Origin: Eledone cirrhosa
Taxonomy: Eukaryota
Direction of reading: 5' to 3'
Length of the DNA: 64,000 nt
NCBI GenBank assembly: GCA_964016885.1
Contig: OZ024740.1
Coordinates: 374,666,001 to 374,730,000 of the forward strand
The position numbers were made by a program, and so were the translations under genes. Shown one piece after another: positions 1-64,000 of this stretch. Position 1 is the stretch's first letter. Every line of letters starts with the position of its first letter. A model generated the notes under the pieces. That model did not search any database. It was not told where the DNA came from and saw only the letters and a program-made list of their open reading frames with translations.

Positions 1-1554
1 ACAGTCACACGTGTGGCATGCACGCGTGTCCTATTTATACAAGATTATAGTGCGGCAGATTGTTACAAGTAAAACAAGCAGTCAAAGCAGGCAATCAAGA
101 GCATCATGGTGGCTGAACTGTTTAAGCATTATTTACACACACCTGTACGATATAGAAGCCCGTGTGTTGAGAAACACCAATAATATCAAAAATATCAAAA
201 ATATTACAAATGAGAAGCAAAACAGCACCACTGTCCTCGTGCACACCACCACTCTCACAATCCAGGAAACGCAATTTATAGACTACATGTCCATCTCACA
301 ATCCACGATGATTCAACATTGGGTGCCTGGTGAACCATGCTAGAACATCACAGCTTGTTCTTTAATTCGATTCCATATAGCAGGTTGTTTTTGGTGTTAG
401 ATATGACATCGTATCATATTCCGGAAGTCTGTGTGTGATTAAGGGGAGTTAGTGCGTAAGGGGAGGTAACTAGCTGATTTTTATAGTTAAATTTATTATC
501 TTAAAGTGCATTAATGGTGTCTCAAATGAGTTCCCATCATATAAGGTTATAAACAATTTCTAAATTTAAGTATCTTATCTATAAATTACAGTGCAGTCTA
601 TCAAGAAGTACTAAAGGTGTTCATATTAGGATGATTACCTTTTATCATAGGGTGCCCCCACCGAACATTCCAAAAGAAGAGTCAGATTTCCAAACCAATG
701 ATCTTTGCATGTGTAGTCCACCCGCACGACCTGGCAGGATCTTATTAGAATCACTTCTATATATGACTCCTGGTAAGTTCTGGGTCATTGCATGACTGAT
801 TGCATGGCGAAGTTAAATATCACTAGGGTAGTCCAGAGATCAATTCACACCCACAAAGACACCGATCTGACCATCAAGTCATACATGTATTTATAACTCA
901 TACATCACCTGTACATAATTCATTGCACTTAGCATATAGATTATATAGCTCTATTATGTTAATAAATTAATTTATTAATCTTCCATTTATCCAATGATGG
1001 CACTACATACACAGGACAATGTTAGCACAACCAATTCCGTGCTTAAAGTTTACATTGGTGTAATATAGTCTAAGCGATTGAAGGCCAATATGCCAAAAGT
1101 AGAAGTACATGGGGATATCTCCAAGGTAAAAGGTACTAGGGGGCTGCCACTATTTGCGTTAAAGTGGATTAATGGGTGTGGATATGAGGTGTAAGGTGTG
1201 CCCCTGATGACAGTCTAGCCAATGCCCTCCACTATGTAGCTACATACACTATCTAAAAACTAAAAATAAACCATATACACTTAAATGGGAAGTGATAGGT
1301 AACGCGTCATCTTACAAACCACGTAATACATTTTGTAACCTCTGTCTACTAGAGACCCATACTATCATCTTCTCAAACCATAACCTCCTTAATAAAAAAT
1401 CGGAAGTGTTCGGATCTTGCCAACACCGCTTCCGACACTCCTTCCAAAACCTTAAACCCAATATATAACAATGTCAGACTTGAACCCATCACCACCTCTA
1501 GCAGCAATCATCTTGTATAAATAGGACACGCGTGCATGCCACACGTGTGACTGT
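1..1554. repeat. Inverted repeat pair (1-~45 vs ~1510-1554), probably an inverted PLE pLTR continuing upstream of the window
   Basis: acagtcacacgtgtggcatgcacgcgtgtcctatttatacaaga at position 1 is the reverse complement of tcttgtataaataggacacgcgtgcatgccacacgtgtgactgt at 1511-1554, which lies just 3' of a PLE endonuclease stop codon. Confidence 0.75.
1232..1468 (+). pseudogene. C-terminal remnant of a PLE GIY-YIG endonuclease (same lineage as the 37.7-42 kb element)
   Basis: Not in the ORF track. Manual translation LCSYIHYLKTKNKPYTLKWEVIGNASSYKPRNTFCNLCLLETHTIIFSNHNLLNKKSEVFGSCQHRFRH aligns with LSGHIWDLKDNNITYDLTWRLLSRANSYTGGRRPCNLCTEETLQMLFSTDQLLNKKDELVTACKHRLRR from ORF 37719..38390. Confidence 0.85.
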
Positions 1555-1807
1555 TGCATACACTGGATACTCCAAACTTACTTTTTGCTTTATCTTAGTA
1601 GACTATCAATGTTTTATTTTTATTTTTATTTTTATTTTTATTTTAACTTTAATTTTGTCCTTTAATATGACTGTAATCTTTGTATGTAAATTACCATGGT
1701 ATATTAGTATAATGGATGTCAACCCACTGTGGGTCAATATATACATATGTTTCTATATGTCTCTTGTGTTGAAAATGAGGTCAAGTATATTATAAATCAC
1801 TGAATAA

Positions 1808-1855
1808 TTGCTCCGAAGACTCCAAACCTCGGTTTGGAAGAAACAATTGTAAGCA
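1808..1855 (+). ncRNA. Type I hammerhead ribozyme motif in a PLE pLTR (U4C deviation)
   Basis: tgct|ccgaaga|c tccaaac ctcg gtttgga a|gaaac aatt gta|agca: stem I tgct/agca, 7-bp stem II, palindromic stem III acaattgt, GUA site. Confidence 0.75.
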
Positions 1856-2054
1856 GATAAATTATTTAAACAGAACTTTGTTTCATGTAATCTCTATATA
1901 ACTGCTCTGTAAAACAACTGATGTTGTTACATTGAGGTATTTATCTTACTGGTAATAAGATAGTAATAAATTACTGTCTTTCACTATTTAGGGTATAATA
2001 TATTATAACTATAAAAGGTTTTAGTATATACATAACCATAAATAGTATCCTTAA

Positions 2055-2161
<107 letters not shown>

Positions 2162-2399
2162 CAATCATACTCGCGAATGCTAAACAAACTTTAAGCATTT
2201 TTTGAGCACTTTTATTTGTCGATAACAAATCCCAGTTAATTTGTTAATTTACATTTCAATATAAAACCATTCCACCTCATGCGATCCAATATTAATTGTC
2301 TTATTCCTTCACTGGACAATATATATCTTTTTAAGTTATTCTTTTTAATGTATTGAGAGGTATTCCGCGTTTGTGTTTCATATTACCTAATTTATTTTA

Positions 2400-2500
2400 T
2401 TGACTCCATAAGGATGAAAGGTAAATTTAACCTAGGCCGATTTTGAACTCTAACCTTAAAGGGCCGTAGCTCTATGCTGCAAAGCATGGTGTCCGATCTC
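2400..2500 (-). mobile_element. Partial tRNA-derived SINE (same family as 3375-3560)
   Basis: aaggatgaaaggtaaatttaacct...ttttgaactc...gctgcaaagcatggtgtccgatctc matches the other copies. Confidence 0.75.
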
Positions 2501-3374
2501 ATTTTGTGTTTTCGTGTATGATACTCATTCGGCCAACATAAGTTGGATCACTGTGCGCAAAACGTATCTTCCGAAGGCTTATCCTAGTGAGTATAGGGAA
2601 ATCCAATCTAAAGATGCTCTTGTCAAAATTATTTGCCTCTTTAAGATAATAATATTAGTGAATTGTGGATACTTAATGATATATACTCGAAGGTTTAATT
2701 AAAACGTACACCTTCAATTGAAGATTGCTTAATCTATGTATGTTGAAACAAATTCGAAATGCAATGGAAGAGCACAGTCTGGAAGCTTCACATTTTGTGT
2801 TTTCTACTAGCGTTGATTCCGATTATAAATATACCAGTTGTCCGATCAAGGACAACATTTAGGAAATTGACTGACAAAACGCTTAATATTTCACAGACAT
2901 GTGTATCATTAACCTAGATTCCAGCTACATTTAAAGTGGCACCACGTTTGAGAATAATAGACATTTGAGTTACAGGTACTACTACATTTTCCGTGCTGAT
3001 TAGAAGGGGAAATGGTGAATGATGGGCTTTTCCCCAGCAATAACGCTCTGCGGAACACTTAAACCACACAAGCATGAAGCCACTTTCGCCACTGAATAAG
3101 CCTAAGCAAACACTAACAATCTTTATGTTAATATTGTTAGACATGGTAGCAAGGCAGAATGTAAATCCCTCTATAGACTGAAATGTGATAAGTCATTAGA
3201 ATCTGAGCGCAATAAATTTGGGGTATAAAGAGACGCAATAAATTTGGGGTATAATTCTATTATACCAAGTTTACTTTTCCAGAAAACATAATAATCGTCG
3301 ATTCAATATATAGTGATGTTTATTTGGAGTGACCCTCTGGATGTAATACAGATTTTAACTAATATTGAAATAAT

Positions 3375-3560
3375 TGTTTCTACTTTTGGCACAAGGCCAG
3401 CAATTACCCAGTGCATTACTGGTACTTTATTTTATCGACCCCGTAAGGATGAAAGGCAAAGTCAACCTCGGCAGGATTTGAACTCAGATCAGAAAGGGGC
3501 GTAACTCTGTGCTACAAAGCATGTTGTCCGACCCTCTACCAATACTGCCAAACCACCGCA
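3375..3560 (-). mobile_element. tRNA-derived SINE with target-site duplication
   Basis: The body ttttatcgacccc...ggatgaaaggcaaagtcaacctcggcaggatttgaactc includes the reverse complement of a B-box (gagttcaaatcc). The direct repeat aactaatattgaaataat flanks both sides (3357 and 3560). Confidence 0.88.
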
Positions 3561-5759
3561 ACTAATATTGAAATAATGCCAATATTTTATACATGGATGT
3601 GATACATATGATTACATACGTTCAATCGTTTCATTTCTTGTGTAAAATAACAATGAAATTAACTATTTTCGTATCAGATTGGTTATACTATAAATCAATT
3701 GTTAATCTTATAATCCTAGAAATTCCGCAATTGATATTGACTGAATTTTCAGAGAGAAATTCTTTAAAATATATATTGCATTATTACTATCAATCAGACA
3801 GAAATGTCAATAACGTCTGACAATGATAGAGCGTCTGTCAAAATGACTATTAGCATTAATTCAATTCCTCTTCATCCTTAGTTGTGATTTCATCGGATAA
3901 TGAATTTAAAAAAAAAATTTAGTACTCGACTCGAGTACGTTTGACCCTGAGCCAATGTAATTATTGTTAAATTTCGATCAAAATATGTTGATGTCAAGAA
4001 GAATATTTCAGAGCATCATTTGAGAGGAGCATGTATCATATGAAATGATTTTTTAATTTACATTTGATGATAATAACATCTAGATTCCTCTTCAGCTAAC
4101 TAGTTATTTAATAAATTGGATATGATGTTTGAAATAAGATATTAGCATATTGAATTCATACTTACGCGAAAATATATTTTTAAAATGTTTATCCAAATTT
4201 TATATTTCTATATTGTTGGCGATCAATCAGAGTATTCTCTAATTCACTATTGTGTTGTCTGAAGTTAAAATAACTATCGTCACGTCATATTATTTTGTGT
4301 AATCCTCGAATACTCAAAAACATGATTTGCTTATTTATTTCCATGGCGTACATAAATACTTAATCTCACTGTTAAAATTCGATTACATAAAAAATAAGTT
4401 TGCGGGAATGGGTATGATATCATTATATGCAATGTTAGCAACCGTAGAGTTTCAAATAAGATGCTTTGGTGTATGTAAATATACCATATACCTCCGGACT
4501 TCTAATACTATAGAGGTTATCTTGACCAGCCATCATTTCTGGGTCTATGATATAAGAAGGTATAGAGTATTATTTAAACATTTTTGACAAAATATATTCA
4601 TCACATATGAAACTACATGATGGTGCGTTCTGCTAAACTGTACAACACATAGTGTTCATGATTTACGTAGAATTGTAGTTACTAGAATTCATTAGCGTTA
4701 ATCACTTAATGGTGTAACATATGGACAGTAAAATATGATAGGTGAGTCTATAAATCTTTCACAGCTAAAATCGCATCACACTGAAACTTATTTGTACATA
4801 AACAGCTTGCACACTGGAAAACAAATGAAGTGAATTAATAAAACCTATCGGAAAATCATTAACTGAATAGGGGAAAATGGAATGACATCTGCAAAATATA
4901 TACTATGGTTGGTTCTTGGTATAAAAGTGAATTATTTCCTACACTGCATATTTATTCGCTTCTTCAAACATGAATGGGAGGGCCTGATCAATATGATGTC
5001 CTCTCCTTGGTCACTAGTCATACAAGATACAGTTAGTCATCGGGAAAATCACGCATTACAAAAAGTCAATGAATGAGATATTAAGATGTATGATTCTATT
5101 TACATTTTATATTTAAAAATACAGAATAATTGTGCCTAGAATCTCTACAATCATAGTCTTCCCGCACATATCTGACATGGGTTAAACAACAACGATCTTT
5201 ATATTCCTAATTTAACCTATAAACTGAAACAATAGACATAGTAATCGCTTCACAATCTAGTAAGATAATGTGAAAGGTTTATAACATATATATTCTGACG
5301 TTTCCCAGTTCCTCAGGGCAAACATTCCTTAGTAGAGATAAATAGGGCTTAATCTGAGGAAATTGATAGTATCTAGCACCCTCTGCACCAACTAAATGCA
5401 TTTTATTGCCACATCCATCAGAAAATCACTGTCACCTACTTTCATGGTTTCTCCTCCAAGTGAATAAGAAAAATAAAAGGGTTTATAATGACATTATCTT
5501 CATGTGATATTGTCCCACTACACTATTCAGCACCCTTTGAAAAATTATGTTGGTAGATAACTAGCAGTGAAAAATGCGGACACATACACCCCCCCCCCCC
5601 CCCCCCACCCACACATACACACGCATATATATATATATATATATGAGAAAGAGAAATACAGAGAGTTGAAGAGATAGATAGTTAGATAGATGGATAGATG
5701 GATTGAGAGCTACCAGTTTAGATTAGAAGATTAGAGGGTCGTCGTACTCTAAGTCACTA

Positions 5760-5810
<51 letters not shown>

Positions 5811-7544
5811 CTCCAATTCTAATTTATATATATATGTGTGTGTGTGTGTGTGTGCGTGTGTGCATGTGTGTGTTTGTGCGTCTGTGTGTGTTTGCGTGCG
5901 TTGATTATGAAACCGCTTCAGTACCGTTCCTAGGAAATTAACTTCCTTTTCAAATTTGGTGTATTGCCATTTGCTTTATATGCATTTAATCATATTTGCT
6001 ATGTTTCACCCAGCAAATGTGGTGAATTCAATTGCTCTTGTTGTAATAGATAGTCTCTCTCCTTATTACTTTCTTTACGTTCCACTCATTTATATCATTA
6101 GTCATTGTATTTCATTGTCAAGATTAGAGGATTTATGTAATTCATTTTAACCCATTTGATACCAAACTGCATGAAATGGCGGCATGTTCTTTGATGCAAA
6201 ACTATTAATGCTTATCTTGAACAGAAAGTACCATCCCACTGATTTCCAACTTCCATTTAGCAATGCATGTCAGAATGCTGTGTTTTAAATTATTATTTCT
6301 TCATTTCTTTTTCTTTCTTACCGCTGTGAGAATCTCCAGGAATTATTTACGTCGTAATTTCAGTTTTCTGAATTAATTATTTGACTGAAAATTAGGTTTC
6401 TGGAGCCTCCTAACGATTGCGGTATCTAATACACCTTTCATGTCGACATTTTCACACACGACAGTATATATTCATGTTACTATACATATACATTTAAACC
6501 GTTCACAAAGTATTTCTAATACTAAAGCAATCTTATGTAAATGATCTTAAGATTCTTACCAATCAGTAAGTTTAAACTACATTATTGAATCAGATATGGT
6601 CCCTGCTATTACGAACTAATTTAGTACATAACTGACTGACAATGTTGCTACACGTTTGATAAAGTATTACTTTAAAGTATACAGTATAGCCATAATAAAC
6701 TTACTAGTTTGCAGTTAAGAAATGAAAATAAAAAAAAGTCTGGACAATAAATTTTGTCCAACGGTAGAAAATACGTATTCAACGCATATTTATACACATA
6801 TATTAATTATATGAATTGCTGTCCGTTTTTTATGAGTAACATTAATATTCTTTTTTGCAATCAGTCAGCTAATTTCGTTCCACCCACTATACCATTCTTG
6901 GCATTCTATTTTGATTTGAAATGTAATATAATAGTCGCAACTTCCATTATTAGAACATTCTCAAGAAAAACGTAGGAACTTTAAATGTGTGATTTATGCA
7001 GATACTGTGGATATGAAAATGCGAAGAGAATCTCGCGGTTTTGAATCACTCATTATATTATTTCTTCTATAAGAGTATCATTGTTTTGTGATAAATGTAT
7101 TCAACATCATACTTGTACAAGAGAAGAATCTTGAAGCAGATCATTTCACAAATAGAAATATCGTAGACAAATTTACTAAAGTTATCTTATTTAGATTGAT
7201 TCGCTTTCATATATCATTTAAAATTGGCATTTTCATATTCTACTAGAAATGAATGTGAATTTTGTCATGAGATGCATAATACTGTAACAATCTTGTTATA
7301 TAGATAAATATTTTCTGACGCTAGCACTGCATCACCGACATATCCTTTCATTATCCATTTTATTACAATCGTTTTAACACGCACACATGAACAAATACGC
7401 ATAACGTCACTGGTAATTTTATAATGCATAAGTGTTGTCTATCATTCTCTACGTTTGTGTATCCACCTATCGAAATTGGCATGTACACACCTGCCTACAA
7501 ATAAATTTCAAGAATCACACATGCATACACATTTGCACACAAAC

Positions 7545-7579
<35 letters not shown>

Positions 7580-7586
7580 TGTGTGT

Positions 7587-7639
<53 letters not shown>

Positions 7640-7670
7640 CATGTGAATGTATATCTAGGTATATTTATGA

Positions 7671-7761
<91 letters not shown>

Positions 7762-8874
7762 CGTATGTTTGTATTCATCTAAATAAAATATGTATGTATG
7801 CTTGTTTGCATGAGCGCCTGTATGAATGTGCGGTTCTATGTATTGAGATTATTTTACAGTTAAATCATTTTAAATCATATTAGTATTCAAAGAAAAACTG
7901 TGAAAGAATATTTGTAGTGAGAATACGTTACATTAAGAAATGAATTCATAATTGATACATTGTAAATATTTTTACTTCCTTACGTGTATGAATGGTTATT
8001 GGTAGAGTGTTTACGCCTGTAATATAAACGAAGTCTAGAAATAAACTTTTAGATTCGTTGTTTGTCAAGTGAGGTCATTAACAGTGATGTCTATTCAATT
8101 CTAATCACAGAAACATGTCATTGCATTGAAGAGAATTAAAGAGAAATTCTTGCTCTATCACTGTAATTAAAATTTTACAATGCTTAGATGAGCCACCAGA
8201 ACCTTTTGTTTTCTCTGTAGGCATTTAAAAATCTCATTCGATCGCCTGCTTGATGATTGGGCTTAAGTGATGATTGGCAGATAATCAGCGACTGGTCAGA
8301 AAGTAATATACTTTCTTCAAAATCATCGTTATCTTAATTATTCCAACAAAGGAAACTTTGGCATTTAGATAGATTTTCAAATGTTATAATCAATACAACC
8401 CCAGTCAAGAACGGTAAAGTATATTATATTCATCCATTTGAACAATTATCGAGTAATTACTGATAAACGGTTAGGTTAATTAACTTGAAATAGACACAAT
8501 ATATTATGCATTTATATAATTACATAAAGATTTACCGTTATATTGTAGACATATAACAGTATGAGATGGTTACAAAGACAAATTTCTTTCATTAACCATG
8601 CCATTACTGTATGTCAACGTGATCATTTATTTTATTTCATTTCTGAAACTGTTTGTATTCTTGAAGATAATACATAATAATATGCACCCTGAACTTCATA
8701 CATTACGATATTCGATATAGTTCTAATTACGTTTTGATGATAGTTATATTTGCCTTCTAACATGCTGGCTACATGAACCTAGTAAAACAAAATCATAGAT
8801 GAGATGTTATAACTTGCTATTCTCCAAATAATATCTAGAGTGAACATTAACAAGCGCATGTAAAAAACATAAAT

Positions 8875-9051
8875 GTTCTACTTTTGGCACAAGGTCAGCA
8901 ATTATCCCAGTGTATTACTGTACTTTGTTTTATCGAGCCCGTAATGATGAAAGGCAAAGTTAACCTCAGTGGGATTTGAACTCAGACCATAAAGGTCCGT
9001 AACTCTTTCCTGCAAAGCATGGCGTCCGACCCTCTACAGATATTGCCAATC
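8875..9051 (-). mobile_element. tRNA-derived SINE with target-site duplication
   Basis: Same body as 3375-3560. TSD caagcgcatgtaaaa at 8851 and 9052. Confidence 0.88.
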
Positions 9052-10094
9052 CAAGCGCATGTAAAATATATGTCATGTGGGTTATTTCGCTATTTCTGGA
9101 CCATTACGCAGTACAATCCGTTATGAATGTGAAACTGGATAAAGTATTCGGAGACACGAAAATGGATGAGGTCTGCTGAAATAAGTTTGAACAAATATTT
9201 CATGTATCAAGGCTGACCTTTCGCTATGCAATAACAAAATAAACAATGGTGAAATGTTATGAAATATGAAGTAACATTTTATACTAGCATTGGATCGAAG
9301 AGATATGGTTTCCTTGCATTGTTTCAAAGGGCCGATAACGAGATGTGAACTGCCGACAAAACAAATTCCGTTGAAAACATGAGATTTACATTATTTAAAA
9401 ATATTAAAGAATTTAATAGATATTTTTGATCGTGTCTAATTTATATATATCTATGAAAGGAGACGAATATGTGGTTACATTCATTTGAAAATCCTAATGT
9501 TCTTTTATAGTCTAATTCGTTTGCGTAGGCATTTAGATGGCTTTAGGCTAATTGTATATCAATCGATTATAGTTTATCCCGGATTAATTGTTTTTCCTTC
9601 ACTCATTACTTTTATGGCATTTAATTTTGGAGAGAGATTATACGACACTTTTCAATTCTCATATATTTTTAAATGTATAAGATTATCCATGGAGTTTACA
9701 TTAAATTTATCATTATTTCTGTCATGTTCAGCAAGATTTTCTCTGAATGCAACATAATTAGGTAGTAGGAATGAATAAACTTTCAATTCTTATCTCCGGC
9801 AAAATTAAAATCTACAAACAATGATTCTCATTTTAAAAGATTTATTTTTTATTTTTATGCAATCAATAAATGAATGCAGTTACAGAACTATTTCTAATTT
9901 TACTTGCACAATAAATATATTTCGTTAATTGCACATACAAAACCTTTCTTTTTACAAAATCTTAAAATCGTATACTCATTTACTGCTTGCTGTCATTAGA
10001 TCACGGAGCTGTCGGTCTAAGGCCATAAAAAGATTTACTCTTTCATATTGACACTACTATTAATGCATTTGACAACTTGAGGTTTTAGTAAAAT

Positions 10095-10180
10095 ACACAT
10101 GCCCAAGGTGTAGTGGGTTTTCAGTTAGGAACCACACAATAGGGAAAATAACTCATTTACTAAAGCCATGTCTGTACCTA
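10095..10180 (-). mobile_element. Degraded 5' part of a CORE-type SINE
   Basis: tgcccaaggtg...ggaaccacac...agccatg resembles the reverse complement of the tRNA head/CORE junction seen at 21.6 kb. Confidence 0.45.
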
Positions 10181-10437
10181 CCAATTTAGTTTACTCAAGT
10201 TTTATTCATGAAACTCGGGCAACACTATTTGTTAAAACTAGAAATCTCGAATTTAACACGGTGATCTAAAAATGCACACTAATTACACAATAAACCAAAT
10301 ATCTTCTAGTATTTATACAACCTATGGTTCCTATTTTAGGCAAGATGTACAAGACTTATGTATGACAGTCTTCCTTTCAGTTAATTGTCACTCTCTAAAT
10401 AAAATATATGCCTGTGTGCGCATGTGCATACTAATGT

Positions 10438-10496
<59 letters not shown>

Positions 10497-12399
10497 CATA
10501 TATATATTTAAATATATATATATATATGTATATATATATATGTATGTATTACTGTTACTTAAACATATTCAAAGCAGACGAACGTCTAACTACTTGTAAA
10601 TAATTGCTATAAAAACAATTCAAATATATTCATATCGACAGAGCTTGTTTTGTTATAGTCAGGATTTTAGATAATCTGCTTGTCAGTCTTATTTTCCCAC
10701 GCTCATAATAGTTTCATGATTGATTATATAGCTAGAAGTACTATCTTCCTTCGGCAACACTGGTACGTATAATCCTATGCATGAACGAACATCAATACGT
10801 CAGTATTAGTTACCTCACCTTACGCTTGATATAATGTAGCCAATAGAATAACAAAATACTTAATCTCTAATGCCAACAAGTACTATTTTTTTCTAGTTAT
10901 TTTCTTAATCTTATGAGACTACATAATATACATACGCAATAAACTCAAAGTTATCAATTAAAAAATGTAATATATCAAATTTTCATATTTGGTCAATACT
11001 TGATGGAACAAGTGCTTAAAAAAACTATATATATTTTAATTTTATGTTTACTTTTTTTGAATCTGTTATTATTTTCATTTACATGGGTAGCAATTTTCTC
11101 TATCGATATATATAGTTTACAACTTGGTTTCTAACCTTCATTGGACTATTTCAACATCCTAGCCTCTGCAATATGCAGGCTATAATAATCTAGTGAATAC
11201 AAGTATCTATTTCTGTGAACACTAATACATGGAACATTGTTTACAATGGCGCATCTCTAGAATTGCTTGGGAATGAATGATCTCTCCTCAATGTTGTGGG
11301 CTACAACAGATGACGCACAAACGTGCAGCCTATCCATATAAACTGAATAAATGAAAGAATTTGCAGTTGATTATATTAATGACTTTCGTACGAACACTAA
11401 CCTTTACTGGCAAATGTTTGATTACTATGATATAGTAAATAAAGATATTCTTTAAAGCCTGTAGTTGTGTTGTTTTCATGCAATGATACGCTAATCATGC
11501 TTTTCTACACCATTTATCATTCAGGTTCTGACAATCAATTTCCCATTTCTATACAAATGTTTCAAATTCAAATTGGTAATTATATCCTCTATCAACATTC
11601 TATCAAATACTTACTATCAAAATATAAACTTATTTTCAGTAAACGGGATGAATCCTTTGATTTTTCTCAACAAAAAATCCAGTATTCTGTTCGAGTTGAA
11701 CGTAGTTTATGTAAAAAATATCCACCATCTTAATTTCTATAGACAGTGAGAGCATAAGAAATTATATATCGGTGTATCTATTCATGATGTAAATCATCTC
11801 AATTGAGCTTTTCTGAAATTATCATTGCCCAGAAATGTTTGAAGTATAACGTCATATTGTTTGCATTGCAAAACTTTATATACACGTGTTGCAAGATGCT
11901 GAAGTTTCAATATGTTAACAGGAAATAAAATATTCTACCATATTTAAAATATAACGAGTCAAATATTAAGAAGAAACAAATGAATAGAGAGCTTTGGTTC
12001 CGAAGATGAAGTGTAATCTATGGAATGCAAATCTCATAACATCATATATGTTATTGACAAATAATAGATCAAGCGCCCTAGCACACTGTTGTTGTGTTGT
12101 CTGTGTTGGGGACATGCATATCGATAATGTAATGTAACAATATATTTATTGCATGCATAATATTTGCGATTTGATATTCGAAAATAGAGGCAAGTAACAA
12201 TGTTGGCACTTTTAAGCAATGCTTGTTCCACATAATCAATTGAAATTGCAAGTGACCGCCTTAACGTTTTGAGGATTAAGCCGAAAATCTGGTTAGTATA
12301 ATGCCCTTAATTGTTTTCCACTCTGAATAGGTGTGTAATATATAGAATGAAATGAGACACACATTCATACAATATATAACAATGGGCTCTGCAACTGAA

Positions 12400-13000
12400 C
12401 ATACTAAAAGGCAGCTTGCCATTCATTAAGAAGAAAACAATTTAAATGTTTAATCTAGTCCTTTAGCAGCAAGGTACAATCGAAGGCTTTCTCGACATGA
12501 CTTTTGCTGTATTACGCATTAACAATGAATTACTGGTTAGTAAAATAGAAACGCAAATATTATTATGTATCTGGCAGTAGGAATGAGTATTAAAAAAATG
12601 TTGGTTAAAAAATTGTCTACATGAAGTTGCTTATCATTAAGTGCTAAGCATGTTTTGCTTACGTTGGATTAACATTGAGTAAGAATGAAAGAGAGAACCA
12701 TATTATCGGTTTCTTTCTATATTTCTTCCTAGCGCCAGTTGGGTGTTGTTCAAGAATGTAAGATATTGTTTCTGAGAAACCGCGATTGGCTAGAACGATG
12801 TTATAATAGGGAGCCGTGTTATCAGAAATGGATTTATTAAAAGAAATGTTAAAGATGATCTTACATATGTTTTTAAGACTTTTAAATATTCGAATCAAAG
12901 CATTTGTGTATATACATTCATTATCTTTATGGAATTGTTTGCATTTATGTATTCGAAGATATAGGGTGGCATCTCAGTAGTTGAATCTGCTCGGGTCAGT
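12400..13000 (-). pseudogene. Highly degraded PLE RT C-terminal/linker remnant
   Basis: ORF 12659..12898 (DNTAPYYNIVLANRGFSETISY...RKKPIIWF) parallels DEHAPYYNQALRRSGFREEISY...RNVTWFNPP of the 41 kb element. Confidence 0.7.
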
Positions 13001-13179
13001 AGCAACTGTAAGTTTTAGTTCTAAATCATTAAATGTGATTATTAACCCTTTTCTAATTATGTCTCTCAGACATGGTTGCATTTATTGTTCGATACGCTTA
13101 AAGGGTCGACTCGGTACAGACCAGTATGAACGAATATGAATTTATACATAAATAATAATTCCTCTCTCTCTCAATGACA

Positions 13180-13355
13180 TACATGCTGCATCAGCGAAAG
13201 ACTACGGACAACACCGTTTGGCACCAGATAGGCCGCAACTCATTTCTAAAGCTGAATGAACTGGAGCAAACTGAGATAAAGTGGTTTGCTGGAGGACGCC
13301 ACCCACTAACTCAAGATTGTAAATGCAGCTTACTTACCACTAACTGACGCACTTT
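13180..13355. mobile_element. Degraded SINE fragment
   Basis: gctgaatgaactggagcaaactgagataaagtggtttgct resembles the conserved central domain of mollusc SINEs (recalled, not searched). Confidence 0.4.
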
Positions 13356-13396
13356 ATCTCTCTCTCACTCTCTCTCACTCTGTCTCACTCTCCCTC

Positions 13397-13459
<63 letters not shown>

Positions 13460-13583
13460 GTATATATAATGTATTTTGCAATAGACACTATGCTTAATTA
13501 AAAGCATTTTGAAGACAGTATGCTATTGTTTTAGAGTAGTGACATATTCACTTACTTTAATCTCAGCAAGCAGGGGGAGATAA

Positions 13584-13628
13584 ACGCGACAAGGCCTTGT
13601 TTCTGCATTTGTTATGCTTATCAAGGCT
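13584..13628 (-). ncRNA. Hammerhead motif, U3-A8 variant
   Basis: Reverse complement: agcc|ttgataa|gcat aacaa atgc a|gaaac aaggcctt gtc|gcgt; palindromic stem III acaaggccttgt; stem I imperfect. Confidence 0.65.
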
Positions 13629-13767
13629 AACTACTCCCTCCCGTCTACTGAGATCGCTGATGTTATATTCTTATAGGCAACCGCTCTGTATAATCAGTTC
13701 TTTATTATTTACTAGAATGCAATAAGAATATAACATCAGCGATCTCAGTAGACGGGAGGGAGTAGTT

Positions 13768-13814
13768 AGCCCTGATAAGCATAAAAAACATGTAGAAACA
13801 AGGCCTTGTCGGCT
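13768..13814 (+). ncRNA. Hammerhead motif (core ctgataa, C3/A8 mismatch in this copy)
   Basis: agcc|ctgataa|gcat...atgta|gaaac aaggcctt gtc|ggct; stem I agcc/ggct, GUC site. Confidence 0.7.
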
Positions 13815-14114
13815 TTACCTCCCCCTGTTTGCTGAGATTAAAGTAAGTGAGTCTGTCACTACTCTAAAACAATAGCATACGGTCTTCAAAATGCTTTTAA
13901 TTAAGCATAAAGTGTATTGAAAAATACATTATATATACATTCATATATATATGGCTATTTCAGAGGTTCAATTCTAATATATATATATATATACGGCTTA
14001 TTTTAAAAATATCCAATACTAAAGCTACAACTCCATTATCCGGGAGCTTCCAACAGTAATAGTTGCATTATTTAAGCGTATGTCAATATTTATTTATAAA
14101 ACTGATCTATATTA

Positions 14115-14180
14115 TATTTCATCTGATGGAAGCACACCATAATTTAACTTGGTGTCCTTGAAATATGTATAATGAAATAA
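14115..14180 (+). ncRNA. Type I hammerhead motif (A9G deviation)
   Basis: tatttcat|ctgatgg|aag c acacc...ggtgt c ctt|gaaat atgt ata|atgaaata; perfect 8-bp stem I. Confidence 0.75.
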
Positions 14181-14218
14181 ATATCGTTTTATAAATATAG
14201 TTTCCATTTGTTAATATC

Positions 14219-14284
<66 letters not shown>

Positions 14285-14375
14285 TAATTTATTTGAATTA
14301 TAGAGCCCTCTGCCGCTCATCTCGAATTTTGTTTATCGTGAACTCGTGCGCCGATTTTTCGATACTCGATTATTC

Positions 14376-14420
<45 letters not shown>

Positions 14421-14556
14421 ACCAAAAGTTAAACAAGGTTTATTGATTAATCAATGCATATAGTTTTACAATAGATTAGAACGACTCAACAAGGAGGTTT
14501 TCTGGATTTATTAATATTAATTCAAAATATTAATAGACATTCATGTAATCAAAATA

Positions 14557-14624
14557 TACTTTATTATATATATTTCGGATGTACTCTGCTGGTTTCTTCA
14601 GTACGTCCTCATCAGATAAAATAC
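14557..14624 (-). ncRNA. Type I hammerhead ribozyme, intact core
   Basis: Reverse complement: tattttat|ctgatga|gga c gtact...agtac a tcc|gaaat atat ata|ataaagta. Its 3' half recurs inverted at 14643-14722. Confidence 0.85.
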
Positions 14625-14713
14625 ATATGTAATATGTACATATGTACATCCGAAATATATATAATAAAATATATTTTGATTACGTGAATGTCTGCATTTA
14701 TTAATATTTTGAA

Positions 14714-14763
<50 letters not shown>

Positions 14764-14842
14764 GCGTGTGTGCGCGCGTGCGAGTGTGTGTGCATGTGTG
14801 TGTGGGCGTTTATGGGCGTGTGTGTGTGTGTGTGTGTGGGTG

Positions 14843-14909
<67 letters not shown>

Positions 14910-15224
14910 ATTAGTGCGCCTGTTTAAGATTAGCCTGCTATGCATATATGGCTATCAATCATGAAATTAGTGATCTGATATCACTATATTTTTTTCATAA
15001 TATCATATGGATGGGGTAGTTTTACAGGACTAAGAAATGATATATCGAGCGTGAGTTTCACTGAGATAAATTACGTTTACATGCTTAACAAACCAACGAA
15101 AGTTGCTTTAGAAGTATATTTTAAAATATATATTATGTGGTGAACATCAAAGCATGAGTCTAGATATGTTTATACACACAACACATATATGAGTATATAT
15201 GTACACATATATATGTGCCTACGT

Positions 15225-15291
<67 letters not shown>

Positions 15292-15360
15292 TATATCTAT
15301 ACACATATATATATACACATATATCTATACACATATATATATACATATATATATAAACAT

Positions 15361-15402
<42 letters not shown>

Positions 15403-15824
15403 ATGTTTATATATGTATGTATATATATATGTGTATAGATATATGTGTATATCTATTATTATTATTACATTCAAAGTAAAGGGTGTGATGAATGATACAA
15501 AATCAAACATATGTCTAGTCTCAATAAACACCTGAAGATAGAATTCAGAGATTAAATCGAGCTTTAATTCGTTGAGTTTTGTATTAAATTTAATAAAAAA
15601 ATTAAAACAATGATGATCCGTTTCAAAATGTCTAATCTGTCGTTATTCGATGCATTATGATGTTGTGGTGAATACACGAGGGAAATATGTTTGATCGCTA
15701 TCAGGTATTCTGTTTTAATGGTTTTTATTAAAATTAATTATATACTCAACGAATTATGTAGTCCTACTTTCAGTGTAGAATGTCTTTAGTTCTATGTTTT
15801 GATATATCTTAGTGCACACTTATC

Positions 15825-15885
<61 letters not shown>

Positions 15886-15917
15886 ACATATGTGTGTATG
15901 TGTGTATGCGTGTGCAT

Positions 15918-16328
15918 ATATTTCCAAAAAGCGATTGAAACCTCATGGGGTAGAAACATAATTTTGGTATGTTTATGTACATTTGTCTCCTAACTTTGAT
16001 TTTGTACCTAATTGTATATGGTTGACTATATGTTTAATCAATTTCTACGGGCTATTAGAAATACTAGGTAAATCTTCCGTGGCTATTGATCGCGGATAAA
16101 ATAGCTATCATTTATTTATCTATTGTTTCTTCAAAGGTATATTTTAAACTTATAGCCTTGCTTAGTCGATTTTGTGTCATTAATTATGCTGATTGGGAGG
16201 AGAAATACTGTATATATTTTATCAACTGATTCTATGGACTTACTTTCTTATATATTGCTCTGATTGTTGATTATTAAATTAATTAATTCATCATTGAGCC
16301 ACACCGTGAATGGTTGCCAAAGACACAC

Positions 16329-16386
<58 letters not shown>

Positions 16387-16976
16387 CTCTGTCTAGTTTA
16401 TGTATATGTAAATCTATATATTTTATATACTCCCGTATGGTTGAGTAACACTATAGGCAGTATTAGACTGCGCTTTCTAGCAACCAGCCTACTCGCCGTA
16501 AGGCACCAATCACAATCTTTCTGACTTGACCACTGGCCATGTGACAATTTTTAGCCATTTTGAATTCGTTTCTGGCAGGTATCATTTAAGAAATATATTT
16601 CTCCAATTGAGTTTATTTCCTGATGAATTCGAAACTCGTGAAATTATCCATGATCGGATATTTCCTAAAAGCGATTGAAACATGATGTGGTAAAAACATA
16701 ATTTTGTTATGTTTATGTACATTTTTTCTTCTAACTTGGTTTTGTACCTAATTGTATATGGTTGGCTATATGTCTAATAAATGTCTACGGGCTATTAGAA
16801 ATACTAGGTAAATCTTCTTTGGCTGTTGATCGCGGATAAAATAGTAATCATTTATTTATCTATTGTTTCTTCATAGGTACATATTAAACTTATAGACGCG
16901 TTTAATTGATGTTTTGTGTGGTTAATTGGGCTGACTGGGAGGAGAAATGCTGTACATATTTTATCAAATGATTCTT

Positions 16977-16978
<2 letters not shown>
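15918..16978 (+). mobile_element. 1.4 tandem copies of a ~740-bp HHR-bearing non-coding unit
   Basis: gcgattgaaa at 15931 and 16671 (period 740), followed by ~300 bp of duplicated sequence. HHR at 16615-16699. Confidence 0.8.
16615..16699 (+). ncRNA. Type I hammerhead motif with extended stem II
   Basis: tttc|ctgatga|attcg...(gaaattatcc/ggatatttc)...cgatt|gaaac atgatgtg gta|aaaac; partly decayed. Confidence 0.65.
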
Positions 16979-17052
<74 letters not shown>

Positions 17053-17059
17053 ATGTAAG

Positions 17060-17106
<47 letters not shown>

Positions 17107-17134
17107 AAGTATGTATATATATATATATATATAA

Positions 17135-17860
17135 GTAAATTAATTGAGAATCAGAATCTCGGCCCACAAAATAATGATAAACAATCTTCGACATGTGTGG
17201 CAGAGGGCTCAATTGTTTGGATAAACCAGAGCTATAACTAACGTTAACGTGGAAAACTGCTTTCTCAAAGGATGTTTCGTTCAAAAATACAGGGGGACCT
17301 GTTACTGGACGCACGTGTAGTCCAGCAAGGAGGTAACCCCTATATATGGCGAAAGAATTCAGTAAGTGTAAATTTTGTAAGAATACAAAAAAATCACATA
17401 TCGAATATGAGTTCTCAACAGACGTGTTAAAATAAACAAGAGCTATTCATCAGTCAATAAGATCAGCTAAAAAATCAATAAAATTAACTGGTCAATAGCT
17501 AAAGCCTGGAGATTAATACAAGTAAATAATCGAGAATCAGAATCTCGGCCCACGAAATGATGATAAACAATCTTCGACATGTGTGGCAGAGGGCTCAATA
17601 GTTTGGATGAACCAGAGCTATAACTATCGTTAAAATACCAACACATAGAGACGATGCCTAGATCATTTGCACAGCCGAAAAAAACGACCATGAAAATTCG
17701 GGTCACTCAAATAATAAATTAATAAATTAATAAATTAAATGAATGTAAAAACTCACCCGGACCCGCTAGAAGGATGTTAAATTCTAGCTTTTTGGGTTTC
17801 TGCAGTTCCTTAATCAATTACTGTCAGCCCACATAAAAATTATATCTGACTTCTAGTAAA
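17135..17860. repeat. Partial tandem of the dispersed ~610-bp unit family (also 14282-14380 inverted and 26480-27290)
   Basis: gagaatcagaatctcggccca...gagctataacta repeats at 17146 and 17532, and is homologous to 26548-27290. Confidence 0.75.
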
Positions 17861-18247
17861 GAGATATATATATACTTATGAAATTCCCGATATACGGTTT
17901 GACTCTCTTTGTTTAATTTGTTTATATATGAATATTGATTGTTTCTTGTATGTCATTCTGTTATTTAGCCCGAGAAAATATCTATGTGTGTCATCAAACG
18001 TTGTACACACATGGATATTTTTTCAAGTTCCAATTGAGTTCTAGCACGTGGCCTGAATTCCTTTTAGAATTAATTTTCGTGCGCATGTATTGTTTCTTTG
18101 GCGTTAATATACTTCCTCATTTTGAATTAGTTTGAGTATTTCTTTAGACCTGCTGGAGTAGCAATCTAACAGATACCTGAGGCACTGATGGTGATTATCG
18201 CTAAATACAGATATTGGTTAGATTATCAATATTAGTATTATTGGGCA

Positions 18248-18374
18248 CCCACTGAAGAATTATAGGAGCCCACTTGAATATGTATATGTTGATCTTATAC
18301 ATGCTCCTACATAAATTGGTATACTTTCACCCAAATTGTAGGAATCTTATAATGAAACGAGACGGCCGTCTGGG
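18248..18374 (+). ncRNA. Type I hammerhead with a large branched stem II
   Basis: ccca|ctgaaga|attatagga...~75 nt...tcttataat|gaaac g agacggc c gtc|tggg; canonical core, GUC site. Confidence 0.8.
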
Positions 18375-18596
18375 AAGAGATATATTCGATATTCTCATGA
18401 AATAATACAGCCAATTTTCCACACAATACAATTAGTTAGCAGCCCGAACGTTTAATTAGGATTATACTCACTTATTTCCTAATGTTTGTTGAGTGAGTTG
18501 GAATTTGGCCAGAGTATCGCTAAAAGCCTTCTTCGAAAATGTATTTATTATATATACTTATATACAATCATAGATATATAAATATGAATTGGAAAG

Positions 18597-18805
18597 TGAT
18601 TTTCTTTTACAAAATGAAAAATAACCGAGGTTTCCCACACGAGTGAAAGGATAAAGAAAAAAAGATGAAATCGAAAATGCAACTGGAATCTTATATTAAA
18701 AAAAAATATATGAACAATATATATATTTATTTGATTCCTTTACCGGTTTGCCAGTCCTTCTACTTTTCAAAAGTAGAGTTGTGATGGAGGGTCTGTGGTT
18801 TTTCT

Positions 18806-18842
<37 letters not shown>

Positions 18843-19710
18843 AAATGTGTAACCCCACATTTTTCTATTGCCCACTCTACTACCCTATATATTGAGTACT
18901 CTGGTGCGTTATAGTGCAACTGCTTCCTTACCACATTTTCTTCGCTATATATATATATATATATATAAGTTAAAACAATGAAATAAAATTTGAGGTCATT
19001 AGAAATATACTTCACTGCTTTACAATCGTTTCTATGTGATAATAATACATCGTACGCATATTTTGTTATCGATCTATCTAGGTTTATTTACAAAATATCA
19101 AATAAAGAATATACTTAACTCTATGTATATCATCAGCCGTTGTCGAAAGTAATGACAATTTATTCAAAATCAATAGTAAATTGAGTTATATGACCTTATT
19201 TGGAGGTAGCTGAAGAACAAGCCAATCAAATTTTGTTTGCCATATGGTGTTAAGAGGAAAAACAACTCACGTTAGTTGAGGTCATGACTCTTTGAAAGCA
19301 ATGGTTGAATGGTGTTAACAATATAATTACTATAAAGAACTTATGAAGAAAAGGGATTGTTATATTGATAGTGGAATGTAGATGGTGGAGTGAAGTTTAA
19401 AAAGGAATGTAAAAATAAAATGTTGAGTTGTGTTGCATGGAATTTTTAGGTGTATATAAATAAGTAAATATGAAATATACAGAGATAAATAGGATAAATA
19501 TAGATAGGTAAAGGGATGGTCATAACTAGGAAATCAACTTTTGAAAAGCAGAAAAATTGCGAAACCGGTAAAGGAACCAAATGAATATATATATATTTTA
19601 AAAAATAAGACTCCAGTTGCATTTTCGATGTCATCTGTTTTTCTTCATACTTTTACTCGTGTAGAACACTTCGGTTATTTTTCATTTTGTCAAAAACCTC
19701 ACTTTCTAGC
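18597..19710. repeat. Inverted repeat pair (~18597-18785 / ~19530-19710) carrying HHR motifs
   Basis: caaaatgaaaaataaccga...aaaatgcaactgga...cctttaccggttt vs aaaccggtaaagg...tccagttgcatttt...tcggttattttcattttg. Confidence 0.8.
19538..19573 (+). ncRNA. Minimal hammerhead, U3-A8 variant
   Basis: ctt|ttgaaaa|gcag aaaaa ttgc|gaaac cg gta|aag; palindromic stem III accggt. A decayed mirror copy lies at ~18737-18775 (-). Confidence 0.75.
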
Positions 19711-19827
19711 ATATATATATATATATATATATATATGTGTATATAAGTATATATATACACATATATATACACACACACACACACATATATATATATAAGC
19801 GTGTGTGTGTGTATGTATATATATATA

Positions 19828-20415
19828 AGAATCATTTGATAAAATATATACAGTATTTCTCCTCCCAATAAGCATAATTAACCACACAAAACCTTAATTA
19901 AACGAGGCTATAAGTTTAAAATATACATATGAACAAACAATAGATAAATAAATGATAGCTATTTTATCCGCGATCAACAGCCAAAGAAGATTTACCCAGT
20001 AGTTCTAATAGCCCGTAGAAATTGATTAGGCATATAGCCAACCATATACAATTAGGTACAAAATCAAAGTTAGAAGAAAAATGTACATAAACATACCAAC
20101 ATTATGTTTCTACCCCATGAGGTTTCAATCGCTTTTTGGAAATATCCGATCATGGATAAATTCACGAGTTTCGAAATCATCAGGAAACAAACTCAATTGG
20201 AGAAATGTTTTTCTGAAATGATCCCTGCCAGAAACGAATTCAAAGTGGCTAAGAATTGTCACATGGCCAGTGGTCAAGTCAGAAAGCTTGCGATTGGTGC
20301 CTGATGGCGAGTAGGCTGGTTGCTAGAATGTGCAGCCGAATACTGCCTAAAGTGTTACTCAACCATATAGGAGTATATAAAATATATAGGTTTACATATA
20401 CATGAACTAGACAGA

Positions 20416-20476
<61 letters not shown>

Positions 20477-20690
20477 ATTTTTGGCAACCATTCACGTTGT
20501 GGCTCAATGATGAATTAGTTAATTAATTATATGGACTTACTTCTTATATATTGCTCTGATTGTTGATTATTTAATTAATTAATTCGTCATTGAGCCACAC
20601 CGTGAGTAGTTGCCAAAAACACGCACATATATATATGGCACTGTCTAGTTGGTGTATATGTAAACCTATACATTTTATATATATATATAT
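19828..20690. mobile_element. Second insertion of the ~740-bp unit: minus-strand copy (19828-20528) plus short inverted plus-strand segment (20530-20690)
   Basis: Reverse complement of the unit in 15918-16978. Local fold-back around 20529. Confidence 0.8.
20105..20189 (-). ncRNA. Type I hammerhead, canonical core
   Basis: Reverse complement: tgtttc|ctgatga|tttcg...cgatt|gaaac ctcatggg gta|gaaaca; 6-bp stem I, stem III acctc/ggggt. Confidence 0.8.
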
Positions 20691-20691
20691 A

Positions 20692-20777
<86 letters not shown>

Positions 20778-21055
20778 GGGTATAGGAGTGTGTGTGTTTT
20801 TGCGAAAACTGTGAATGTGCTTGTAGACACCTGACCAAAGGTATTGTTAGCTTAATTGAACCTTAAATATCAGGATGGCACCCCCAGAGTGAACCTGTCT
20901 ATAGAATTTTTTTTATTTCTTTGTTATTTTAAATATAGATTTTAAAGAATTCCCTTCTCTTTAAACCCATCAACCAATGACCTCCACCCAAGCCAATCAC
21001 CACCAACTTCTACGACCAGAACATATATAAATACCACCATTTTACTTGGACAGCC

Positions 21056-21106
21056 GGCTTCCTGATGATTTCTCCGGAGTGAAACAGTTCCAGTCCTGTA
21101 GAAGCC
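21056..21106 (+). ncRNA. Type I hammerhead, intact canonical core
   Basis: ggcttc|ctgatga|t ttc tccg gag t|gaaac ag ttccagtc ct gta|gaagcc; 6-bp stem I, c(UCCG)g loop II. Confidence 0.88.
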
Positions 21107-21139
21107 TTTCTATATTAAATATTTATACTCTACTTTGTA

Positions 21140-21340
21140 TTGAGTACCTTACTTACTATGGTTACCTCCGATTGAACCCGGGATAAACTTATATATATAT
21201 ATCTGAAAAAGTATGACGCCGACGTCAGAGCTCAAGCCGTTTCGACGGCTATTTCTGGACTATTTCCCACTCTACTACCCTAAGTGTTGAGTATACTGGT
21301 GCGTTATGGTCCATATGGTTCCTTACCACAATTCCTTTGT
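21140..21340. repeat. Mosaic of PLE pLTR terminal fragments, including the 3' half of an HHR (21216-21261, minus)
   Basis: 21140-21190 matches 60403-60452; 21205-21261 matches 60604-60657; 21266-21340 matches 39627-39700 and 18870-18945. Confidence 0.75.
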
Positions 21341-21579
21341 TATATATGTATATATATATATACATTTATATGCATATCCAGCTATATAGATATATTGCAT
21401 ATTGCATTATATTACGTATAAAATATTATACATATAATATAATCGTGTTCTCATATATTTCCAGCAAATGGTATTTACATCTGTAATAACTCATTAATTC
21501 TCACGTATATGCATGTACACATATGTGTTTATACTTATATACTTCTGTATATGTGGCTATGACGCATTTGGCGCATCGG

Positions 21580-21730
21580 TACCGAATGGGTAAGAAGTTC
21601 AGTTCGTAATCATCTCGCTCCTGGTTAGATTCCACCGCTTGGCCTCTAAGGAGAATGTCATTTGTCATGGTCACGGGTCTACCAAAGACATGTGGGTGAA
21701 TGAGTTAATGAAAAACTCCTTGGTAGCCGA
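21580..21730 (+). mobile_element. Degraded CORE-type tRNA SINE
   Basis: ggtaagaag...cctggttagattccac...gggtctaccaaagacatgtgggtgaat resembles octopus OR-type CORE SINEs (recalled, not searched). Confidence 0.5.
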
Positions 21731-21899
21731 TGGATGAACTATACCTGTAATACAAATAACCAACCTTATCATACAGTTATGTCTGTGAATTGCTCAGTCT
21801 TTTAGACGAACTTTCTCTACATTGTTTGAAAAACAGATGCATCTATAGTTGAAACTGAGATAGGTGCTTTCAATGTAATGGTGATTTGGGCTTCGTCGT

Positions 21900-22740
<841 letters not shown>

Positions 22741-25267
22741 CATAAACAAATTGTATATAGGTAATTAATATCTTTCGCTCTATAATGTTTACTAGTAGCC
22801 CTTCGGTATTACATTATATATAATTGAGCCACCATGAAAATTATTCATATATAAAATATATAAGCTGTAGGGATCAACTGCTCAGTACATCTTAGTATGT
22901 ATTACTGGACTATGCTAATAATGATTAAATGTGCACATAATGCACAGACACTGAGATAACTGTGATATGTTCGATCACCACTTTATATATCAACAGTGAG
23001 ACTTCTGCATGCTTCTAATTGGCTTCATATATGTCTCCACTCAGCATGATAGTTATTCCACTACTTAAACTCTTAATATACTTCTTACTCTGGCACAAAT
23101 ATTTCAGCTATATGGGATGTCTTATGTCTGATCCTATCTATCTAATATATACAATTTACTGCCGCAAGAAGAAGGAGTGATAAAGTCGAGATTTCAGCAC
23201 AGGACATAAAGTAAAAACCGAAAAATAATTTTCCCGATATCATAAAAATTCTGTCAATAACTATTGTTTATTAAAGCCAAAATATGAGATTGTTTCATGT
23301 AAAATACAGAATAGTAATTCTTATAAATGCAGTTCTGATGGGCGGCTGTCGTGTTTAGACATGTCTTCTGTATCTTAATAAATCTCTCCGCTGCGAGTAA
23401 CAAGGAGAGGAAATACAAATTGCCTGCGTAAGACTGGTACACTTGCATGAGCCAGAATATAAAGAATGGATCGTAAATTGCTATCCTGTCAACAGTCTAT
23501 CACACAATATGAAAAGGTTTTCCTCGTTCTTGTGATATAAGCAATGATGTATTAGATGTATTTTACTATATATTATCGATCATCGTATATTATAAGTAAT
23601 ATACATGATTTATAAACGAAACATATTTCGTGCGATATGAAAATACGAATAAAACATTGCTATGATATTTATTAGATCATTTTGGATATCACATTTTTAT
23701 TAAATTATTATGGTAATAATCACAAAAATAAAACGTAGTACAGGCCAACTAGGAAACCCTTACCAAATTCCTTTCAACTCACAAATGCCGTCGATAAAAG
23801 AAGAAGGATATATTAGAAAAAGGAGTCTTCATTAAAATGATTGACTATGAAATAAGCTCAGTTTGTGTGAATGTATTCGGGTTCTGTATGGAGCTATAAA
23901 TAACAAGAGGTCCCTGTTTAATATAAAGGAGGTAATGACTGGTAAATATGCGTTGTCTCTTTCTTAGAGAGTTTAAAGAACTATAGGTAGAGTATTTACG
24001 GCGAGAATGTAATACTTCACTTTTGTCTCCTTCGACGTATGCATTCTGAGATCAAGAGAAACACAGAAACATGGAAATAATAGGATTTGAGTGACGTGAC
24101 ACCGGTGGTGTAAAGGACAGTGTCTGCCAAGGGGGTTTTGACCTGAAAGCGCAGAAAGCGAGGAAAATTATCGCAATTGATCATATCCAAAATATAAAAC
24201 GTTAGGAACTCTTTTACTTACATTTAAAATTATATTAAGTCATTGAAATTCTTTATCAATTGAAATGTACTTTGCGAAATATCTAAGGATATTTGCGCAT
24301 GTTATGGAAACGACACCTCAAAATATTCTAGAATTACAGGTGTATTACCCAGCTCGTTTAGGAATGTAATGAGGGGGAGGCAATCGGATACTGGTCAGCT
24401 ATATAACATGTAATTTAGGGCCTATTGTGTTCTCATATCTCCCAAGACGACAGAGGTCGTTGCATATTTTTTCTAGGTTTCAATAAAATAAGCACATTTT
24501 AGAGCTAATTTCCAATGAAATGGTAAATAATAAAATAATAGAAAAGTTCAATTTCTGATTAATGTAATTTCACTTCAATATAATATTTAATCCTAAAAAC
24601 GACTGTTCAAATATCGACCATCCCTTTTCTATTAATCGAAACCGAAACATGTTTTTGCATTGTCAAAAGGAAATCACTATAATTGTCTATCAATGCTGCT
24701 GGCGTTCCATAAACCATAGCCCACTAAAAGAAAAGCGTTATAATACATGGTTTGATCAAATTATGTATTACTATTAATAAAATATGACTCTCTGTTCGTC
24801 TGCTGTGTATTTCTGTTCATATATATATATATACAGAGGCAAACAACATATATAATCGATTAAGAACAACAAATGCGTCCAGGAATGCAATATATGCGGC
24901 AATTCATTTATCAAGTAGAACACGTAATTACACTGCCATTTCAGTGTCAATTTATATTCATTTGCTCTTTGAAATTTATGGGTTCATATAGTATTTTGCA
25001 TTGCTACTTGTGTGTACGTAGTTATATACTGTATGTGCGGGTACGATAAATGATATATTCCGTTAACTGGAGGTAAATAAGAGATCCTCAAATGGATAGG
25101 TTGTATATAGATCCGGAAATCTATCGGAAATTTATCGGAATGTGTGAATGATTTACATTACCATATATTTTATCCACAAAACAGAATAAAGGAAAAATAA
25201 CGTTATATATATACATTTATTTTCTAATTGGTAGAATCCGTAATATATTGTTAGCATTACGCTATTC

Positions 25268-25363
<96 letters not shown>

Positions 25364-25607
25364 ATCTCTCTCTCTCTCTCTCACTCTCCAACCTCGGACT
25401 GTCATTAGCTTTATCCAATTTCCTCGTTCATTGTTGCCCGATATTTGTTTAGCAATACTTGCAAAAAGCAGATAAAAAGAAGAATTAAACCATTATTATT
25501 GTTGTTGAAAGATACATTCAGTGATTCTGAAAGACGGTTTTAATAAATACTTAAACATAAACACGTACAAATAACCACGCACCCACACACATAGACACAC
25601 ACACACG

Positions 25608-25638
<31 letters not shown>

Positions 25639-25719
25639 GATAAATGCCAATTCTTTACAGAAGCCGCTCCTCTCTTGAACTAATTTCTTGCTATTATGAA
25701 TCACCAAATTCAGGCTGCG

Positions 25720-26103
25720 GGCCAGTTTGAAAAAAGTGTGTTGTTTTCGAGTTTTAGGGATTCAAACTCACAGACACACACACACACACACAGATAGACA
25801 TCCTCTGGAAAGTGACGTAATGCAGACAGCCAGACATACAGACAGATATTATAAGGGCGCGACGTTATATGTATGTATCTATCTAACAAGAGAAATACTA
25901 AGAATTATAGAGAGAGATCGCTAAATCGCCTAATGCGATCCGCAGGGCATTGAACATTTGGGAATATTTTGCTCAGAAAACTCCCTGAAACATAAGTATT
26001 ACATGTGTATAATTTGAAAACAGTCGGTTGGGTGGTTCTTGAATTTTAGGGATTCAAACTCACACACACACAGACAGACATCCTCAGTTTTATATATATA
26101 GAT
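25720..26103 (-). mobile_element. Non-autonomous Helitron-like 5' end with an internal partial duplication
   Basis: Minus strand begins TCTATATATATAAAACTGAGGATGTCTGTCTGTGTG...AACCGACTGTTTTCAAA, similar to Lep1-type Helitron starts. ttttagggattcaaactcaca...gacatcctc occurs at ~25753 and ~26044. No 3' CTAG end was located. Confidence 0.45.
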
Positions 26104-26444
26104 GATCTGCTCTGCATAGAATGCTAGCTCTGGTTCGCTCACCAGTGTTCTTCGGATAAACAGTCTCGAACAGAAACATGAACTTTCCTCTCTAAATATG
26201 TAGGAAAAACTAATATATGTTCTGCTCCATTTTATTAGTATTCGTGTAAATATGCAATTTAACTGCACTTTACACATCCCCCGTTGAAAAAGCATATTAT
26301 CAAGAAGCAGGTACCACGATTAAATGCGGAAATCCCCACTTTATAAATAAATGTGTTCATATTATACTGAAAAAATCCCTACTGTATTTTTTCCTGTTTA
26401 CTATTTCTTTATATATATCAACTCGTCTATCACTTTTCTACATT

Positions 26445-26484
<40 letters not shown>

Positions 26485-26547
26485 TTAGCGAGAATCGGAA
26501 CTTCGGCCCATGAAATAACGAAAAACAATGTATATATATATATATAT

Positions 26548-27285
26548 AGTAGAATAATCGAGTATCGAAAAGTCGGCGCACGAGTTCACGGTAAACAAAA
26601 TTCGAAATGAGCGGCAGAGGGCTCAATAATTCAGATAAATTAGAGCTATAACTATCGTTAACATACCGTCACACATAGAACATGTCTACAATCAACCATA
26701 TGACCGAAAAATTACGATCTGGAAGATTCGGGACACTCAGATAAAATATCAATAAATCAATAAATCAAATGAATGTAAAAAGCATACCCGGACCCGCTAG
26801 AAAGATGGTAAATCTAGCTTCTTGGGTTTCTGTAAATCCTTAAACTGCCCTCCATCAGCTCACATAAAAATATATAAGACTTCTAGAAGCCAGCGGACCG
26901 GAATTTACTTCCTCAACGAGCTTTTGTCCGAACGAGTAAAAAAGCCATAACCCAAGTTGAAAAAACGCACATGGAATTCAGCAAGGGAGATAACCTCTAT
27001 ATCCGCAAAAAATATTCGGGAAAATGTGGAAATACACATATCGAATAAGAGTGCTCAATAAACATGTTAAAATAAACAGGAGCTATACATCATTTAATAG
27101 AATCGACAAAAAATGACCAATAAAATTAACTGGTCAATAGCTAAGTCTAGAGCTAAATATAGTAGAATAATCGAGTATCGAAAAATCGGCGCACGAGTTC
27201 ACGACAAACAAAATTCGAAATGAGCGGCAGAGGGCTCAATAATTCAGATAAATCAGAGCTATAACTATCGTTAAAATACCGTCAC

Positions 27286-27290
<5 letters not shown>
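26548..27290. mobile_element. 1.2 tandem copies of a ~612-bp non-coding unit between (TA)n tracts
   Basis: agtagaataatcgagtatcgaaaa at 26548 and 27160. Confidence 0.8.
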
Positions 27291-27329
<39 letters not shown>

Positions 27330-27333
<4 letters not shown>

Positions 27334-30230
27334 ATACTTTGGGAGGGTCATGTTGCCAATAAGAAACACACGCACCAGGTGCTTTCACTTCAATTTATTA
27401 TAATCAATTTATAATAAATTTATAAATTTATAAATTTCTGGTTGGTTGGTTCCACAACCAGATAGTTGTTTATATATAGTCATAGTTCTTTCGTCACACA
27501 CTCTGTGACCTCTTCAGTGACTGGGGATTCTTTCTTTGTTTCTGTGCCTCTCCTTTGTTCTGTCCTACGCCATTTTGTTTCTGTGTGTGTGTTGTGTGCT
27601 CAGTCTGCGCAGGCGCCACATCCGGGTGTCTGTGTGTGTTTATGTTCATTTATTTATTTGTTTATTTACATGTTGTTGGTTGGTTGTTTGTTCTATGTGT
27701 GTGTGTGTTTTCATTTTGTCCTTAATTGTAAGTTGTGATGTTGCTGTTCCACTCATATTTTCTATTTAATTTTGGTTGTAATTCTTTTATGTTTATTGCC
27801 TCTCTAATTTGTCTAAACATTGCGTCTTTTCTGTGTGTAGATTCTATTTTATTTCTATGTTCTCTAATTTACCCTTGTGTTCTATTTTAGCATGTTGGTA
27901 GAGTACAGATGATTCTTTATTATCTTGAAGGTCTCGCCAGTGTTCATTTATCCATTCCCCTACACTACGAGCTGTCTCACCTATGTACACTATATTTTTT
28001 CTCTACATTGTCCTTCAGTACATCTTATGCTATACACTACATTTCTAGTTTTACAGTTAATATGGGGGCTTATTTTACAGGTTATACATTTCTTGCCTAT
28101 ACATGAGGGTCTTTGAAAAGGGTATGTCTTGCTAATAAGTGTTTTTTTACGGAGGTACCTGGTCTTTCTACTATCTTAATATTGAGTTTATGTTTATTTA
28201 GGGCCCTTCTAAATTTGTAAGCTAATTCACCTCTAGGGGTTGTATCGATGAACATTACACTCTGGTATTTATTGCTATCATACCATGAGTTTATTCTATT
28301 AGCCTTGTTCCTAGTTCTTTCTATTTTATTCCAAAATTTGCTTCTATACAAGGGGGGGGGTCCCATTTATGTCATTATTTACCATTTTTTCCCATTTGGT
28401 TCTGGCTCCTCTGATTTCATCTCTCTGATTGTAGCCAGAGAACTGCATACGGTGGATGAAGTGTTGTATGTGTCTCTTTAGTTCTTCGGGGTTGCACATG
28501 CGGGACACATTTCTCATCACCCGTACCAAATCCGCAATCAGTATGTTGATTTTGGTATGGTCCGAAACGGCCGATTTTCGGTGGATCAGATGTTTGGAAA
28601 TCATGGGTTTGGCATAATGGGAATGGAGGATTTGTTTTTTGTTGTTAATGGTATCTAACCAGAGCTCTGTGTCTAGTACAGGTTATCGATGGTTGGGGTG
28701 TTTACTTAGGTAGTCTATAGTAACTCTAATGCTCTGGTGGATGGAGTTTGCTATTTGCTGGATGCTTTCCATTGTGTTTTTCTCTAGTTTCTGACTGTTC
28801 TCTAGTGGGGGTGTATTAACTACGATGTTTATATCATCTACGTAGCGGGAGTACATTATCAGGGTTAAGGGGTCTTCTAATTGTTCTTTATGTTTAAGTT
28901 TAAGTCTACTGTCCCACATACCATGAATAAGTTAGCTATGTCGCCTGCAATGCTAGCACCAATGGCTGCTCCTTCCTCTTGGGCATATGTTTTTCAATTA
29001 AATTTGAACATATGTTCCTTAAGGGTTAGTTTTATGCTGGCCCCTACCGCATGTGCAATCATTTTCTTCAGTTCATCGTGGTTTTCGGGTGTCCGTATGG
29101 CTCTGGTCCACCCGTTCCATCTATCTGTGTGGGTTTTCTTGGCCATTGAGGTAATGGTAGGTGGTCTGTCTCTTGCTGGTCTGTAGGGCACAGGTTGCTA
29201 AGGTCATATGTGTCTAGGTAATTATTACTATAGCTAAGCTTAAGTAGGAATCCCAGCTTACTGGTATCAATCCCACGGAACTCAACATTGCTCTCAGTGA
29301 TCATTTCTAAGCATTTCTCCCCAGCAAAATCCACGTCAATAGATGGATACAGGGACAACATCCATACTGCCTATTATGCAGTTTGTTAAGTCCCCAGATC
29401 GGTTACTCACGCCGATTCTGCTGAGGATGTCCTCCGTGCTGTCACATACATCTGGGGACATTTCAATGATGGGGCGTATGCTCAGGGAGAGGAAGTAGGA
29501 CATTCTGTAGTTACTAGCAATGTTAGCTCCACACACTGGCCGTGTTGGTGGTCCCGCGACAGGGTCATAGCCCGTTTTATGGTCTTTTCGAAGCCCATAC
29601 AGCGCCGGCACGTCATTGTTCCAGGCCTGGAAGTTGTTGGCAGTCCTTTTGTTGTCTGTATTATATTCGTCCACATCACCATATGGGCATTGAGGGCTTT
29701 TTCTCTATCCTCATGCTCCTGTGGTGTTACCTCTCTTGTGTTAGTGATCTGGGGTTGCATTGCCTGGATGTAGTTTGGCAGGCTGTCAACCGACATTCTG
29801 CCAGACTTGTCTGTTGGAAAGCATGCTATCTCTCCATTACGTGAGCGCTGCATGAGCTTACGCAAGCCATTTGCAGATTTTTCTCCCAGTTGCTGGGCCT
29901 TCATTCTATTATGATTCTTGCTATACTGTTCTATAATATTTCTAAGTTCGTATCTAGCTATACTAAATTGTGCTTGTTTGTTCATCGACCTGCGACGGCA
30001 ATTGCGTGCGTTTGTTAAATGGTAAAGTCGTGGCGTGGACTCGTCGCAGGTCGAATGATTTATCGGAGGGATTATAAAACGTAGAGTTCCAGGCTGCTGC
30101 TTTATGTGTACTAGTGCTATTGTTATTGTTAGTTGTGTTGTTTCTATTTCTATTTCCACCAACAGCCTCATGGTTGTTTCTATGTCTCTCACAATTACTC
30201 CTGTCTCTTTCCACTGGCTCATTGTTGTTA
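27330..30230 (-). mobile_element. Near full-length frameshifted PLE (RT + GIY-YIG; Nematis-like, tentative)
   Basis: Collinear minus-strand ORF pieces: FPTDKSG (29482..30222), LYGLRKDHK/RPVCGA/GSMDV (29336..29674), SLYPSID, SRYVDD (28683..28919), then thumb and linker pieces homologous to ORF 51506..52609. Confidence 0.92.
27478..27522 (-). ncRNA. Minimal PLE-type hammerhead in the 3' pLTR
   Basis: Reverse complement: agtca|ctgaaga g|gtcac agagtgt gtgac|gaaa g aa c ta|tgact; 5-bp stems I and II, vestigial stem III; same strand as the PLE ORF. Confidence 0.85.
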
Positions 30231-30589
30231 TCTACCCTATTTTGTGTGTCTGTGTGTTCGTCTTGGTTATTCTCTTTGTCCTTAGTCTCCCTTCTCTTTT
30301 TAATCCTATTACTTTCCCTTATTTCTGTGATATCTGTGCTACTGTCATTACTTGTTTTCTGTGTCTGTGTGTTTGTTAAGATTGTGGTGGTGGTGAGAGG
30401 CATTGAATGTGTGTGTGTTGTTGTTGATGAGTGCTGTTGTTGATGTGTGTTGTTGTTGTCTCCGTGTGTGTTATTGTTGTTGTGTGTGTTGTTATTGTTG
30501 TTTGTGTCTGCGTGTCTGTTGTTGTTGTTTCTGGGTATGTTATTATTGTTGTTGTTGGTGTGTGTGTTGTTGTTATTGTTGTTTGTGAA

Positions 30590-31310
30590 AATTTTAGTAA
30601 GTAAGTTAATTTTTTAAATTTTTTAAAAATGTTCTTATTTTGCGTCTTTCATATTATTGTTCTGCATCGTCCTGCATTGAACCACCTAGGTACTATGACA
30701 TAACGTATGTATTTGCTAGCATTAATGTACATCTGTACGCATATGTTAGTAGATATACTAAATTCTCTATATTTATCTCCAAATTATTTATTTGTTGAGC
30801 AAAACTGCCAAAACCACTACTAATTCACTGGTGTGGTAGTAGGCTTCTGTCATCTTACCATCCCACTCCTTCCGACTAGCCTCAGTGTCACGTGATTGAT
30901 TCTTTAGAATCTGCCATTTGACCAGAGACAGCGAGCTTTTCAGTGCATGGAATCTAGTCCCCGCTAGCTGTTCCATCTACCGAATTATTATTATTTTTAT
31001 ATGAGTCCCCAGTGTCCGCGCATTGCCTGGAGACTTAGCTGAGAATAGACTCCCTGATGACGTAATGAATTCTCGACGGTTATATTACGTAACTGTCTTT
31101 ATCCCGTTACAGAAACTAATTAGTTGGAGTGAACATTTTAGTAAGTAAGTTAATTTTTTTAATTTTTTTTAAAATTTTCTTATTTTACGTCTTTCATATT
31201 ATTGTTCTGCATCCTCCTGCATTGAACCACCTAGGTACTATGACATAACTTATGTATTTGCTAGCATTAGTGTACATCTGTACGCATATGTTAGTAGATA
31301 TACTAAATTC
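30590..31310. repeat. Direct repeat of ~180 bp, period ~543 bp
   Basis: ttttagtaagtaagttaatttttt...gatatactaaattctct at ~30592-30767 and ~31136-31313. Confidence 0.9.
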
Positions 31311-31328
31311 TCTCTCTCTCTGTCTCTG

Positions 31329-31410
<82 letters not shown>

Positions 31411-31544
31411 GATGTATACATGAATGTATGTATAGTATATTTGGCAATATACCGTATGTTTAATTAAAAACATTTAGAAGACCATACCCAATCGATTTTA
31501 AAGTAGTGACTATGATACTTTTTTGCAGCGAAAGATGGAAGAGA

Positions 31545-31588
31545 AGCTAACAGTGTGTTTCATGTTGGTTGGCGATCATCAGCGCCAC
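31545..31588 (-). ncRNA. Hammerhead motif (decayed) in the inverted unit
   Basis: Reverse complement: ggcg|ctgatga|tcgccaaccaacat|gaaac acact gtt|agct. Confidence 0.6.
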
Positions 31589-31699
31589 ACACCCTCTGCT
31601 CCGCCGAAAATCATAGAAGCTGGATTCTTATAGAATTCCAGTAATAATCAGGAGCTGATTATACAGAGTGATTGCCGGTCCCGAAAGCAGGGGGTGCGT

Positions 31700-31742
31700 G
31701 GCTCTGATGATCGCCAACCAGCGTGAAACAGATTGTAAGATT
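31700..31742 (+). ncRNA. Hammerhead motif, unit 1
   Basis: ggct|ctgatga|t cgc caacca gcg t|gaaac agatt gta|agat. Confidence 0.72.
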
Positions 31743-32013
31743 ATCTCCCTTCTTTCGCCGTAAAGTAATAAGTATCATAGTCACTATTTTAAAACCCATA
31801 GCATATGGTCTTCTAAATGTGTTTAATTAAACATACGCTATATTGCCAAATATACTATACATACATTCATGTATACATCGCTATTTCAGGTCACCAATCC
31901 TAATACCTAGTTTTACTGGACCGTCAATCGCTCTGCATAATCAGCTCCTGATTATTACTGGAATTCTATAAGGATCCAGCTTCTATAATCTTCGGGGGAA
32001 GCAGGGAGTGCGT

Positions 32014-32055
32014 GGCTCTGATGATCGTCAACCAGCGTGAAACAGACTGTTAGCT
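32014..32055 (+). ncRNA. Hammerhead motif, unit 2
   Basis: ggct|ctgatga|t cgt caacca gcg t|gaaac agact gtt|agct; near-palindromic stem III acagactgt. Confidence 0.75.
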
Positions 32056-32327
32056 TATCTCCCTTCTTTCTCTGAAAAGAAGTAAGTGACACAATCACTA
32101 CTTTAAAAGCGATAGCATATCGTCTTCTGAATGTTTTTAATTAAACATACGCTATATTGCCAAATATACTATACATACATTCATGTATACATCGCTATTT
32201 CAGGTCACCAATCCTAATACCTAGTTTTACTGGACCGTCAATCGCTCTGCATAATCAGCTCCTGATTATTACTGGAATTCTATAAGGATCCAGCTTCTAT
32301 AATCTTCGGGGGAAGCAGGGAGTGCGT

Positions 32328-32369
32328 GGCTCTGATGATCGTCAACCAGCGTGAAACAGACTGTTAGCT
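32328..32369 (+). ncRNA. Hammerhead motif, unit 3
   Basis: Identical to unit 2. Confidence 0.75.
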
Positions 32370-33004
32370 TATCTCCCTTCTTTCTCTGAAAAGAAGTAAG
32401 TGACACAATCACTACTTTAAAAGCGATAGCATATCGTCTTCTGAATGTTTTTAATTAAACATACGATATATTGCCAAATATACTATACATACATATATTC
32501 GCTGAAACGTAATTTCGAAACAACACGTCGAACTATGAAACATATTCAAGAACCAGCCTTACAAACCTTAAAGATATATACACCCATTGCAAAATGCTTT
32601 AAAACTCTTTTTTAACAAAGACATTAGAGTGTTTAAGACGAATTTTGCAAGCGACAAATAAACTTACCAGTGATCATTCTCTCTCTATCTCTGTCTCTGA
32701 CCCTCTCTCACTCTCTCCCGCTCATTCTCCATTTCGTTTTCTCTCTCTCTCCCTCTCTCCCTCTCTCTCTCTCTCTCTCTCCTCTCTCCCTCTCTCTCTC
32801 TCTCTTTCTCCCTTTCTCTCTCCCTCTCTCTCTATATATATAAACATATTTCTGTGCATGCGTACGTGCGTGATTGTGTGCGTTTGTATGTGTGTGTGAT
32901 TGTGTATATGTATGTATGATTGTATGTTTGCACACACACACATATGTATATATATATATATATATATATAAATGTTCGCTCTACATGGCTGAATACAATA
33001 AATG

Positions 33005-33502
33005 CAATCTGAGTTTTTCGAATATTAATAATAACATTCGATTCGTTTGCAATTATGCAAACAAGCCCCATTTTTAACTCTTTGTCAGTAGAATGAGCCC
33101 CTCATTCTTGCTCTTGTGTTGGCATGTAAACAGAATTGCGGACACTAATGTTTGTGGGTATCACCCTTCATCAGTACAGTTCGCTGTTCGCCTGCCAACT
33201 GTCAGAGCTATTGAAAATATATGCTAATATTTTCTAAAATATACTGTAACTGACTGGCACGATTTGCATATTAGCAGACTGGGTGATAAGTCAGATCTGC
33301 ATATTAGCAGCTCCTCTGATCAGCCAGATTTGCATATCAGCAGTCTGGCCAGTCAGTTTCCTGTATACGAGCAATAAATAGCCGGCTTTGGCACACGAGC
33401 AAGAATGAGGGGCTCATTCTACTGAGATAGCGCTAAAAATGAGGCTTGTTTGCATAATTGCAAACGAATCGAATTATATTAATATTCGAAAAACTCAGAT
33501 TA
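33005..33502. mobile_element. Inverted-repeat element (~120-bp arms) with a decayed minus-strand HHR at 33136-33178
   Basis: Arms aatctgagtttttcgaatattaata...ctcattcttgctc / gagcaagaatgag...tattaatattcgaaaaactcagatt. HHR reverse complement: ctgatga|a gggt gat accc a|caaac attagt gtc (G12C). Confidence 0.75.
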
Positions 33503-33503
33503 C

Positions 33504-33541
<38 letters not shown>

Positions 33542-33554
33542 AAATGGGGAGAAG

Positions 33555-33597
<43 letters not shown>

Positions 33598-33684
33598 TGT
33601 AGGAGGTGAGTTTTATTGTAGCACAATAAAGCAATGCAAATATCGGATAAGTAGCACTGAACAGTTTATAGGAATGAAGTATAA

Positions 33685-33942
<258 letters not shown>

Positions 33943-36462
33943 GCCTACAGGAATGTGTGTATATAATCATGCATTTATGCATATATCTAAGTATGTATGA
34001 GACAGAAGGACGAGAGGTTGAGAGAGTGAGAAAATGAAAGTAAGCGAGAGAGAGAACTGTGATAAAGTGATAAATCATAACTGAAACGTCAACAGTATTA
34101 CTTAAGGAAACACACAGAACTGTATGCGTGTGTATAAGCTGTGATGTATTAAAGAGAAACGGATTATGTTAGTAATTAGACGGGTATTGACACAGTCATA
34201 CATTTACATGCATACAAACAAATACAAGCGCATCAACTCTCTCTCTCTATCTCTCTCTTTCTATCTCTCTCATCTCTCTCTCACTTTCTCTCTCCCCCTC
34301 TCTCTCTCTCGCTCTCTCTCTCTATCTCCCTTACGCACACACATAAAAGTGGGGAATCCTAAAGAAAATTAGGGATTAACAATAACTATATACTGTTACA
34401 TTTAAAAACTGATTTGCCACTATACAGAAAGATGCTATTAGTTATACCAGCATCCTATTACAGCTAATAAAATGGCTGGATGACCACTAATAACACTGGA
34501 TGATTGTTGACTTAGAAAGGGTTTCAACTAATCCAATGTTTTATTTGCAGGAAGAATAAAATGCCACAATAGATTTCAATGTCACAAGTAAATTCTAAAG
34601 AAGGTCATACGCTTGAATTGCAAACCAACAAAGCTTTTTTCAACGAATTGTATGATATTATAGAGGAACCTTATTGGTTGCATGAATGACCAAATTTAAG
34701 AGGTTGAAGACAAATAGAAGCATGATGATAGCTAGAATCTGATCAAATATATATGAGGAAGAGACTTTTTTGTCAACATCTTGGAATATGAGGAGACAAC
34801 CTTTTTGTCAACTGCTTGGAAACATCTCTTCTTGTTTAAGATGAACTTGAGAGACCCATCTTGTATTTATAAATATTAATCATTCGACATAGATGAACTC
34901 AAATTCTTCAAAGTCTAAACAATGGACTTCAAATGAATGTAATGGCACTATTCTACAACATATTTAAACATAAATGAAGTCAGATATGATTTTACAAATC
35001 TACAATACCTCGATAACTATCAGATCGATATGTTTTCTAGGGATATTGAAATAACAAAATAATAGTAGAACCGTTACCCCTATTAAATCTGAGCTATCTA
35101 AGGGAGGAAATTAATTTCTTATAATATTTAAGAGAGTTTAGAGAAAATGATTCACATAATATTTCATCTATGCCAAAAGAGAAAAAAAACCTGATGCAGC
35201 ACATAAACTCTAACAGAAGAATCTCCTTCACAGTTGTTATGAATATGTAAATCGGCTGCAGGTGCTGAACGTTATACAAACAATGAGACGTTAGCTATCA
35301 CACGAAAAATCCAGTATAGGAAATTAAACCACAGCATTGCATTCTATTACTAATTAGGGCTATATAAAACTAATACTATGTGTGTGTGTGTGAGAGAATA
35401 GGAGAAAGGGAGATACAAAGAGCGATATGTAAACGAGTATTAGGATAAATAATTTGGTGATATAAACAAACAAATAATGTCAACATATTTGAGTGAAAAT
35501 AACTTTATCTATTCCATTTCAATATTTCTAATATGAGCCGCATCATAGTTGTTCGTTGCATTGACTTGACACAAGGCATAGTAAGGTGCTCTCGAACGTA
35601 ACATTAGAAATGTCCAAAAAGAAATGTTTACAGCGCACAACAACCCATTGTAAAACGTTCAAATAGCCTCGGTCTATGAAGATAGAGGAAAGAAAGCAAA
35701 TGCCAATGGACAATGGAATAAAGTAGTTATTAAAGATTGTAGAAAACGTTTTAAGTTAAGAATAAACCAGGTCTGTACATTTGCAACATAATATGGCTAG
35801 AAACACATGTAATCAATCAGACCCAAGGAATCCAGATTCACCCAATTGATATTATAATCAATAAGTTAAAGGCATATGGGAAAATTCAAATACTGCATAT
35901 GAGGACCTTTCTGAATATAATTCACGAATTAGAATAAAAAGAGAAGTATTTTCCCGTGACAAGATATCTAACCTGAAATTGATACGCTTGTATATTTGTA
36001 TGCATATCATTCAATAGATGTCCTATTCTTTATTATGTAGAACATGACGCATTTGATTACTTAATATTATGGATGAATGAACATATCTCAGAGGGTATTG
36101 TGCATAATAAAGACAAACATGTTTCACACATAAAGTATAGACATGTTAAAACGTATATCAACAAAGAGTGTCCTATCAATTAGCAGGCACAGTTCCCGCT
36201 ATCTCATGCGTAGAATCTGGTAATAGATATCAAGTGAGATCACCTGCACGTAATCAGTTATTCATATTTCAAATCAAGAAAGACAACGCGAATTTCAGTG
36301 AAATTGATGTTTAAAATTGTGTGGAGTAAGCCATGTACATGTTTCTGTTCTCGTAAATCTCATTAGCTGATCATATTCCATTCGTGTGGAAAGATTAAGA
36401 TTAACCAATATATCATTTTTAGTTTTTAATTATCATTAATAATTTGTAATTGTAAAACTCAA

Positions 36463-36506
36463 CATTTGATATGATTACTTTGAATAATACATCGAAACCG
36501 GTAATA
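36463..36506 (+). ncRNA. Decayed hammerhead, U3-A8 type
   Basis: caacat|ttgatat|gat...atc|gaaac cg gta|at; same flanking context as 56516-56561. Confidence 0.55.
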
Positions 36507-36719
36507 CTTTATATACTTTATATACATTATAAAACTATTTTTTAAAAGAATTTCTCCATCCTATTTTTTCAATAATCATATCACTTTGACGAATCAAAGA
36601 AAGGAAAACATAGAAAAACAAACCCTAAACTATATTTTCCGTGTTATTTCCAACTTCACCTTTTCTCTCTCTCTCACTCTCACACACACACACACACACA
36701 CACTCTCTCTCTCTCTCTC

Positions 36720-36768
<49 letters not shown>

Positions 36769-36859
36769 CGAAGGAAATGTGGTAAGGAACCAGGTGGACC
36801 ATAACGCACCAAAGTACTCAATGCTTAGGGTAGTAGAGTGGGTAATAGGAACCAGTAAG

Positions 36860-36953
36860 ACCCCGACGACTGAGCTCAAGCCGTTTCGACGGCTAATTCT
36901 GGACTAAATGAAAATTTATCCCGGTATTTAAATAGCCGAGCTTCTCAAGGGGT
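36860..36953 (-). ncRNA. Hammerhead, U3-A8 variant with long stem II (inverted pLTR)
   Basis: Reverse complement: acccc|ttgagaa|g ct cggcta...tagccg t c|gaaac ggc ttgagctca gtc gtc|ggggt. Confidence 0.8.
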
Positions 36954-37718
36954 AATTCCATATAAAGTGATTGTCACAAGGATTGGTCACAAGTTAGTAG
37001 TAATTCTGTGATAGCAAATTAGTGGGGGAAGGGGTAGCTAAACCTGCCAGTAGGAGAAACAGGGGAGGGGATGGAGTAGACCCATTCATGCGTTGGTGGT
37101 GCCGGCTACAGCTGGGCGTGAGGTCAAAGAAGATACTAGGGAAGGGAAGGGGGAGGAAGTCGAAACGGTAAGTAGAACAATGGAGGGTAAAAATATACTG
37201 AGAGTGAAGCGAATAAATGTAAAGAAAAAAAATAAATAAGCAATTTCTACGACCTAAGTCTCTCGCTATTGCTAGGCTAAATAAATAAATAAATAAATGA
37301 ATAATTAGATAAATAAAAAAAAATAAATAATTAAACTAGGTGGGACGGAATAGGAATGGACCCTTTTAATAGGTATAAGTACGTATATCATGCAGTGACG
37401 GGTCAACAAAGGGAGGCCAAAATACTAAAGAAACTACCACGAAATAATTAATAAAGGTTTCTACCCCGGGAACAAGGCCAGCAACCACCCAGTGCAGAAA
37501 AGTAAACTAGTACGAAATAATAATTCAGAGTCCCGAAAAAAATATACTAATGCTAACGCTACAAAAGTTCTTATACAAGCTACATGAAAGTTCGTACGAA
37601 GTAAAAATAGAATACGGAAAATTAATTCAGAATCCACCCCGCCACCATTAGCGGAACCAGCAGGCGACACCGCCGCTCACGCAATGTAACATGGTTCAAT
37701 CCTCCCCACAACGCAGAG

Positions 37719-38390
37719 GTGACAACTCCCATCGGGAAAATATTCTTTAGGCTCATTGAAAAACACTTCCCACTACAACACCGCTACCACAACATAATTA
37801 ACAAACACACCATCAAACTCTCTTACAGCACTACACCAAACTTCGCACAAAACATCGTCTCCTCCAACAAAAAAAAACTCAACCCCGATGGAAGAAATAA
37901 CCTAAATAGCAGTGGAGAGCAGACCGGTAGGTGCAACTGTCCTGATAGATCCATTTGCCCCCTCGACAACAGATGCAGAGACCGTAATGTGATCTACCAG
38001 TGCAACGTGAGGACGGACACCTCCAACAAAGCTTATATAGGATTAACCGCATGTGACTTCAAGACCCAGCTCTACCAACACAGACGTACCTTCCAAAACC
38101 CGTCCCGGCGTCACGCCACTACACTTTCGGGCCACATATGGGACCTCAAGGACAACAACATCACCTATGATCTCACTTGGAGATTACTGTCCAGAGCGAA
38201 CTCTTACACGGGAGGACGCCGTCCTTGCAATTTATGCACGGAGGAAACTTTACAAATGCTGTTTTCAACGGACCAACTTCTAAACAAGAAAGATGAGCTG
38301 GTTACTGCATGTAAACACAGATTGCGTAGGACTTACCTCGCCCTCAAACCCCATAAAGACCCGGGGTGGGGGGGTAGACTAGGGCTATAA
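37719..38390 (+). CDS. PLE linker + GIY-YIG endonuclease, open frame of the 5'-truncated copy
   Basis: 223 aa; CNC..CPL..C linker, NVIYQC..KAYIGLT, CNLCTEE, LLNKK. Confidence 0.8.
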   Translation: MTTPIGKIFFRLIEKHFPLQHRYHNIINKHTIKLSYSTTPNFAQNIVSSNKKKLNPDGRNNLNSSGEQTGRCNCPDRSICPLDNRCRDRNVIYQCNVRTDTSNKAYIGLTACDFKTQLYQHRRTFQNPSRRHATTLSGHIWDLKDNNITYDLTWRLLSRANSYTGGRRPCNLCTEETLQMLFSTDQLLNKKDELVTACKHRLRRTYLALKPHKDPGWGGRLGL

Positions 38391-39148
38391 CTCCCCTCTA
38401 GCCGATTTTGTAATGGGTAACCCCTGCTTGCCAAGGGAGACGTAAGATCTTATTTTATATTCTTTTATCGCTTCCTCTATATTTCCTTCTTCCCCCATCC
38501 CTCCCTAGTCCTTCTACCCCAGTTCTTTTTCTTTGTCGGCGTCTTTTTCTCGCCCACCCGACGTAGCCCCTCGGCCCCTTGTAGCCTCAGTACCGCCACC
38601 CCCTCCCCTAGTCTATGTTAGATTTGGAGGACTCCGCTTTCTATAGCAGTTGTGTTAGACCTCGGATACTTGCCCCCTTATCCGATGCTCCCCCTTTTTT
38701 CCGTGCCTTCTATATTGCTTAGTGGCATCTCTACTTTATTTCTCGTTTATTCAGTTTTTCTTTCTTCTTTTTTCTTTTAGACGGGGTGGATTCTGAATTA
38801 ATTTTCCGTATTCTACTTTTACTTCGTACGAACTTTCATGTAGCTTGTATAAGAACTTTTGTAGCGTGGCGGTACCCTTAGAGTTAGCATTAGTATATTT
38901 GTTTCGGGAGTCTGAATTATTATTTCGTACTAGTTCACTTTTCTGCACTGGGTGGTTGCTGGCCTTGTGCCCGGGGTAGAAATCTTTATTAATTATTTCG
39001 TGGTAGTTTCTTTAGTATTTTGGCCCCCCTTTGTTGACCCGTCACTGTATGATATACGTACTTATACCTATTAAAAGGGTCCATTCCTATTCCGTCCCAC
39101 CTAGTTTATTTATTTATTATTTTTTTATTTATTTATCTAATTATTCAT

Positions 39149-39183
<35 letters not shown>

Positions 39184-39515
39184 GCCGAGCAATAGCGAGA
39201 GACTTAGGTCGTAGAAATTGCTTATTTTTTTCTTTTTTTTCTTTACATTTATTCGCTTCACTCTCAGTATATTTTTACCCTTTATTGTTCTACTTACCGT
39301 TTCGACTTCCTCCCCCTCCCCTCCCTAGTTTCTTCTTTGACGTCACGCCCAGCTGTAGCCGGCCCCACCAACGCATGAATGGGTCTACTCCACCCCTTCC
39401 CCTTTTTCTCCTACTGGCAGGTTTAGCTACCCCTTCCCCACTAATTTTCCATCACAGAATTACTACTAACTTGTGATCAATCCTTGTGACAATCACTTTG
39501 ACCATATATGGAATT

Positions 39516-39609
39516 ACCCCTTGAGAAGCTCGGCTATTTAAATACCAGGATAAATTTTCATTTAGTCCAGAATTAGCCGTAGAAACGGCTTGAGCTCAGC
39601 CGTCGGGGT
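39516..39609 (+). ncRNA. Hammerhead, U3-A8 variant with long stem II (internal pLTR)
   Basis: acccc|ttgagaa|gctcggcta...tagccgta|gaaac ggc ttgagctca gcc gtc|ggggt; about 190 nt upstream of the ATG at 39795. Confidence 0.8.
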
Positions 39610-39794
39610 CTTACTGGTTCCTATTACCCACTCTACTACCCTAAGCATTGAGTATTTTGGTGCGTTATGGTCCACCTGGTACCTTACCACATTTCCTTCG
39701 TTATCTAGCTCTTATTCCCGTAGTAGAGCACTTTCCGACCCTACCACGCCGTATCCAGATTTTTCCGCTAAGCTCAATTTCTTTCACCCGCACA

Positions 39795-41975
39795 ATGCGA
39801 AAACACAACATCGACTTCTCTACCAAGAACATCCCAATCCCACCGAAAAAACTTTATCTTCGGATGCTCACGCAAAAAATCGATCTATTTGCAAAAAGAC
39901 TTAGATGGAGAACCTTCTTCTACAACAGATATTGCGACAATCAGGACTTCGGCACCAAGGAGAGATTCGGATTTATTACCTACAAATCTCCCCATCCCCC
40001 GAACCCTTTGCTCTCACCCTTCGAGAATGACCTCTTCCAAATGGTCAAGAACATCAATTTCAAACCCAGACAACCGATTCCTACAAAAACTCTGTAGCAA
40101 CTTAACAGAGTATGATAACACCAATGAGATCATGGTGCATTCGGATAAAACTGGGAACCTATAATTTGTCAACCCTGACAGATACCACACACTGATCAGG
40201 AGCAGCCTAAACTCCACCTATAAAAAGGCCAATCACTCATGGATCGAGGACATAAATCGAGATGGACAACAAATTATCTCCAGCCTCGGGGTCGCCGACC
40301 AAACGGAACCCCTAGACCCACGGACACCCTACTTCACACTGAAAGACCATAAATCCGATTTCGACCGTAAACCCTCTATCAGGCTTATTAAACTAAGGAA
40401 GTCCGACATCGGGAGAATCAGCAAAAAAATCCTAGACCGCGTGATAACAAAAGTCAAGCAACACGCCCGACTTAGCCTATGGATCAACACCCAGGATCAA
40501 CATATCATGGTTCAGCATCATGGTTCAGCAATATGGAGGATAAACAAGACACTAAATTCATCGAGTTGACATAGAGAGCTACTATGCTTCAATCACCTTA
40601 CCGCTACTTACTGCTGCCTTGGACTTCGCCGAAGCACTTGTGCCCATCACCGACCAGGAAAGAAAAATCATCCGCCACGCCAGGAAGACAGTCTTACTCT
40701 TTGACAATTCCAAATGGATAAAAAGAGCTCCCGACTCACCCTTCGACGTCAGCATGGGCGCTACGGATTCGGCGGAAGTCACAGATCTTATAGGATTATT
40801 CCTAATAGCCAAACTCACCGATACGTTTCCTGCATTCGGTGGTGGATTATACCGTGATGATGGGCTCCTTACCCTTAAAGGGTAGACCCCAGTAGTACAG
40901 ATCGGGTCCGGAAACAATTAATCAGCTTCTTCCGCGACTGGGGATTTAAAATAACCCTACAAACGTCCCTGACCCGAGTAAACTTCCTGGACGTTAACCT
41001 CGACATCGAAAACGACATGTACTACCCATACAGGAAACCTAATGACAACCTGCACTTCATTCACCGCCGTTCAAACCATCCTAGGAACATCATCAACAAC
41101 CTGGTCAAAAACATCTCCCTCCGCATATCCCGTTTGTCAGCTAATGAGCAGATATTCGATGAACATGCGCCTTATTACAATCAGGCCCTCAGGCGGAGTG
41201 GTTTCCGGGAGGAAATATCCTACTGTTCAGCTCCCATTAGCGGAACCAGCAGGCGACACCGCCGCTAACGCAATGTAACATGGTTCAATCCTCCACACAA
41301 GGCAGAGGTGACAACTCCCATCGGGAAGATTTTCTTTAGGCTCATTGAAAACACTTCCCACTACAACACCGCTACCACAACATAATTAACAAAAATACCA
41401 TCAAACTCTCTTACAGCACTACACCAAACTTCGCACAAAACATCGTCTCCGCCAACAACAAAAAAGTCAACCCCGATGTAAGAAATAACCTAAATAGCAG
41501 TGGGGAGCAGACCAGGAGGTGCAACTGTCCTGATAGATCTATTTACCCCTCCACAACAGATGCAGAGAGCGTAATGTGATCTACCAGTGCAACGTGCAAC
41601 GTGAAGACGGACACCTCCAACAGAGCTTATATAGGATTAACCGCATGTGACTTCAAGACCCGGCCTTACCAACACATACGTACCTTTCGAAACCCGGCCC
41701 GGCGTCACGCCACTACACTTTCGGGCCACATATGGGACCTCAAGGGCAACAACATCACATATGATCTCACTTGGAGATTACTGTCCAGGGCCAACTCTTA
41801 CACGGGAGGACGCCGTCCGTGCAATTTATGCTCGGAGGAAACTGTACAAATGCTGTTTTCAACGGACCAACTCCTAAACAAGAAAGATGAACTGGTTACT
41901 GCATGTAAACACAGATTGCGTAGGACTTAACTCGCCCTCAAACCCCAAAACGACCCGGGGGGTTAGACTAGGGCT
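39795..41975 (+). pseudogene. PLE RT-GIY-YIG ORF disrupted by stops and frameshifts
   Basis: ORF pieces 39648..40097, 39889..40164, 40619..40885 (YRDD), 41017..41268 and 41601..41930. Confidence 0.92.
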
Positions 41976-42735
41976 ATAACACCACACTTGCCGATTGTGT
42001 AATGGGTAACCCCTGCTTGCCAAGTGAGACGTAATATCTAATTTTATATTCTTTTATCGCTTCCTCTATATTTCCTTCTTCCCCCATCCCTCCCTAGTCC
42101 TTCTACCCCAGTCCTTTTTCTTTGTCGGCGTCTTTTTCTCGCCCACCCGAGGTAGCCCCTCGGCCCCTTGTAACCTCAGTACCTCCACCCCCTCCCCTAG
42201 TCTATGTTAGATTTGGCGGACTCCGCTTTCTATAGCAGTTGTGTTAGACCGCGGATACTTGCCCCCTTATCCGATGCTCCCCCTTTTTTCCGTGCCTTCT
42301 ATATTTCTTAGTGGCATCTCTGCTTTATTTCTCGTTTATTCAGTTTTTCTTTCTTCTCTTTTCTTTTGGGCGGGGTGGATTCTGAATTAATTTTCCGTAT
42401 TCTACTTTTACTTCTTACGAACTTTCATGTAGCTTGTATAAGAACTTTTGTAGCGTGGCGGTACCCTTAGAGTTAGCATTAGTATATTTTTTTCGGGACT
42501 CTGAATTATTATTTCGTACTAGTTTACTTTTCTGCACTGGGTGGTTGCTGGCCTTGTGCCCGGGGTAGAAACCTTTATTAATTATTTCGTGGGAGTTTCT
42601 TTAGTATTTTGGCCCCCCTTTGTTGACCCGTCACTCTATGATATACGTACTTATACCTCTTTAAAGGGTCCTTTCCTATTCCCTCCCACCTAGTTTATTT
42701 ATTTATTTTTTTTATTTCTTCATCTATTTATTCAT

Positions 42736-42770
<35 letters not shown>

Positions 42771-43084
42771 GCCTAGCAATAGCGATAGACTTAGGTCGTA
42801 GAAATTGCATATTTTATTTTTTTTCTTTACATTTATTCGCTTCACTCTCAGTATATTTTTACCCTTCATTGTTTTACTTACCGTTTCGACACCCTCCCCC
42901 TCCCCAGTATCTTCTTTGACCTCACGCCCAGCTGTAGCCGGCACCACCAACGCATGAATGGGTCTACTCCACCCCCTCCCCTTTTTCTCCTACTGGCATG
43001 TTTAGCTACCTCTTCCCCACTAATTTTCCATCACAGAATTAATTAACAATAGCATTTATTTATTAACAATAGCATTATTAATTA

Positions 43085-45900
43085 TCAATTAACGGTTTCA
43101 GCATTTTATGCATTTAAATTATGTGAGTGGGAGAGAAAAAATGGGGAATGTGTATTGGTATAAAATGTATGAAACAAAATAAGGTGATGTTGAACATGCT
43201 ATTGAAATGCGAAAGAAAGATTAATATTATTTACAAACAAGGTTTTTGAAGTCAAAAGAAGGGTGATGTGGACCATGATAACGTAATGAGAAAGAATGGA
43301 TAATATTATTTACAAGCATGGTTTATTAGGATAAGCAGTTCAAGAAATGTTATTATGGCAAGATCGCTTAAAGAATTGATCGATTATGGAGGCAAATGGC
43401 CGTCTGGGATTGTATGTGTTTTCCCTTTTTAGAGAATTAATATGCAGGGCGAGGCAACTCAGTGTGATCGAGTAGGAGAAAGAGAGGAGACGGAGTAATT
43501 TATTTATATAAGGTAAAGGATTAGGTAAGGTTTGAGGACGGTAACACTTTAGAGAAAGTAGGGATTTGGGACTATGGTTCATTGTTCGTTCCAGTTTTAG
43601 TTTAGTCCGAAGTTTAGTCTATTAAGTAGACATTGGAATTTGTTAATGAAGTACGTTTCCTTATTAGTACGATGGATGAAATAAGCATGGTCTATGAATT
43701 TGTATATGTGGAAAATTCTAAAGTTTGGTGGTTGGTTAGGTGCGCAATTGGCGATATGTTCACTAAAAGCAATCTTTCTGTATTCCTGTATTTTGATTTG
43801 TGATCTATGGATGGTCATACGTTGTCGGAGGCTGTTTATCGTCTTTCTTATGTAGTGCTCTGGACAACCTGAACAGGTCAACACATAGATTAGGTTTTCA
43901 GATGCACATGTAAAGTTGTATTTAACTCTGAATTCTTGTCCTTGTTTAAAGTGGAATGTTGAATCTTCTATTAGATATATGCATATATACAACAGTTGGG
44001 TCTTCCGCAATTTTTTATTGTAGGGTTCATTGTGAGTGTTGGTTGGATTTTGGCTTGTGTGAGGGTGTTTTTTATGGATTTAGGTTGTCTTTTGCTATTT
44101 ATGATGCTGTGTGTTTGGAGGATTTTATTCATTCTTAGGTCTCTTTTTAATAAAGGAATGTTCTGGAGGATGGTGTCGAATGCTTCATTGTTGAGGGGGT
44201 TGTGTGTGGAGATGTATGGTAGCGCTTTTTGTTTCGCTTCATTCCTCGGGTTGGGGCGTCCGAGTTCCTGGATGTTGAGTTTTAGGGCACGTTGGAATCC
44301 ATTGTAGATTAGGGATGGTGGGTAGTTTCTGCTGATAAGTGTGTTCTTTAATTCTTCTGGTCGTGTGTAGAATTGTGTATTTATCTGAAATTATTGTGCA
44401 GATCCTTCTGGCTAGGTTATAAGGAATTGTCATTTTGGCATGGTGAAGGTGGCACGTGTTAAATGGAAGATATTGTTTGGATTCTGTGGGTTTATAGTAT
44501 ATGTCTGTTTCTATTTTGTTGTTTGTTTTCTTGATGAGGATGTCAAGGAAAGGGAGTTGCTCATGGATGTATTCCATTGTAAATTGAATGTTTGTGTTGA
44601 GTCCATTTAGAAGTGTTTTAAACTCAATCGTCCAGATATTTTCATGCAGTCGTCCAGATATCTCTTCCAGTTTTTTTTCTATGTGTAGTTAGAAGTGGTT
44701 TCCGTATTTGTTTAGAACTTTTCAGTAGAAAGTAGTTTCCAAATATCCCATGACAAGGTTGGCGTATGAGGGGGCTACCTTCGTGCCCATGGCAGTTCCA
44801 GATTAGTGTCTGTAGTATTTGGCATCGAATTTGAAGACGTTATTTTCCAAGATGAATTTGAGGCCCTCCATCACAAATTCTTTAGGGATGCGCTGTGGAA
44901 GTTCATTATGGAAATGTTCAATCCAGAATTGTATTGCCTCTATACCTAGGTTATGTGGGATATTGGATTATAGATTGATGACATCAAAAGTTGCTAGTAG
45001 GGTGTGTTTATTATTAAGTGTTGTTGGGAGGTGGTTGAGCATGTCCAGGTCTCCCTTATGAAACATTTTATGTGTTTTAGGATAGGTTTAAACAGAATAT
45101 CTTGGAATTTGCTTAGGCGATGGATTTCACATGTTGTACCTGCTATTATTGGTCTTAATCTGAGGTCATCAGGAGGGGGATATTGATGTAAATGTCTGTG
45201 GTTTGCTTGCAGGCCCTACCTATTACTTCGCTTTTGTGTGTCTTTGGGATACCGTAGAAAAGGCTGGTTCTGCTTTTGAAATTGGTGATGTAGTTGTATT
45301 CCTTGTCTGTAAGGCCTTCTTTGCAAAGGGTTGTTAGGGATTTTAGGTTTCTCATTATTTTCTGTTGCGTGTACTGCTGGGCCTTTTCGTAATGTTTCGT
45401 TTTTTAGAGTTGAGAGTACTAGAGTCGTGTATTAATCTGTCCTCATAAGGACTACAGCACTTCCTTTAGCCGCCTTTTTGATTGTTAGAGTTTTGTCGTT
45501 CAAGAGACTGTTAAGAACATTCCATTTCTTTTTTGCTTAGGTTTGGCTTTTGTTTATGTCTGTGTAGGTGGTGGTATGGATAATTAGTAATTTGTTCGCA
45601 GAATTGATCGAGGTATTTGTTCTTGCCTCTTGGTGGGGTGCAGTTGCTTCTATTTCTGGCTATTGAGTCAACCTCATGGTATTTGTCGTGTAGTTGCTCG
45701 CTGAGTCTTAGTTTTCTACAGAATTTTGCAATATCTTCCTTCATTTCGGGGTTGTTTGGTCGTTGGGGAGTTGGTGTAAATTTCAGACTTTTGGAGAGTA
45801 TATTGATCTGGTCTGTTGTTAATTCTTTAGGGGGTAAAATAAAGATTTTTATTACATTTGGTGTCTCCTGTGTGTTTTGTGTTATCTTGTTAATATGTGT
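43085..45900 (-). mobile_element. Decayed near full-length Neptune-like PLE
   Basis: Minus-strand pieces: DIAKFCRKLRL, FYGIPKTHK, GTAMGTKVAPSYANLVMGYL (~44740-44800), RYLDDC (~44650), LPFLDI..DIYYKPT, FTCASENLIYVLTCSGCPEHYI (43597..44010). Decayed HHR (tgcat aaa atgc t gaaaccg) at 43088-43120. Confidence 0.9.
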
Positions 45901-47029
45901 CTGTGTGCTACGTCCAAAAAATGATATCTATTCAAGTAAAGAAACGTTGATTATTCAAATATTCTAACGACTGTAGTCATGAGGAGACATAAAGCACTCT
46001 ACAACTTATCTTACTAAAACTATTATCAATAATGTATCTATTATTGTCAAAATTATCAAGAGAGACGGTTTTAAATCTACAACCTCTATTTATTACATAA
46101 TATTGGTATACGTATTTCAAAGATATTGCCCTTTAACGTTTTCCCATCAGGCAGATGTAAAGTTGTAATGCTTTGGCTTCGAAAAGCATATGATATAACT
46201 GACTGTTTTTGTAGACAGTCAGATGGCAGTAAACAAATGAGCAGTAAACAAATGTAAACAATTACTAAAAGGGTCAGTTTGTTTCATATATGTTACAAAA
46301 TTAGTCTGAATAATTTACCTTGTTTTAATTTTATCTTCTGGCGTGGTATTCATATTCTATGACTCGACAGTATTAAAGAAAGAGACGCGCTGAAAGACTT
46401 TTAGGTTTAGTGATTATGTAAAAGTCTTCATGGAGGTGAAGGAATATGCTAACTATATAATCTAAGGAATGTTTTATATATCGTATGCCTATATGAATTA
46501 AAGAGGTCTGAGTGTTTGTTAAATTTCTGGTGTCTCCTATTAATGATGTGTAGAGTTTCTGTAGTGGCTCAATTTTGCAACCGCGTGAAAGCGATCCACT
46601 AATATGTGGAAGGCGTATTGTATACGATTCTGCTTCACCCTCCATATAAGCTTGGATACTGTCTTGCTTCGTCTTTTAATGATCCGGTTAAAGAGGTAGT
46701 GATGATTGTACCCTCTGTTCTTAAAGCTGGACGCTATTGCACCGATGTAGATTTACGTTGCTTCCCTAGTGGTACACTACATTCGTATATTATATTTTTT
46801 CGGAGGCATTTATTCTGCATACGGCAGTTGACTGGAATCATGCAGTTACACTCGATGATATTATCGCGTGTTGTGTTATGGTTATATCTATCTGAATGAT
46901 GCACTGTCTTCTGCGCATTATCGCAGCGGTGTCAATTCTATATATTATTATGTGTCAGTACTATGCTTCCATGATGGTTATGTGCTGTAGTGTGAGCGTT
47001 TGCTCAAGGAAGGGAATCTTTCCGAGCCG

Positions 47030-47529
47030 TGTAATACAATTGAATGTATGAGAGGGATGAACACCGCTATTTAATTGTAAAAAACTATTTTGAGTTTCTA
47101 ACTCAATATATGATATTCTCGAGTCCATACATGGAGCTAACTTTAGTACCATAAAACCGGCTGCTATTTTTAGCGACATGAGTATGAGACGCGCCAGGCG
47201 CTGTAACATGTGCGTTTATATCAACACATAGTTCAGTCTTCTTAGATCTTTTGAAGTGAAAGGTACGAATTTCCGGGATACCCGCAGAAGAGCACAGGAA
47301 TGGTTGCTTTCACTTAATAATTGTGGCGAAACAGATTTAGATCTGCCCGCGCATCAAACGGCAGTTGCCCGATATAGGTTTGTTATTTTCATTGATTTAT
47401 TACTTTATATCGAGACAGGCAAACCATATTGTTTTAAATTAGTATTTTTTTCAACCTAGCTAACTTGGTAATTTGCAATTCGAACACATTTATACTTGTA
47501 TCGGTGTTCATCCCTCTCATATATTCAAT

Positions 47530-47535
<6 letters not shown>
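47030..47535. repeat. Short inverted repeat (47030-47067 / 47502-47535) enclosing a decayed HHR-like motif at 47281-47350
   Basis: acaattgaatgtatgagagggatgaacaccg vs cggtgttcatccctctcatatattcaattgt. Motif ccg|cagaaga|gcaca...tgtggc|gaaac agat ttag atct gcc has two core changes. Confidence 0.5.
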
Positions 47536-47608
<73 letters not shown>

Positions 47609-49140
47609 TGAACATAGAGGGATTACAATGATGCTACAGTTTTGATAATAATATCTTTATGATGTGAGATCTTATAGAAATGATATAACTTACAACGCAT
47701 TGTATCCCGTAAATGGTTCCTATACATATAGTTAATTTATATAGTCGTCGAGGCGGACTTATATTATCTGTGATAGTATAAACATCTGTTCTTCATGTTA
47801 AATTCTCAATTTCAACGTCCATTCTTCAAGCCTATATCCTAGAAAATTAACGTCATCGATTTGATAGAACTGCAGAATTCATTAATAAGAAAAAGAATAC
47901 CCTTATAAATATTCTTTTATGTTAGGAATTACTTCGTAGCACTCAATTATACGTATCGCCTAAGCCACATAAGGTTGAGATCACTTACCAGGAGAATCAT
48001 ATAAGAATGACAAAATCCATTGTAAAGGTGTCATTGAAACGATCACCTTAATCAAACGGTACAGGCATCGAGTAATCAAATCTTGTAACACACAAGTCGA
48101 TAAATTGCCTATTGCTCTCAAACGTCTTATAGGTATCATTACCTTAGATGACATTCAGCACTTTGAACTAGATTACCATCATTCATTTTGATTTCGCCCT
48201 TCATTGATGGTGTCAAGAAATAAATAGAATTTAATCAGGAAGCAGTTGAAAACAGAAACTTCAATAAGAATGGAGTAACTATTTAATGTAAGTTATAATT
48301 GTTAGCAATATGTTCTTTTCTAAAAATATTTGGTTGTTGGATCAAACGTCTGGCATGACAAACATGAAATGTCTTTACTTTCGTATGTGGAAAACGCTGT
48401 CGGTTAAAGGAATACGCTAAGAAATTTACAACGGACAGTCTACGAAAATACAATAGATTTTATATCAAGAATTATGAGTAGGCACACATATCCAATATCA
48501 ATCTCTTTTAACATCGTGTCATGTCCGTCCGTCTATGGTATGAGTAGTTATTTAACAAATTGCATAGCTACTTGTTGAAAGAAGGTGCACGCGGTTGATG
48601 TTTCCAGAGACACCCGTGCACCTAAAACGGATATCAGACTAAATCTAAGGGACGAAAATTGCCAAAGCTGGAGCTTTGGATTCTATGTTGAAACAGTAAG
48701 TTCAAACCAATTACTTCAATGGAAATATAAAAATCAATGTTGTCCTATGCAGTATTTGAACTCATATAGCATAAACTAATAACACAAAGAATTCTAACAA
48801 ATGAGTTAATGTTTCAGTCAAGTCCCCGATCTACAATAGTAGCAGGTTACTATCAATCATTTCTAGTTGGTAAAGAAAATAAATAACTGATGTCTTTAGA
48901 AGCCCACATAAAGATGTTGTTAGTTATATATAAAATCTGCGTGCAGTTGACTTGAACGTGTATGTAGAAGGGTTCAGCATTTGAAAATATTATGTTATGG
49001 AAGCATAAATAATATTGCAATCCATTTAGGATTTTCCATTACTTTAGTAGCAATGGTAAACATATATCGATGAGAGATTCTCTCTAAAATAATTCAAGTG
49101 TATATAATGATTAATAGATCAATGTTATATATATATATAT

Positions 49141-49717
49141 CATTTACACAGACGAGAAAACTATATATTCTCGCCTGTTTTCAGGTTCAGCAGTTGCAAG
49201 AGCGCCAGGGATCCTCCTGATGATAACCAGTTCAGTTCGAAATGCGTCGACGGTTGGCCCCATACTTCTGCTGGACGTCGCCAGGTGGCGACAACTTCCT
49301 GTGCTTTTGTATAGCTACGGCTTTCTAAATGTGTATATATGAATATACCGTGTTTCGTTCGAAATACAAAATTCTAATATTGTTTGTATACAGCTATGCT
49401 AGAAGCTAAATTCTAATTTCGTTCTATCCCAATTTGAGACAACTTATACAGCCTCATTTGTAAGTGAGATTAATCACCTCATTTACACAGGCGAGAAAAC
49501 TATATATTCTCGCCTGTTTTCAAGTCCAATAGGTGCGAGGGCAGGAGGAATTGTCCTGATGAGTACCAGTTCAGTTCCAAATGCCTCGACCATTGCCTCA
49601 CTTCTTCCTGCTGGACACACCCAGGTGGTAATAGCCACCTGTGTTTCTGCATAGCTACGGTTTTCAAAATGTTTACTTATAAACATACCGTATTTCTGTA
49701 GAAATACGAAATTCCAG

Positions 49718-49718
<1 letters not shown>
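49141..49718 (+). mobile_element. Diverged tandem of a 339-bp HHR-bearing unit (retrozyme-like)
   Basis: catttacacag.cgagaaaactatatattctcgcctg at 49141 and 49480; ctgatga at 49217 and 49556; flanked by (TA)n. Confidence 0.82.
49213..49252 (+). ncRNA. Hammerhead motif
   Basis: ctc|ctgatga|taac cagttca gttc|gaaat gc gtc|gac. The sister copy at 49552-49592 has a better stem I (gtc/gac) but a damaged GAAA and cleavage triplet. Confidence 0.72.
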
Positions 49719-49754
<36 letters not shown>

Positions 49755-50466
49755 ATGTATGGATATATAATGAGAGGTACACAAATATATGTGTATACAT
49801 ACATATACATGCATATATACACATACATTTTTCACAAGTATGTGAGATTGTGTGTTGTCGATCTTATCCAGTGTTGCTCTATGATTATGAGAGACAAGAT
49901 AATTGGAATAATTAAATTGACTCTATATCAGAGCTATGTAATATATTATAAAGTAAGAAGATATATTAGACATAAATAAATACCCATTTGTGTGTCTGTG
50001 GGTCTAGAAACGGGCCACTGGGATGTTGGAATGCAGGCTTTTAAATTAGCCATTCTGGTACACTTCTTTCCATTCAATTATTGATCATAGGTTTTAATTG
50101 CCCTACAATGGATGAATGATAATCTCAGTTATATGCCCGTTTCTCCCAAATATCATAATTGAATAATAAATTTGTTCAGCTAGCCCATCTATATTTTGAC
50201 ATGTTCTATTCAGAAAAGAGTAAGTAAAATACTAAGCCTAAATATTACACAATACAGTCCACATTCACGCTAAAGTATGTTACAGCTGACAACCACATGC
50301 GACTATTTCGACCGCTCTGTTTATAAACTACAATGCTACTATTCTTTCCATCTCATTACACCGTGAATAGTTCAATCACTAAATGTCCTAAAACACATAT
50401 TATATATATATATACATGCGTGTATCTGTGTGTGTGTGGGTGTGTGGGTATGTGGGTGTGTATGTA

Positions 50467-50530
<64 letters not shown>

Positions 50531-51424
50531 ACCGTTGTACAAGTTATGAAATTAGAATGTATATTACCATAATGTTGACACCTTCAATGCACGGTTTCAC
50601 TATGAAATATGGTATTAGTTCGGAATATAAGCCCAGTTCTGAATATCCCGTTTATTTTCAATCTAATTCAATAAGAATACATTGTCTAAAGTATGTTTCC
50701 TTTCTTTTTATGGAGGTTTTGGCTGCTATATCTAACAGATATAATATCATTCTATAGGATCAATTTGGCTTATTGCCAACGATAATTTAATAATAACGAT
50801 AAACATATTTTCACTTGATATTTTAATTAGTGAAATAAATTGTGTTATGCCAAAAATTCCAAGGAATTACCTTTCAAAAATATCATATAAAAATTCTGTC
50901 AAAATATATGATACGTATATGACGAATTTTGGTAATTGCCAAAATATTTCATTAATTTATTCTCGAAGGTAATAATTTCCGATTTTATTTTATTAAAAAT
51001 CAATAAACTATTTAAAGTTTATGTATCACAATCTCTATATTACAAACTATATTGATTCAAGTAATGTTAATAGTGAAAATAATATATCAATATAGTATTT
51101 TGAAAGGACATAAAGATGGACATGTATAACGTTTTATGTATGAGATAGCTTCATATCAGCGCAACGTGCCAAATTTGTAAAACTTGTATATATTAAGAAT
51201 TTTCAAATCCCAATATTCATTATAGGTACGTACATATGTTTATATGTGTATATGTATTGGTAATGAACATGATTACTAAACATAACATTTACAAACTTGG
51301 TATGCTACGGGCATGAATACTATATATATATGTACACAAAAACATACACTCGGACAGACACACACAAAAATGAAACGCACACACACACGCAGACACACAC
51401 ACACACACACACACACATACACAA

Positions 51425-51472
<48 letters not shown>

Positions 51473-51505
51473 ATATTTGGGGAGGGTCATATTTCTAAAT
51501 CAAAC

Positions 51506-52609
51506 TTGTTTGATTTAGAACGTAGCACGATGGAAAGCATCCAGCAGATAGCTAATTCCATACACCAGAGTATAACTGTAACTATAGACTTCCCTTCCAA
51601 ACACCCTAACAATAGACTACCTGTATTAGACACAGAACTCTGGATTAACACTATAGACGAGAGAGCCCAAATTCTCCACTCACACTATGCTAAACCCATG
51701 GCCTCCAAATACCTGATACTCAAAAACTCAGCAATGTCCAGTAGTGCTAAGTTTAATATTCTGATCGCAGATTTGGTACGAGTGATGAAGAATGTGTCCA
51801 GCATGTGCGACCCAACAGAAATGGAAGGACACATCCAACACTTCATCAACCGCATGCAGTTCTCTGGCTACAACCAAAGAGACAGAGTCAGAGTATACGA
51901 AGGAGCCATGGAAAAGTATAAGACCCTCATAGAACTGGACATGAAAGGAATTTGCCCACTATACAGGAGCAAATCATGGAATAGCTTAGATAGGGCTAGA
52001 CATAAGATAGGGAAGGCCACATCATGGTACGACAACCAGAGATATCAGAGTGTCATGTTTGTGGACGCCACCCCTGGAGGGAAATTAGCTAACCAGTGTA
52101 GAAAGGCCCTGAGAAAGACCCACTTAAAAATAAAGGTGGTAGAAAAGCCAGGAACCACCATAAAATCCCTGATCAGCAAAACCTACCCTTTTAAGAAAAC
52201 CCACTGTACCAATAGGAAATGTATCATATGTAAGGTGAACCCCTGGATAAACTGTAAGACTAGAAACGTAGTCTATAGCATAAGATGTACAGAGGGTACT
52301 TGCAGAAACACGACAACAACATACATAGGTGAGACAGCTCGTAGCATAGGTGAAAGGATAGACCAACACTGGGGGGAACTAAAAGGACGAAAAAACGGGT
52401 CAGTACTATACGAACATGCTAGACAACAACATGACGGTAACATAGACAACATAGAAATTAGAATAATATCTAAACATAGGAATGACCCAGCAGATAGGCA
52501 AATCAGAGAGGCCAGTGAAATAGAAATTAGAAGACCAAAGCTAAACAGAAAGAATGAGTGGAACAACAACAACACCCAAACAAACAACACTGACCTAAGA
52601 GAAGTATAA
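51506..52609 (+). CDS. PLE RT thumb + Cys-rich linker + GIY-YIG endonuclease (uninterrupted, 5'-truncated)
   Basis: 367 aa; LPVLDTELW, HYAKPMAS, CTNRKCIIC..C, NVVYSIRC..YIGETAR..ERIDQH, RQIREA, PKLN. Confidence 0.88.
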   Translation: MFDLERSTMESIQQIANSIHQSITVTIDFPSKHPNNRLPVLDTELWINTIDERAQILHSHYAKPMASKYLILKNSAMSSSAKFNILIADLVRVMKNVSSMCDPTEMEGHIQHFINRMQFSGYNQRDRVRVYEGAMEKYKTLIELDMKGICPLYRSKSWNSLDRARHKIGKATSWYDNQRYQSVMFVDATPGGKLANQCRKALRKTHLKIKVVEKPGTTIKSLISKTYPFKKTHCTNRKCIICKVNPWINCKTRNVVYSIRCTEGTCRNTTTTYIGETARSIGERIDQHWGELKGRKNGSVLYEHARQQHDGNIDNIEIRIISKHRNDPADRQIREASEIEIRRPKLNRKNEWNNNNTQTNNTDLREV

Positions 52610-52876
52610 ATAAATAAGTAAATTAAATAAAATAAAATAAGATAAATAAATACATACACAAGCACATAAACACACACTAGTCACCCAGCAGACACAACAC
52701 TATACACACTAGTCACACATCACACATAACACTATACACACACGCAAACGCATGCGCAAAGAAGACAAAATAAAATAAGATAAACAAACAAGCAAATAAA
52801 TAAATGAATATATAGACAGACTGAACAAAAAAAAATGGCGTAGACATACAACACAACAGGAGGAACAATGAATATA

Positions 52877-52920
52877 ACACCACTGACGATGTTGCAGATG
52901 TGCAACGAAAGATTTATGTA
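52877..52920 (+). ncRNA. Minimal PLE-type hammerhead in the 3' pLTR
   Basis: ca|ctgacga t|gttgca gatg tgcaac|gaaa gat tta|tg; stem I weak; about 275 nt after the stop, matching the position of the 27478 motif. Confidence 0.7.
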
Positions 52921-53194
52921 AATTATGTAAACTATATATATATGTGTTTGTCTATATTGTATCTGTATTATTTTTGACCGCCGGTCAGTCAATGGCAACA
53001 TTGAGGACCGAGTAAGTTAGATCGCAGATATATATATATAAAAGACAGTGAGATGCGAAAACCAACCAAACAGTGAGTGTGTTCTGTTATTAATTCTGGC
53101 AATATTACGCAAATATGACCCTCCCCAAATATAACAATATCTGTTTCGACACACGATTTCATATAAAAAACCTCGCAAAACTAATTCATCGCCG

Positions 53195-54111
<917 letters not shown>

Positions 54112-54199
54112 GAAATATAGATATGAAATAACATTATTCTTTCTGCACCATTTCTTTAACATATGCAACACCACCATTCTACACAAATACATATCACTA

Positions 54200-54238
54200 T
54201 CATTTGATAATGCATAAAAATGCTGAAACCGGTAATAT
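54200..54238 (+). ncRNA. Minimal hammerhead, U3-A8 variant
   Basis: at|ttgataa|t gcat aaaa atgc t|gaaac cg gta|at. Confidence 0.7.
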
Positions 54239-54504
54239 ATAATTATGAAGTATATAAATAGGTAAATGAATGCCATTGTTAATTAATAAATAAATCAACT
54301 AATACCTTAACACTTCATACAAAGTAAAATATTTCTTTTTAATCATTTTCTAGCCCAGAAAAAAGAGAGAAATAAATAAAAAGGAAAAAAATATATTTTT
54401 CTTCCTAATAATAGTTTCTTCCTCCCTGTTTTCATATATATATGTATATCCTAACTCGTGTGCTTCATATCCACATTTTATTATATATATATATATATAT
54501 ATAT

Positions 54505-54885
54505 ATTTTAGTAAAAGGAAAATAAAATGCTGACAAATTTTTCCCAGTGAAAAATAGTTTAATTAGGAATAAGTATAAATTAGTAATAAGTATTGGCTAG
54601 TATTCAGTTTTAGATTTAAGTTTTTAACGGTTGCGCATTTCTAATGCTTTTCAAAAATTATTTTGAGATACAGCGCCCGTGATGTTTGCTCGGATTAGAG
54701 CAAACATCACAGGCGCTCTATCTAAATATTATTTTTGAAAAGTATTAGAAATGCGCAACCGGTAAAAACTTAAACCTAAAACTGAATACTAACCAATACT
54801 TAATACTAATTTATACTTCTTCCTAATTACACTATTTTTCACTGGGAAAAATGTGTCACCATTTTCTTTTCCTTTTACTAATATA
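54505..54885. repeat. ~380-bp fold-back with a 6-nt loop and decayed HHR-like motifs in the arms
   Basis: Apex gtgatgtttgctc ggatta gagcaaacatcac; ttgaaaa gtatta gaaatgcgca at 54735. Confidence 0.85.
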
Positions 54886-54916
54886 TCACAACTCGTGTGT
54901 TACACCTCGATTCTTT

Positions 54917-55009
<93 letters not shown>

Positions 55010-55011
55010 AA

Positions 55012-55536
55012 ATGAAGTATATTCTTGAAACACACAAGATCCTTAAAAGTAAAAGACAACCCAAATCACTAAAACGCATTCTCACTGGACCAAATATACC
55101 CAAACCAATCCTCAACCCTACAGTTACCAAATGTGGTAGAACAAACTGTGGAACGTGCCTCTACCTCACTGAAGGACAAACATTTACATTTAAAGATGGC
55201 CAAACATTTACAGTAAAAAACAATTTCACCTGCAACTCGGAAAACTTGATTTACGCAATAACTTGCGGTGGGTGCAAACACAACTACATAGGACAGACGG
55301 GCACCTCATTACGCAAAATAATGACCATCCACCGCCAACAAATCCGGGACGCTAACACAAGAAAAATCCACTTGAGTAGCCATATTGCGAACTGCGCAGG
55401 AATGACACTACCCAACTTTAAAATCTTCCTCTTCTACAAGTGCTCAGATTCGTTCACACAGCAACAAAGAATAAACAAAGAAAATCTATTCCTTAACAAA
55501 TTTAAACCAAAACTAAACGGGTTATCACACCAATAG
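55012..55536 (+). CDS. Neptune-like PLE Cys-rich linker + GIY-YIG endonuclease (5'-truncated at a (TA)n tract)
   Basis: KCGRTNCGTC, FTCNSENLIYAITCGGCKHNYIGQTG, HRQQI, KE..F.NKF.PKLN; homologous to 43597..44010. Confidence 0.85.
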   Translation: MKYILETHKILKSKRQPKSLKRILTGPNIPKPILNPTVTKCGRTNCGTCLYLTEGQTFTFKDGQTFTVKNNFTCNSENLIYAITCGGCKHNYIGQTGTSLRKIMTIHRQQIRDANTRKIHLSSHIANCAGMTLPNFKIFLFYKCSDSFTQQQRINKENLFLNKFKPKLNGLSHQ

Positions 55537-56515
55537 AATTGTCATAATATATAAACACACATACGCACGGAGTGACAGATATATGTGTTTGTATGTGGGC
55601 ATGTATATAATTATCACTACTATTAAAGACCAGAGACCAATTCTGTAGAATCAGGTTTATTCGTTGACAGACCATGCCTTTGTATGACCAACACATCCAT
55701 GTTAAACCCTGCACGTGCACACATATATATCTATATATATATGCGCACACATAATTCACCACTGTCGGTTGCGGGGCCCAATCTACATGAAGAACTCAAT
55801 GTGATCAAAATGACTTGTATTTTAATTTCACTGTCCTAATTTCTTATATTATGGAAAAAATATATGTGTATGTATGTATATATATATATTTGGAGGCCAT
55901 TTCTCTGTGTGTGGGTGTATGTATGTGTATATATGTGTGTGTGTGTGTATGTGTGTGCGTGTGTGTGTGGGGGGGTGTATGGATGTATGCGTATGTGTGT
56001 ATATATATATGTGTGTGTGTGTGTGTATATATATGTGTGTGTGTGTATATATATATGTGTGTGTATGTGCATATATGTGTGTGTGTATGTGTGTATGTAT
56101 ATGTATCTGTGTGTGTATGTATGTGTGTATATATATATATATATATGTGTGTATATATATGTATATGTATGTATGTGTGGATGAAGGTATGTGTGTATAT
56201 ATAGGTGTAAGTGCACTAAATCCCTTTCTATCAATCTCCCCTCTCCTACCGACCACAGGGAGATATATGTATGTACATTGCTTCCACCCCCTCACTGACC
56301 AGCAGCTGGCCATCTGGCCATTGCTAAATCTGACCTTTATAAAATAACCCACACCCCCAAATAACTTCTCATTCACTACCAGAAAGGCACACAGCAGTTA
56401 ACTAGCTGCTACCAAGATGAAAACTACTATGAAATCCCACAATGAATTTTATACTTGAATTTTCAAGTCTCAAATTTTAACTCTTCTTATTATTAATTTT
56501 TCTTAATATTAATCA

Positions 56516-56561
56516 ACATTTGAAAAGATGGCTTTTACAGACCCATCGAAACCGATCATTT
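56516..56561 (+). ncRNA. Hammerhead, U3-A8 variant, downstream of the Neptune-like endonuclease
   Basis: cat|ttgaaaa|gatgg cttttacagac ccatc|gaaac cg atc|att. Confidence 0.68.
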
Positions 56562-56664
56562 TTTATACCCTTCATTATTTCCTTACCTTATAAAATTATA
56601 TGTTTTTTCACAAAAAAGTATTCTGTCTCTTATATATTCCATGTGCCATTACCAACCTCAATTG

Positions 56665-56743
<79 letters not shown>

Positions 56744-56794
56744 TTGTATATAAATAAGAGGGTGTTAAAGTTTGCTTGAAGCATTGTGAAATGT

Positions 56795-58656
56795 GTAAAA
56801 TATGTAGTTAAGAAAGCCACAACAATGCAGAGGGAAATCTCGAGGTAGCAAGTGAATGATAGATAAGAGAAACAGGAGAAAGTGAAAATTGAGAGAGAGA
56901 AAGAAGAAAACAAAACAAAGGTAGAAGGGTTACCGTAGTGGAGATTTAATCCCAATATTTCGGGCTCGCGCCCATCAACGGGGGAAAGTTCCAAAAGGGG
57001 GGGGGGGACAGGCCAAGCGGAGAAAGTTGTGATGTCGTTAAGACAGGAATGCCGTTATGGGGAGAAAATTATTTAAAATTTAAACGAGGGAAAGAATGCG
57101 CGTGCGCGTGATAGGCTGTGGCAAAAACTACTGACCAAATGGGTTAAATCAAGAGGGTGCGCTAGCGTGTGAAAGCCGTAAAATATGTGTCTGTAAATAT
57201 ATGTGTGTGTAACTGTGTGTGTATAAGTGTAAGTGTGTATATATGTGAGTGTGTGTGTGTGTGAAGGATAGTGGGCTGTAGAAGCTGGAAATCAAAGGGT
57301 GTGAAAGGTGGTAGGTTGTAAAACATGTGTGCGTGTATAAATATAGATGTGTGTGTGTAAGCGTATGGGTATACATGTGTGTGTAACTGTGTGTGTATAT
57401 GTGTGAGTGCGTGTGTGTGTGAAAGATAGTGGGCTGTAGAAGCTGGAAATCAAAGGGTGTGAAATGTGGTAGGTTGTAAAAACATGTGTGCGTGTATAAA
57501 TATAGATGTGTGTGTGTATGCGTATGGGTATGTATATACGTGCGTGTGTGTGAAGATAGCAGGCCGTAGGCTGTGACTGGTCACTATGGTTAATAAGTTT
57601 TACATAGGTAGCACCATCCGACCCCTACATGTTCGTATCAAGGAACATATCAACACCAACGCATCTTCCTTCCGTAAACATATCCTTAAATGCGGAAACC
57701 CACAGGGTAGACCCTTGGTCACAGTCCTAGCGACTGAACGCAGCATCGGATCCTTAAGGATAAAGGAAGCACTTGTTATTAAGAACCTCAGACCCCCACT
57801 TAACAACCGGGCTGAGAGAAATGAGCTGACACGGCTAACTTAACCATAGTGACCATTCACAGCCTACGGCCTGCTATCTTCACACACACGCACGTATATA
57901 CATACCCATACGCATACACACACACATCTATATTTATACACGCACACATGTTTTTACAACCTACCACCTTTCACACCCTTTGATTTCCAGCTTCTACAGC
58001 CCACTATCTTTCACACACACACGCACTCACACATATACACACACAGTTACACACACATGTATACCCATACGCTTACACACACATGTATACCCATACGCTT
58101 ACACACACACACATCTATATTTATACACGCACATATGTTTTACAACCTACCACCTTTCACACCCTTTGATTTCCAGCTTCTACAGACCACTATCTTTCAC
58201 ACACACACACACTCACACATATACACACACTTATACACACACAGTTACACACACATATATTTACACACACATATTTTACGGCTTTCACACGCTAGCGCAC
58301 CCTCTTGATTTAACCCATTTGGTCAGTAGCTTTTGCCACAGCCTATCACGCGCACACGCATTCTTTCCCTCGTTTAAATTTTAAATAATTTTCTCCCCAT
58401 AACGGCATTCCTGTCTTAATGACATCACAACTTTCTCCGCTTGGCCTGTTCCTCCCCTTTTGGAACTTTCCCCCATTGATGGGCGCGAGCCCGAAATATT
58501 GGGATTAAATCTCCACTACGGTAACCCTTCTACCTTTGTTTTGTTTTCTTCTTTGTCTCTCTCAATTTTCACTTTCTCCTGTTTCTCTTATCTATCATCC
58601 ACTTCCTACCTCGAGATTTCCCTCTGCATTGTTGTGGCTTTCTTAACTACATATTT

Positions 58657-58660
<4 letters not shown>
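56795..58660. mobile_element. 1.9-kb fold-back: ~800-bp inverted pLTRs around a GIY-YIG fragment
   Basis: Arms 56795-57592 and 57841-58660 are near-identical reverse complements, each with an internal ~140-160-bp tandem repeat. Confidence 0.92.
57586..57843 (+). pseudogene. PLE GIY-YIG endonuclease 3' fragment
   Basis: FYIGSTIRPLHVRIKEH...HILKC...LRIKEALVIKNLRPPLN. The ATG derives from the inverted arm. Confidence 0.82.
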
Positions 58661-58743
<83 letters not shown>

Positions 58744-58837
58744 ATAAATATATAATATGAAGACTAAAATCCAAAGAGCCCTCGATGACGATAAATATAT
58801 ATCAAATATATAAGAACAGTAGAGCAAATATTTATTA

Positions 58838-59563
58838 AAATAACAGTGTAAAGTTTCAGAAAAGAATCACAGCTTTCACCCTTAACGGGATCTTCTGAAA
58901 CTAAAAATATCAATATGTGAACGCAGAAGTAAATATTTCGAAAAAAGTTGCAACCGAAGGAAGACAGGAAAACGATACTTTGGTTCGTGGCAACGTTCCC
59001 TGGCAAAGAACGGTAAAAAACGAAAATAATACCTTATAAATAGGAGCGGACTCAACGAATCACCTTATAGAATATTAGTCTACGACTTCATTTGTACCAT
59101 AAACTTGGTTTGTCTTAGCGTGTAATTGTTTTCACCGCTCCTAATTATGACGTATTATTTTCGTTGTTTTCCTTATGCATAGGGCGGTGAATTTGGCAGT
59201 ATCTGTAGAGGGTCGGACGCCATGCTTTGCAGCAAAGAATTACGGCCCTTTATGGTCTGAGTTCAAATCCGGCCGAGGTTAACTTTGCCTTTCTTCGTTA
59301 CGGGGTCGATAAAATAAAGTATCATTAATACACTGGGATAATTGCTGGCATTGTGCCAAAAATAGTAACAATTATTTTCGTTTTTTTCCGTTCTTTGCTA
59401 GGGAACGTTTCCAGGAACCAAAGTATCGTCTTCCTGACTTCCTTCGGTTGCAATATTTTTCAAAATAGTTACCTCTGCGTACACAGAGATATATTTTTAG
59501 TTTCAGAAGATCCCATTAAGGGTGAAAGCAGCGATACTTTGGTCAAACTATAATCTGTTATAT
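58838..59563. repeat. Fold-back element with its right arm interrupted by a SINE
   Basis: ctttcacccttaacgggatcttctgaaactaaaaatat (58873) vs atatttttagtttcagaagatcccattaagggtgaaag (59491). Confidence 0.8.
59180..59370 (+). mobile_element. tRNA-derived SINE, sense orientation, with probable TSD
   Basis: B-box gagttcaaatcc at ~59259; reverse complement of 3375-3560; attattttcgtt at ~59153 and ~59371. Confidence 0.88.
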
Positions 59564-59598
59564 TAATATATATATATACACACACACATATATATATA

Positions 59599-59765
<167 letters not shown>

Positions 59766-59794
59766 ATATGTATGTGTGTGTGTGTGTGCATGTA

Positions 59795-60333
59795 TCTATA
59801 CATATACATACTACATGCGTATGTACACATATATGTATGTACGTATACATACTTATATTTAGGTATCAGCTTTACTAAGAGTGAGAAATGAAATTTCGTT
59901 TCATTCTTTTCCATTTATCGTTTTCGGTATACCCAGTCGACTAACTCACTCGATATGCAAATTAGGGTGCTCATCCGTTAATATGCTTAAGGAAAGTATA
60001 TACTTTCAGATGTTCAATCATCTGACAGAAAGGTATATGATGCTGACGATAGCTAATAAGCTTGAAACATCGTTTTCTGTGTCAATGTTGAAAGAAAGTC
60101 GACGATGGTTGCCTAGCACGGTACGGCGTAATTCGGGATGTTTGTTTACAAACAAACTGAACAATATAATAAATATTCGGTAAACCCATACGTACATATA
60201 TATACGTGTGCATGTATGTATATATATACATACTAATTTGCGTATGTACACATATATGTATGTACGTATACATACTTATATTTAGGTATCAGCCGTACTA
60301 AGAGTGAAAAATGAAATTTCGTTTCGTTCTTCT

Positions 60334-60340
<7 letters not shown>
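59795..60340 (+). mobile_element. 1.3 tandem copies of a 423-bp unit containing an HHR-like core at 60040-60080
   Basis: aggtatcag at 59861 and 60284; ctgacga|t agct aata agct t|gaaac atc gtt; stem I poor. Confidence 0.65.
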
Positions 60341-60393
<53 letters not shown>

Positions 60394-60452
60394 TCTGCAA
60401 TGAATTGAGTACCTTACTTACTGTGGTTACCTCCGATTCAACCCGGAATAAC

Positions 60453-60568
<116 letters not shown>

Positions 60569-60589
60569 TTATGAAAAAGTATGACTCTT

Positions 60590-62930
60590 ATTCTATATAT
60601 AGGAAAAAGTATGACCCCGACCGCAGAGCTCAAGCCGTTTCGACGGCTATTTCTGGAATAAATTAGAACTTTTAGCCTGGCGAATAAATAGCCGAACTTT
60701 TCAAGGGGGTACTTCCTTATATGGGAAGATTGTGTTTGTCAAGAGGTTTGGTTAAAATTTGTTGTAAACACAAATAAGTCTATCATGGCATTTGGTGGGT
60801 GGTAGGGGTGGCTAAACTTGCCTGCGAGTGAAGCGGTCAAGCGTTGAAAGTGATATGTATACAGCAGAATCTAAGGATAGTGTGTGAAGTGAGGGAGGGA
60901 CTATAGAATAGGTAAATCGAAAGAGAGTAGGAGACAATAAAAGAAACTAGAAAGAAATAAAATAAAAAATAAAAGAATATATAAAATTAGATAGTGAGAA
61001 ATGAATAAAGTAATCACAATGCTATCTTACAATTACAGGTTAATAAGTTGAGAATATAAAACACTTATAGAAATTACAAAACAGATACAAACTTAAAGGG
61101 GTTTTTAACACATCTGCTATAAGTAATTAGTCAAACGTATTCGGCCAATTCTATCTTAAAATAACAGGGGTGGGGTAACTGATGCTACAAGGCCAGATGG
61201 GCTGCATCGGGGTAGGCGAAAGAGGAAAGCAGACGAGGAAGAAAACAGGGGTTGGAAGAAGTGATAGGATGAGGCACCAGTAATAAGTAGACAAAGAGCA
61301 AAAGAAAAGAGGTACATTTACCTATGTAAGCTGGGGTTTCCCCTAACTTATTCGGCAAGTGTGTTTGTGTGTGGGTGGGGTGGTGTGGGGTTATCAGCCA
61401 TTGTCTACCCACTCGGGTCGTTATAGGGTTTGAGGGCGAGGTAAGTCCTACGCAATATGTGTTGGCATGCAGTTATCAGTTCTTGTTTAGGAGTTGGTCC
61501 TTCGAAAACAGCATTTGTAATGTCTCCTCCGAGCATAAGTTACCCGGACGGCGTCCTCCTGTGTGAGAGTTAGCTCTGGACAGTAATCTCCAAGTGAGAT
61601 TGTAGGTTATATTGTTATCTTGGGGGTCCCAGATGTGGCCCGAAAGTGTAGTGGCATGTCGCCGGACCGGGTTTCGGAAAGTGTGTCGGTGTTAGTAGAG
61701 CCGGGTCTTGAAGTCACACGTGGTTAATCCTATATAAGCTTTGTTAGAGGTGTCCGTCTTCACGTTGCACTGGTAGATCACGTTACATTCTCGGCAGTTG
61801 TTGTTGAGGGGGCACGTGGATATATCAGGGCAGTTACACCTCCTGGTCGGCTCTCCAATGATGTCTAGGATATTTCTTCCATAGGGGTTGAGTTTTTTTT
61901 TGTTTGAGGAGACGAAGTTTGTACGAAGTTAGGTGTGGTGTTGTAGGAGAGTTTGATGGTATTTTTGTTGATTATGTTGTGGTAGCGTTGTTGTAGTGGG
62001 AATTGTGTTTTGAGGAGTCTCAAGAAGATTTTCCCGATAGGTGTTGCCACCTCGGCATTGTGGGGAGGATTGAACCATGTTACGTTGCGTGATACGCGGT
62101 GTCGCCTGCTGGTTCCGCTAAGGGAAGCTGGATAAAAGGATATTTCATCTCGGAACCCACTCCGCTTGAGGGCCTGGTTGTGATGAGTCGCGTGTTCGTC
62201 GAATATCTGCTCATTAGCGGACAAACGAGATATGCGGAGGGAGATGTTTTTAACCAGGTTATTGGTGATGATTCTAGGATGATTAGAGCGGCGGTGGATG
62301 TAGTGCAGGTTGTCGTTTGGTTTCCTGTATGGGGAGTACAGATCAGTTTCGAGGTTAGGATAACGTTATGGAAATTGACTCGGGTTAGGGACGTTTGTAG
62401 GTTTATTTTAAATCCCCAGTCCCGGAAGAAGTTGATTAGTTGTTTACGGACCCGGTCTCTACTACTGGGGTTGTACACTTTGAGGGTGAGGAGCCCATCA
62501 TCCCGGCACAATCCACTGCCGAATGCAGGAACCATTTCGGTGAGTTTAAATAGTAGGAATAATCCTTTAAGATCTGTGACCTCGGCGCAATCTGTTGCGC
62601 CCATGCTGAGGTCGAAGGGGGAGTCGGAAGCTCTCTTCATCCACTTGGAGTTGTGGAAAAATAGAACTGTCTTCCTGGCGTGGAGAATGATATTTCTTTC
62701 GTGGTCAGTGATGGGCGTGAGTGTTTTTACAAAGTCCAAAGCTACCGTAAGGAGCGATAAGGTAATAGATGCATAGTAACTCTCTATGTCAAACTGGATG
62801 AATTTTGTGTCTCGTTTGTCAACCATATTCCTGAACCTTGAGATTACTTCCTGGGTGCTGACCCATAAGCTAAGTCTCACGTTTTGCTTAACTTTTGGTT
62901 AAACTCGGTCTAGGAACTTTTTACTGATTC
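60590..62930 (-). mobile_element. 5'-truncated PLE of the YRDD/CxC lineage with 3' pLTR
   Basis: ORFs 62080..62880 (QFDIESYY, MGATDCAE, LCRDDGL) and 61865..62224. The GIY-YIG region at 61450-61850 is homologous to 37930-38350. Confidence 0.92.
60614..60710 (-). ncRNA. Hammerhead, U3-A8 variant with long stem II
   Basis: Reverse complement: cccc|ttgaaaa|g tt cggctattt...aaatagccg t c|gaaac ggc ttgagctct gcg gtc|gggg. Confidence 0.78.
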
Positions 62931-62974
62931 TATATATACACTGTTAATATATACACTCTACCTATTTATATATT

Positions 62975-63012
<38 letters not shown>

Positions 63013-63014
63013 CA

Positions 63015-63052
63015 TGTGTGTGTGTGTGTGTGTGTATGTGTGTGTGTGTGTG

Positions 63053-63150
<98 letters not shown>

Positions 63151-63171
63151 TGTGTGAGTGTGTGTGTGTGT
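63015..63171. repeat. (GT)n microsatellite
   Basis: Direct sequence. Confidence 0.97.
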
Positions 63172-63177
63172 AGGTGT

Positions 63178-63292
63178 TTATATTATCGACCTCGAAAGGA
63201 TGAAAGGCAAAGTTAACCTCTGCGAATTTGAACTCGGAACGCAAAGGGCCATAACTATGCTGCAAATCATAGTGTCTGACGCTCTACCGATT
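63178..63292 (-). mobile_element. Partial tRNA-derived SINE
   Basis: tatcgacctcgaaaggatgaaaggcaaagttaacctc...atttgaactc. Confidence 0.82.
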
Positions 63293-63307
63293 TCATATTA
63301 CCTACTC

Positions 63308-63421
63308 TAGGAATCAGGACCCCGACGGCTGAGCTCTGGTCATTTCGACAGCTAGATACGAACTCTGTCGGATCTAGCTTTCGAAAGAGCCGGAGATCAG
63401 CAGTCGGGATGCTGACTCTTA
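63308..63421. repeat. Imperfect hairpin made of two HHR 3' halves
   Basis: cccgacggctgagctctggtcatttcgacagctagat / atctagctttcgaaagagccggagatcagcagtcggg. Confidence 0.75.
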
Positions 63422-64000
63422 TTCTATATATAGGAAAAAGTTTGACCCCGACCGCAGAGCTCAAGCAGTTTCGACGGCTATTTATGGACTAAATTAGAAT
63501 GTATAACCTGGAGAATAAATAGCCGAACTTCTCACGGGGTACTTCCTTATATGGGAAGATTGTAGTTGTCAAGACGATTGGTCAACATTTGTTGTAAACA
63601 CAAATAAGTCTATCATGGCATTTGGTGGGAGGTAGGTGTGGCTGAACTTGCCTGTAGAACAATGAGGGAGTGAGTGGAGCCGGTCAAGCGTTGAAAGTGA
63701 TATGTATACAGCAGATTCTAAGGATAGTGTATGAAGAGTTGAAAAATTGTTCTGGAGAAAGTGGAGGAGGGTTGTTATAGAATAGGAAATTCGAATGAGA
63801 GTAGGAGACAATAACAAATAATAGAAAGAAATATAAAAAATATATAAAATTAGATAGTGAGAAATGAATAAAAAAAAACAAAAGCAGTAGGGTCTAGAAA
63901 CAGCTGCTATGATTAGTAGGTGTTGCTTGTACGGCCAAAACTGTAGAATAGGTTAATAAGTTGAGAATGAAAAATACTAAATAAGAAATTGCAGAAGTGG
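63421..64000 (-). mobile_element. PLE pLTR copy (homologous to 60590-61050) with HHR at 63445-63540
   Basis: Long match to 60590-61050. HHR reverse complement: acccc|gtgagaa|gttcggcta...tagccgtc|gaaac tgc..gcg gtc|ggggt (position 3 mutated). Confidence 0.82.

Follow-up and report, generated by a model that had tools for sequence, protein, structure and literature searches.

A type I hammerhead in a Hydra-clade Penelope-like element of Eledone cirrhosa: genomic copy ends point to cleavage and to a likely start inside stem II

Copies of a Penelope-like element (PLE) in the genome of Eledone cirrhosa begin at two nucleotides of the hammerhead ribozyme that the element carries: most at an initiator-like motif inside stem II, and a minority at the predicted cut site. 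In the explanation that we consider best, and to which we give a probability of roughly 0.6, this type I hammerhead likely cleaves in vivo and transcription starts within its stem II, so that the RNA of the element would have half of the ribozyme at its 5′ end and a cut 3′ end. We examined a stretch of 64,000 nucleotides (hereafter the window, whose numbering is used throughout) together with copies of the element from across the genome; the features of the window are collected in Table 1.

Results

Features of the host element

Judged by its sequence, the element that holds the hammerhead in its pLTR is a young and very abundant member of the Hydra clade of PLEs, a clade defined by an RWK-type motif, DKT, a CxCx5C linker plus, at the C-terminus, a GIY-YIG domain without CCHH, with CxxC and CxH near E and N (PMC8557442). 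The 717-aa ORF that is intact in younger copies has the corresponding motifs (RWR, SDKT, CNCPDRSIC, VIY..YIG, CNLC and CKH), and its protein, compared by eye, resembles the Hydra proteins in File S4 of that study. Structural hallmarks of the clade are likewise present, namely (TA)n insertion, a pLTR, a partial tandem, an inverted copy and a tail. Pfam and PDB sequence searches with the ORF returned zero matches. A non-LTR retrozyme would consist of short non-coding tandem units with one hammerhead each, whereas the unit here is 3.5 kb long and encodes the 717-aa protein. A first look at the genome (3.0 Gb) gave 2142 candidate motifs, and open frames of about 784 codons are numerous in it.

Remnants of other PLE ORFs lie in the window at 51530-52609 (+) with 27735-28776 (-), at 55012-55536 (+) and at 29482-30222 (-); at 55012 a GIY-YIG match stays below threshold, and this remnant resembles an N-terminal (Naiad-type) endonuclease. 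Separately, an inverted repeat of about 900 bp, with 91% identity and internal direct repeats, occupies 56687-58754.

Table 1. Positions of the element, its hammerheads and related features in the window
Feature	Position	Strand	Remarks
5′-truncated upstream unit (ORF end, 3′ UTR, hammerhead, tail)	37645..39707	+	pLTR of a partial tandem
Hydra-clade PLE ORF, RT and C-terminal GIY-YIG	39795..41950	+	frameshifts and stops in this copy
3′ UTR of downstream unit	41951..43041	+	ends ~50 nt short of the start of the next hammerhead
Inverted 5′-truncated copy	36762..37641	-	ends at the 39707 equivalent in (TA)n
Type I hammerhead, focal copy	39516..39609	+	private C-to-A change at 11.1 (39581)
Focal stem I	39516-20/39605-09	+	ACCCC/GGGGT
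Focal core	39521-27	+	UUGAGAA, U3 and A8
Focal stem II region	39528-39581	+	54 nt between core and GAAA
Initiator-like TTTAGTC in stem II	39561..39567	+	A39564 is the start of most genomic copies and the likely transcription start
Focal GAAA	39582-85	+	
Focal stem III	39585-39603	+	6 bp, ACGGCU/AGCCGU, around GAGCUC
GAGCTC palindrome, loop III	39592..39597	+	constant across all subfamilies, three flanking positions variable
Predicted cut site	39604..39605	+	GUC is 39602-39604, C17 is 39604
Two fixed copy 3′ ends, 39624 and 39707	39624..39707	+	each followed by (TA)n; PLE 'tail' of 83 nt
Hammerhead copy	36860-36953	-	core intact; inside the inverted copy 36762..37641
Hammerhead, subfamily C	60614..60709	-	56-nt stem II region; G.G mismatch in stem III
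Hammerhead, subfamily C	63445..63540	-	G at position 3, a damaged core
Head-to-head mini-insertion, subfamily C	21210..21346		one arm starts at the 39563/4 equivalent, tail in the other arm
Head-to-head mini-insertion, subfamily E	63292..63425		arms start at the 39564 and 39567 equivalents

A type I hammerhead with a large stem II region

The focal sequence has the make-up of a type I hammerhead: a Y3-U-G-A-N-R8-A core, GAAA, UH and three helices, with stem I open. A sequence-only reading of the window had located four copies (36860-, 39516+, 60614- and 63445-) and placed the GUC about 190 nt ahead of the ATG of the PLE ORF; all four are found where it put them, and the distance from C17 (39604) to the ATG (39795) measures 191 nt. 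The '~55-nt stem II' of that reading needs qualification: the region from core to GAAA is indeed 54-56 nt long across hammerheads, but it comprises the pair G10.1-C11.1, a small internal loop, a helix of 6-9 bp and a divergent top, not a helix of 55 nt. Three of the four window copies (focal, 60614 and 63445) carry damage. The focal hammerhead is slightly decayed, with a private C-to-A change at 11.1 (39581) seen in 1 of the 94 copies of its subfamily, A54. Two partial copies, both head-to-head mini-insertions, are also present in the window.

Four homologous copies of a repeat are by themselves no test against chance. We compared the 172 full hammerheads (94 in group A54, 12 in A56, 41 in C and 25 in E) contained among 470 distinct 3′ halves pooled from all fetched loci; these sets were gathered by similarity and pattern searches and are a non-random sample, group E having been found via a pattern in which the 3′ arm was fixed and the 5′ arm free. 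Three pairs in stem II are compensatory, changing on both sides between groups: firstly, pair 2 is A-U in E and G-C in A and C; secondly, pair 7 is U-A in C and G-C in E (U.U in A); thirdly, pair 8 is A-U (or G.U) in E and U-A in A and C. Stems I and III are near-invariant and hence uninformative. The U3-A8 combination occurs in 94/94 A54 copies and in 39 of the 41 C copies, while G, A, C or U can all stand at core position 7. Because of this covariation between subfamilies, and because copies end at the cut site (below), we accept the hammerhead as real and, on this comparative evidence, its fold as under selection.

Folding energies say less, with weak z-scores of -0.75 to -1.7. The minimum-energy fold of the focal copy is an alternative to the hammerhead in which the GAAA is trapped in a hairpin loop; for the youngest subfamily, the minimum-energy fold is the hammerhead. 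In the alternative fold, at 39576-39590 of the window, the 3′ arm of stem II pairs with the 5′ arm of stem III (AGCCGU/ACGGCU). Zero hammerhead models were among the 143 Rfam matches at E<=1 across the window, and the long stem II insert probably defeats these models. A C3.A8 mismatch was found in 10 of the 12 copies of group A56, whose hammerheads may cut slowly or be cleaved in trans. Members of A56 include L126, L132 and L360, the last of which has an A-tail at the cut site.

The GAGCUC of loop III is unchanged across groups while its flanks vary. By calculation, a duplex of stem III has an energy of -25 to -31 kcal/mol, against -10 to -14 for two hairpins, and dimerisation via the palindrome is on this modelling energetically plausible. 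Minimal, dimer-dependent PLE hammerheads combine a palindromic loop III with a stem III that is absent or 1-2 bp long; the palindrome is present here, and stem III has 5-6 bp. The palindrome could serve in dimer pairing or as a downstream promoter element.

A loose descriptor scan of the window also returned hammerhead-like motifs with CUGAUGA at 14565-14615 (-), 21062-21100 (+), 31054-31125 (+), 32018-32051 and 32332-32365 (+), and 20111-20183 (-) with 16620 (+). Some have a palindromic stem III, and they probably belong to other PLE families; only the motif at 31054 folds well (z -3.3), but not as a hammerhead. An unrelated hammerhead-like motif with U3-A8 and a palindromic stem III (CAAGGCCTTG) lies at 53373-53410 (-) and 53732-53769 (+), within a large inverted repeat (53196-53976) that has a relative at 13405-13993.

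Copy ends at the predicted cut site

We searched the genome for the exact sequence from G39605 preceded by two non-native bases, and used the same design at 39602 as a control. The cut-start pattern gave 342 matches and the control 18. On inspection, 19 of 30 cut-start loci were true junctions and 11 were G-run expansions, while 9 of 10 controls looked true, which scales to about 217 true junctions at 39605 as compared to 16 for the control. At 7 of the 30 inspected loci, both arms terminate at 39605, separated by a single base.

The other side of the cut has left its own ends. Oligo(A), sought within three bases of C17, gave five matches at four loci, and GGGGTC follows the tail in 4/4. Another search, for C17 with a start of the stem II class no more than 30 nt behind it, gave 23 matches at 20 loci. 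Five leave the element exactly at C17: three have the 41-nt leader only, and at the other two, L366 and L377, a full hammerhead ending at C17 is joined via a short tail containing A to a 39564 start. The remainder leave it at G39605 or later.

Because ends fall at exactly 39605 and A-tailed ends fall at C17, cleavage in vivo is indicated, and from these copy ends we hold it highly probable that the hammerhead cuts in the animal. Stalling of the enzyme at stem III was considered as a source of the 39605 ends and fails to explain the A-tailed ends at C17. A poly(A) hexamer in stem II was also discarded: AATAAA occurs in one minor variant only, about 50 nt from the cut, and is absent in C and E.

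Most copies start inside stem II

A random sample of 80 evenly chosen 10-kb stretches yielded 47 pieces with a readable 5′ end, representing 28 insertions. Eighteen of the 28 start at 39559-39570, seven start elsewhere in or just after the motif and three run through the whole hammerhead, a clustering with p about 1e-11 against a uniform spread; 17/28 are head-to-head pairs. None of the 47 pieces starts at 39605. Cut RNA is thus a minor template, start-class ends forming the larger class and cut-class ends the smaller. These counts refine the earlier proposal that cleavage at the GUC sets the ends of a cut-to-cut unit RNA: the pile-up of cDNA ends at 39605 and the oligo(A)-tailed 3′ ends at C17 support the first part, and the unit RNA is supported as a template of the minority, most copies starting 41 nt earlier and the 3′ ends of insertions being set by two priming sites.

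The most frequent start is 39564/39565 in subfamilies A, C and E, and the exact start pattern for subfamily A occurs at 1784 places. TTAGTY or TCAGTY stands at the pile-up in all groups, 18 nt before the GAAA, while neighbouring positions change. The upstream shoulder of the distribution is partly alignment over-extension, and the upstream edge is sharp after its removal. From this pattern we consider it likely that stem II holds a transcription start or promoter. The TTAGTY region is initiator-like; GAGCTC lies at +29 to +34 from A39564, where a downstream promoter element would be expected, and the match to the DPE consensus is poor. Three further candidates were rejected. A TATA-like box at -29 is present in A and C and absent in E; the apparent peak of a second initiator at 39560 is mostly alignment over-extension into the inverted partner; and pieces that retain both A and G, with no constant exon upstream of them, speak against a splice acceptor at TTTAG. 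In a plant retrozyme with its hammerhead downstream of the start, the 5′ end is lost and the RNA is untranslated (PMC12029980). A transcript that starts within the ribozyme would keep its cap.

Tandem runs of a 47-54-nt leader from the 39564 start occur at L382-L384 (C1632) and L374-L375, with 14 copies in L382. They may have arisen because the 5′ end of the RNA was copied again and again, or as a micro-satellite formed later.

Copy 3′ ends and a proposed replication cycle

With a query upstream of the motif, 41 of the 45 ends beyond 39400 fall at 39624 or 39707 and none at the cut. We read 39624 and 39707 as two start sites of reverse transcription. Contigs of one sample (three runs, the kind of sample unrecorded, with no bearing on expression) have ends at 39624/39704 and opposite-strand joints at 39564/5.

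Taken together, the ends suggest a cycle of four steps. Firstly, Pol II would start at A39564 in the upstream repeat, giving a leader that carries the 3′ half of the ribozyme only, so that the cap would be kept and the RNA would be translatable. Secondly, the next complete hammerhead would cut after the GUC, as the copy ends strongly suggest, leaving a 3′ end that is sometimes oligo-adenylated; further cuts in arrays would release exact unit-length RNA from G39605. Thirdly, the protein would nick both (TA)n strands and prime cDNA at the observed ends, 39624 and 39707, near the RNA 5′ end. Fourthly, as the structure of the insertions shows, most cDNAs extend for only about 60/143 nt (start class) or 20/103 nt (cut class) before they end, and are joined head to head; long copies would form when the reverse transcriptase occasionally transfers from the 5′ end of the RNA to its 3′ end. 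We put the odds that this transfer is the main route to long copies at about even.

In retroviruses and LTR elements, priming near the RNA 5′ end yields a short run-off (strong-stop) cDNA that is transferred to a redundant 3′ end. By analogy, the promoter may split the ribozyme such that strong-stop cDNAs cross a 41-nt, ribozyme-defined redundancy in a retrovirus-like manner, with the palindrome pairing the RNA ends and the 3′ ribozyme trimming the leader in trans; we offer this fuller version tentatively, its chances being somewhat short of even. The likeness is one of analogy and not of membership: compared to R-region transfer in retroviruses and LTR elements, the process here would be target-primed, without a tRNA primer, and its 3′ end would be made by a ribozyme and not by a poly(A) site.

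Alternative origins of long copies and of the stem II ends

Scarred junctions were found at six loci, as against thousands of seamless ones (2142 first-look candidates), and seamless junctions are equally compatible with uncut RNA or circles. Long copies could thus derive from RNA whose last hammerhead stayed uncut, primed at the downstream tail, with cleavage as a side path and with the short copies made by priming on the 5′ tail copy or from short-copy transcripts. Nearly all long copies and all array junctions have a seamless hammerhead, as would be expected of uncut RNA; L351 begins at the cut site and continues through one unit and an intact second hammerhead; and unprocessed RNA is the main in vitro substrate for the anole element (PMC11167929). 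On the other hand, six loci record a crossing from the RNA 5′ end to the 3′ end at C17, and arms of more than one unit on both sides of a single insertion (the C19, C13 and C3 arrays) need either repeated crossing or a long uncut read-through RNA. We regard this origin as unlikely, and less so than the alternatives below.

Nine array loci, picked from a protein search, each hold 2-4 full units, which are 3528-3548 bp long and have seamless hammerheads. Within an array, 0-8 substitutions separate the units, as against 1-92 between arrays, and in 7/9 arrays private variants are common to all units. Such arrays would be expected if cut unit-length RNA were ligated into a covalent circle and reverse-transcribed by a rolling circle, as Cervera and de la Pena proposed in 2014 (PMC4209133), with palindrome dimers helping, and the energetic preference for the stem III duplex over two hairpins would also suit it. 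Most cDNAs, however, stop at 39564 or 39605, whereas a circle offers no end to stop at. Moreover, at L359 and L385 the cut is where one arm ends, and an A-tail carries the other arm across it, an arrangement more easily reconciled with a jump on linear RNA than with a circle, and one four-unit array looks partly duplicated at the DNA level. We consider the circle improbable.

Both four-unit arrays (L141-L146) alternate ABAB at variant sites (1 and 4 sites). A two-unit (dimer) template was rejected as the source of this pattern, the partial fifth unit of the testable array carrying the wrong alleles; later DNA duplication or assembly is likelier. Where two array arms meet at L145-L146 (C1, about 91489200-91492700), a 55-bp piece of the ORF is repeated in tandem about 65 times.

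Lastly, the pile-up at 39564, which sits in a structured region, might arise in stem II of a longer RNA through stalling of the reverse transcriptase, a branch point or cutting by a nuclease, and a stall could explain why L376, L378 and L379 hold a second piece again spanning 39564-39604, but we give this very little credence, since the position goes with the TTAGTY sequence and not with the structure (A and E are folded differently there), the enzyme meets and passes stronger G-C helices first, the ends are sharp upstream once over-extension is removed, and G precedes A39564 in 24/49 non-T cases among the first 100 matches listed (p=0.017), a weak hint of a copied cap.

Discussion

The sequence-only reading had rightly noted the U3-A8 core and the self-complementary loop III, but had called the hammerhead unusual; both have been described before for PLE hammerheads (PMC4209133). 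Natural covariation to U3-A8 has been published (PMC3088659), and the PLEs of Schistosoma have it in about 1,300 hits (PMC4209133); a palindromic loop III with dimers is the standard account of PLE hammerheads (PMC4209133, PMC6765202). With the hammerheads of Hydra-clade PLEs (Craig et al. 2021, PMC8557442) the present one shares its type I topology, its place on the sense strand of the pLTR region, insertion into (TA)n, partial tandems that include a truncated copy in inverted orientation, and the protein motifs of the clade. By contrast, all 26 rows of Hydra hammerheads in File S2 of that study (26/26) have C3-G8, a loop II of 3-10 nt and a loop III of 1-3 nt, where we find U3-A8, a stem II region of 54-56 nt, a stem III of 5-6 bp and a loop of 7-9 nt. 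The PLE hammerheads, minimal and variant, that Cervera and de la Pena described in 2014 (PMC4209133) share U3-A8, the conserved G10.1-C11.1, a palindromic stem/loop III with a proposed dimer and a proposed role in processing precursor RNA; here, however, stem III is long enough for a monomer and the stem II region is much larger. The authors of that paper state that they had no in vivo evidence, whereas here copy ends appear to record the cut.

A parallel for the 3′ ends is PAc, a Poseidon element from Anolis (Frangieh et al. 2024, PMC11167929), in which two internal reverse-transcription starts downstream of the hammerhead make the genomic tail and in which both strands of AT-rich targets are cut and extended. 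The tail of PAc is 30-40 nt long and lies in the ORF, as compared to 83 nt in the 5′ UTR here, and the RNA-seq of that study had zero ends at the cut site, where cDNA ends fall in our element; according to the same source, hammerhead mutants left in vitro insertion unaffected. For the putative promoter, Penelope of Drosophila virilis has an internal, TATA-less Inr/DPE promoter in its pLTR (Schostak et al. 2008, PMC2377424). There, transcription starts 46 bp upstream of an intron that meets helix I with its 3′ end, and so upstream of the whole ribozyme (PMC4209133), whereas the start that we propose lies inside stem II, and no signature of an intron was seen.

In a literature search outside the subscription journals, neither PLE strand transfer nor a start site within a PLE hammerhead was the subject of any paper listed. 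Work by Lunse et al. 2017 on PLE hammerhead variants may list a similar variant. In the papers so listed we found no counterpart to the large stem II, to copies that mostly start within it, or to a genomic record of cutting.

The role of the hammerhead in PLEs has been described as unclear (PMC8557442, PMC4209133), and the single element that has been reconstituted yielded no sign of cutting in vivo (PMC11167929). In this genome the ends of RNA at the cut site are recorded in hundreds of copies, which supplies exact nucleotides for testing, and a young family with many intact ORFs is suitable material for such tests, so that a long-open question of replication becomes testable. The cycle proposed here offers one account of the pLTR, the partial tandem and the head-to-head inverted repeat that define PLEs; if it is true, strand transfer across the 41-nt redundancy would account for pLTRs, tandems and head-to-head repeats alike.
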